Positions 1 through 64,000 of a DNA stretch of 64,000 nt are shown in pieces. Each line of letters begins with the position of its first letter. The first letter of the stretch is position 1. Where the stretch lies: NCBI GenBank assembly GCA_038496445.1, contig JALMLS010000143.1:1-64000 (forward strand). The letters run 5' to 3'. The notes under the pieces were generated by a model. It searched no databases and was not told the DNA's origin. It saw only the letters and a list, made by a program, of their open reading frames with translations. The position numbers were made by a program, and so were the translations under genes. This DNA comes from Trichosphaerium sp. ATCC 40318 (Eukaryota; Protista; Tubulinea).

Positions 1-59
1 CTTAGGTGGTTGTGCTTCACTTAGGTGGGGAACGGATTTTCTTTGATGAATTCAAATAA
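1..59 (+). CDS. Possible terminal exon of a gene starting before the window (VVVLHLGGERIFFDEFK*)
   Basis: cttag acceptor-like motif at 1-5 followed by an open frame to TAA; no recognisable homology. Confidence 0.25.
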
Positions 60-167
60 AATGGCGAGAAATTATACTTCAAACAAAACCCCATAACGTA
101 ACAACATGGCATCTACAAGAACTTGGGGAAGACAATACGAAGAAAATACCAGCAACCTTTACAATCC

Positions 168-786
168 ATGGTACGTTCCTGGCTTTTGCCTACTACTCTT
201 TTTTGCCGTTTATTAGCCGGCTTACGCGTTGAAAAGGGAAGGGAGGCAAGTACAAACTCTAAAGAAACGAAAACAAGCTGTTTCTCAACGAAATCTACCA
301 GAAGGGTTTTTAGAGGTTAAATCATGGGATGACGCATCCTACATGTCTGATATTATTGATACAAGAGATAAAGACGTTACACGCATCACAAGGTACCCAA
401 AAAATAAGGTTTTTCTGATCGTTTATTGACTACTTAAAGGGACATGGCTGACATCAATGAAGTCATGAGGGATCTTGCAGAAATGGTTGAGGCTGATGGT
501 TATCTCATTGGTGCGTACTCTTCATATCTTTGCCGAGCATGTCTCATTATGTAAATTAGATAACATTGAAACACATATTGATGATGTAGGAGAAAATACC
601 AAGATTGCTTTGAAAGAAATTCAAAAAGCTGACAAAAGTCAGCGAGCAAAACGCAAACGGTACCACTTTCTTAATACTTTCTATCAATATTACTTACACA
701 TTAAAAGGAATTGGTGCCTAGGACTTACTGGAGTTGGTGTAACGGCTGCAGTGATTGCAACACTGGCCATTTTTCGACCAAGATAA
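168..786 (+). CDS. Syntaxin-like (Qa) t-SNARE with C-terminal TM anchor, about 5 exons
   Basis: Spliced product contains DMADINEVMRDLAEMVEADGYLIDNIETHIDDVGENTKIALKEIQKA (syntaxin-7-like SNARE heptads), basic RAKRKR and a hydrophobic tail; GT-AG introns near 171-216, 393-439, 511-559, 660-707. Start codon uncertain. Confidence 0.8.
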
Positions 787-1151
787 AAACAACAATCTCA
801 AACTTTTCGCAACACAAACTGACATGTCTATAAATCTGATACTGTATAATAAACCTTGTAAATATTACACCATGAAAACAAGTTTGAGTGTTCTTAATTG
901 TTAACATCGTCATGAAGTACTGGTTGGTTATATAAATGAAGTACCTTCTGAAGTTTAAAAATAAGAGTAACATTATTTCAAAATGCGTGACTTCTTCTCA
1001 ACTAGTTTGAATGTACTTTCAGAATAAAAAAACGGTAGAGTTAGATTGTGCGTTATTCATTGTACATAGCTTCCTTATCTATCATTAATGTTCATTAGAG
1101 GCAATTCAATCTTTAATGTGAATCAACAACGCGTTGCATAGAACCTGAAAC

Positions 1152-1922
1152 TCATCCATAGGAGCAATTTGAAGAATACAATTTGTGACCAGAATGTTTA
1201 GAATATTTCCCTACCTCTACCACTCCATCGCTTATTTTGTAATTGAGGCATCTTGTATTTTTAGAAACAAAGATACGGTCAGTTTTCTTTTGAAGACAGC
1301 TTGCTGTCTCATCTAAAACCAAGCGATTCAAACAAACAGCGCCTTTTGTTTCATCAACAGTAAATGTTCCTATCTCTACTGTTGTACCGTAATAGCTAGA
1401 ACCACTTTCAATCCTCAAAGTAGCGAACATTGAGCAAGAACCATCAATATCTTGCTGAGAAACAAGTCTTTGATTGATCAGATATTCCCAAATATGTGGT
1501 GATGGGTATTGCGGTCCTCTCCATCTGATGCAGAGATAAATACTCTCAAAAAATTCGTATATTTTACCCTTATTTCTTCCACGCTTCCACACTCCTTCTC
1601 TTGGGAATAGGTGTTGTTGAGGTTGAACAAAAAAGTTCACAAGCCAGAGATATCCAAAATTACTTGTGTAGAATCCGTTAATACAGCGAAGAAGTGACAA
1701 ACTCCTGAGAGCGGTTGTGTCTTCTCTGAGCTTGATAATAGATTTCAAACGCCATGTAGGAGAATTCAAGGATAACAATTGTTGCCAGAAAGCACTGTTG
1801 TTTTTGTGCTTGATGTAAAGTTGTTTTGTAGTCATGAGCAAATACTTGACATCATTGAAGTCACATTTTGTACAAATCATACAAAACACATCTGAGACTA
1901 ACGAACTTATTATGTCACTCAT
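1152..1922 (-). CDS. Intronless protein with N-terminal F-box-like motif, unknown C-terminal domain
   Basis: 256-aa uninterrupted ORF; N-terminus IISSLVSDVFCMICTKCDFNDVKYLLMTTKQLY...FW matches F-box spacing, although the usual LP is LV. Confidence 0.6.
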   Translation of the reverse strand: MSDIISSLVSDVFCMICTKCDFNDVKYLLMTTKQLYIKHKNNSAFWQQLLSLNSPTWRLKSIIKLREDTTALRSLSLLRCINGFYTSNFGYLWLVNFFVQPQQHLFPREGVWKRGRNKGKIYEFFESIYLCIRWRGPQYPSPHIWEYLINQRLVSQQDIDGSCSMFATLRIESGSSYYGTTVEIGTFTVDETKGAVCLNRLVLDETASCLQKKTDRIFVSKNTRCLNYKISDGVVEVGKYSKHSGHKLYSSNCSYG

Positions 1923-2539
1923 ACTTTGTTTAACTATTAATAACTTGAAGTTTCTTTATTTCGTTCGAGAGGATTTTGATAAATATAAAAGCTTCACTGG
2001 CACTTGATACAACTGCTGTTGTGCTTGTACAAAACTAATAATGAACCTTCAAAGAATGTAAGAGAATTTCATTTAATGCTTTTTAACAACTTGTCATTAT
2101 TAATCAAGACTCACAGAATATGACAATACACTTCACTGTACTTTTGGGGTAATATAGCTAACAGCCTTCGTACTTTCGTGTCCTATAATAATTGTTGAAA
2201 TAAAAGGGAACTCCCTTTGAGGTTGCAATAAAAATACAAAGACATGGCAACGAACCTTAACAGCACATCAACAAGTTACATTAAAAAATATCTGTACAAC
2301 CAGTTACCTTTGTCCGAGAAAAATGAGCAACCTAGTGTGGTATTTGGTAAAAGTACTAAACATCTAGTACCCCTTGTTAAAGCTCGGTTAGTAGTAAAAA
2401 CAGCATCTCACTTTCAGATTCTTACTTTTTGCTGTTTAGAAAATTCGCATCATATTCAACCACGTTTTTTTGGTTAGCCAAGCTGGAGTTGTATTTATTC
2501 ATCATACTATTGTTTTAATAGTAGAGATGCACAGTGAAC

Positions 2540-4300
2540 GTGTCCCACGTCATCATACTTGAAATCCCGCAAATACTTCGTGTGAAATCATTCATGGGGT
2601 TTCTGTTCAGCCGCAATACTTCGTTGAACTGAAGGCTGAAAATGTGTGACGACAACTTTCTTCGTTCCAATGGGATGAAGGATTTCTCCAGGGAGTTCCT
2701 TCGTATTTAGAGCGCTCATATCTGCATTGCAAATGCAAGCAGTATAGCGCAAAAAAACACTTTGGGGCACGCCACGCTATCACCTCTTTTGCTTTTGGTG
2801 CCCAGATTATGGTGTTTGCTTCGCGTGTGAACAAAACTGAGCTAACATTGCTCTAGATTACCGCCCTCGCCATCAACAGGAAGGAATTATGATGCATATT
2901 TATAGTGAGAAGGCACCTACGAGCACTTTCATGAAGCAGTTTAAAAACAAGGTTGGTTGCAACAAGTTTTTTATTATTAAGCGATATGTTTTATGGTCTC
3001 AGCAATACTTTGAGCCGAGCTCTTATCACTATACGCTTCCACCACAAGTAGTAACTCATTTATGTTTGTTTTACCTTTGCGAAGTTTAATATCTGCTTTT
3101 TTTCTGGAAATAATCATGTATGTCACTTTACATCGCATTTTCTCCAAGTCTACGATAACTACCCAACCTTTTGCATACTCCACTTTTTTAGAAACAATAA
3201 ATCTACCCATATTAGATCCAAAATGCCAATCTGGAGGTATAACAAATCCTAATATTTTTGAAGAGTCAGCGACACAAAAGAAACCGCAAAGAAAAGAATG
3301 AAGTTTGCCTTACCATCAATTTCAGCAACAATTGGTTCTACAAGATGCACGTGTTTATCTGCTGGTCTTAGAGAATCAAAGCCTATCTATACCGTATTAA
3401 TAAACAAACAACAATGATAGGCTTGTAGTTGGTAACAGAATAAACGCTGATATGATTGTTCTGACTTGAGGAACTTTAAGAGTTTGTGGAATAACAACCG
3501 TCGCAGCAATCACATCAGCGCTAATTTAATTACCCACGTCAGGCCCTACCAACTACCAAAAGAGTATCGCACAGTGCCGGGATCTGCTAAATCGCCTAAC
3601 TTGCAATTGGTCGCATTATATAAACCTAAACATTAATAAGAAAATTGAACTTGTAATATCACTCACGTGCCAATAAGAGGATAACGTGAAATGCCAAGGC
3701 GTTCTGTGCCATCTGAAACATCGTCTTCGAATAACCATCCTAGTTTGACGTCAAAAAAAGGCAACCAACTCCAGTGCATGACTATTTTTTTTTTCAATAA
3801 GTGTCTAATTGGCACCTTGGCATAGTATGTGGTGGAATTCGCGATCATCTAAGGCTTTTGACACCACTAGATCCAAAGACCACTCCAAATCGTCCATATC
3901 TCTTGGTGGCTTCTTTATATTCGCAATTCTATCGTTTTGAGGTATTTTGGACTCCAAGTTGTACGCTTGGTTAATTTTCTCCATTACCCACTGTTTCCAT
4001 TCCCAGTCCCCAATGAGTGATGTTTTACGCGCATCAGACGGATTTAGTAGTGTTGTAGCGTATACCGATTTACAAACTCTAAACGCATCGCCAGATCCAG
4101 AACCTGACGCTCGGTGTTACGAAAAACGTCTTTAAAATTAACGGAAACGAAGTTGGTACCAATAAACACTGAATTAGACACTTCAAGAGTTGGACATCGC
4201 TCTATTCTATCAAATGCGAGTGAAACTTGCATCTCTACTCTGCATTTATCGGCAGCACTTAACTTAACATTCAACTACCACGCTGATTACGTGAAGTGTG
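2540..4300 (-). pseudogene. Disrupted coding-like region, possibly mobile/viral relic with CE-clan cysteine-protease-like motifs
   Basis: Protein-like fragments in shifting frames with stops and without clean introns; contains YHCCLFI..*IGFDSL...SFLCGFFC. Confidence 0.3.
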
Positions 4301-4481
4301 CTTGAATTTACTAGATTTGTCTTTTGCATTTTTATTCTGCAATCATAGCAACTCCTCTTCACAAAAAAAGTACGTTAATCACCACTCGTCGTTTGATTAG
4401 TTAGTTTCTTTCACAAACCCTAAAACAAGCTTTTATGCTTCCAGTTTTGATTCACAATCTTATAATTTGCTTAGTACCATC

Positions 4482-5103
4482 ATGGCAACTTGGTCAACAG
4501 GTCTATTTCACGTTTTCGCTGATTTGGAAGTCTTGTACGTACCCCAAAGAGTCTCATTTAGTTGTTTTAAACACTCGTATGGTTTGTTGCACGAGAGTGT
4601 GAGTTCTGTGCGCTTTCTCAAAACGACGAAGTTCTCTGTTTGTTTATTTGCATTTTCCGTCGCTTATATAGTTTTTTTAAGCCTATACGGTGCTCTAGCC
4701 CCACAATGCTTGGCAGTTGAAAACAAAATGAAAATCGAAAAACCGGAACATGGTGAGGGAAATGGTCCCCTAGGTGCGTAGATCAACGGTATTATCATTT
4801 TACAACGCTAACGATGTAAAACTAGGAACTGGTATGGTACAAGACGATATGTCCCGTCTTATCTCTTTTGTCCTTTGCTACTGCATTCCTTGCGTTCGTG
4901 TATGCTGGAGAGGATCTGTTCGCGAAAAATACGGTATTGGCGGAAGTTTTGTTGGTGATCTTGTTTCAGCGCTTGTTTGCTGGCAAATGAGCATCTGCCA
5001 AGAGGCTCGTGAGATCAAAGCACGCAACGGTGGACTCAAAGCTGCCCGCGCTTCAAACCTACCTGAATTGACACAACCTTTAATGATGACTGATGACAAC
5101 TAA
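4482..5103 (+). CDS. PLAC8 (Cys-rich) family protein, 3 exons
   Basis: N-terminal WSTGLF, then RGSVREKYGIGGSFVGDL..ALVCWQMSICQEAREIK, the PLAC8 signature. Confidence 0.85.
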
Positions 5104-5613
5104 ACGTTCACATTTTTTTTTATCTTTGAAGATACTGTATAATTTATTACCCATCGGTCTTAATAAAACCATATTAAACCAACTTCTCCCTTTCTTCGAA
5201 TAGCATAAAATAACCTCACACGGCGCACGATGTAGAATACAAAAATAAGTTGCAGAGAAACTCATTATAGTCAAGTGCTGGATGTTACCAGCGTAGGAGT
5301 TATCATTATTTGTACAAAAGGGCTCCAATGTCAGAATTGACGTGCAATAACGCAATGTTGTTTTAGTGCTTCACTCAAAATACTTCTCCGTTACAAGCCC
5401 TTGTCTTCTACATTTGTTGTCATTGGTGGATGCATTAACTCGTCTATCGAAATCGCGTATGTAAGACAGCATGTCACAATCTAATATGAGGTTTATTGCA
5501 ATAATCACTGTTTTCACAACAAAATACATTGTACTACCCCGTATTATCTATTGGCACGTGGCTTTGCGCACTTACTGTAGTTTTCTCAACAAGAAAATGA
5601 TGTACACGTGACG

Positions 5614-6396
5614 TTATTGTTCTGATTTTCTCCAAAAAGACAAGGAAGCAAGATGTGATGATCGGTCTGGAAATATTGTTAAGCTTCTAAGCACGTGTTC
5701 GTAACCGTTCACAACGGTTATATAGTCATCTTCTGCTTTTATCAAAGCAATACCCGCTCTATTAGCTGCTTTGACTTCCAACAAATAGCATCTAGGTCCC
5801 AGTTGAGGCCGTTCAACGAATGTCGTCACATAACCGTTTGTGTTAGGGTATATACTGTGTCCATCTTCGTAATACTTGTGAACTTCGCCAGCCATACTCT
5901 CAGGACCAAATGTGTCATATGTACACTTCCAGGTGCCAACGAGAATATCCAATAGCCTGATTACCTTAAATCTAAACAGTTCAGATGTCCCATACTCGTT
6001 GTACAACCGTGACAAGTCTGTAGGATCGATTGGTACACAAAGTGCCGTTAGTAATTGTAAAGATTTGAGGGATTGCAGTAGATCTAGTTGTATGGGCTCG
6101 TAGAAGTCGCAGTATGATATATCAAGAGATGTCACGCTTGTTTTCCACAGATAAGTGCAAAGTACTTTAAAATCTATTGGTTCAGGTTCAGGAGCTATGT
6201 ACACGCGTTCTACATGTTTACATTGCTTAAGAAGTATCAATGCACTGTGACTGACGATAATCTCGTTTAGAGTTTCTAAGACACGCATTGAAGCTTTTTT
6301 AAGCGCTTTACATGTAACTTGAATTGCCAGGTTCATTTCCACGTCTAAAGCTTTGACAATCTCATATTGAACATCGAAGGGCATCATAGAGAGCAT
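5614..6396 (-). CDS. Intronless F-box protein with short LRR-like segment
   Basis: 260-aa ORF; LSMMPFDVQYEIVKALD..LAIQVTCKALK is F-box-like; VTSLDISYC and LKSLQLL are LRR-like. Confidence 0.7.
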   Translation of the reverse strand: MLSMMPFDVQYEIVKALDVEMNLAIQVTCKALKKASMRVLETLNEIIVSHSALILLKQCKHVERVYIAPEPEPIDFKVLCTYLWKTSVTSLDISYCDFYEPIQLDLLQSLKSLQLLTALCVPIDPTDLSRLYNEYGTSELFRFKVIRLLDILVGTWKCTYDTFGPESMAGEVHKYYEDGHSIYPNTNGYVTTFVERPQLGPRCYLLEVKAANRAGIALIKAEDDYITVVNGYEHVLRSLTIFPDRSSHLASLSFWRKSEQ

Positions 6397-6419
6397 GTTG
6401 AGCGTTAGTCGTTACTTCA

Positions 6420-7950
6420 CGTTAAAATGACTTGTTATGACTTACCTGTTGGCGTTTTTACAATCCTGCAGAACCACGCCCGCACATAACTCCATCAATA
6501 ACTTGAGTTACATAAGCGTAATAATCTTGCTCTTCATCTCGTATGGGTCAACACGTGATATCGAAACATACTCGGTTTCAAAAACTAAAAACTGTCACAA
6601 TGCAAAGGCCTAACTGGTTGATATGACGCTGTATGCTTGATCGATTGTTGATAGATTGTGGTGATTGCAAAAAATGGCAAAAAGACGCGGTTTTACCGTT
6701 TCTTCCACTCGGACTAGTACGCTCCACTAATCGAATGATCACTCAATCATCCACAACGAACGATACCAGATCTGGCGGCGTAGCGTGTGGTGCTTGCTAC
6801 GACGTCTGACTTGGTACAAGGACGGTTTCTTTGGCGGAGCTAGCTTGCCTTCCAAGCGTAGTCTCTTTCTAAGAGCCTTCCTTTTTGCGTATATATTGGG
6901 GTTTTTCTTGTGAGTCGCGGGCGCTGCAGTCTCCAAAGATTCTAAGAAGACTATCAGCTGGCTTAGAAGCACACCTGACGCTCTCTTCATTAAGTCATCA
7001 AATGACATTAAACCCTCATCAATTGCCTGGAGTAAGCGGTAGAGAAGACTTAATATCAGTTGTACACTGAAGAGGAAGAGATTGAAAGATTGCTCTAAGG
7101 AGAGTACTGGAACTATACCAAACATATACATAATACGTTTTTTATTGTGTCTATAAATGTTGCCAAATTTGTTTATAAACCCTTAAAAAAGCAATCGAAA
7201 TAAATTGTGGGATACACTTCACAGAAATATCCATTTTAATTACTCAATTATGGATAATGCACATTTACAAACGCTTGTAAACCCTTGTGGTTGTTACTTT
7301 AGGGTGTGAGAACCGTTTTGACGATTTTTTGGATCGCAACATGTGCTTCTAAACGAGTACTACGTCCGATTTTATATCGAATGTAATTTTAGTTGCTCCA
7401 CCGCGTTACACCGGTGCTAGCAAACATTTGGTGCCTTCGTTCTACAATACGAAAAGAAGCTATGGTGGATATTCGGTGAAATGAGTTGCAAAGAAAAGTA
7501 GAACGACTATACAAATTTGTGAAACGAACTGGTTTTTTCTTCCATTTTTAGGTTAGCAGGTGTCGTTTCGTTCACAGTCGCTTTAAAACTGCTTTTGTCA
7601 AGATCTCTTGGTAGATAATTTGTAACGGTTAAATAATATCTTGACCACAACATACTTGCAGTCGTAGTATCAACACGAGTAGACACAAATAAATGGTACT
7701 AGAATTCAAAATGTCGAATTCAGCCAAGAATAATTATGAAAGCCGCTAAAAGGTCGATTCAGAGTCTCCGCGCGTAGTTGTATGGAATAAAGCATTTTAT
7801 CGTAGTTTGATAGAGTTTCTTAAAATATGTCTAAAAGCCTCCTAACTATCACGAGATGCATTTAATATATAGTTGCAGGTCATAGTGATTACTTTAAAGG
7901 CGCTATGAGGGTTCTACTCTTTTAAATATTCAAAAAAAGTAATGTATTTT
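6420..7950 (-). mobile_element. Decayed coding-like region, possibly hAT-type transposase relic
   Basis: Broken frames without clean introns; LLAP/VTRWSN near 7390-7425 resembles the hAT TRWxS motif. No TIRs or TSD identified. Confidence 0.2.
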
Positions 7951-7991
7951 ACGCGGCGCCACTAGTTGCGATTCTAATTCTGTTTATTTTG

Positions 7992-10900
7992 TTACTTTTT
8001 TTTTTCTTCAGCAGTTGGTTCACCACGTAATTTCTCGTACACTGGTTGCTTGGCTTGTTTTTTAACAAGTGTAATTACAGGCCAATGAGGGTGACCATCG
8101 AATGAAAATTTTGCAGTCAATGTATCATCCTTCAGTTGCTTGTTATGTGGAAGCTTAGACAATCCGGTGTAGTTCGTGTGAGCGACCTAAAGCAACCAGT
8201 AAGCTGTTGAACAATGACAGAAACTCAAAAGAAAAAGAGTTTAACACTCTTAAAGACATACCAACTTGACACGCTTGATGGTGTTCTTGAGTGCGTCTGG
8301 TGTATCAGCATGTGAATTCAACTCGTTGAATCCCTCTAAAGCGAGTTTGTAAGAATCCAATGAACCTCTGAAGACGTCTTGAAGCTGAAGCAGAAGTTAG
8401 AAAAAGTGAATAGAGCAATGTTTTAAAAAGTTACCTTAAATGACTTAAAATTGGTCCCTTGTTGCTTGAACTTGTGCCAAGCCTCAGAAGGAGGATGAGG
8501 AAGCGTATAGAATGCTGAGAAGCGATGATAAAAATTCATTTGAGGAGAACCAAACTTAAACTAAAGGAGCTAAGTGAGTCTTGAGTTTTGATTTAAAATG
8601 ATGTTACCTCTGGAATGAAAATCTTATCGTTCATCATGAGTACTGCAATATGCTTTAAAAAAAATGCTTAGAAGGTAAAGAATAATAAATATATGTTAAC
8701 TTACTCTTAGTACACCTCTACAGAGGTTTTGGTATGCGAGGATATACTTATGAAGGTAATTGAAAGGAAGTGGTTGCTTGACAATGCGTTCCTTTTGTCT
8801 TATGGTAAGTGTCTTCTTGCGCTTGCCTATTGATAGAGTCAACACGAAAATAGGCTTTTATTATATGTGTAATTACTGGTGACCGATAGAGGGAGGTCAT
8901 GGACGGACAACGTACCTTTGTTGCCTTTTTTTCCTTTTTGATTTTTTCTTCCTTTTTGAGGTTGACTTTTTGGTGGTTGTTTACCACCCATTGGTGGCTT
9001 CACCCAACCGTTTGTGTTGCCTACAAAAGTCAGTTTTAATTTCTAAAACATTCTCCGAAAGCACAAATACGTACGCAAAAGGTTATGCCTCAATACATGT
9101 TCAAAACTGTTTGACCTTCTCAAATATAAAGTATCCATGTACCTAATTTTTGATAAGTTTGAGGTTTTTCTTCTCGCTTAAAAGAGAGTCATACCAGTAG
9201 ATCATAAAGTATTCATCTGGTCTGTAGAGTTGTAACTCAAATCCCAATTGAAGGTAACGAATCATTGATACGTATAATAGATCCATGTAAAGAGAAAGAA
9301 AGTATCGTGGGTAATCATAAGGGAACTAAAAGATTTCGAAATGAGTTATTTGATTACAACCATGTTTTTAAATATTGTACCGAATCTGCGCTAGAAAGAC
9401 CACATAGTGCTGTATCAACTTGATCACTCTAATAAAAAGTAAATAAAAACCTGGCTCATGCAATCGGAGAGGCAATACATCGCAGGGGTTTTATGATTTC
9501 AAGAAAAAAAGGGGAATGCATTTGGTGTCTTTTCTGGATTGTTGGGTTTTTTTGTACCTCTGTTATCCAGTGCATCCAGTAGTCAAATTCCTTACTTAAG
9601 CGACGCCTTTGTTGGGCTTTGTTCAATGAAAATACTTGATACTGGCGAAGAACAACCTTTGAAAAAGAAAAAAGTCAGCCTTTTTATGTATTTTAGAAAG
9701 TCGCAAAAAATTGAATACGAACCCTTCCAGCAGTCTCAATTGATAAGTTAGTATCAATATCTTTCTTTTGGCCAAATGTACGGCTTGGTACAGCAAAGAA
9801 TTTTGTAGCCATGTCCCTTGTAAGCTCCATTGGTGACTCTTTTCCGAAAATCAGTAAATCTTCTTTATCAGGTACTCTCTTAAAGATGCTATGCTACAAT
9901 AGTGTAAGAAACGCATAAAACATTGCGATAGACTATCATGACAAAAACAAAAACAAAAAAGTCAAGAAATTTCACCGCGCAAGAAAAAGTTCTTTGAGGC
10001 AAGCTAAACATGTCTTTCTTTCTTCCTTTGTTATTAGCGTAATTTTTGCTACGCACCACAAGTGTGATACGAATAATAGCGCTAGAAGCATTATCCATAA
10101 GCTCCCAGATGAAAAATCGTAAAGTGAATAGATTGTTATATGCTGTTATATCACAAAGCTTCATAAAATTACGGAGAACATTTGTAAGGTGTGGCACTGC
10201 TTCTAAAAATGTCCACGGTGTAATTGGCTTCAATGGAGAATTTGCATAGCGTTTACCCATATCACTCCTAAAGACATCTGGAACCTAACATAGAATTGTT
10301 AATAACACGTGATATTACAAGCACAATTAATAGCTTGTTACTATGTTGTGTCCGTTGTGTGTCCACAAAGTAAACACATTACCAAACATATGTGTTAAAT
10401 GTATTGACACCAATTTTTAGAGTAGGGCAGACGTACCTTTAGCAGTTCTTGAGATTGTTTCAACTTGTTAATTTGAACAACACAACCCAAAAATGTTCTT
10501 TTTGCTGTAGTGAATTCACGAGCTTCTAGTTGAACCCAAGCTTTTTGGTAAGACTATCAATAAATTAAGCATAACAGAAACACGTGTAAAAAAACCATAA
10601 TTCTCAAAAGAAAACCAAATGTGACAGTTGCGATTCAAGTTGATGTGTCAATCTTCACTGAATAAAATCTCACCTTGTGAAACATTAATCGCGTTATCAG
10701 TGCTTGTCTGATTTTTTCCTCTTCGTCTGCTTCACATTTCAGCTTCATTTCTATTAAATATTAGCATAACAATGAAAAAATTTGAAAACCTTTATTTTTT
10801 AGCTTTGTGAGCAAATCATCGCATTTCTCGAACGTTTCGTTCATGTCTATATCAGGAATAGCAATACCAGATATAACAGCAGAAAAATCATCTACCTACA

Positions 10901-11747
10901 TTTCTTGTCAACCTCACCAACTGGAAAAAAACCCGAAAGAAATTTCGGAAAAAAATAAAATAGTTTTGCCGTTTAAAAATTAGCTAATATCTTGTTACCT
11001 CATAGTTATCTGTGTTTTTAGCCATACCACGTATAGTCTTACACCTTGCGAGGTAGAATTTTATAACAACCTCGAGAATAGGGTTATCCTTGATGACTTT
11101 ATGATCGAACATGTAATAGCACGAAAATAGAGTCTGTATCAACTGAGCACCGCTGTACCACATGAGCTAGGAAAGAGTGAGTATATTATGGCTTGTAGTC
11201 TCATTTTTTGTGCCTCCAGAGTAAGCAAGTGATCAATGACGCCCATTGTTTCGCTGTAAGTGAGATCGCAAGGCTTTGTGAGGGTACCATCTAGCATGTG
11301 CTCGTACAGCGTTTTTACTTCTCCTGCACCAACGCACGGATCCATTTTATCCATGAGCTACTCTGGAATAAGAAACAACGCCTTCACAACGAAATGGTGG
11401 TAATTTCTTCGCGTTTCATACCTCTATAGCGCCCATAGCTTCTACAAGCGTAAATCTATCACCATACACCATTTGTGCAGGTTTCATTTCTAATTATCTT
11501 GTTGGTTTAAAGAAACAGTTAACACTCTATCGTACCATCCGCTACATCCCATAATAAGCTTTTTACATCACTCCATATTGGATCTGGCCTTTTTTCTTTC
11601 TGTTTCTTCTCTACTGTTGTACTGGTGTCCTTTGGTTTATCCTCATTAGTAACCGCTTCTACTGGCTCATTTGTCGGTCTATTATGCTTATTAGATAAAC
11701 GAGCGTTAAAAGCACAATTACTCTGCGTTCTTGACCGGCTCACTCAT
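7992..11747 (-). CDS. NAA35: NatC auxiliary subunit (Mak10/NAA35), multi-exon
   Basis: Spliced motifs FTLVEAMGAIELMDKMDP, DHLLTLELMWYSGAQLIQTLFSCYY, GFELQLY, AYQNLCRG and C-terminal FSFDGHPHWPVI match Mak10-family conservation. Confidence 0.88.
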
Positions 11748-11870
11748 TATCGCTATTGACACCTGATTTTTTTCGCTGTAGCAGACTTTTGTTTATTCAA
11801 ACGTTTTCACTGTTTGGCCCAAATTTCTTGTTGTGAGGGTTTTTTTCTGTATAATTATACTCGCTACGAC
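11748..11870. promoter_or_regulatory. Putative bidirectional promoter between NAA35 and NTMT1
   Basis: 123 bp between two divergent start codons. Confidence 0.55.
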
Positions 11871-13358
11871 ATGTCTAGAAGGAGTGGAAAGAAACCAAAC
11901 AAGAGAGGAGGCAATAAACCTAATAACAAGAAAAAAGGCCGCGGTGGGCGGAATAATCCAAAGGGGAGCGCATCTCGCCAATTGACAATCGAACAGAAAT
12001 TATCCAAATTCTACACAACTGAGAAAGGTTACATTACGCCACAGACGCACTAAAATACTCAGTGAATTACTAGGCGTTGACGATGAAACGAATCCACTTC
12101 GTATAACATTACCGGCAGATAATTTCCCAGCAGATTGCGTTCTACGGCATGAAGACGATGAAGAAACAGGTACTAACATACTTTTACTCAAGTGTATTTT
12201 CACAAAACCGAAAACGATTGAAAACTGTGTTTAACGTGTATTCACGCTCTTGAATCCGTTTTAATCGACCGTAGAGGGCGAAGGAGGCGAAATTAAAGAA
12301 GTTCAACAACCATCTGCCATAGATTGGTACTCACTCAGTACAAAGCACTGGGAGGTATGTTATCGTATATTTACATGCGTATTATACTAATAAAATGAAG
12401 GATCAATCATCAGACATCAATGGTATGCTTGGAGGATATGACAACGTTTCAGAAATTGTGCGTTTTCTTCTGTTCAAAAAACTCTATTTTGCACATGCAC
12501 TGATAGTGCAAATAGGATGCCAATGGATCTATTGCATTTGCTAGGTTGTTTTTACAAGGTAAAGGAGTCACAAAGATTAAAAGAGGACGTACAATTGGTA
12601 AGACAACATGCGAAGCAAAGTTTTTTGTTTTTTTTTTTGGTTGCTTATTAAATGGTTGTCTACTAGATTGTGGTGCTGGTATTGGTCGTGTTGCAAAATT
12701 GGTATTATCAAAACTCGGATTTGAGCATCTGGACCTACTAGAACAGAACCAAACGTTCTTGGATTATGCTAAAAACACACATTTAAAGGGAATTAAATGC
12801 ATTGATAACTTCATTTGTGATCCTCTTCAGGTAATTTTTTTAATTCGAATCCTTTGTTAGTACCACGGCGCATATACTCGGGTTCTTGCTAAGTAGAAGT
12901 ACTACTATGCAACTGATAGAGAACGTTGGCATTTTTTGTGATTTTACACAACTTTTCTTATTTCTTTCTTACTTTTTTTTTTTCTCCAGACAGCTAAATT
13001 AGAAGAAAAGTCTTACGACCTTATTTGGATACAATGGGTTATTATATACCTTACAGATAGAGATTTAATATCATTTTTAAAAATGTGCAAAACAGCTCTT
13101 TCTGACACTGGTACGAAGAAAAAACAGTCTGCTTTCTTACAACTTTTTGTTTATATTTTTTTTCTAGGAATCATTATACTCAAAGATAACGTCCATAGAA
13201 GCCATTTTATTCTTGATACTCAAGATGCTTCTGTAACACGTTCCGATCGCCATTTAAAACTAATTTTTGAGGCTGCTGGATTAAGGCTTGTAAAAGAGAA
13301 GCTACAAACAGATTTTCCAAAAGAATTATTGCTTGTTCGTATGTTTGCATTACAATAA
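11871..13358 (+). CDS. NTMT1: N-terminal Xaa-Pro-Lys methyltransferase (NTMT1/Tae1) with basic N-terminal extension
   Basis: GMLGGY, DCGAGIGRV (SAM motif I), YDLIWIQWVIIYLTD, LKDN, DASVTRSD, FPKELLLVRMFAL. Confidence 0.92.
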
Positions 13359-13565
13359 GAACACGTGATACAACATAAAAAAATAAAGCTTTCATTTAAA
13401 TAAATACATGGCATACAAAGTAATATTACAAAAAAAACCTCTCCCACTACGATACACAATCCACAAGGCAGCAAACTATTTTGGACAAATTATCCTAAGA
13501 ATGCCATTTTTCATGTCTGCACCCTTTCTTTTTCATAGTTTTATCATTTGTATGTTCAAGTTTCG

Positions 13566-16500
13566 TTAGTTGAAAGAATCTAGGAATGTGATCCCTACAA
13601 GGAACGCTGTTCTGAGATAGTGGTCCCAGTGCAAATTTTGTTTGCGTTCAACGAAATTGGGTATATTAACTATATCCTGAGCCTTATCCGTCACTGTTGT
13701 TCTTTTGTATTTACGCGCAAGGTATCTGGCATCCATAGTACTAGCTAATTAAAACCGGTTAATCAACCTCAAAAGCCAAAAAAAAGATAAAAAGATAGTA
13801 CAATAAACAAAAGTATAAAGGTTCGCCCATTTTTCGTTTGATCTTAATGATTTTAGTAATATATCTGCAGCTTCATCTTCACCGTCATCTTTACGATATC
13901 TATTTGTGATAATACGTATCTTATTAGGTGGGCAAAAACCTGAAAACTTGTTTAACCAAGCAATCAATTCCTTCGTTGATGTCATTTGAATGACCTGCAG
14001 AAAGCAATGGTTACAAATATGATTCGCTGAGAGAAAGAAGATTGGATTTAGTTATGTGCTAGTACCTTTGTTTTAATGACGTTTTCTTCAACTTTATCAG
14101 CCAGTATCTGGTTTTCTGTTGACATGTTATCATCAACCCACAGAATAAGACACGCTGCCTCACGCCAACTCACATCAAATGACATGTCTGCATTGCTACT
14201 GGTGCGAGTATAGTAAACAAGGTAACGAGGAAGTACCTAAACGATCAAACCAAGTTAGGCTAACAAAAAAGAGAAAGTTGAATAAAAGAACATGCTTGGT
14301 TCTTTGAGAATACTACAATCTCATCAGCATCTGGTTTTTCGTCCATCTGACAAGGAAAGAATATTGTAGCATTTGCTTTGTTTTTCACAACAGCATAGTG
14401 AGAATCATACCCGGGCTAACAATTCTGTTATCACATGTATTTTTAGAACGGAAGGTTTGACATGCCTTGCATCCTTTACCAAGAAGACTCTTCGGATCTG
14501 CTGGATTTGGATCTTCAGTGACTGGATAAGGCTTTCCCATCATGACCCAAGAAATCAACATACACTTCTCTTTTGGTGACTTTTCCATTTCAGCGTATAT
14601 GGACCCTTTATAAAAAATCACGTGATTAGCAAGACGTCAATCAATCACGTAAACATACCATAAGAAGGGTACTGAGTGAAATAAATGCCTTTGCCTTTGT
14701 TGAAAAGTTAGCGGTTGTGATGCAAATCACGCGACCAATGAGTACCGAAATAACCAGGATCAGTTTGTTGCTTGAGCTCATGTGGCTCTAAAAAATTATT
14801 GGTGGCAATCTGGTAGCTCACGTCCTTGATAAATATAATTTAGCAGCGACAAAGATGGTTAATAACAATGTACTTCAGATGTTCCATGAAAACCAGCTAT
14901 GAGGTTTATGCCTTCATTTCCGGATATACGCATAACATAATTCTTAAGGTGCGATTTTACCCTTCAAATAATTAGCAACAATAACATGGCGCAAAAAGAA
15001 CAACACTTTGGTGACACGTTTCAGCGTTTTTTATGATTTGTTAATAACCGTACCACCGTTTGTGTGGCGTCATATCTTTCATAGAGTGTAAGTAATTGAC
15101 AACAATACTAAACATACCTTCATTTTCTATGTCTCCCTTAGTATCTCTTTTGATCGTCTTTTCCACAAAGGAATCGTATGACTCTTTGAATTTGCCTTCA
15201 AGTTTCGGATTATCAAAAAATACAATCTTAGACACATTAAAGTAAGAGTTCTTGTTTGTGCCAACAAAGTTATAGAACATATTTCTTGCTCTAATATACT
15301 CTATTTGACGTTCCTATTGATTAAAAAAATGCTTGTAAGAAAAATCAAATGTCACGTGCTCTGATAGAGGTTCTTAACGTACAGGAATAGTCTCATCGTT
15401 CAAAAGTGTTGTGAATTTCAATAAACCTTTCTTGTTCCATTCTCCTTTGTTGTAAAAAGACTGACCAGAAACAGAACCCCATAAGTTCATGCGAGTATCT
15501 GTAATTATTGGATATCCTCTCTCTAAATCGTTTTGGTTCACAATTAATCCTGTTTTTATAAAGTCAATAGCAACTTTGTAAGGAAAGAGTTTTAGTTGTC
15601 TCACCAGTTTTGGTACACTTGTACAGGCTTTCTTCTACTGGGACAAAGCATCCAGTTTGTACAGCAGCAGGACATTGTAAAGTTACTGTAGCTTCAATCT
15701 GGTTTAGCCAGTTATCCATACATTCCTAGATGTTTTGTTAAAAAGACAAAGATTAGCTTGAAAACAACATACTCTCCATAAGAAAGGAACAATCCCACGA
15801 ACAACTACCTTTAGTGTAGCCCCTTCAAAATACAATACAATCATGTTGCCGTAGAAGTCTTTTAATATCACTGAATTACAAAAAAGCTTGTATTTCGTAT
15901 CGTGATAGCCTACAACAACATAAGAGGCTGTAAAAACAAAAACGGTAACTCACATCTTAATTGTATCTGTAAGTCATTAAATGATTGTATAGAGAGGTAC
16001 TCGGATGATATAATAAACGCCATGTATGACAACTCTGATTGTACTTGTTCCTGTCGGAAAGAGAGCATTAGTTGAAGCGGTATGTCATAATTTGATGTAC
16101 GTAAGGAATGACTTCAGTGAGTGGTATTGTATGCAATGTTGCTTGTACTTCATCATCAACAATTCTTGGATCACTTCTAAACTCGTATGCTTTGGTAGTT
16201 TTTGTCATTACACAGTATTTGCCGTTCCTCTTGACATCTTCACCTTTTTCGCTCTTTGCTTGCTGGCCTTCATTGATCTTATATACATAACAACCCTGGG
16301 TTTCAGACACAGGAGGGATGTAGAGCATTTCAGCAGTTGGCCGTAAAGACATAATAATATAGCCCTTGCACCCGTATTGTTTCTAATGTTTAAGTGAGTA
16401 TTGAGGGCAGTATTTCATTGGTGCTAACGAACCTCCTCTGCTTGATTTAGCTTGACACAAAACTTTAAACTTACAAGAACGTTCATAACTTCTTCAGCTT

Positions 16501-19500
16501 GCTTGTTTGTTAAAGAACAAGCAACTGTAAGTCTTTTAAGTGCTTCTTCTTCTGTGAGTATAGGTGTATTAGATCTTATCCCATCGTCGTTTATTAATCG
16601 TTTTAGATGATCTACAGGACAAACAAAAGCGCCCATAGCTTTTGATACAAATTGCTGGTTAGTGCATATGATACCAGAAAACTAAAGTGATGTATTAGTG
16701 GTGGACCTATTCGTCAAGATTTTTATGTACACTATCAAGCATTATTTCTCCACAGTCATGTAAGTTAGTCAGATTAGCCGCAACTTCTACTGGAGCCATT
16801 CTAATGTATCTATCGTCTGAGTTTATTTTAAGACATATATCAGATCTAAACAGACAGAGTCAGAGATTTTCTTGGAAAATATTGTGAAGATGGCATACAA
16901 TTTCATGATTCCAGTTGTAGTGTCCTGTAGCTCGCTGTTGAAAAGATGATGCAAATTGAAGGTTAAACAACGATATAGCGCTACTTGTTTTTTAATAACT
17001 TTTCTAACATCTTGAACGTTACCAGCTTAAAAAAAAGGAGTGTTAGAGAAATGTTTGGTTTTCAAAAGGGGTACTGTGCAGGTTGTTAAACACTGAACTT
17101 TGATTTGAACCAAAAGTTTGAATAAAAACGTAAGTACGTCAAAAACACGTGATTTCTTTCGAAATACAACGTGTGTTCTGCAAAATGTTTGACTCTAAAA
17201 AAACGGTTGCCAGGCCAACAAGCGTGGTTTTGAGTGGCGATAAACATTGTTTGTATGTACATGTGTCTTGTTTACGCCATCGCCACGTTGATGATGATAT
17301 ATTCTGGAAAGATGATGCGAATACAATCTTAATATATCCGTCGTAGTATTTTTCGAGTACAGCTTGTAGTGTTTTACCGATAGTTGTCCTATTACCACCA
17401 ATAACATCTACTTTTGTACAAACAACGATGATTCTAGAATTATGACCTTGTACGAATACCTTCCTGAGAAGTTGTAGCCAAAAAATCAAATGTTCTGTTT
17501 GCTGTGATAGACGTAAAGATACATCAACCTAAGATAAAAATGGTACAGTCAGTTGTAACACGCAGTCAATTAATGGGTAAGCCGATAAGAGAAAATAAGA
17601 AACTTCAAGTTAGTATAGAAAACCCACGCACTGCTATGAGGTAGATGCACATTTGTTTTGAAAAAAAGTAGTTGTGAACAGGTATATACTCAGGCTTTCC
17701 AGAAAAGTCTATTACATTAATCTGAGTACCATCAAGCCTTTAAAAGATACAGATTAGTTGAACTGTAAACCCAGTCGAGATTGCTTACTTCCAGGTGGAT
17801 GTCTCAAAACCAATTGTAGATTCAGGTAACTTTCTTCTAATTCTCCAAAATCTGCTTGTTAACTTATTGACCAGGACACTCTTTCCTAGTGGCGCCAAAC
17901 AAGTTAATATTTATGTAAAGATACAGACATTGTACCTGAGCCGGCGTGACCAAGTACTAGTAGCTTCACCGGGGATTGTGAGTTAATTTCATACTCGACA
18001 CCTAATTCTTGTCCAACATCAAGCCTTTCATGCTTTCTATTGTACATGCATTCCTTTCTACAAAGTGCTAACGATTCAAAAGATTCCAAGTCAACGGGAA
18101 CAACCTTTGCTCGTATTGTCCTGCCAATAATGGTTGCTAAAACAACATTAAAGTCAATTATTTCCTTCAAAAAAGAAACGCACAAAAAAAAAGAAAAAAA
18201 GAGGAAAGGTACCTCGGAATAATGATATTCGAGCCGACACAGCACGAACAATACAAACGCGCTTAATATTCTGCCATTCCGGATGTTTCATAAGCTTTAC
18301 TATTTCAGCAAATACCCATTCTTGTTCCCAAATCTGCAAAATTATAATGTTGTACTTCTTTGCGATTTCATTGTTCCTTGCCATATCTATCATATAGTTG
18401 CTTGCAGTTACAACATCAGCGTTAAAAAGATAAACGCTATTAAGGACTTCAAACTTCATGGCGTTATCAGTTATAACCAAAACTTTAGCTCCTTCTAAAG
18501 GCAGCTCATCATATTTTCTTTCAGGCATTGGAATTCCTTTAAAATAACCAGTGCTCATATCAATCAGACCTCTGCCACTGCCCAAGCTTTTCTCGGGTAG
18601 AATTGATTTGCCATCCATCCTCAAATACGTATGCAAACCAGTCCATTGAATAATTTTCAAGAGTATAACCTTAAGGGTACAAAAGAGTCAATATTTCGTT
18701 TTTTTTTGAAAATCAACTAACGTACCTCAAAGGGTACGTCATCATCCTCAAAGTACATCATATTATGATGTTGGGCAACCTTAAAAGCTTCATCATGTGA
18801 TACTACTCTTTTTTCACTGCCTTGAAAACTTGTAATACCAACAAGAAACTTCTACAAAAAGAAGAAATTAAAAAGTGCAAGTAATGAAGTTGATTTTTCT
18901 GGTTTATTAGGAGCAACAGAGGACAAGTAAAGCTCTTTGTTAGTAAATTTTATCTTATTTTGTGTTTATGATTTACCAATATTAATATTGGTCGCACGTG
19001 CTCATTCACGTGAAATATTTGACAAATTCAAAAAAAAACACAAAAGCAAATATGTGTCGTTTTTTAGAGTCCTTGAACGCGTACGGAGCATGGATAAGCT
19101 TCTATTCCATCTTGACTTAAACTTCTTTGCAATGCTGCAAGGCCTGTTTCTATCTTTTTTTTCACTTCTTCAAACGTGTGACGGTGATTTACATCAAAGC
19201 AATATATAAACCCACAATAACCAAACTTTGCGTCGAAATATGAAATGGAATTTTTTAATTTAAAAGTAACTTCTGTACCCTTGTAGATGACTTTTGAAGG
19301 TATCTGTTCACTGTTAGAGCGTACTTTAATGGTTTAAAGGTATCAACGCACTTTTTCACTGTTGTCTATGCATAAACAAGCTTGTAACGTGTTAGAATAT
19401 AAAAATATAGCCGCGTAATGTTCCTTACATGGTTCTTTGGCGTTGTTATCATTATACACAATATTCAGCGATAATTTAACGCTACTATAGAATCTGATTA

Positions 19501-19520
19501 CGTTTGAGTCTTCCATTTAT
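13566..19520 (-). CDS. Roco-family protein: degenerate Ras-like domain + Roc GTPase + COR + PARP-like ADP-ribosyltransferase + receiver-like domain (5' end uncertain)
   Basis: Roc: KLLVLGHAGS|GKS, STIGF, VIDFSGKPEY, CTKVD; COR-like HDCGEI; ART: AGFHGTSE, DPGYF|GKGIYFTQYPSY, DADEIVVF..Q|VLPRYLVYY; receiver-like LILWVDDN...IRIITNRYR; upstream GFIYCFDV..RHTFEEV and RVVSHDEAFKVAQHHNMMYFE. Confidence 0.75.
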
Positions 19521-20164
19521 TTGGTGCGCGTTATTTAGTAGAGCTTGTACACAAGTAGATCGGTTAAATACACAATTATACACACTACGACACTGCTTGC
19601 GCTCGTATAAACATCAAGCAACGAGTGGTTAGTGCGTACAACTGGGGAAACTAAGTGAATGTTCCACAAACATTATTGTCAACACTATTCTGGAAAAACC
19701 GTTAATTGGTGATCGCTGATAATCAATTAAACTTGCAACCTGTTGTTAATAACAGCTTAAAGGTTTTGGTAACAAAAACGTTTTCAGGTATTTGTTTTGA
19801 TTGTAGTGTTTTAGAAAACTCGCAGATTTTCGTATTTGTTGGTATTACTTTACAACCGTGAGTAGCTTGCATATTGTCCAAAACAATTAGCCTACAGGTA
19901 AAATACACGCGTAGGAGCAAACGTTTAGTGGCTTTCTACAGGGAGTTGGTATTTTAACTAGCACAGGTCATGTTTTATTAACTTTCCATCAGTGTTTAAT
20001 GTCACTCTGACGCTGGGCTAAAGACATACTAAAGAAAATATGAAAACGTGACATAAATTGTCGCGCGCCCACGTAGTGGTTCATACTGGTCTTAAAATGT
20101 GATACTCAAAGATCCATTATTGGAAACAAATACAAGGCCTACAGACGTGTAAAGTTTCTTTCCA

Positions 20165-23100
20165 ATGAAGCTATTTGTCTTCTGTTGTATTGTAGCAAGC
20201 GCAATGGCTTTTAATCCTGACGCTGGCTTCATACCTTCGTATACTACGAATGGGATAGCTACAGGTACCTTTCACTTCATCAAACACTATTAAGAACTTA
20301 GTAATTTTCAAGCTACATCTCAATTAAACCCAACTGTTCCTCCAAAGAACGTACTTGATGGAAACATCGATACAGGTATTGTAAAACGACTCCTATGTTA
20401 TGTCAATATAAGAAACACTTAGATTGGATCAGTGCTGCGTGTTTACCAGTAGGATTCGTTGTCAGACCCGACATAAATTCATTGATTGGCGCGTGTGAGA
20501 AGGGACAGGCACGTTCCCATTTTATTCGAAATATTACAAGAAAGTTCCACTCGGGAAGACTTACCAGCTTTGTATAGTGTTCTTCGACTGATCAATCTGC
20601 CAACCTGACAGCGATTACTACTGGAGACCTTGGTTCTAAAGGAACTCAAATAACAGTTGTTAATAGTGTCGCTCAGTTTTCAGTACTTTTCAACAAACCT
20701 ACAAATGTAAATGACTTTGGAGTCAGAGGTGGCGTTATGTTTTTCGCTTACTGTTGACTCAGACACTTTAGGCGTTTTCCCAAGCACTGTGTATGCGTAT
20801 GCTATTACTTCGGATGGAGAGAGTGTCTTACTAGGACAGTATACTCAAGCTCAAGATCACGCGTTTCAGAAAAATACACCAATTATAAACAACGTAAAGA
20901 GTTTGCTGATAAATTCTTCGGCATCTTTCAGTCTTAATCAAATAGCAATCACGAACCAACAATGTTATGACCAGATAGTACGCGGTTGTACAGGATACCA
21001 CTGAACGTATTAATTTCAACTAGACAGTAGACTTGGGGTCATCTAAACGAATTGGGCGTTTATTTCTTAGAGCATACAGTCTAGCTTCTTCGGAGATTGA
21101 AGTGTTGCTAGGAGATACTCAAGATGACCTTCATAAAGTTATGTCAGTACTACCTTCCGCGCAACCGGAGCTAGATTACGTTCTAGTAAGTTTACCATCC
21201 TTTTCGATAGCACGTGTTTTAATCTGCGTTAGCCGTCTATTGAGAATTCAAGATACATTGCTTTGAAACACATCGTTACAAAGGACTATGCGAAAGTATC
21301 AACACAGGTTATCGATGCTTACGATGAGCATGGCCCTTATGGTCCTCCAAGGAAACCTTTATTTAACCCCAACACCTTCAATGCGTTAATAGGGGTCAAC
21401 GGTATGACTTTGTATCTCTAAATTGGTAATCACAATTTAAGGTATTTACGGATGGGGAACAGGATTTAGCTCGGCTATTTTAAAGAAAAACACTTCTGGT
21501 CCTCTTCTCTATAATCAAGCTGTTTCGAAAGCCAGGAATTATCATAACCTACTTTGGGATGTTCTTACACCTAATCATATACCAGATTATAAAAAAATGT
21601 CAACAGGTAACGGCACAGAATCGAAATCTTGGTTGAATTGGGACGAAGAATATGGTGCTTGGAAAGTAAGTTGTTTTTCTTCTTTTTTTCTTTGTTTTTT
21701 AATGTACTGAAAGAGTGCTGGTATATCTGTGGATGCTTCAATTTCTTTTGCGAATCAAGGTGCCACTGCTGTGGATAAATGGAATGATCCATATCAGGAC
21801 GCCTACAATTATGGTGCGTGAATTTTTAGAGAAAGCTGTATTAACTCTGCATAAAGGAAAAGCCTATGCCACTTGGTTTGGTCCTAATGCAGTTGGTAAA
21901 GGAAAGAATTTGGTAAAACGAATAGAAGGTAACTATGGTATAGCAGAGTAATTTAGTAACCCTGTTAGTCGGCAATGAGCCATGGAGATACCCGGCTGAT
22001 TTTTATTCGACTGTTCTTACGTACTAAAGATGATACTCTACATACTTATTCACATTTGTATAGAGGAATGGCAAAAGGCGCAAAAGATGCCAATACAAAT
22101 ATGCAAGTAATACCTGGTGCTTTACAAGCAACAACTAAAGATACAGATCCAACAACGGTAAGCAACATATACAGCAAGATTAGGTTGATTATTGTTAGGG
22201 TGGTAGTTATGTAGGAGGCTGTATTACAGAAAAGAATGCGCAGTATTTAGATGGGCTAAATATACATGCATACTCTCATTATAGTAACGCGAGTAATACG
22301 CTTGTTTCAACATACCCTGAAGACCCGTAAGCTCTGAACTATTGTTCCTATTTTTTTCTAACGAATCAACAGACGTTCCAAAGTAAATACTATACGCAAT
22401 ATGCTGCAGTTCCGTGACATCAACTTCCCAGGCAAACCAGTTTTTTTAACTGAATGGGGGTAGCGAGCGAATAATGATTTCCTGCTTTATTCTTACTATT
22501 CTACAGATGGGACACAGATGGCGTTGGTGAGCCATGTCATCCTGACGTTCATCATGCACCATGTGTTTCCGAACTGGCTGGATCCAACTATGGATGTACG
22601 TAAGCATTGTGACTAACTTTGAGCCTTATCGTTGTTCTAGTGCGTGCGCTACTTATTGCTGCACGTGAAGGAATTTCAAAGACGTATTGGTACTTTTATG
22701 CTAACTTACCAAACTGTGCTGGTCTATTTTGTAGAAGCGGTTTAACAGGATCTAAAAACGTTCACTACGCCAAAAAAATGATATTCTATAATTTGCAGGT
22801 AATACTATCATTTTTCTTTAATTTATGGATTTTCTCATAAGGCAATATCCAAATTAATGGGTCCATGCACTTTATTGATGTCATCCAAGAAGATACCAGC
22901 GCATACGTATATCTACTAGCTGATGAACAACGTACTCAAATAATATCAAGAGAAACACGTGTTGAATACCTTTTTTCAATAGAGCAACCTGCTGGACTTA
23001 TTGCATGGCTTCCAATCAAGGGAGACTTACCTACAACCCGCAACATAACAGTCAACGTTCCTAACTTAACCGTCAAAGAGAATTATGGTTGGAGGTTTAC

Positions 23101-23260
23101 AAGCGAATCAACTGGCGCTGTAAAAGACTTGAAAGTAAGAGAAATAATAAGCCTGTTATAACATCTAATCATTTCTTTGTTTTAGGCGTTTACAACGAAT
23201 GGGAATTCATGGACATTGATGTTAACAGCTGCCCCAATGCTAATAGAACTTGGGGCTTAA
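20165..23260 (+). CDS. Secreted clan GH-A glycoside-hydrolase-like protein with N-terminal F5/8C (discoidin)-like domain
   Basis: Signal peptide MKLFVFCCIVASAMA; KNVLDGNIDT|DW (F5/8C-like); VGNEPW (acid/base), LNIHAY, PVFLTEWG (nucleophile). Many short introns. Confidence 0.7.
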
Positions 23261-23392
23261 TAAAGCTCGCGTTTCCTTTAAAAAAATACAGAATCCCCCG
23301 AACTTTATCTTTCTATCGTCTCAGGGTTGGACTGCTAATGCGCTGTTGGCACTCTTAAATATTTATTGTTTTGTTACTAGAGTGTTATTATT

Positions 23393-26300
23393 TTACAAGG
23401 GTAAACTGTTTGTGTTAATTACTGAACAATTTTCTTCAAGGATCTTGATCTTTTCCTTCAATTCGGTAACTTGCTTTTGTAACGCTGAAATTTTTGTAAG
23501 TTTTGAAACATGATCCAAGTTTGAATCTGTTATGCTCCCATTACCCGATGACTCGTGTTTTTTAGGTACATAGTAGTCCAGTATAGACATTGCGAATATA
23601 CTCAATGCTAAGAGAAAGCACTGTGAGAATAATGCTAAAATAAAGAAAAAAACGAGAAAAAAAACTAACCTGCACTTAAGATAACGCATATCGAATGAAT
23701 GATGTATCTTTCTTCTACAGCGTTTTGCTGTGTGATGGTAAACCGAACAAGCATAGCAATTGACATAAAAAGAGTCATGTTATAGATAGCAAAACCAAAT
23801 ATCTGAACGAAATTAGTTCAAAGTTGGAACGAACACGTGATGTCACATTATTAAGGATATTGACGTACTTTAGGTTCACTTAGAATTTTGACTTTTCGTA
23901 TTTGGATAGTGATTATTGACCCGATAATCATAACCACAAGCTTGAACAGATTGGATTAGATGATAAATAAAAAAGGGATTGGTTTTTGTTTCTTTGGCTT
24001 ACGACAAACACGTATTGTACTGCGATAATCACAGTGGAGAGTGTAGAGTAATTACACTCATAGTAATTTCTTGAAACGCGATGTTCATCGACAACAGTGA
24101 TTTCAGAGTCCTGTAGCGTTGCACTGAAAGTTACACAGAGAATCTTTCAACATGTTAAGGCGACAAAAAACTAGTTCCGTAAATTCAAAAAAAAAAAGGA
24201 TACGATGCAAATGCCGACAAATACTCCGACAATGGGCAAGAGCTCTACATCCTTGACTTCAACGGCCTTTAATCGCTTATTTCTGTTAATTAAGAATACT
24301 TTCCATGACTTGGCGAACAGACACCTGCCCAAAAGAAAAGGTTTAAAAAAAAACCAGGATATCGCAGCTTAACTTACCCAAACATTATGTTTACACCAAG
24401 AAATAGTAACCAATCATTAAGATGACAAGCGTAAGTTAGACTATTATTTGGTGTCGCAAACAAGGTAGACGTATAGATCAGAATAGCTCCAACATCAACA
24501 CCGAGCAAAAAAGCCGGTGATGAAACTAAACAACATCAGTTCATAGAACACATTATTAAATTCATACATCTCAGACGTTCTCTGTATATGCAAACGTATA
24601 TTGCAAGGCAAGCTGAATATCCAAAGGCAAATATAAATATACCTAGCACGACCCATTCAACAGAACTGTCACCTGAACGCTATCAGAATCCGATGAACAA
24701 TTATTAAAAAAGCAGTACCGAATTGATCAGAAAATACCCTTTCTTTCCAAGTCGGCATAGGTATAACAAGTGCTCTGGATGCGCTTAATAAAGGACCAAC
24801 AGTTTCTTCCACATCGTAAATATATTGTCCCATAACACCTTCAGTGAGTTGCTGTCCTTGAGCATCAAAACGAATCTAAACTAGCATTAAAATCATAGCT
24901 GTTTGTGGTTATAAGACTAAATACCCTTCCCAAGAATGTGGTCATGTCCTGTCTTCTGAAAGCATCAGCAACTAAGTCATTGTCAAGAGATTGGGAGTCC
25001 TTCAACAACGCAATTAGAAGAAAGGATAAAAATGAAACAGTACGTTGATAGCTCTTTCTAGCATTTGTCCTGCAACATAAGCGGGAGCTCCCCACGTGTG
25101 ACTTGTTACAGGGGTATTAGAAAACTTTCCAAAGCTCTCCAAAAACGCAGCAGTATTATTACCATCTTCCCCTCTTCTTGTAGAAAGACCACTGATCTAT
25201 TTTTAAGTGAGGCAACGAAAAAATTTTGACAAGTTCGATTAAAAGTCAGTACGTACTGACTTAACACCACAAACATAGTTGCGCATCTCAGGGTCGAAGT
25301 TCACCCACGCTGAGTAAGGCAACGCTAGCATAAACTTTGGTGTCCAATCTCTTTTCTTGAAATTAGGCATCATGTATTCTATAGCTGGTTGTGGATTTAG
25401 ACCACAAACAAAAAGTGCTTCATTGTTCAATGAAATTATTTTCTGAACATAGTGTTATTCGAAAAAATAATAGTATTTATGTACCTCCATTGAGGCTGTC
25501 CAATTAGTCATGTAATTTGTATCTCCTTCTTGTAGCACGTATACACGATCTCTTTTCGTAACACCGTTCTCTTCAGCCTGTAAATAAGAGGTTAATAGTA
25601 TACCATTGGTAAAAAAAATAGGAGTACTGATTCGTCAAACCCTGTGCACGCTAGCTCTCCTAAAACCCTGTCCATGATGAGATATGTTACAGAAACTAAC
25701 TCGTTTGATCTCATAAAGGGTAAAGCTACCAGAGAAAGCCTAATCCTGTTAGAAAAAATGTGCGAAGTAGATAGTATACCTTGATGTTCGAGGAATAACA
25801 CTGAAAGCGTTGTTGTTCTCCGCAAACACATCTGAGGACACGCTGACTCCAATAAGTAGTCTATTAGATGGCCCAGTTACTTTTTCGGCTACCGCAACAC
25901 TTAGAGCTGAACCTATAGGACCTATATGACGTCAGTTACGGTAGCAACATAAAAATAGTTTACCAAAAAGAAAGGTAACATTTGGATTTTTCACCAACTG
26001 TTGATAATTTTCAACAGCGCTTTCTTCTGTTCCATTGTCCGAAAGTGCCATCAACTCAACCTAAAATTGCAAAAAGAGAAGTTAGCCCGAACATGTGATA
26101 ATTATAAAATTAGATTATGTTCAAAAAAACCGTATTTTACCCTGTACGAAGTTTCATTCAATCCTGATCCAATTTTAATACCTCCTTTGTCGTTCGCTGT
26201 TTTCACCCATAGTTCAACACCATCTTTTTGCGCATTACCATTATTGTTCTTAACAATAGCAAAAATTTAGTATCGTATAAATAGTGCTAGCGAAGGCAAC

Positions 26301-26627
26301 ATACATCCTGCTCACTTCTTGAACCTACACTCTTTCCAGTGTAGCTTAAACCGACTGTTATAATGTTTTCCGAGTTTCCGGCCACAGATATTATAATCGT
26401 AGACACCAGAATGATAATAACGCCTAAGATACTAACGTTATTTGGTGTGCTTTTGAAGTTTAGCCGTAATTTTTTTTTTATTTATTTTAACACAACCGCA
26501 GAAAAGTAAGATTAAAAACCGAACTTTGGCGCTCCTAGCAGTAACGCATGCGCCTCTACTAGTACCATACTTTTCAGAATGGAAGAATTTAAAACGTACC
26601 AAATGTACAGCAGTAGAACTTTTTCAT
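23393..26627 (-). CDS. Class C (GABA-B-like) GPCR: signal peptide, Venus-flytrap domain, 7TM, C-terminal coiled coil
   Basis: MKKFYCCTF|GVIIILVST signal; ITVGLS..G, DGVELWV...NDKGGI, LGPIGS (type I periplasmic-binding fold); SSPAFL, CHLNDWLLFLG..IMFG|CLFAKSWKV, NESQ..IFGFAIYN (7tm_3); ISALQKQVTELKEKIKILE coiled coil. Confidence 0.85.
24144..24203 (-). other. Probable U12-type (minor spliceosome) GT-AG intron
   Basis: 5' site GTATCCTTT; branch CCTTAAC ending 10 nt before the 3' end; contains an in-frame TAG; removal joins VGVFVGICI|ILCVTFS. Confidence 0.65.
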
Positions 26628-27051
26628 TGTGACACGTGATATAAGGGTTATTTTTTTGTTTTGTTTTTGTAGCTGTTGTGTTTTGTATTTTGCTCTTTTT
26701 CGTATGTTATCATACAGTTTATATCACATTTTAGCAATAAAAACTAAACGTTGTGGAACAGAAGTTCCGATATAGTCGGATTTCTCGGGCCAACAAGCAC
26801 CATTTTTTTATTTATTTCGAGATTTTTTTTGCTAGCGCAGTAAACCGTATTTGTTAAAACAAATATGCATTAATGTTGAAGAAATTAATTGATTAAAATG
26901 GGTTAATCTAAACGAGCCTGCATACAACTTCTTGTCAAGTGATCTTTGCGTTAAAAAAGGGGTTCATTGAACTATTAGCAACTTAAATAGTTTTTAACAC
27001 TTAAAGGGCCTTTGGCGCTCGCTACAGAAACCGCAAACAAAGGGGCTGCTA

Positions 27052-27957
27052 ATGGCATCAAAACGTGACGTAACATATTTTTGTGCCGTTTTTTAAATTA
27101 TTCCAAAACTAAGCACTTAATTACAGAAAGAACAAAGTGAATCGACTTGGCATCATATATTACACCTTCCAGTTGAATTACAGCTTGATATTACAGACAT
27201 AGACTTTGAAATTTATTTAAAATGGCCATTGTTATCTAAGAGCGCTGCCGTAGCAACAAGGTATGATTTAGCGCTAAAGAAATATGGTAAATGGATTAAA
27301 CAAAGAAAATGCCAAGAAAACGATTCAAAGTGGAGACCTGTTACCCAAAAGAGCTACAGACATGGTAGAAGGCACGGTAAGTGTATGACATGGCATAAAA
27401 ACGGACAGATCAAGGCACAAAGCGTGTGGGTTGAAGGAACACAAAACGGTGAAAGTAAAACATGGCATGCTAATGGACAACTTCATATTCAGTCTCAGTA
27501 CATCAATGGTAAGTGTGAAGGTGAGTATAAAGAATGGAGTAAGATAGGTGTATTGATGGAGCATTGTCACTATTCTAAAGGTAGACGTGAAGGAGAGTAC
27601 AAGAGCTGGTTTAATGACAGTAGAATCTCTGAACATTGTTACTACGTCCATGGTAAACTAGAAGGGGAATACAAAGAATGGTATAATTCTGGTAATTTGT
27701 GCCAGAGGTCTGAGTATGTTGGTGGTAAGCTTGAAGGAGTGTACAGGTTTTATTACGAGAATGGTCAGTTAAGGGAGGAAAGTAATTTTATAAATGGTAA
27801 GCGTGAAGGAGAGTATAAACGTTGGTATTATAGCAGTCAATTGAGAGAACATTGTCATTTTGTTGATGATAAACGACAAGGACATTACAGATTTTGGTTA
27901 GACAGTGGCCAGTTGTTTCAAGAATGTCAGTATGTTGATGGCATAGAGCAAATGTAA
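27052..27957 (+). CDS. F-box + MORN-variant (YwqK-like) repeat protein, one short 5' intron (27070-27126)
   Basis: In-frame ILHLPVELQLDI..IDFEIYLKWPLLSK upstream of the listed ORF; about eight 24-aa repeats of type GxxEGEYKxWxxxGxLxExxxY; MASKRD|KEQ joined by a GT-AG intron. Confidence 0.8.
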
Positions 27958-28489
27958 CTTTTTAAATGGATACACCTGCAGTTAGAATAAATTAGCCTTC
28001 AAAGAGTATTTTCCTCCATCTTACTTACTGCACGTGACTAGAAGCCCAATATGCTTTCGCAGTAAATTCTGGATATCAACTATCTTGTGGCAGGAGATTT
28101 GTACAAAAGAGAAAGTACAGAAACTCATCTTCTTTTGGAGATGATCCTACTAGAATTACTGTTTTTGAGATTGTTTTGCGAAACCTGTTACAAAAAATAG
28201 TGCACATGTGCTGCTAAAACTGTTGTAGCGAATTACAGACGTTTCACACTCTCTAAATCCGAAAATGGCCTTACAACTTTTGATCTTATCTATTTCAAAG
28301 TTTGTCAACACGTAGAGTGAGAAACCACATATCCCTAGTGTTGTGTATAGTAGGTTCAGCCTGCATTAGTATTAACACGCTTTGCCGTTCATCAGTCAAC
28401 TGTTTTATTTAAAAATACGTTTGCTCAATCGTACACTGAAAGTATTCCATGTACATCACGTGCGAAAAAGAAGAGCGGGTTTTTTTAGC

Positions 28490-29358
28490 TCACATTGAGG
28501 ATCTAAATATCTCAAGTGCTCCTGTTAACGCCATAATAGCCTTATCATCTCCTATCGCCCTTCTACGCAAGTGGATAGTATGTACACCTGAAATTGCCTT
28601 CAAACCTTCAGCTGTTACTTTTGTAAATGATACATCGATTTCATATACACCTGCCAATGCCTTAATGCCCTCATCTGTTACTGATGTACAACCATTCAAG
28701 TAGATGGTGTGTACACCCGCCAGCGCCTTAACGCCTTCGTCTGTTATTGATTTACAGCCATTCAAGTAGATGGTGTGTACGCCTGCCAGTGCTTTAATGC
28801 CTTCATCCGTTATTGATTTGCAGTAGTGCAAGCTAATAGTATGTACACCTGAAATGCCTTCAAACCTTCATCTGTTACATCTGACCAAGATAACTTTATT
28901 TCATGTACACCTGCCAGTGCTTTTATACCCTTATCTGTAATGTTTATACCGGAAAAACGAATAGTATGCACACCTGCCAATGCCGCAACACCATCATCTG
29001 TTATTGATTTACCACCAATCAGGTAGATTGTGCGTACGCCTGCTAGTAGCTGCAAAAGGCTGTTTTTTATTGCAAACCTGAGTCTAAAGAACGTATTGTC
29101 TATTGAAATGATAGTGTTTTGGAGAAGTGGACTACCAGAAAGGATATGAAATTCTCTTTCACTAGTAATCGCAATAAGACCATATCCAACGTGGTTGTGA
29201 ACAATATCTCGCAACAAGTGGCACGTTTGGGCTGAACGGAGGGTATAGCTTCCTTGTTTTAAGATATGTACTATTATTTCAACTGGTAGTGCAGTGAGAT
29301 CAAACACGTGCTGATTGATACTTGGTGTGGGTATTTTTTCCATGTTATGTTTAAACAT
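28490..29358 (-). pseudogene. Intronless F-box + LRR (LAGVHTI repeat) gene with a 1-nt frameshift
   Basis: LTALPVEIIVHIL F-box; repeats ITDEGIKALAGVHTIxL; frame change near 28855 where aaggcatttcagg lacks one A relative to the sister repeat aaggcaatttcagg near 28590. Confidence 0.75.
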
Positions 29359-30009
29359 TTTTGTATGCTAGTTTTTCGTCAGTTTGAGAACGTATTAAAG
29401 CAAGTAGCCGATTACTTCGTACTTTTAGAGCTAAATTAAATAGGAGCCTAATGGACTGAAAAAAAAGAGCGTGGCTTCTAAAACTCAAACCAGGATGAGA
29501 CTGGTATGAGAGATTGTGTTAAAATTTTATGTTTCATAGAATTTTCTTTAAGCTGTTCGTGTCACGTGTACATTTTTTCAAAAACCGGAAAGTAGTCAGG
29601 TTCAACCATAACACGTCAAGCGCTAGGAGCGAACGTTTCTCTGATACAATGGATAACTAATGGGTAAACAGCATGTGTCAAGGAATCCTCAAAAATATTA
29701 AGTACAGGCCAATTACACAAATTGTTAAAAAAAGAGCTTGTGCCTCGTTTTATTATCATGTACCGACAAATAGTGTTGCCGATACAAATTCATACATGTC
29801 AGCTAGTTAAGTTGTTGTAGGTTAACAGGCTTGGTCGACTAAAACAAGCATGTACTTCCAAAAAAAGAGATATAATTTTCTACAAATTCAAGAATCTCTG
29901 ATTGACAATTGCACAAAGTGCAATGTATTGTAACAAAAAAATGGGGTATGTTCATTTAAAACGCTGCAATCGGTCTCTATAATTATAGTTATGGTAAAAA
30001 CGAGAATGC

Positions 30010-30113
30010 AAAAAAATGATTAGCTTCTCGTTATTGCGTGTCATCCTTGCGCAGGTGCCATGCTAATCTTCTCTGTATAGTTCCAATTTTAACATATGCC
30101 TTCCAAAAGGGTC
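30010..30113 (-). ncRNA. U6: U6 spliceosomal snRNA
   Basis: Reverse strand reads GACCCTTTTGGAAGGCATATGTTAAAATTGGAACTATACAGAGAAGATTAGCATGGCACCTGCGCAAGGATGACACGCAATAACGAGAAGCTAATCATTTTTTT: 5' hairpin, ACAGAGA box, AGC triad, ISL, oligo-T terminator; TTTAAAA about 30 nt upstream. Confidence 0.95.
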
Positions 30114-30510
30114 AGCAATAGAAAACCGCAACGTACAACTTTTAAACAAGTCAAACGACCAGAAAAAAAAATAAGTGGTTTTGACGATGGCAATGCCACA
30201 GAAGAAATTCTAATACCTGCTCAAATGCTCTATAATATACAGTAGTACTTGCGTGCACACGATGGTACCATACCAGCTCATTGACGTCACTACTCGATTC
30301 AGTTTTCAATGAAAGGAATCCTTGACAAACAATAATACCTTAAACCGTAAAAGTTGCAGCAAGTGGTACGTATAATCATCCTTAACAACCCTCGGAAGAA
30401 TACCTAAAAAGGAAATGCCTCCGAGATTTTGTACAACCAAATTCGAGTCAACCAAAAACCTCAAAAAAAAACACTATCACAATTGCAACAAATCTTGACT
30501 TTACGTCAAA

Positions 30511-31126
30511 ATGGCACAAAGAAGCTTCAGTAAATTTGACATAGACGTAAAAGAATGGATCAACGTAGACTCAATTAATCTATCCGATGTCAACTTAGTA
30601 CTAGTGTTCCAAGTGAACTGCCCTGGATGTTTCATCCATGCACTGCCTATGTTGAATGAAATCTACAAAACATTCATTTCTGACGAAAAAAAAAAAGATG
30701 CTGAGAAAAGTACATTCCAAGTGTTCGCTATAAGCACTGCTTTTGAAGATTTTGAGTATAACACATTACAGAATACTAAGGTAACTATTAGATTCATTAT
30801 ACACGTGCTTCGCTTAACACATTAAGTAGGATCTGATAAAGACTCAAAAAGTTGTTGGAGAAACAGCTAAACTCTACAAGACTGGTAAATGTCCATACGC
30901 TCTTGAACCATTCCCAATAGGATTTGATAATATGATGGCCATTGAAAAGTATACAAATCAAGTATCAAAAGAACTACCAAGATTTGTACCGAGCACTTTT
31001 CTAAGAAATAGACTACAAGGTACACCAAGTTGGATTATGTTTGACAAAGAGCGCAATATACTCGCCAAGTGGTTTGGTCATGCTGATAAAAGTAAAGTAA
31101 TGGATATGATACGCCAAGCACTGTAA
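30511..31126 (+). CDS. Thioredoxin-fold redoxin (TlpA/peroxiredoxin-like), 2 exons
   Basis: VFQVNCPGCFIHALP (CxxC), AISTAFED, LQGTPSWIMFD (cis-Pro motif); intron 30781-30829. Confidence 0.8.
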
Positions 31127-31183
31127 AATAAAAAATAGACAGACGTCATTGAACACCATGAGAGTTCATGATTAATTTTTTTT

Positions 31184-34100
31184 TTAATAGTACAATTTGT
31201 TTGAGGCAAGTTGACGCCTTATTGATCCTTGACTCTTTGATATACTCTTCTTTGAAGATGTTGCCGCATCAGGGTGTCTAGGTGATGACGATTCAGAATA
31301 TCGAGGTGATGCCTCAGAGTATCTAGGAGAGTTCTCGGAGTAACGAGGTGAATCACCATTCGTTGATTGTCCTAAACATAAAATTAAATTCTTATCACTG
31401 GAAGGTTCTACAAACCATCAGGATCCTGACCATCGTATATATAAGACCAATTCTTCCATGTATCAGAACCATCGCTATCAATTGATGAATATGTTCCAGA
31501 ATCATCATAAACTGCGAACTGGCCTTGTGTTTCATGAAGATCTACAAGAACAATTACAATAAGCAAAAAAAAAAATTGCTAGTTGCGTAGTTTTGACATA
31601 CCGTCTTTCAGACGTTGTAGCTTTGCTCCGCACATAGAAAGCGTTGTAATTATACGAATACATGTATTTTTATTTAAACCTTTCCATAAAGGAAGCTAGA
31701 ATAAATTTAAGAACCTCAAAAATAAACACGTGGCAGTTCAGCAAAAATAAACAAAAAGCTTACCTTTGACATTTCAGAAAATTTTGGCCGATTTTGTTGT
31801 GGTAGATAGCACGTGCTAATGAACTCATTAAATGCATCAGAAGTTTCTGCTGTTCCAGCCAAGAACTCCAAGCATTTTCCGAAAGAATAAACGTCATGTG
31901 CCTTCAAACAAAGTTAAAAAACAAAACTCTAATGAACAGAAACAACAGATTTACCTGTGCGTTGTATACTTTTTGAGAATTCTTCCAAACGTCAGGATCA
32001 GAAAAGTCAGGTGTTCCAACATGACTCTCTAACAGAGTATTTACTCCACCATACGTTACACTACACCCAAAATCGCCTATATATACAGTGTTAAAGACAT
32101 AAACCAGTGACTGTACTCACAGAGATAAGTAGTAAAATCGTTACCAATCAGAATATCTATGAAAGAACTTAGAACAACATTGTTTGTTTGGTTGCGCACT
32201 CTCTGGTTTTACGTCTCGGTGAGCAATGCGTCGTTTATGTAAAAATACTAGTGATTCCAATACAAAATACCCAATCGCCAAAGCACCTAGTAGTAGAATG
32301 GTGAGTTGTTGGAACATTGAAAAGACATCGAAAAAAAGAATTAATGTAATGTTTTGTTACCTTGCTCGCCTAATCCTGCTTCCCTTTGACTCACTAACTC
32401 ATCTGTGATGCTATCTCTTTTTTCTTCTATCTTAAATTGATCACATAATGTTGTAACAGAGCCCATCTTCATCCACTCAAACACAAGCTAATTCTAACAT
32501 AAGAACTAACCATCAAAAAAAAAAACTAGGTGTGATGTACATAAACGCTGCCCTCAAACATGTATATCTCTCGTGCATAGCATAAATGTTTCTACCGTAT
32601 GGTGTAAGTACAATAACTCGCATTTTGATAATAGATAAAACTCCAAAAAAGACAAATAAAACAAGTACCTTCTTTGATCCAACAATTCTCAAAGCTGAGT
32701 TCAGTACAACTTCACGCTTTAAATACTTATTTCTACTGTTACTATCTTTATCAATTTTTAATATTTTAATAGCAACTGGTTCTTTTGACGTTATTTCAAA
32801 CGCTCTCAACACTATGCCTTGACCTCTAAGCAAACTGTAAATAAAATATCTTCGACGAAAAAAATAAAATTTCTGATTGATTTCTTTCAAGATAATCATG
32901 ATCACCCTTAGCAGGTCTATTTCTTATTTTATACACGCACCCGCTACCAATAACTGTAATTGAGCTGTTATCGTATTTTTTCCATATATTGGCAATGATG
33001 CAATACTTCTCGTAATTAAACACCTGCCGATTCAACTCACGAATAAATTCTCTAGCATTCTTGGTATCTTTGCGTTGAATAGTGCGTTTGCGTTGTGAGA
33101 CTGAAGGCGAGTTTGATGTTATAACACGATGTATAGGAACTATTTGGGCAGCGCCAGACTTCGATCTATCTGCAAAAGGTTCGAAGTAAGCCAAAAAAGT
33201 AACAACTGTATTCACCCTAACAAAAAAACTCTAGATTTAAACTACTCACCTCTGCGTATTCTTCCAGCTCTAGCCACCCTATCTGACCGGCGTCGTGCTA
33301 ATCCAAGTGTCAATCTAAGCAACAAAAAAATATACAAGACCACTCTGATGATTTAGGACTAAGAACCGCTCTTAAAAGGAAGAAAGGTAAAATTCCCAAA
33401 AAAAAAATGGAAGGTATAATTATACACAATAAAACACTTAACACCTGGGCCTGTCTAAGGCGTACCACGCTTCTTTCCAATGGCACGCTCTTCAGGAGTC
33501 ATATCTATACTCGATGAGCGTTGTCTAGGGCCATCTAACAAGTAAAAACGTCTAATCTTTATGCCTTTTTTTTGGTATGATTGTACACGCGTTGGCAACG
33601 CGCTATCGCTTCCTCTTGAGATACTCTCGGTAATAACACCGTTATTTAGAGGGTTAGTAATACTTCTACTTTTACTCGTAGAAGGCTTTATAGCATCGCG
33701 AATGAGCATCCCTGCTAAAGCAAAGAAAAGTCAGAAAACACCAAATATGTCATGAAAGTAAAAAAAAAAATTTTAAGTGAATTGAAAAATGTCATGTTGT
33801 ATTTGGCAACAAATGGTTCTAGTTTGGAGTTTATATGATAAAACTTATGTTACCTCCTTGTACTGATGCTTCTACGTCTTTTGAAGATTCTTCTTTGACT
33901 GTTTGATACTTTACCGTTAGTTTCTCTCCGATTAGTATCTTAGCACCGTCTTTTAATTCACGTGGTTCTCCTGTAGCGAATGAGTAAGTCAAAGTCGGAC
34001 AAAAGTTTATTTAAAGACACTCACAGCCAAAAACAAAAAATTATTTTTTGGCGTAATTTTCTAAAAAAAGACATTGGCATCTACCAAAAAAACCCCTACG

Positions 34101-34535
34101 TAACGTTGTACAATAGAATGATCAAAAAATCACATTTTACAGTATATTTAAAGAGTTAAAAATGTAGTTAATCCGTGTTTGGGTTTGTACCTGGATAAAC
34201 ACGCTCTCCATTTATTGTTAGCGACTTTGCGCTCTGTGTTAGGTTCAATAGGTTAACCTAAATCTCAACGTGAGTGATTTACGCATTATTTTAGTACCCT
34301 ATTGGCAAGTATGTATATTTGCGCATGAACGGCTTCTATTCCGGCACCTTTTACTTTGACTTTGTTGCCGGACACGCCCTGTAGTCTATTCACATGTTAA
34401 AATTCGTTGTATTTCATCTATAACTACGTACGCGCTACCAATGTAAATAGTTTTGCGCTTCAAAGCGTAAATTTTTGTAGTATGGCTGTTTTTAGGCGTG
34501 ATTAGCTCCAAACGGAATTTAGGAGCGTGGGTCAT
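31184..34535 (-). CDS. FHA-domain Ser/Thr protein kinase, multi-exon
   Basis: N-terminal IYIG...VHAQI...INGERVYP|GEPRELKDGAKILIG (FHA-like); kinase GQGIV, VAIK, HRDVKPE, DFG, GTPDF, DVYSFG. Confidence 0.75.
31280..31352 (-). repeat. Three 21-nt coding repeats (SPRYSEx) in kinase tail
   Basis: Translates DSPRYSENSPRYSEASPRYSESSSPR. Confidence 0.8.
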
Positions 34536-34626
34536 CACGCGAGACGTCTAAACGTCACAGCCAACTATACATGTGATAGCCACAATCAAAAGTCCACAAA
34601 AGTCCGTTTTGTGCAGTTCTTTCGCG

Positions 34627-35384
34627 ATGTCAGGTGATATGGACACCCTTATACAGGGTAGTAAGTATAAAGAGGAGCGAAAGAAAGAATGGGAGCTCGT
34701 TCGTACAACAGGGAAGTTACCTGCTGTCCCACAACACAAGAAGAGTAATAGTCTCTATGAGCAGCTACGCGAGCAGCGCGAGAAGATAGAACAAATGTGG
34801 ATAGAGCGCAATAGGCTGCGTGCGTTACACTTTTGTAATTATAACACTATCTGGTGCTAATACGCTATATAGCACCACCAAAACCGTTAGATGAGGACGA
34901 AATGATGTACAGAGAGGAAGAAAAAGCAAAGAGAGATGCAGTGCGCGAATATGATGAAGAGCAAGTGCGCATATTTCAGGTACGCGTCGTTGTGCGATTA
35001 AAAAAAATCATTTCCGTTGTAACTTTTAATCCAGTTTAAAAACCACGCAAAGCGTCTCTTGCTTTGTATTTCGCGTGTAATATTTTATAGGATCGCATGG
35101 CAAGCCGTGTTGTGAGCGCTGAGAAGGACGAAGAAGAATCTATAATTGCTATTCTACAAAAACCTAAAATGAAGCCTAAGAAGCGTAGAAAACCTCTTTC
35201 TGTTCGTTTTACAACAAAACCAAAAGTAGAAGGTGAAAACAAACGTAAATTGAGCGAAGAAGACGATGACAAGCCAAAGAAACGCGCTAAAACATCAGAT
35301 AAGGAAGATACATCAAAGAAAACTAATGAAGATAGTGATGATGATTCTGAAGGGGGATTAGGGTTCAGCCTTGTACCATATTAA
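34627..35384 (+). CDS. FAM192A: FAM192A/PSME3IP1 (NIP30/Fyv6-like) nuclear protein, 3 exons
   Basis: SLYEQLREQREK...PKPLDEDE motif, basic/acidic tail ending LVPY; head-to-head with the FHA-kinase (91 bp). Confidence 0.7.
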
Positions 35385-35607
35385 AAAAAATTCTGAACTC
35401 TAAAAACATTTTGACACGTGTCAAAAAAAAAAGCTGACAAAATGACGGTCGTCATTTCATTGACTTGGCGTAAATATGTTAGTCTTTTGGTGCTATAGGT
35501 ATGATAAATTTTGAAAAGCGTATCTAACGTAGAGTCTGTCGGCAGTAAATGAAGGCAATGTGAGGAGAGCTATGTACAAGATTTATTTTTTTTTACAGGT
35601 TGGGCGT

Positions 35608-36302
<695 letters not shown>

Positions 36303-36821
36303 TTTTAGTAGTGTTGAGGTGTTGTTTGTTAGTTGTATGTTGTTAAATTATGCTCTTTTTCATGCTGACGTCGTTTTAAACGTTGAAAAGCTAAATTCAC
36401 AGAAAGAATCGACGTATTGAATTTTGCTGTATTTTCAAATAAACTCCTTTGTAAATCTGCTGTCGACGTAGTAGGTTTTTATACGTTGAAGTACTAGCCA
36501 CATAACCAATGACAGTTCTGTTGTCTAAAATGGAACTTGATCATGTTTTGTACTCCTGCTCTACCTTGCCATTAGTACAAGCGCCCCAATGCAATGCCTC
36601 GGTATGATTACAACGTATACAATACGTTTTATCTCTACAGCCTTGGCTCCAGCTTTTTTCTCCTTCCAAAAAACTGCAGATTTTGTGCAGTGCGTTGGGC
36701 GTTCATCAAGAAACGTTCTAAATATGTTTGTAGCAATTCCTGTTATGACCAACTAGTCTTGTTCTGTCTTCTAATTTAAAATTAATTACAACCAAATGAA
36801 CATAACGTTATAAAGATACGT

Positions 36822-39800
36822 ATGGAAGAGAATTATGATTCATACGCGTACTACGGCGCGGAAAGTCAAAATGAACCTAAACCGCCAAATACTGTATTAG
36901 CTGCTTTCAAAAACAGCATATTCAAGTCTCATCGCCGCACAAATAAAGGTGAGGGATAAAATGCTGTTACATGCATAACTCGTTGACTTAGATTGGAACA
37001 GTGCTTTTCAAGCGTTATTAGCGTCTAGCAACGAAACAGAAGAGTACGGTTAATGTTTGTTGGCATACATAGTCGCAAACGCATGATTATGAGTAATATT
37101 AACGCCAACGCAGTTTACCGGGTGAATTAGCAAGATCTATCTCATTAAAGAAGTTGGCGTTAGAATTTGCCCAATTAGCTTGTGATCGAGCTGTTACTAT
37201 TATAGAAGAGCTTTACCTACCAGTGGCAGAAAAAGAAATCAAACCAGTTGCTATTGGTGGAGTAGCTGGCGGTGAAAAGTTTTTGGCGGACGGCATTTTG
37301 TTCAAGCTCTCTAGGGACTGGTATGGTATATACAACGGTGATGCGAATGCTATAAAAGCTGCAGGAGTACGTACACACATCCTATAACGTCATCACGTGA
37401 CGGTTGCTAAACAGTTTGCAAAGAAGAAAAGAAATTAAACTTCGCGTTGCGCGATACTCATTTTTATGTTAGCATGAACTCAATGCTGCTATGGCAATAT
37501 CTGATTGTAGGATACCGAAGCTTGCTACACCTTTGATGGCTTTGATTCGGTACGAAATTACAGCGCTTGTTTTAAAGACATTTCTTTTGTTTTTTTTTTT
37601 TTTTTTTTGCACTTTGAATTAATTTGTTATTGAAGGTATCGCGGGCACTGTATTCTAGCACAAACTATAGTACCTATAAATAACGAATCAATATGTTATG
37701 GTTCTCATGATGGTGGTATGACTATTCATGATTCGGATGAGGTATTGAATACGAAAATGAAAATTGCTGCATCTATTCTTCATTTAAAGGTGATGTTTCT
37801 CACGTTTATTGTTATTATTAATACAAAAATAAAGGAACACAAAGTACATGATATTAATAAAGTTGAGAAAAAACTAGTGACAGCATGTGACTTGGAAGGA
37901 CACAAAGGTAAAGATGGCAACTTCTACTTGGGTATGTTTTTTTATGACTTTTTTTCAACACAGCTTTGTCATGTTATTTGTAGTACTAATTATTTCGTGT
38001 TCCCTGCAGTTGACCTAGCGCGATTATTTCCTCCTACCGACCCTAAAAATGATAAATTCAGTTTTTTGCATAAGCTATTTAGACCAGAATATCTTAAGAA
38101 TCATAGACCCCTTTCTTCTGATGGATTCAGCCGTTTTGGGAGATTAGATGATTGTACTAAGATTCATGATGATGAGGTATTGCTAAAGAACGTTATAAAC
38201 TGTACTCATTAATTGCGTAGATAAGATTTGCGACCTTTGATTTGGTAAGAAGTCTTAGAATCGGAAAGACATGTGAAAACAATCTCTTCACTTATAGTCA
38301 CATAACAACTCTGCATTAGTGCTTTCTAATATAATATAGTTGCAAAAGCATGTGCCTAAGTTTGCGAAGTTACTAGACCAACGGTATAGTCCAGGTAAGT
38401 TTGATTTTGAAAGTACTAGACCTTAGTTTGTTTCTAGCAACCGTTGAGATATCTTTGGATGATGAACTTGGTTTGGAGTCATTATCAGCTAGTTCCAGTT
38501 TTAGTCATACTGCGAGCTTCAACACAATTAATAGTAGTGGCAATGTGTTAGAAAGAAGTGGTATGCTATCGTCTGGTGGCATTTCCATGCGTAGTGTTTC
38601 CAAACGTCCAACACTGGTAAGCTTGTTTAATTATGTTTACATTTACTTTACTGACAATCGCGTTCTAAGCTCAAATTTAATGGTAATGATTTGCCTGTTA
38701 GTGAAGAACTGTCGCAGCTCTGTGAAGAGTACGTTGCATTTATAATGGTAATTTTAGTTGCTTACCATGGTAATTAGGTTACATTTGAACGGGATTAATT
38801 TAAGATATTTGGTTTGGCTGTATTGTCATTTAAAAACTCCAAGATTACGTTCACTTGTTCTCACTGAGGCTACTGCACGTACTGCTAAAAATATGCTTGA
38901 AGAAAAGTACGTCTATATTTTAGTATAATAATCACGTGATAAGAAATTGCTTATTTTATTTGTCCAGGTGGAGAGAAATCAAGAGTTCAGAGCATTCTGT
39001 GTATTTTAATGAAGTTGTTGTATTTTTAAACAAAATGTTTGGGAAAGACTCTGATGGTTTCTGGAAGACTCTAAAGACTTTCTTGCTTAAGCGGTACGTT
39101 TTTTACTTTAGTATCCTTTCATGTTCTAAAGGATTCATCAAAATAGGTTCGCTATTGAAGAGCCTATTGTGCCTTGGAAGCATGAAGACAAACCTGATAT
39201 TCTCGAGCCTGAGTTTGACTTCAAATCAGCTGTGAATCTTGGTAAACTCTTTCATAGGCTTTGTAAGTTATCTGGAGTTGTTTTCACAAAGAACCATACT
39301 CTTGGTAAATCAACTCTAGAAACAGGAGATTTGTTGTTGTTGAGTATGATGAAAGAACCTTTTGCGTTAAAAGATGTCACTGGTATTGTCCCTAGAGTGA
39401 AACATATGCATCGTATTTCATTTGAAGAAGGTTATGCTCTTGCTAGACTTGCTGCTACAGAGTCAGGCATGTCTGCTTGGGTACTCTATGAGAAGGTACA
39501 GTAGACCACGTTTTTTGTTTGAAAAGAATATTTATTTATTATTTCGCCTAGGCGAATAAGCTTTTTCATGAGTGTCTGGTTATCAAACCTGATGATACTT
39601 CAGCTTTAAGGTAACCATGAAATTGTTTAGTACTCTTCAATGATTGATGTATTTACAGGACTTGGGGCTTTTGTCTTGCAAAGCAAGCAGAGTCTGCAGC
39701 TACAGGTGAGAATCTTTTTTTATGACTTTAGACTTATCACCGTTTTAAAGACGACCTTGCTGAGAAAAAGTGGGTACAAGCATCTGAAAAGTATAGAAAA

Positions 39801-42227
39801 GCTCTTCAAACGCATCCAGGTGATTGGAGGACTCATTGGCAATGGGGTAAAGAAAAAATTATTAGTTTTATCCTCGAAATATACTCTTAATTCTTACCTT
39901 ATTACAGGTACTGCGCAGTGTGTTCGTGCACGCAAAGCCCCTCGACGAGAACTTAGAACGTTACTTCACAGTGCTTGTAAGAGACTTAAAATGTCTGTAA
40001 AGCATTTGTCAGATATGGGGTTAGAAGCAAGGAAAACAATTGACGAGGTGTCAGTTTATAATTTACACTTGATAACAGGAAGTGCAAACTTAAGGTACCT
40101 TACTGGGATAGTTATTATCGTTTATTTAGGCTAACATTACCTACCACAGGTTTGCACGACATATGATGGGTATAGATAAGCTAACAAAACCTCCACCGGC
40201 GATTGTTAGAACGAGGGCTAAAAGAAAACTTTTTAAGTATCTTGATATAGGTATGGCACTTTTAAAGCTAGACTCACTCTGTTGAGATTGTCTGTTTGTC
40301 TAATAGTTCTATATAGCTATACATGCTTTCAAACAAGCAAGGAATATATTTTCAGATGGCATTGTGGCTCACTGTATTGCTGCAGCATGGGTATGTTATT
40401 GGAGTGTTTTTTTTTGAAATACAAGCAGTCTCTATTATTATTTGCTTTATTCAAAGAATTAAACCTGTACTTATGTCAACCTAGGCTGATCAAGCACGTA
40501 TTTCAAAACGGATTGAACGCAAGGCAGTGTTTAAAAACGCTTATGAGTCATATAAAAAAGCTCACGAGATGGATCCTTCAGATGCAAATATTTTGGTACG
40601 TACATCAATTTTGTTTTTTCATTCGTAAACTAACCAAATCCATATTAGAGCAACTGGGGCTCTACTCTATTCAAAGAAGGTTTAATTCTTTATGAAAAAG
40701 ATAGTAAAGCACAAAATCCTCATTTTTGTGCTGCATCATGTAAATACGCTGATAGTTTGGCGAGTGTACTTGATTACAATGAGGTATGATTACAGTTTTT
40801 TGTTTCTTTCTCAGAAAAATGTAAAACTAGATGTTTTGAAGTCATTTGACTTACGAACCTTAGGAGGCACTAATTAGACTTGGGTATGCTATAATTACAG
40901 CATTTCAAGTTAAAAAAGAAGGAGAGAGTCTTAGTGGTGATCTCTGTAATGCTATGAGTACTTATGTAAAAGTGGCTACCAGTTTTGCAAACAAGGGTGA
41001 TTAATTTTGCTTTTGACGTGTTCGTTTGTTTAATCTTACTGACTTTGCGGGTTTAGACATGGCTCAAGTTGAATATGTCTTAACTCTTTGTATGAACACA
41101 AAGAGTGATGAGGTTCTATCAGAATCAGCACATACACTGTTTAAAAGGCTATTCCGTGACGCTGAACCACTGGATGTGAAACTGTTAGAGATTTCAATCT
41201 GTAACTTAGACACAGTTGTAGATGTAGAAACGGATATTGTTCATATCATATATACGCCTGATAGTGACAAACTATCTAAAATGAGACGCTGTGCGTCATT
41301 TTGAATACCACAGTGCCTACAGCTAGTGGAGCTTAATTTTAAAAAAAAAGTTATAACTTCACTTCAAGTCTAATGTATTGTAGTGGCTCGACATCGTTCT
41401 GCACCTCTCAAATTTAAGCGTATTAGTAAACTCAGAACAGAGAGAGTAATGAGAAGCTTTGATGAACTACTGCCACCAATTGCACGTCGTTATAAGCAGC
41501 CACGAACAAGAACAAAGGAACATACACGATCACGATCGGAAGAATGCAGATCACAGGTCTCGATGGACTCCAAAAGTGAGGAATCACTACCGGCCTCAGA
41601 TAGTGAATCAAGCTCTTCTGGTAGTGGTTCACCAATACAAAAAAGAAGGTTTGCTCAGCGGCTTGCAAGGTCGGCAAGGAAGCCATCAAAGAATAAAGAT
41701 ATGCGCGAATCACTAAGGAAGAAAAAACCGAACAGACGTTTTCTTGATATGAATCCTTCATCTCCTAGGAGAAGATCAAGGAAGAAGCGAAAGGTCAGGA
41801 TAGATTGTGGATCTTCTACATCATCATCTTCAGCTGCAGTAAGTTTTTGTTTGATCAAACATACATTCAAAAAAATTATGTTGATCCAAAACGAACTCTT
41901 CTTTTGTCTTCTTCAAATGTACCATGGGCCTACCTAATTTTCTCGTATGAAAATCTGTACATCAAAGCATTTATTTTTTGGCTATGGTTTTTTTTCAAAA
42001 ATCACGTGATAGATTTTAAACCATCAGAAACAATGCCTTTATTTTTACGTACTTTTTTGTGCTAAAGATTCTTTTAGACTTCTCCAAGAGCACAAAGAAA
42101 AGATAATGCAGGAAGGCTAAATAGTAGTTCTTTTTCTATAGATATGTTAGATTTGCATGAATCAGCATCTATTATTCCTGGTGAAGGTCGTTTTGTGCCA
42201 TCAAGTGATGACGATGATTATTTTTAA
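36822..42227 (+). CDS. Clu (clustered-mitochondria) domain protein with TPR-like region and Ser/Arg-rich tail
   Basis: DWNSAFQ, GGVAGGEKF..GILFK, KAAG|HELN, PLMALIR|YRG, YGSHDGG, DLEGHKGKDGNFYL|VDLARLFPP, FRPE, LHLNGINLRYL. 5' end uncertain. Confidence 0.8.
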
Positions 42228-42506
42228 CAAACAGAGAATAAAACTATTTGTACAACCAATGGTGCTTGTAATGACCAATGTTCCGAGAAACTGATTCATC
42301 ATGAGTTATTTTGTTTTAGCACTAGGCCTGATTTTTCTGGAATGGTTGTGAGCATAGGTAGCCTTGTGCAGCTCTGCAAGCTATACCATTAGTGTTTTTT
42401 TATGGAGTACTTCAAGTGAGCATAAAAGCAGAAAGTCACGTGCTTGCTACAAATCGGAGTTTAGCGCTACAATAAAATAGGTGCACAAATGTAAAACAAA
42501 ATACAC

Positions 42507-45500
42507 CTATTTCTTTATTGACTCTACAGGTGAACAACTATAATCCAAAGGTGCGCTATATCCTTGGTTTGTTGTATAGTACAATTTCAAAGCTGGGTAA
42601 TCGAGCTTTACACATAAACCAAGCGCAGGTGCAAACATATCTCTCAAGTATTGCTTCCAAAGCATACAAAACTTTTGAAACGGTTGGCTTTGTTCACAGT
42701 CTCGGTTGTCCCACTTGATCTGTGTATACTCATGTGATATGCGCTTGAACAGATCTTTTCTTGTCAAGGCAAAGAAAACCTTAAGAAGTGATTGCAAATC
42801 GTATGATGGTAAGTATAGTAATGGTATATCTTTTGCTCTAGCCAACACTATATTTTGGTGTCCGAAACAAAGAGAACCTTGAAACCTTACTGTCTGATTT
42901 GTTTTAATCACAGTCCCGTGATCAATAAGAAACAACTCCTCTTTGTAAATAATAATATTAGCCATGCTGATATCCCTAAAACCAAGTAAACAGTGAATAC
43001 GCTACCATAACAAGTAAAACTTACCTATGAACATATCCGTTGGCATGCATGGCTTGAAGTGTATCAACAATACTTGAAAGGCATGGTATACATTCAGTTT
43101 TATGTTCCAGAATAGGTATGCCAACAGGCCAAGTCAGAATGTAGTTTCGGCCATCCTTGGTGGTTCCAGAACCCATCTACGACAGTAAAGGGTTAAAAAG
43201 GATTTTGGGAAGAAAATAAGATTAAATCAAAGTGGTAAACAACAACGTACAAATTTCGTAATGCCAGGAATGTTTAGCTTATTCAAAGCAATCATAGTCT
43301 TTTCTTCAGTCTTGGACCAAAGTTTACCTGCTGTATTATTGTCAAAGATCTTTATAGCATAAGGCTCCAGCTCTTCAATGTTATCACGTGGGCTCTGAGA
43401 TTCTTCAAGATGGAATTCGGCGTCATCACCATCACCCTCAGACAGTATTTCCTCTTGGTCTAGTTTTTTAAGCAGAATCTCATATGTCGTCGCAGTTGCT
43501 CCTGTTCCGAGGATTCTAGTCGGTATTGTCTCTCCACCGTCAATGTTTTGAATGATTGGTGTCGACCAACCGAGTTCTTCTGGCTTAGCACTCAAAAATT
43601 TGTTGACATAGAGAGTTCCTTTTTTATCCGGACCATCATAGTCATATTCAGGCGACTCAATGAAACGATATGTTCTTTCTTTTTCATTCCAGTGCATCTG
43701 AATGAACATAACTCTTGTTCTATTGGAGAGAATACCAATCATTTTTTCGCGCATAGGATTTGCTCGCATGTAAATAACCAAATACTGTCTACAACAAAGA
43801 AATCAGTAAAAAAGACTTGTAAGAAAATGTCAGAATTTTTTTGTTGTTCATCAATAACGTACTGTACTTGGCATTTGTGGGACCTTGAGAAAACAGAAGA
43901 ATCTTTTTTAATCTCCCAAACTGCCACTACATTCATTTCAGAGGGGCCAACTACACCATCTCTTATTTTATATGCGCATTTTTGACTGTTATCAGTTCTT
44001 GCAGCAAATACAAAATCTGGCCTTTTCTTCGTATCAGCTCCTTTGTTTGAAGAGCAAGTATCGTAGCAGATAAGATACTTGGGCTTAGCGTTATCAATCC
44101 GTGTGAAAAGAACAGTTTGAGTCCTACTTTCAGGAAAATCGCCTACAACACCATTCACACTTTGTTCGATCTTACCACTTGGTTGTACATCTCTTTTTAA
44201 GATATATGCATCTTCTTTACATTCTTTCTTTGACTTGGCACTTTCGAACTCATCAGACGCTGCAAGGTGCTTGCAGGGTACAATTTTTTCGTCAGGATTG
44301 TGCGGAAGAAACAACTCAAAGGTTGAATCACCCATTCCGATAAACAATGTGTGTACAATGATTTGAAGGAGCATAGCTACTTTAGGCGTAGTTATGATTA
44401 TCTTGTTCTTCACATTAATTTCATAGCGGTTTGAAAGATCTGATGTTAATTACGTTAGAGATAAGTCTCATTGGGTAAAGAGCATGAGAAAAAAAAAAAA
44501 GAAAAAAAGGAGAACGCACTTATATCATAAAGTTCTTGCATTGTGTCTCGGCGAGTTAGTCTCTGTGATAACTTAACTAATCTATTGCAAAAAGTTATAA
44601 AAACGAACTTCAACTGTACACTACTAAGTACGTACTCTAATTCTGTCTGCAGTTTCTGCATGGCCTTTTCGCTCTTTTTACGCTCTTCTTCGCTCCTTTT
44701 ACGCTCTTCTTCGCTCCTTTTACGTTGTTCTTTGTCCGATTCTACAAGCTTTTCGACCCTTCCTTCAATCCTTTTAAGCTCTTCTTCGCTCCTTTTACGC
44801 TCTTCTTCACTCCTTTTACGCTCTTCTTCGTTCCTTTTACGTTCTTTTTCAAACTTTTGGTCAATAAGCAGGTTAATTATTTCGTATTTATCCAACTCAT
44901 GACCGGCATCAAGCTGTTGCACTTTTTTTTCGGTACTTTGACGTTTCTGCGGAACTTTATCCTTCTTGTTACGAGCAGTACGTCGTGCAAAAGCAGTTTG
45001 TTGGATAGCAGAGCGTTCTAGTATTTCAAGATACTCAGAGTCTTCATTTGAATCTTCAAGATTCTCTTGAGCTTCAGTATTTTTTGGTTCCGATACACCA
45101 TCGACAGAGGGAGCATCGGGCACGTTGAGGCGAATCTTGCTTTCTAAACAAAAACTGAACAACGGTACTTAATTGACATCTCTTCTTACTGTACACTTCT
45201 GACTGAACCAACACACACCACGTGACTGCTGCCTTGGAGTCGCCAGTAGGCATCTTGATTTCAGAAACCTCCATAGAGATTTTACGCTCACTACGTCGTG
45301 CACGTAGCGCTGAAACTAACATTTTGTGGCACTCATCTGTTAGAAAGATTAAGAATTCATTAAATTGAATCAAAACGTACACGCTTGGGGTTGGGTGGCT
45401 ATCTTGTTTGCCAAGTATTTTTTAAGATCCTTTAGTTCTGTAATCCCAGAATCGTTTGCATTCGTATAAAAACCACAATACCGAGCGTGATTTTCCAGTT

Positions 45501-45865
45501 TGTGGATATCGACATTATTTATCAGATACTTCGTTAGCCTGTCAATTTCAGTCTTGAACTGCTTGTGAGGTGGACCTATGTACGTGAGGTAAGTACTAAA
45601 TATGCTCTGGGTAATGATCGCTAACCTGTGATTTTCACCTTTTTGAAAATACGGATTTCTTCTATTGGTGTGTCGGTACCTTCTGGTGGGTTTTTTCTTT
45701 TTTTTTGTTTTTCTGAGAAAAAATGTCAATCAGTATAAAAAAGCTTAACGCATAAAACACTGCCGTACGAGTTGTTTTCGGAGGAGTAGTTGTACTCTCG
45801 TCCGTGCTAAGGGGCTTTACATTCGGTGTAATGGTTGTGTTGTTTAGCTGTGAACCTTTCGGCAT
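42507..45865 (-). CDS. Coiled-coil + PD-(D/E)xK nuclease-like + protein kinase (Crinkler-effector-like architecture); 5' end uncertain
   Basis: EEERKRS repeats; KRPDFVF...VAVWEIKK...Q...GILSN; kinase LGTGATATTY, AIK, GYVHR|DISMANII, FLIDHG, GSLCF, YDLQSL. Confidence 0.7.
44670..44845 (-). repeat. 21-nt coding tandem repeats (EEERKRS) in two clusters
   Basis: ctcttcttcgctccttttacg and variants repeated on the + strand. Confidence 0.85.
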
Positions 45866-46719
45866 GTTAACGAAAAAAGTGGTGAAAAAGCTGAGCGTAC
45901 GATGACCAGACGTTTTAGTAGCCTTTGTTGCCGCACTTGTAGTACGTGTTTTGCCTAACAGAGAGTAAGAATAACAAAGAGAGAAAGACTTTCAAAAGGG
46001 GTGCAACGTACTTTTCAAAGAAGGCTTAGTTGAGACCTTCTTTGCCTTCTTTGCAGCCTTACGAGAAGGTACATTAACTGGCGCTGTGCCTGTTGATAAG
46101 GTGAGGAAGAAAAATGGCTACAAAAGCTGTGTACCTTGACTTGGCGCCTTTGAAGCGTTCTTTATTGCACCACGAGTACGTGTGGCTGGTGTAGAAAGTA
46201 TGATAGATTTACCTTTATCACATCAAAAAAATTGATTGAAACGTTAACGAAAAAAAGTAGTGAAACAGTTTTTTATCTTGTTAAACTTAATTCCAGGTTG
46301 TTTACGTACTCTTTTTAGGTTCTCCACGCGAAGGAGCTATGTAACGTCAGGTTTAAAGTCAAATAGATGTAAAATGGTTTATTTATGCATAGATAGACTT
46401 CAAAATGTCGTACCATCGCTGTCTGGTTGTTTACGCTTCCCCCTGCGATTATTAGGAGGAGTCGTTGCCATCTGTGCCTTCCAGAGGAATTATGATTATT
46501 GAAACGCAACGACTTTTTTTTTGTGGGATAATTTAGCCAACTGTTACGTCTGTCAGTTCTAGAGGCATACTCATCTCCATCTATAAAAGTACTTACAACA
46601 CTGGTATTTAGCTAGTCTTGTACCTACAGAGTCCATATGTCACGAGTATAGTTTGATCATTCAGAATCAATCACTATATTGTTACAACTTGGCTTAAGTG
46701 GACTTGAAGTTATAGTTGA

Positions 46720-46971
46720 AGTCAAGCCTAACCGAGTCGAGTCATTAACAGCACTTGTTATGTAAGAAACCTATTGCCAAAATTGAAGTAGACTCCTAGA
46801 TTTGATAAGACTTTCTATCTACCAGCTGAAATAGTGAGGTCGCTTCTACAAATTGCTAATGACATTTTTCAACTAATACATTTTTTGATTGAAGTTTTGA
46901 AGTCGACTTCAAACACTTTAATTTTTCAACAGTCAAGTCGAACCAAGTCGAGTCATTAACGGCACCAGTTA
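46720..46971. repeat. Pair of 41-bp imperfect direct repeats (46720-46760, 46931-46971)
   Basis: 35/41 identity by manual alignment; AGTC(G/A)-rich non-coding region. Confidence 0.7.
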
Positions 46972-47122
46972 CGATAGCATGCATTGATGATGTTTTTGTT
47001 ACTCGTCACATGGTCGACTATGACGTGTTGTGATGATATCATTTTTAGCCGAAATGAGTTGAGAATTGTACTACTAAAACCTAACTTAATTGCATTTACA
47101 ACAGACGAAAAGCTTGCCAACA

Positions 47123-49068
47123 ATGATAAAACACCTTCTAATCGCGTTTGCGTGCTCTTTCATTCTGTTTACAAACGGTCAAGCAACAAACGTTGTAATT
47201 TCATCTACAAACGCGTATGCAGCGTTAGGTACGCAGTATGACGCGAAATAGACGTAATCTGTGACCATTTTGTAACAAACAATCAAAGGATCTGCTGGTA
47301 TTGGTATTTTCGATACGTCAACGCAACAACAAGTAAAGATAGTACCTACAAGCTCAGGTTTTGGAAGTGTAGATGATGTCAGTGTAGCTGGATCTTTCTT
47401 ATTCGCTCTAGACGGCTCACCACCAGGTAAGTACAAACCAACAACGGCTTTAGGTCGTTTCTGATCCATTTGTGGGTTTTTCGTGCTTTGTAAGAATTCT
47501 ACGCTTTTCTACGCTTTTTTTTTGTCTTGTTGGCTTTTTTTGATTGTTTTTTCTTGTTCTTGTTTGTTGATGAATTCTTCTTTAGGACAGCTCGTGGTTT
47601 ACTCTATAAGTGATCCAGTAAATCCTGCTATTGTATCTGGTCCAGTGCCAGTGGGTACGTGCTAGGGAAAACAGTTTCAAACGCACGTGATACTAATGAT
47701 GTTTTGTGTAGGCGTGTTTCCTTTCGCTGGTACCTAACCACTGACGAGTAATTGAGCTACTTACAAAGTCACGTTTAGGCGTAAGCGCAGCCAATGGAAT
47801 TGTCGTAGTGTCAGGTGGTACATCATTAATGAGTGTAAGAAACAAAGTGTCGACGGAGTATTTTTCTTACCACTTTCTTCTTGTTTTAGATTTTTGAATA
47901 CGATGAAACCGCTGGTGCTCTTGGAACTCCTTCAACCCTAGACTTGGGTACAGGGCAACCAGATGTACGTTAAAAAAGCATACAGTCAGAGATATATGTA
48001 TAACTGATGTCTATTGCAGGTATTGTTATCAAGCGATGGATCAATTGCAGCTGTTTCAACAGATTTTTCAGGAGCAGGTTTTGGTCTTACTTTCGTAACA
48101 CTTAACACTCCTCCAGCAGTATCAACAACCTTAGGTACAACGACAACACAACATTAATTCATAAAACACTCCATGTTTTGAGTGACTGCCAAAAGGGGCT
48201 AACAAGTACTTTTAGATACTGTTACAATTCCAAATTCTGGTTTCTGTACTGGTTCAACATTCACACCAGCAAACTTTCCAATTGAATCATCAATTGACTC
48301 TAATGGTAACTTAGTTGTTGCTTTTTGTGGCGGACTTGCTTTCATACGTAAGGAGAAAGAAATATTGATCTAAGATGTTAACAAACTTTTTTACTAGAAA
48401 ACTGGAAAACTGCTTCCGCCTCTCTTGTTAATACTTTCAACCCAAATACCCCTGGACCAACAGCACAATGCCTCTCTGTTGCTACTATACACGAATTTGC
48501 GTTTGTAGTTTGTACAGTACCTACAAGTACTGTGTACAAGGTAAAACAGAAACAAAATAACCCCTCGCTTTTTTTTTCTTACAGTTTACAAAAAGGTTAA
48601 CATTTCCGATATAATGAACCCAACTGTAGTCAAAACGAAGAGTTTAGCAGGAATGACACCTGTATCTGTTGATGTATCTTCAACCAGTCTAGTTGTTGGA
48701 TCAAACGATGGTACACATGTCATACATGCACCCATTTTTTTCTTCTTGGTTTATTCTAATAGTGTTTAGCTGGAGTGATGTTCATGGACCTTGAATTTGA
48801 AAACGCTAAGGAAACTGATCCAGTACCTGTTTCGCCAACAATGATGCCAAACATTACAGGTATTGTTTCTCCAGCTGAAGGCCCTGCAGTAAACAACCCA
48901 CAACCACAAGAAGCGCCAACAAGTGAACCTACAGCTGCACCAATTTCAAGTGAACCGGCATCTGCTCCAGTTTCTACATCAATGCCTACTACATCATCAA
49001 GTATTTGCAACAAACAGTTTATGTACGAGGTATTGTTGGCTGTTTTTATTGCAGTGGTTTTTGTATAA
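47123..49068 (+). CDS. Secreted/GPI-anchored LVIVD-repeat (beta-propeller-like) protein
   Basis: Signal peptide MIKHLLIAFACSFILFTNG; DDVSVAGSFLFALD..GQLVVYSISDPVNP; VNISDIMNP; Pro/Ser/Thr stalk and hydrophobic C-terminus. Confidence 0.7.
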
Positions 49069-49240
49069 ATAAAATATGACTTAAACTTTGAGTGACTTGT
49101 CTCACTTAATGCTTCCAACCATCACAACTGATATATAGGCAATAATATGCGTTACAACAACTTTTTTACTTATCCAGCTTATCCGACTCAACAAATCCAA
49201 CTCACTTCGGCATTACTACATGTTTTGTAGTTTAATAGCG

Positions 49241-51212
49241 CTAATTGGCCGGAATACCTTGTAAAGGTATATCTTGAGCTCCATTTATTTGTGGTAAAGC
49301 TGAACCAATAGGAACTCCAACAGGTATCTCTTCTGGTGCTGCAGCATGATATGCAGCTGTTCCTGGCGTGTTTACATTTACAACAATTTCACTATCTCCT
49401 TTTGGACGACAAATGTATGCAACCACTACAATTGCAATGATGATACCAATGACAACGAGGATAATGATAAATATAACAAGTATTATACCAACAGAGAGAC
49501 CACTTGGTGCGGTAGCTGCAGCAGCAGTTGGTTCGATTGTAGGCTAAAAATAGAATTAATCACGTGATATTGTTTGATTTTCGTAAAATTTTTCGTAAAT
49601 ACGTACCGCAACTGTTGGAATTATAGAAGCGTTTGTTGGAGCTTCGGTTGGAGTTTCAGTTGGTGATTGGGTTGTTGGTGGTTGAGTTGTTGGTGGTTGA
49701 GTTGTTGGCGGTTGTGTTGTTGGAGCTATTGTAGGTGGTGGAGTCGGTGGGGTGATTGCTACACCAACTACGAAGGTTTGAAATTGCGTATCTGTTGTTG
49801 TCATAAATCCAAGAGTATTGACTGTATCAGTGCCAAGAACAATATCTGCGTCACTATATTGTGTTCCAGAATACAGCGTAATATTATCTGACACTTGTAG
49901 AGAACTAGAAACTTATTAAATTTATAACCAAAAACTTTTTAAATACCTGTCAAGTGTTGCAAGAGTGTAAGATTTTATAGTACCAGTTGTACCATACGCT
50001 AGTACATATCCTAAGGAACTCGAATATGAACAAAACGGACCACCAGTGGTACTAGATGAAGCTGAGAGCTCAACCTCAGGACCGCTGGCACCTCCTCCGC
50101 CGCTTACTTTTTGTGCATTGATTGGATTCCCATTGTACAGAACTAAGAACTCGTTTTGAGTTCCATGTGCTACAACATTAGGGTTTGAATTTGCTCCTGA
50201 TCCAAATGAAAGTTCAATAATATTTGAAGTACCGTCATCACTAGTATGACGTCCTTCGACAAAATTCCTCTCTGTTTTCCATACAACAAAAAAGATCTTG
50301 GCAACTGAACTGTATGCTATTCTAGGATGGGTTGAAAAAGACACAGTGCCTGAAGATAATTGAAATTGTGTTGACACTGAACCATCCGTTGGATCAACAG
50401 TAGCGCCAAATACAAAGATATCTCCTTCTACACCAACACCAGTATCATGAGCAAGCCACACTACCATGTATTTCTTTGTATCACTATTATAAGCCGCTGC
50501 TGGAAACTTCGGAGTTCTGGTTGTACTAGGAGTGATATCAAAAGCTGTTTTTACTGTTGCTCCTTCGCTGTTTAACAAAATAGCTTCAATCTTATCCTAG
50601 AAACAGACCGTTAAGCTCAAGTTTGTACTTGAAAAGATTTTACGAGGGTGATACGTTTTGTGTAACGTAAAAAGGCTTAAGAACAAGATAATAAACACGT
50701 GCATAAAGCGTTTTGTTAAACATACCGCAATAATTGTTTTGTAAACGTATAAATACGATCCTTCGCCATTTCCGACGATCTCAGGGTCAATAATATCTGA
50801 TGCGCCATTTACGTCTAAAGAAAATGTATCTTTCACTATCGTTCCATTGCTCGCGTAAATTCTGGCTTGGTATAACCTATGTATTGCGTTGTAAGACATC
50901 GCGAAGGGATTCAGCAGTGTTAGACTCACGGATTTGCAATAAATTCTCCAGAAACCACCCACGTGACCAAGTATCTATCATTGACGCCGTCATAAGCAAG
51001 CCCTGGGTTATTAGCACCTGAATAATCTCCGAAGGCTTCTGTAACGTTTAAAAGCTGTATATTTCCAAAAGCAAGCCCAAGTGTTATTGTGTACACGAGA
51101 AGGATGTATGATATAACGATTAGCCTACTAGGTAGTTAAAACGATATTACCTATCTTTGTCGGAGATTCTAAAATATACACTGCTTGTAAACAAGTACCT
51201 TGTTGATGTCAT
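49241..51212 (-). CDS. Type I membrane protein with beta-rich repeats, PTTQP mucin-like stalk, TM and short tail
   Basis: Signal peptide; repeats PAAAYNSDTKKYMVVW / PRIAYSSVAKIFFVVW / PNVVAHGTQNEFLVLY; (PTTQP)n at about 49660-49720; long Ile/Val TM ending VAYICRPK. Confidence 0.7.
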
Positions 51213-51442
51213 GGCGCTCAGTTTTTATTGTTGCCTCTGAAAGTAAGGCTATAAATTCAATCACAACTATACTTAATCAAAATACCTTTACTTATTATCG
51301 TACTTTTTGAAAGGAAATGAACGGAGTGATGATAAAATATACAACATAAAAACTCAGTCAACCCAAACTAGTGCAACAAATACCTTAACTGCGTGTGAGG
51401 CAGCTCTGTAGTATCTGTCTTTTAAATATGTTCTGATATAGG

Positions 51443-51695
51443 TTACACAGGAATGCTTTGAAAGGGAACACTTCATTTCTTCTGCGTATTTTTGAACTAA
51501 TAGATACACCAACAATTATTTTGTCTGGTGCGCGGCATTCCTGGTGTGTTTCATTTACACTAATTTCATAATCTCCTTTTGGACGGCAAATATATGCAAC
51601 CACTATTGCAATGATGATAACACAATGACACTAGGATACTAACTACAATGAAAAGTATGCCGACAAAGAAACCACTTGGTGCTACAACACTAGGC
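51443..51695 (-). pseudogene. Orphan, frameshifted copy of the last exon of the 49241-51212 gene
   Basis: Shares APSG, TM and VAYICRPKGD; has an acceptor site at 51696 but frameshifts and no recognisable upstream exons. Confidence 0.7.
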
Positions 51696-51924
51696 CTGAG
51701 TACAAACTAAAACAGATGTAATTTTTTACTCTGTTTAATAGTTCTGCAATGGCTGGTGTACTTCCTTATGGCAACTTACGTGATAAAATAGGTACAAAGA
51801 CAAATTTGACTATGCTTACACTGGCAAGGGAGAGTACACAGGCGAACAGAAACAAAGGTGAATTCAAAGATTCAGTGTAAATGCTGTTTTATTCAATGCA
51901 ACATCTACCACATTGTGCTTACTG

Positions 51925-53538
51925 TCATACCTTGTTTTGTGTGTTAAGAAAATAGGCAAAACTAATAGTCCTCCAGTCTATAGCATGTGCCATTGCTTTT
52001 TTACATTTGTGACTGACGAAATTACAGCCTGTTAGCTTAATCCAATGAACACCAACTAACGCCTTAACACCTTTATCTGTAACATTAGTATTCGAAAGAT
52101 CAATTGTATGAACGCCAACCAATGGTTTAACACCTCTGTCACTGATACAACTGTTAACACGAATCTTGTGTACTCCTGCCAAGGTTGCAACACCTTTATC
52201 TGTTACACTAGTACCCTTGAGATCAATTGTATGAACACCTGCTAATGCCATTACGCCTATGTCTCCCACCTTGGTCCCTTCAAGCACAATTGTATGAACA
52301 CCTCCTAAAGCTTTTATTCCTCTATTTGTCACTCTACTGCAAAAGCCTAGATTAATTGTATGAACTCCTGCTAATGCTTGGACACCTTTGTCTCCAACTT
52401 GGGTACTATATAGATCAATAATATGAACTCCTGCTAATGCTATAACACCCTGGTCTCCCACTTTAATGCGTCTAAGGTTGATTGTATGAACTCCTGCTAG
52501 AGCTTTAACACCCTTGTATCGCACCACAGTCCCTTCAAGCTGTATTGTATGAACACCTCCTAATACTTTTATCCCTTCATCTCCGACATCAGTATTTTTG
52601 AGATTAATTGTGTGAACTCCTGCTAACTCCTTTACACCGTAATCAGTTACGTTTGACATATGCAAATCAATTGTGTGAACTCCAGCCAAAGATTTTACGC
52701 CTTCATCTGTTATTCTATGACAATTTGCAAGATTAATCTTATGAACTCCTGCCAATGCTTTGATGCCTTCATCAGTTATTCTATGACAATTTGCAAGATT
52801 AATCTTATGAACTCCTGCTAATGCTTTGATGCCTTCATCTCCTACTTTAGTGGCAGCAAGATTAATTGTGTGTACACCTGCTAACTCCTTTACACCTTCA
52901 TTTCCTACTTGAGAACCAAATAGATCAATCGTATGTACTCCAGCTAATGCTGACATAGCTTGATTTGCTACTTTTTGCTTTACTGTACAAATCCCTGACT
53001 TTTCAAAATCTCCAATAATCCCAACTTTTGGGAGGTTAACAGTGTGAGATGTTGATAGCCATTTCATGCCCTTTATTGGTAAATGACATTCATCTAGTGT
53101 GATTGTGTGAAGACTAGATAGCTGTTCAAGGTGTTTTTCTTGAACAACAACGTTGTTTAAGGCAATCCCATAACTAATATTAAGTTTGGAAAAATCCAAA
53201 TTCTTCACGCAATTCTTTACGTCTGTTGAAAGATTAAGAATATACACATTCTGGAGATATCTTATCATATCTTTTTGTTTAAAGTCACGGTATGTTATCA
53301 CAATCTCATGTTTTCTTATAACTTGTGGTAAAGTCTTGAAAAGTCTTTTGAGTTTTTTTTTTGAGTCTATTATCACTTTTTTTGTTTCGACATGAAAGAA
53401 TCCAAAGTTTATCGCTATTTGTTCTAGATATTTCGATGTATGCGCTATAGACTCTATATCTACGAAAGAAAGGCTTTGGAGTATGATAACCAGGATTTCA
53501 ACGGGAACTTCATCAAAGAATGCTGTGTCTTGGTCCAT
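51925..53538 (-). CDS. Intronless F-box + LRR (LAGVHTIxL repeat) protein
   Basis: 537-aa ORF; FDEVPVEILVIILQSLSFVDIESIAHTSK F-box; about 14 repeats of 22-24 aa V(G/T)DxG(V/I)KALAGVHTIxL. Confidence 0.9.
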   Translation of the reverse strand: MDQDTAFFDEVPVEILVIILQSLSFVDIESIAHTSKYLEQIAINFGFFHVETKKVIIDSKKKLKRLFKTLPQVIRKHEIVITYRDFKQKDMIRYLQNVYILNLSTDVKNCVKNLDFSKLNISYGIALNNVVVQEKHLEQLSSLHTITLDECHLPIKGMKWLSTSHTVNLPKVGIIGDFEKSGICTVKQKVANQAMSALAGVHTIDLFGSQVGNEGVKELAGVHTINLAATKVGDEGIKALAGVHKINLANCHRITDEGIKALAGVHKINLANCHRITDEGVKSLAGVHTIDLHMSNVTDYGVKELAGVHTINLKNTDVGDEGIKVLGGVHTIQLEGTVVRYKGVKALAGVHTINLRRIKVGDQGVIALAGVHIIDLYSTQVGDKGVQALAGVHTINLGFCSRVTNRGIKALGGVHTIVLEGTKVGDIGVMALAGVHTIDLKGTSVTDKGVATLAGVHKIRVNSCISDRGVKPLVGVHTIDLSNTNVTDKGVKALVGVHWIKLTGCNFVSHKCKKAMAHAIDWRTISFAYFLNTQNKV

Positions 53539-54140
53539 TGTTTAAGTATCTAAAAAAGTGGGAAGCGTGCTCAATATTAACAATAGTTAGTTTTCATGTA
53601 ACAAACATGACTTTTAATGACTTTTCAAGGGTAATCGCAGGCTCAAGTGTTGTCGGTGTGTCATAGGTTCAAGTGTTGTAGGAGGTTACGATAATGATTG
53701 AACATGATGTACATTTCAAGCTGGCGTTTGAACACAGAGGACCAACCAACGAAATGACCGTCAACATACAAGCAGTCGCTACAATTGCAAGCAGATAAAA
53801 TCCACGTGGTGGAAACTTAGCTTTCTAACAATGGTGTGTACCACAATTAATAAACCTGAGTACAAATCTACCGCTACTCACAATTTTGTAATGTAGGTAG
53901 AAAGACTCTTAGTGCCCTGTTCATTGATACTATCCGTTCTAAACAAAGTTGATTTTTTTCAAAACGAATTTCCAGTTTTGTAGTTGCGATCGTGCTATGT
54001 AAACCACACACTCGCTCTGCACTTCAGCCTCAAGGACATATTTTTTCCTTTCCCCCCAAGACTGTCTATGTTGCTTCTTGGCGGTCAACGGACTAGTCTA
54101 ACAGAAATCGTAACGTAAGAGTGTTTTTATTCTCTTTAAG

Positions 54141-57100
54141 TTATGGGTTTGCCTTTCGATCTTCTGCGTACATATTGAAGGGTAGCACCTTTCTTTTAAC
54201 AGATGGTACTAGCATCACAATCATAATAGCAACCACAACAACAAGGAATACAGATATCGTGACAACAGAAATACCAATGATTGCTCCTGTTGATAGTTTT
54301 GATCCATCATCTTCCGTCGTTTCAGAGCACGTGGAAAGTGATGAGAATATTCTCATTAAAGTTGAATCATCTTGAATGTTTTTAATGGACAGCAATACAC
54401 AGTAACACGTACCATTTAGAGTGGTACACTTGGTGTTGATTATCGCTGTATCACCAATGGTTATGTTGCAATTCAAAGATCGAATTTCAAAAATATCAGA
54501 GGATTGTTTTGATTCGCTTGTGATTGTTATATTTCCATTCAAATTAACGCACCCGTGAACTATCATATTATTTTCACTGCTGGACTGAAGCAAAGTTCCA
54601 GTGGGTAAAGAGAAATCTCCTAAGAAACGTTATGTTTGTAAAAAATATCTCTTAGATACCTTCAATAACAATATTGTTCGCAACTACTAGACTATCTTCA
54701 ACGGTAACATCATTGGGTATTGTAATAGGAAGGTTTAAGCACATTACAGTACAATCGATGCCCACAATTGTTGAGCATGTACTTAGTGACTCATCGCAGA
54801 AATAATTATCTGCAAACATAGAACTATTATATTCTGTTAACTTGCTGTTTTAAACATACTTACCAATCACTGTCATTTGTCCTAAAGTTCTCTGCTGGAC
54901 ACCAAAATTTATTTCCACTGACACCCCTGTGCAAACAACATGTCATTAAATGAAAGAAACTAAAATGACTCACAGGCTGTTGATAGCTTCAAGGTATCCA
55001 GGTAATGGTCCATACAATTCATTGTTTGATAGATCGCTTTAACAACATAAGATGGATGATGTGAAGTGACACGTACAGCTTCGTTATATGATCTATATTG
55101 GTAATACGTGGTAGTTCTCCAGATAAAGAATTATTTCTCAAATTCAAATCTTCTACATTGAGTTGTAATAACCAAGCAGGAATAGATCCAGAAAAATTAT
55201 TCCGCATCAAATCTCTGTTTTTAATTGTTAGTACTCTAACTACACTGAAGTTACATACATTCTGGTATAATTTTTGTTCACGTTTCTGAAGTCTGGCAAT
55301 GGTCCAGAGAATTTATTGCCTCTCAACATCCTATTACACTCATCAGCGAAAAATGTACTAAAAGCAAAAGTACATTGTATGAGTGTGTCCGTTTATCAGA
55401 TGCTCAAGTCCACCAGTCAAATTATTATGAGCCAAGAACCTTTTGAACGTGTGTAAATTATAACATTAACTCTCTGATATAAACTACAACGTACACAGTA
55501 CTATAGTTTCCTATTACAGGTGGAATATCGCCACTGAGATTATTTTCTGGGATATGACTAAACAAAACATTTAGTTTGATGATGTTACAGAGTTAAACAT
55601 TACATTGCTATGTGATTTACATCTGGTATAGCAGCGTTTGGAAGGGCACCTGAGAATGAATTGTTCTTCAAAACCCTACACAATAGTCTTAAGTTTGTAG
55701 TATTTTACAGTGCTTCAATCGTACAAGAATGAGAATTTGTATATCCAATTAGGAAGATTGCCATCCAAGTTATTAAACGAAAGATCTCTTTAATGTGTTC
55801 CATTAGAGTACTTATACTCGCAACACAACGTACAAACGAGTCAAATTTTTCATATCTCCAAGAAAGTCCGGTAGCGGTCCGTCTAAATTACAATCGATAA
55901 GATCCCTAAAACACAACTCAGAGGTTTTTTACATCCAACGAACAAGCGTACAAAACCTTTAGATTTGTCAGATTGGCAAAGTGAGGAGGTATTCTACGTA
56001 AGTCTAGATGAGATAATTTCCTATCAAGAGGAGTAAGATACCAATAAAATATTCAAGGAGTTGTACAAAGTACGAAGGGCATTGAAAGTTGATGCGTGTA
56101 TTCGAGATATATTCAAGATTAATGCCTTAGCACCTGTTAAGTCCCTTGATAAATAAATTAAAGTGAATCAAACTGTTAAAGTGTTTAGTACAAATTCACT
56201 AATCCTGCGTCATAGATAGGTGCCGGTATAGTTCCTTCAATAAATGTATTTTTAAGAAACCTATGTACAAGGTGAGACAAAGAAAAGTCAAAATAATGAC
56301 TCACAGTCCTTGCAAATCGGAGGAGCTAGATACGTCAGGGATTTTGCCAGAAATTCCAGTATTTGATAGATCACTTAAGTACAATAAGTGTGAGGATGTT
56401 TACAGGAAGCTTACAGGGCTTCAAGTGAACCAGACAGCAGATTTGAAGGTATTGTACCAGTTAAATTTTGATGGTTTAGTATTTTCCTATGTGAGCATTA
56501 GAGGAGAAACAGTTTTTCATCATACAATTTCGTTAAGTTCGCAAGGTTAGCAATCGTTTGTGGGATAGATCCTGATAACTTTGAGTTTGAATTGCCTTCA
56601 ATATATCTAGTTGGTTGCGTTAAAAGAATTTAGTGAGGTCCGTAAATAGTCATACATTTCGTCCAAGTTACTCATTTTGTTAATGCAAGCTGGGATTTGT
56701 CCAGAAATACTAATTTTCAATTCTCTATGCATTTCGCTGTCAGTAATTTTTGTTGTTGTACATAGACGCACAAAAACACAAGTAATACAAGCTCACATAT
56801 ATCGTTTGTAAACGATCCTGATATCTCGCTACCCTCAAGCTTCCTTCGAAAGTGGAAAACTAAGCAAAAAAAAAAAAAAGAATTACAGTTCGAGAAGATT
56901 TCGTAAGTTTCCAGGTTTGAACAACCACGTGACTTTATCGCTTTTGATTTCCCTAAATAATTGTATCGTTTAGTACTTTTACTACAGTCAATCGTGTAAT
57001 TTCGTACAACTTCGTCAGCGTTTGGTTTAGACCGTCAAACGCGTTTGCAGGTAAGTTCAAATGTTTTGTAATATGTTCTAGACTCCTAACAAATTACAGT

Positions 57101-57339
57101 TAACTAAAATTTGCGTTCTATCTTTTACAATTCTACTATAGCGTCATTTTGATTGCATGTCACTTCACTGTGGTTACAAGGCTAAAAATGAAAAGGGTCA
57201 CGTGTTTTGGAACGGTAATCCATTTACGTACCGTAAAATTAGGCTCGTCAGCGTATGCTTCCGTCAGTAGCCTTTCAAATACGCTTTGAGCAAAAGTACA
57301 AGTACAAATCAATAACAGAATAATTACTGGTAGCCGCAT
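54141..57339 (-). CDS. LRR receptor-like type I membrane protein, copy A (about 23 exons)
   Basis: Signal peptide, Cys cap, plant-type LRRs (LxxNxLSGxIP), juxtamembrane beta domain, LSTGAIIGISV TM, tail PSVKRKVLPF; no kinase. Confidence 0.85.
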
Positions 57340-57423
57340 TTTTACTTCCAGCTAATTACTATTGGATTTATTGGGTATATGTACAAGTTGATGCAGCAGT
57401 ACAAGGACATTGGGTATTTCAAT

Positions 57424-60400
57424 CTAAGGCTTTTTGCATGCATTGTATTTAGATTGAGATATTGTTAGCCTTCGATCTTTTTCAAACATATTAAAAGGCA
57501 TAACCTTTCTTTTACATGATGGTACAAGCATCACAATCATAATAACAATCACAACAACTAATATAACTATAGAAACGACAGAAATACCAATGATTACTCC
57601 TGTTGATAGTCCTGATCCATCATCTTCCGTCGTTTCGGAGCACGTGGAAAGTGATGAGAATATTCGAATGAAAGTTGAATCATCTTGAGTGTTGTTAACG
57701 AACAGCAAAAGGCAATACCACGTACCATTTACTGTGGTACACTTAGCATCGATTGACGCTGTATCACCAACAGTTATGTTGCAATTCAGAGATAGAATTT
57801 TAAAAACATCATATTGAGACTTTTTAGCTTCATTTGTGATGGATATCTCTCCGTCTATATTCACACATCCCCGAACTGTAATGTTTAGTCCCGGTGTGTA
57901 CTTGAGAGAAGTTCCTGATGGTAAACTAAAATCACCTAGACTGTGTTAGTTAAATAAAACTTCTTTGATTTGCTATACCATCGACTGTAATATTGTTAGT
58001 AAGCACTAGCTCATCCATGACAGTAACATTATTGGGTATTACAACAGGAACGTTTAAACATACTCCGAGGCAATCTGATGGCCCTAACTTCGAACAGATG
58101 GTTGAATCCTCACAGAAGTAATTGCCCTTAAACTTTGAACTATCGTTTTGTAAGGTAGATTTGTAAAAACTAAAAAGTACCAATCATTTATGGAGAACTC
58201 TTCTGTTGGGCACCAAAATCTATTGTTACCGACATCCCTAAAATATACTTGTGAGCGCAGAGAAAGAAGCCTTAGTGTGACTCACAGATCATTGATGGTG
58301 TTGAGGTATCCAGGTAATGGTCCATACAATTCATTGTTTGATAAATCGCTTTAACAACATAAGATGGATGATGTGAAGTGACACGTACAGCTTCTTTATA
58401 TGAGAAATATTGGTATTACGCGGAAGTTCTCCTGATAAAGAATTATTGCTTAAATCCAAGTCTCCTACTTTGAGTTGTAATAACGAAGCAGGAATAGATC
58501 CAGAAAAATCATTATTGCTCAACTCTCTAATACGAGTTAGCAACTGACTAGAACCCAGTTACCAAAATTCATACATTTCCTTATACGATTTGTTTCCATT
58601 TGTAAAATCTGGTAAGGGTCCAGAGAACTTGTTGCCTGACAGTTGCCTATTAAAATAAGTATGTGCTTATAACCAGTTTTTTGTACATTTTTTTTGTTAT
58701 TCCATTTATTAGATTCTCGAGTCCACTGGAGAAGTTGTTATCTCTTAATAACCTAATTTACCATTAACTTACTAAGGTACATTCTTTGTGTGTACACTGA
58801 TTTATAGCTTCCTAGTATAGGTGGAATGTACCCTTCAAGACTGTTGTTTGAAAGGTGACTAGAACAATTGGTTAGCTGTTGCAACATAGGCGCCTTACAT
58901 TGCGTTGTGTATATCTATGGATCCAGTATCATTAGCTCTAGTAACAAGCGGGAGCTGTCCAAAGAAAAGATTATTGTCCAACTTTCTAATAGTAATCATG
59001 AGTACAGTATGGTTTCAAGTGAATTCTTGCAAAGAAATACAAGATACGCACATGAATTTTTTTGTGTAAATCCACTCTGGAAGTATTCCACTCAATCTAT
59101 TATCAAACAATTCTCTGTGGCGATCGTAAGAAAAAAAATCGTTCTGTTCAACGTACAAATGAGTCAAATTTTCCATATCTCCAAGAAAGTCCGGAAGTGG
59201 TCCCTCTAAATTACAATCGATAAGATCCCTAAAACACAACTCAGAGGTTTTTTTCATCCAACAAACAAGCGTACAGAAACTTTAGACTTGTTAGATTGGC
59301 AAAGTGAGGAGGTATTCTACCGTTCTCAACACCAGACAATTGTCTACTTGTATTAGTGCGGATGAGACCAACGAATAGCTGTACAAAGTATGGAGATTCT
59401 CAAAAGCTGGTGCGTCTATCAGCGTTAAGTTTAAACTGTTTGAGAGCCCTGATGATCCTCGGAGATTGCTGCATAGCCAAGTGTCAAAACGTATCACGTG
59501 TTTCAAATTAATCGTACAGAACAAACAAATCGTTGGTGTATAGTCCTTCTGGTATAGGTCCTCCCATATCCGGATTAAACGAGAGACTCCTATTCGGCTA
59601 TAAAAATAACATAGAAGACATAGACGACATACAGTGTATGTAATGTGGAAGCAACTGGTATCTCAGGAATTGTGCCATCGATTTTTGTGCCATCCAATTC
59701 ACTAGTAGAAATAAGACAATACATCATATGTGAGGTAATCTATTGTCAACGTACAATCGTTCTAATTTATCAAGCTGAATAAATATGTCTTGAGGTATTG
59801 TCCCAGTTAGTTGACTTTGTTCTTGTATGCTACTATCATGACTTGTGAGTGGTTTAAAACATTACTGGATGCGTTACAATGACGTAAGGTTTCTAAGTCG
59901 AGTTATTGAGCTTGGAATGACTCCGGTTAAGCCAGCTTCTTCTAATCCCGAAGGTTGATTTATAAAACTATCTGTTGTAAGATAAAGAAAAGGAACGATC
60001 GTAGTAGTTCAATCGTACAGTGTCTCCAGGCTAGTCATGTTTCCAATACACTCCGGAATTTGTCCTGAAATATTCATCACCAAAGTTCTTTGTGTCGTTA
60101 GTCGATGCAACCTGAAAGTGACTTACAAATGCACTAATGAATCCATTGCACATATATCTTGTGGTATAGATCCAGATATCTTTTGTCCATTCAGTTCTCT
60201 AGAAGAGTCTCAAAAAAATGTAAAAAAACAAAGTACATACAGTGTTTGTAGTTGTCGTAGGTTTTGGAAGGTTCCAGGCTCGAACGACCAGGTAACCAAG
60301 TCGCTGTTTATTGTCCTTGCAAAGTGTTAATTTCGAGAAGATTGAAAATAACGTACAAAACTTCCAAAGTAGTATTCAACTCGTCAAACGCGTTTGCGAG

Positions 60401-60686
60401 AATCTCTAAAGGCTGTTGGATACTTTCTAGGTGCCTAAGAATTTCGGTTAAACTAAACTAGATTCCTTCCCTTTGTACAATTCCATTATAGCGTCACTGG
60501 GATCGCATATCACAATACTACGGCTACATGGCTAAAAAAACGTATCAATTTTTTGGGAGGGTATTTCCGGCGGCGTACGCTAATATTAGGCTCATCTGGA
60601 TACAGTTTCATTAAAAGGCTTTCTAATAAGCTTTGAGCATAAGTAGAACAACAAATAACAAACAACACAATAATTATTGCTTTCAT
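57424..60686 (-). CDS. LRR receptor-like type I membrane protein, copy B
   Basis: MKAIIIVLFVICCSTYAQ signal; same exon series as copy A; tail PSCKRKVMPF. Stop lies only about 85 bp from the ATG of copy A. Confidence 0.85.
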
Positions 60687-60789
60687 TTCCACCGATACAA
60701 TAATAAGCGATGCTGCCTTGCTCCCCCTCTACTATCTGTGAAATAACGCCCTTTCAATTTAAGGAAACGCCCAATGAGGATGATGAGCA

Positions 60790-62550
60790 ACCACTTAATC
60801 ACTCCTGGTCAAAGGTTTGAAAAAAAAAAACTCCGGCCCATCGAGTCGTCATCAAAAAAGTCAACTTTTGTAAACCCAAAAATTGTGGATTTCACAATAA
60901 AGAATACGTAACTCCCCAATGTCGCAACAACGCCGTGGCTTTTCCAAGAGTTATGACAAACGCCCAAAGGAGCGCGTGTTGAAACGGTCAAACAGAGAAT
61001 CCATACAGTATGTACTTCATAACATCTGCGATACTGGCAACTAGTATTTCTTTGGGCTCCGATTTTGACAGCAGCATTGAAGCCTTACGGATTTACCTAT
61101 GTTGACTATCCCGTGTTAGACGTTTGGACTAAACTTTAAAAGCAACGTAACATTATTGGTATTGGAAAAGCCAAGACCCAATGGCATTTTTCACCTTCAA
61201 GTGGCATAATAAGATTGTTGAAAACTTGTTATTCACAAGCATATATGAACAACATCACACTGACCAAAAAATGGGATCACTACCCATATGACGAACTTCT
61301 CTGGCATAGTGATATGGCATGGGTTTATTGGAATACAGAATATTCACACATTGTGGAGCACAGGTGAAGCATAAATTTTATTTACTGGAAACAGGTTTGT
61401 TGCAACTTAATCACTACTTCAACATCTCTGCCAAAATGAAATTTGATGCTAACAGGGTACATTCATTTCTAGTGATTGTCTTGCGCCACATGGTACCAGG
61501 TTATTTCACTTGTGCTGATGAAATCTGTATTCCATCATAATATTTCAATTGCCATATCAAAACTCACAACACTAGAAACCATACGCATGGGCCATAGAAT
61601 TGAAGTGTCTCCATGATTCGAACTAGACATCTGATTGACTTATCAATGCTTTGTATAGCCTCATCTCACACCAAAAGTCCTTCTTTCATGTGCAAAATGG
61701 TCGAAAACAATTGGAAGGTGCCATTTTTACATGTGACTCTAATTTTTGTTCAGTCATGGATCTCAACAAGCCGGGGGAATTTGACTTAGACGCTACTTCA
61801 TCATGTAATACCAACCACTGTCAGTGGCCTTGAAGCAATCACTTGCAAAAAAAGTGCCTGTGATACACAAGATTGGCACCATTGGACAAAACTGTTGTTG
61901 TTGCAACAAATAACAATGAAATCGTAAAGTTGGACACTCTCTACTGTGTATGATGACAGTTCATTTGACAGTAGCAATAAAAGGTATGTTCAAAATAAAA
62001 ATGATCACACTACAAGGGAAATAGTGATCAATTTGGCCAGCTGGTCAAGTCCTATTGTACAGATAGGCGGTTCAAAAATGGAACATGACACTTCTTGTTG
62101 GTTGGTTTTACTACACCCTCAACTGCTTTATTCTGTATAAGTGTGGAGCCCTTACTCCCAAGGTTTTTTACAATTGCAACTGAATTGCTTCTCACAGGGA
62201 CAGGAAAATAACCTAATAAATTTGTGACAGTTTTTTTTGTGATTTTTCATGACGACTCCTTTGGCGGATACGCTTTTAGATAGTTTCCGAAATTGGATTT
62301 CGAGAATCTTTGAGACGAAAAATGTGAAAAAAAAAATTTGCGATAGCAAATTTCAATTCGTTTATGCTGGGAAAGTACTAAAAGGTTAAAGCAATTTTTG
62401 TTTGTTGGTTGGTTTATTCGATTAGGCAAGCTTAATTCAGGCGCAGTTCGCGTTACATTGTAGTACAACACAAGTCTAAAACTTGGATCTGCCCTGTCAA
62501 AGCACATTTTTTTTCACATTTTTTCGTCTCAAAGATTCTCGAAATCAAAG
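60790..62550 (+). mobile_element. Decayed piggyBac-like DNA transposon
   Basis: Across stops and frameshifts: VPGYFTCADEICIP...CHIKTHNT/KPYAWAIELKCLHDS and AIFTCDSNFCS, matching piggyBac motifs around the first two catalytic Asp residues (TIDE...KPxKYGIK..MCD; ITCDNWFTS). Ends not firmly defined. Confidence 0.65.
62296..62546. repeat. About 40-bp inverted repeat pair (62296-62334 / 62507-62546)
   Basis: gatttcgagaatctttgagacgaaaaatgtgaaaaaaaa and its reverse complement differ only by one base in an A-run. Confidence 0.85.
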
Positions 62551-62752
62551 TGATATTACTTTTTTTGCTAGTACTGTCTTCGGCTTAACAGTACTTTACA
62601 ATTGCTTTGGATAACACGGTGGATATATAACAAATTAAACCTTGGGATTGAGAGTGTGAAGAACAGCAGAAAAGCATAAAATGATGTTGAAAATCCAATA
62701 GAATAATTCGAATGAATACTGGTTGCTAGAGAGTACTTCGCCAAGTATAGTT

Positions 62753-64000
62753 TTATTTCTGAGCACGCTCTCGTGCATACACACTAAAAGGCATAACCTT
62801 TTGTCTTACAGGTGGTACAAGCATCACAACGGCAATAACTGCAAATATAAGGACCAAAAATACAATAGCAACAGAAATACCAATGATTGCTCCTGTTAAT
62901 AATGAGCCATCTTCTGCCGTTTCAGAGCACGAGGAAAGTGATGAGAATATGCGCAGTAAAGTTGCATCATCTCGAGTTATGTTAATAAATACACTTGTAT
63001 AGCTAACACGTACCATTTAGAGTGGTACACTCAGCATTGATTGTTGCTGTATCACCAATGGTTATGTTGCAATTCAAAGATCGAATTTCAATAACATCAG
63101 ATTGAGGTTTGTTACCTTCGTTTGTGACGGATATCTCTCCGTCTATATTCACACATCCCCGAACTGTCATGTTTATCCCCGGTGTGTACTTGAGAGAAGT
63201 TCCAGATGGCAAACTGAAATCACCTAGATACTATACTTAGTAACGTTACAACTTAGCGGATTACCTCCAAAAACAATATTATCTGAAACTATCAACTCAT
63301 CCGTGACGGTAATATTATTGGGTATTACAATAGGAACGTTTAAACATATTGCATAGCAATCTGATAGTCCCAACGCCGAACAGATGGTTGAATCCTCACA
63401 GAAGTAATTGCCCTTAAACTTTGAACTATCGTTTTGTTAACAGCAAGGTAGATTTGTAAAAACTAAAAAAAGTACCAATCATTTATGGAGAACTCTTCTG
63501 TTGGGCACCAAAATCTATTGTTACTGACATCCCTAAAATATACTTGTGAGCGCAGAGAAAGAAGCCTTAGTGTGACTCACAGATCATTGATGGTGTTGAG
63601 GTATCCAGGCAATGGTCCATACAATTCATTGTTTGATAAATCACTTTAAATAAGTAAGTATACTACAATTAGTTTAAACGTTGAAACATGTTCATACAGT
63701 ATTGTTAACGTTTTGTTAAAGTTAATATTTTGAGGAAGCTCTCCTGAAAAAGAATTATTCGCCAACGTCAATTCGGCTACATTGAGTTCCAGAATCGAAG
63801 CAGGAATAGACCCAGAAAACTTATTCTGTCCCAAATCGCTAAATGGATTAGTACTGAACGTGTCTTAAGCACAAGACTCACATCCTAGTATACTGATCCC
63901 AAAACATTCTGGTTGGTACTAGATTCTCAATTCCACCAGAAAATGCATTGCCCGCGAGTACACTGTTGTGTTAACTATCAAATAAGTTTAATTTCTACGT
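62753..64000 (-). CDS. LRR receptor-like protein, copy C (3' part; continues beyond window)
   Basis: NKFSGSIP/NNSFSGELP LRRs, same juxtamembrane exon, LTGAIIGISV TM, tail PPVRQKVMPF. Confidence 0.85.

Follow-up and report, generated by a model that had tools for sequence, protein, structure and literature searches.

The window analysed here, the first 64,000 nucleotides of a contig of Trichosphaerium sp. ATCC 40318 (JALMLS010000143.1), carries on its minus strand a gene of approximately 24 short exons, which can be read in the sequence between an ATG at 19516 and a stop at 13569 (Table 1). The introns are mostly 44–70 nt in length (48 nt after exon N1) and the splice junctions keep the frame, with an open, frame-keeping splice path leading from the ATG through to the stop; two introns read as GC-AG, their donors following 14466 and ~14296. 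The predicted gene is apparently intact and intron-rich, with the start codon at 19516–19514 and several of the splice junctions standing as predictions from the nucleotide sequence. The first-pass annotation had started the gene at 18100, whereas we find upstream exons that take it 1.4 kb further to this ATG. Read in order, the gene encodes: a degenerate Ras-like region; a receiver-like domain preceding Roc; the Roc and COR domains; a PARP-type ADP-ribosyltransferase (ART) domain; and a tail with a CheY fold. A convergent neighboring gene ends at ~13355, beyond the stop at 13569.

Table 1. Predicted exons and domain features of the minus-strand gene (positions in the window)
Feature	Position	Strand	Basis
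Exon N1: candidate ATG, Ras-like start	19352..19516	-	open frame to GTGCGT donor
Exon N2: Ras-like core lacking DxxG	19085..19303	-	weak colinear match to paralog L038
Exon N3: C-terminal half of Ras-like region, ITSF in place of NKxD	18726..18851	-	sequence reading
Pre-Roc alpha/beta domain, receiver-like (lead only)	18211..18618	-	colinear with L038, L043, L039
Linker, then Roc G1, first half (KLLVLGHAGSG)	17937..18140	-	paralogs have KLLVVGHGGSG; motif located in 18020-17937
Second half of Roc G1 (KS), switch I (STIGF)	17791..17883	-	GT-AG junctions in frame; conserved in paralogs
Roc G3/switch II (VIDFSGKPEY...H.YFF)	17632..17736	-	profile of paralogous exons
Roc G4 (CTKVD) to G5 region	17262..17528	-	paralogs have GSKLD; P0014 aligns; 3' boundary either 17262 or 17277; motif located in 17528-17343
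Predicted Roc end/COR start	16900..17025	-	best-scoring open splice path from G4 to COR exons
COR region, seven to eight exons	15383..16845	-	colinear with paralogs and P0003 402-490, 687-784
COR exons	16845-16731, 16681-16433, 16382-~16290, 16050-15955	-	colinearity
COR exons, continued	15909-15773, 15725-15606, 15573-15383	-	colinearity
ART exon 1: helix and first strand (KIVFFDNPKLE)	15114..15313	-	profile of 18 paralogous exons
ART exon 2: triad His (GFHGTSE)	14874..14961	-	65% identity to P0003 808-836
ART exon 3 (..FLEPHEL..TDPGYFG)	14746..14824	-	colinear with P0028, P0003
ART exon 4: triad Tyr (KGIYFTQYPSY)	14659..14694	-	aligns with PARP4 GIYF
ART exon 5 (CMLISWVMMGKPYP), then GC-AG intron	14466..14605	-	sequence alignment; same-genome matches
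ART exon 6: triad Glu (GYDSHY...DEIVVFSKNQ), then GC-AG intron	14296..14415	-	aligns with PARP4 DEFVVY
Last ART strand (LPRYLVYY); tail strand 1 and helix 1 (ILWVDDN)	14066..~14239	-	alignment; P0027 model; 5' boundary 14236 or 14239
Tail strands 2-4 (IRIITN ending strand 3, then DG.DEAA)	13803..13994	-	tails of P0027, P0003, P0014
Last exon: helix 4, strand 5 (TTVTD), helix 5, stop 13569-13571	13569..13744	-	stops of paralogs

The single exons are too short for detection by Pfam models, with a scan of the window yielding just a weak match to Roc (E 0.2, from the G3 exon); therefore, our domain assignments are founded on colinear homologues and profiles of paralogous exons. Two full-length homologues are central in this regard: P0003, a 1131 aa protein encoded without interruption in one ORF of a 3.9-kb contig, and P0014, a 1065 aa gene model of Mastigamoeba balamuthi. 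Both span Roc through the tail, align exon by exon with the window gene and carry Roc and PARP Pfam matches. Further, the predicted structures of these and other homologues find matches among the Roco COR, PARP catalytic and receiver domains. The earlier observation that Roc, COR, ART and receiver-like motifs lie on one strand with short introns holds, as they form a single colinear minus-strand exon series; moreover, the series is not a chance arrangement, because the same exon order recurs in all the paralogous loci that were aligned (12–17).

Toward the N-terminus, the Ras-like region appears degenerate when judged by eye: exon N2 shows a weak match to the paralog L038 (GFIYCFDVN... versus GFIILFQSN...), and a phmmer search with the region against PDB found nothing. 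A Pfam scan of exon N3 and the pre-Roc domain returned no match; the nearest ESM Atlas clusters of the latter are response-regulatory domain proteins (score 0.92), which offers a lead toward a second receiver-like domain in front of Roc. The Roc motifs first noticed in the sequence are all in place: G1 as GHAGSG and KS, split over two exons, G3 as DFSG and G4 as TKVD. A profile of 14 paralogous G3 exons recovers almost solely LRRK2 Roc domains from PDB (best E 0.012), and PF08477 (Roc) is matched by P0003 (1.5e-12) and by an ORF of the L047 locus (3.5e-9); within the P0003 model itself, Roc is poorly predicted (pLDDT below 50). The window copy has DFSGK at G3, where the family consensus is DFAGQ. 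The proposed COR-like region is likewise borne out: the P0003 model (residues 326–680) matches the COR of the Chlorobium tepidum Roco (3dpt, Foldseek E 1.3e-7; 3dpu, Z 14.8 over 279 residues), as well as LRRK1 and LRRK2, and the window exons are colinear with P0003. At the sequence level, no family member rises above the cut-off of the Pfam COR-A or COR-B models (best 6e-4, in one member), and genome searches with PF00644 and COR-A did not pick out this locus.

The C-terminal enzymatic module presents an intact H-Y-E triad, as the first-pass annotation had claimed, in the form of FHGT, GIYF and DEIVVF in ART exons 2, 4 and 6, the three motifs being located in 14960–14874, 14692–14660 and 14415–14299, respectively. 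The family profile aligns with the catalytic domain of PARP4 (E 1.8e-9), with the H, Y and E falling against its HGS, GIYF and DEFVVY motifs, and the triad is retained across the aligned paralogs (H in 17/17, Y in 12/12, E in 13/13). That the domain folds as an ART is upheld in the model of the homologue P0027 rather than in the window protein itself: this model matches PARP10 with a Z of 15.1 (rmsd 2.9 Å over 176 residues; Foldseek E 3.9e-8). PF00644 scores above its curated cut-off in seven of 14 family members, with an eighth just below it and a best value of 6.4e-14; no single exon in the window reaches the threshold, and a six-frame search of its contig also stays below it. A profile of ART exon 1 retrieved 32 proteins, including P0003, P0014 and P0008, all three with PF00644 matches.

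As for the receiver-like tail, the CheY fold part of the earlier call stands, whereas the residues and profile expected of an active receiver do not. The P0003 tail (1006–1131) matches about 50 receiver structures with Z 12–14.3 and rmsd ~2 Å over 110–120 residues, that of P0027, whose model residues 331–385 are equivalent to the window exon at 14066..14236, matches them with Z 7–8, and the ESM clusters closest to the tail are those of response regulators (score 0.87). The tail shares with CheY-like receivers the five-stranded (beta-alpha)5 fold, the acidic residue that follows strand 1 and the DG that follows strand 3. However, strand 3 ends in an invariant T-N (IITN or VITN), placing Asn where receivers have the phospho-acceptor Asp, while the conserved Thr/Ser and Lys are replaced by Cys/Gly after strand 4 and Asn after strand 5, respectively; PF00072 finds no match at E up to 1 in 14 family members or in the window exons. 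Since the acceptor position holds Asn, the tail cannot be phosphorylated; from its sequence and the homologue models, it is a predicted pseudo-receiver. Tail strand 4 of the window copy reads YTFVY in place of the family's PILVF. In 12/12 paralogs checked the stop lies 8–11 codons past the V.VTN motif; the C-terminal extension of the window copy is longer.

This gene belongs to a family of about 40–50 copies in a 70-Mb genome, with ART exon 5 alone having 53 matches within that genome. The copies are partly in tandem (clusters on C3) with swapped N-termini, some sister copies displaying MORN repeats in front, and one homologue from another organism has N-terminal ankyrin repeats. Decayed copies also exist, such as a rearranged fragment on C199. 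A 98%-identical, allelic copy of the window gene lies on C266 and has a 1-nt deletion within a COR exon. Between the two, exons differ by 0.9% and non-exon sequence by 2.3%, a 2.7-fold lower divergence in exons than in introns, with seven synonymous changes and four amino-acid-changing codons, which we read as a sign of selection.

In architectural terms, the gene resembles LRRK2, LRRK1 and the Roco kinases of Dictyostelium in having COR immediately behind Roc, N-terminal interaction modules and a C-terminal enzyme; the P0003 COR region superposes on those of LRRK1 and LRRK2, and the switch II exon profile matches LRRK2 Roc. In contrast to the kinase and WD40 output of the LRRK2-type Rocos, however, a PARP-type ART here occupies the kinase position behind Roc-COR and is followed by the pseudo-receiver; further, the window gene lacks LRRs, and Pfam COR is not reached by sequence. 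The C. tepidum Roco (LRR-Roc-COR; 3dpt, 3dpu, 6hlu), while the best structural match of the COR region, has no enzymatic output domain and shares just 10–12% sequence identity. With the PARPs (PARP4, tankyrases, PARP1/2 and the mono-ARTs PARP10, 12 and 15), the common ground is the H-Y-E triad and, in homologues, the fold and matches to PF00644; yet the window protein lacks their helical regulatory domain, WGR, macro, WWE and zinc-finger domains and is instead fused to Roc-COR. A parallel in logic comes from the prokaryotic AP-GTPase (Roc-COR) conflict systems, whose effector domains vary, as presented by Kaur et al. 2021 (PMC8195603), where variable repeats feed a Roc-COR switch that acts on an exchangeable C-terminal effector; those systems are bacterial, whereas the present gene is from a protist, and the AP-GTPase passages of that paper make no mention of a PARP-type ART behind Roc-COR. 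The initial impression that this architecture is not a described family agrees with our searches of open-access literature text, which found no paper on a Roc-COR, PARP and receiver combination.

Taken as a whole, the reading that we favor with somewhat better than even confidence is that of one gene for a Roco-family GTPase, whose PARP-type ART and pseudo-receiver are shown above and whose ADP-ribosylation would be gated by Roc-COR. Briefly, we envisage the following plausible mechanism. The variable N-terminal part might bind a ligand, a partner or the membrane. By analogy with other Roco proteins, Roc-COR would then rearrange with the bound nucleotide, thereby freeing or assembling the ART domain, which could move ADP-ribose from NAD+ onto the ART protein itself or its targets. 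The dead receiver might serve as a docking, dimerizing or autoinhibitory module. The control of the ART by GTP, its transfer of ADP-ribose or consumption of NAD and any immune or cell-death role, as put forward in the first-pass annotation, are matters that we infer.

The extent of the gene bears on two other readings. That adjacent Roc-COR and ART-receiver genes were misread as one is barely credible: although a prokaryote-style gene caller cuts the homologous L047 locus into four ORFs, the COR and ART exons are separated by a mere 69 nt and join in frame, their order and spacing are identical in every paralog, and P0003 and P0014, with their above-threshold Roc and PARP matches, run continuously from Roc to the tail in single ORFs. 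It is rather more conceivable, though still unlikely, that the family is real and the window copy silent or decaying. Its G3 motif, tail strand 4 and long C-terminal extension depart from the consensus, the genome contains decayed copies such as the C199 fragment, and the C266 copy has its single-nucleotide deletion; against this, the splice path is open and in frame from ATG to stop, none of the catalytic or nucleotide-binding motifs is missing, and the lower exon divergence and excess of synonymous changes are as described above.

The other two readings concern function. The PARP-like domain might be a non-catalytic binding or scaffold module, with signaling proceeding via the GTPase and interaction domains, as PARP13 and the TASOR pseudo-PARP rank among the best structural matches of the P0027 ART, and P0027 has H-T-Q in place of H-Y-E. 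Some homologues indeed lack the Y and E, and therefore catalysis is not universal in the family. Nevertheless, the window copy and every aligned same-genome paralog keep the H, Y and E in register with the catalytic residues of PARP4, and we consider an inactive domain improbable here; to our knowledge, the triad is lost in the known pseudo-PARPs. A weightier alternative, albeit one we regard as having well under an even chance, is that of an ordinary signaling or cytoskeletal regulator that ADP-ribosylates a housekeeping target, with the copies arising from paralog expansion of a general kind and not from a conflict with parasites. Repeats of the MORN and ankyrin types are widespread as modules that bind membranes or proteins, and the amoebozoan Roco proteins characterized so far serve in chemotaxis and the cytoskeleton (see PMC3128523). 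On the other side, the approximately 40–50 copies, the tandem clusters on C3, the swapped N-termini and the decayed copies together present a pattern typical of conflict-related families, though this is not decisive.

Returning to the Roc-COR-gated ART that we favor, a conflict or surveillance role appears to fit best with this pattern of partly tandem, N-terminus-swapped copies, though we hold this to be the least secure step of the argument. Taken further, the Roco-ARTs of amoeboid protists could conceivably be a class of NLR-like receptors that act inside the cell in immunity or cell death, in which modules sense, the switch assembles and the PARP acts, a notion that we advance as speculative and rather doubtful. 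As such, exchangeable MORN, ankyrin or decayed-GTPase N-terminal modules would detect an invader, upon which the PARP domain might ADP-ribosylate invader or host targets or drain NAD+, thereby aborting the infection.

Roco proteins have been studied mainly on account of LRRK2, and the control of the downstream enzyme by Roc-COR is under debate. A natural family bearing the same switch on a different enzyme would provide an independent system to approach what Roc-COR transmits, while the PARP family would gain a GTPase-gated member. If the expansion reflects defense, these proteins would represent innate immune receptors of a new kind for protists and a bridge from the eukaryotic Rocos to the bacterial AP-GTPase conflict systems.

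One conserved reading unit brings together a Roc-COR module, a PARP catalytic domain whose triad is intact, and a dead receiver. In the window (contig C19; G+C ~36%; assembly of 70.3 Mb in 642 contigs) this unit takes the form of a split eukaryotic gene with ~24 exons in a single minus-strand chain. The chain was derived from stop-to-stop frames, from reading all three frames and from looking for splice junctions that preserve the frame. It opens at a candidate start ATG at 19516 and closes with a stop codon at 13569-13571; hence, the interval of 13566-18100 proposed in the first-pass annotation is too short, leaving out the first 1.4 kb of the gene. The introns are mostly 44-70 nt in length, with two longer ones of ~230-240 nt. 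Every motif named in that annotation was found in the minus-strand exon series and in the correct order (see table).

Features of the Roco-ART gene and its surroundings in the window
Feature	Position	Strand	Details
Methyltransferase-like split gene	12395-13355	+	GxGxG motif LDCGAGIGRV; convergent with the Roco gene, facing its 3' end
GC-AG intron	14416-14465	-	GCATGT donor, after 14466; introns other than this and the next are GT-AG
GC-AG intron	~14240-14295	-	GCATGT donor, after ~14296
Roc G1		-	GHAGSG/KS, split by an intron at the slash
Roc G3		-	DFSG
Roc G4		-	TKVD
ART triad residues		-	GFHGT, KGIYF, DEIVVF
Tail onset		-	ILWVDDN
Next plus-strand gene	start near 20700	+	
Open frame, 278 codons	27121-27954	+	repeated G.K.G.Y..W units, MORN- or YwqK-like; separate gene on the opposite strand
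Open frames	28493-29367	-	repeated LAGVHTI.L.GC.SITDEG units, leucine-rich-repeat type

The reading as one gene is supported by its paralogs. With one ART exon as the query we recovered 53 matching places in the same genome, and a COR exon query returned the same loci, ~1.8 kb upstream of the ART exon match and on the same strand. In translated comparisons (tblastx and tblastn) of 10-kb (n = 8) and 3-kb (n = 9) stretches, all exons from G1 through the last are colinear in the paralogs. The alignments comprised 12-17 of the ~45 copies; a 127-row alignment pooling different exon types was left out, as the tail exons were misplaced in it. Across the aligned paralogs the triad is invariant (His 17/17, Tyr 12/12, Glu 13/13), the Roc motifs are likewise conserved (G1 GHGGSG, G3 DFAGQ, G4 SKLD), and the stop codon lies 8-11 codons past the conserved V.VTN motif of the last exon in all 12 paralogs checked. 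The recurrence of the exon order, together with the conserved motifs and the common stop, therefore argues against a chance juxtaposition of exons and for one gene.

Searching 1.84 billion representative proteins with a profile of one ART exon (18 paralogs) yielded 32 proteins, three of which align to the window exons one by one from G1 to the tail: P0003, a 1131-aa ORF without interruption, located on a contig of 3.9 kb that derives from a publicly available sequencing run; P0014, a 1065-aa Mastigamoeba balamuthi gene model from EukProt; and P0008, an 860-aa protein on a 14.5-kb environmental ENA contig of eukaryotic origin (L047). Positions 2430-9994 of the latter carry an ankyrin-repeat ORF followed by a Roc ORF, the COR-PARP ORF of P0008 and a 100-aa ORF, the four of which probably constitute one split gene. 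A close relative, P0028, has GCA_009712145.1 as its source assembly. Word-index protein searches with P0003 and the P0027 tail (P0027 being another homologue) returned nothing beyond the queries themselves. Together, the colinear paralogs and the continuous homologues P0003 and P0014 bear out the architecture that had been read from the window, namely Roc, COR, ART and a receiver-like tail in one gene.

The window itself was searched exon by exon, and the domain identities rest on the homologues and on paralog-exon profiles. Single exons perform poorly in family-model searches because they are only 11-83 residues long: when 20 window pieces were scanned with Pfam, the outcome was noise plus a single weak match to Roc. 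The Roc model PF08477 matches P0003 (1.5e-12) and an ORF in L047 (3.5e-9), and a profile of the switch II exon of the window family retrieved almost only LRRK2 Roc domains from the PDB (best E 0.012). For the COR domain, family members missed the threshold of the Pfam COR models, and a six-frame genome search with PF16095 did not list the window locus. The full-length structural model of P0003 is unreliable over the Roc and ART parts, and hence we used it for the COR and tail regions only. The best counterpart of residues 326-680 in this model, where pLDDT is mostly 65-95, is the COR of the Chlorobium tepidum Roco protein, with a Foldseek E of 1.3e-7 and a Z of 14.8 over 279 aligned residues; LRRK1 and LRRK2 come next.

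As to the catalytic domain, a six-frame genome search with PF00644 did not list the window locus, and querying the PDB with single-exon profiles (three ART exons, one tail exon) gave either no match or spurious matches to designed repeat proteins. Among 14 family members, PF00644 finds a match in 8, which exceeds the cut-off in 7. The family profile matches PARP4 (1.8e-9), PARP2 and PARP12, and the triad residues line up with HGS, GIYF and DEFVVY. Further, the P0027 model (pLDDT 74) matches PARP10 with a Z of 15.1 and ~300 PARP chains at E <0.001. The earlier reading of a PARP-like ART with an H-Y-E triad is supported by the PF00644 matches in homologues, the alignment to PARP4 and the likeness of the P0027 model to PARP10.

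The tail, which had been described as receiver-like, retains that description in its fold, though neither a phospho-acceptor nor a match to the receiver model PF00072 (14 family members scanned) was found. The domain is of the (beta-alpha)5 type; as modelled in P0003 it superposes on ~50 response-regulator receivers (Z 12-14.3, rmsd ~2 A), and the ESM features of the tail likewise point to receivers. Strand 3 ends in an invariant Asn preceded by Thr, and the Thr/Ser and Lys positions of receivers are not conserved either. Given this Asn, the loss of Thr/Ser and Lys and the absence of a PF00072 match, the modelled tail is a pseudo-receiver. A TIR or macro domain was also weighed as the identity of the tail and rejected, since nearly all structural matches of the P0003 tail are receivers.

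The region preceding the Roc domain is more variable. Several paralogs display MORN repeats (PF02493, 3e-43 and 5e-28), then a small alpha/beta domain and then Roc; the window copy, together with the paralogous loci L038 and L043, belongs to a subfamily devoid of MORN repeats. By reading, the first three exons of the window gene (N1-N3) resemble a small GTPase lacking the P-loop, DxxG and NKxD motifs, giving the impression of a degenerate Ras-like region; querying the PDB by phmmer with exon N2, which belongs to this region, gave no match, and Pfam was also silent on the Ras-like exons. The pre-Roc exon at 18618-18211 is colinear with that of other paralogs, and its ESM features are closest to response-regulatory domain clusters (score 0.92), a lead towards a receiver-like domain. 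The ankyrin repeats of L047, as against MORN or Ras-like regions in the genome of the window, indicate that the N-terminal module differs between organisms. Upstream of the L043 paralog (contig C25), a 298-codon open frame with PTNAPVP-type proline-rich repeats occupies positions 8628-9521 of L043 on the minus strand.

Once near-identical haplotigs are taken into account, the family numbers ~40-50 members, about ten of which lie on contig C3, several inside 130 kb. A near-identical copy of the window locus (98%, flank included) occurs at the start of contig C266; the two differ at 0.9% of exon sites as against 2.3% of the non-exon sequence, with 7 synonymous changes and 4 codons with an amino-acid change, a weak but consistent sign of purifying selection. 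At the equivalent of window position 15642 this copy (L045; G000:C266:1-8000) is one C short in a CCC run of a COR exon, which is either a haplotype frameshift or an assembly error. Elsewhere, L040 (G000:C199:70500-80499) contains at ~3500-5800 a compact rearranged fragment, close to the window gene and similar to it in all three frames, which is without Roc exons and looks like a decayed copy; in it, the ART segment is in the opposite orientation to those of COR and the tail.

In open-access full text we found no description of an architecture that joins Roco or Roc-COR to PARP, an ADP-ribosyltransferase or MORN; the nearest idea found there is that of bacterial AP-GTPase systems, whose effectors vary (PMC8195603). 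By analogy with known Roco proteins and PARPs, we infer the following working for the Roco-ART protein: the N-terminal module would sense something, the nucleotide state of Roc-COR would gate the ART, the ART might then modify itself or target proteins using NAD+, and the pseudo-receiver might dock, dimerise or inhibit. A possible conflict or immune role for this family is suggested by its number of copies, by their clustering and by the occurrence of swapped N-termini and of decayed members.
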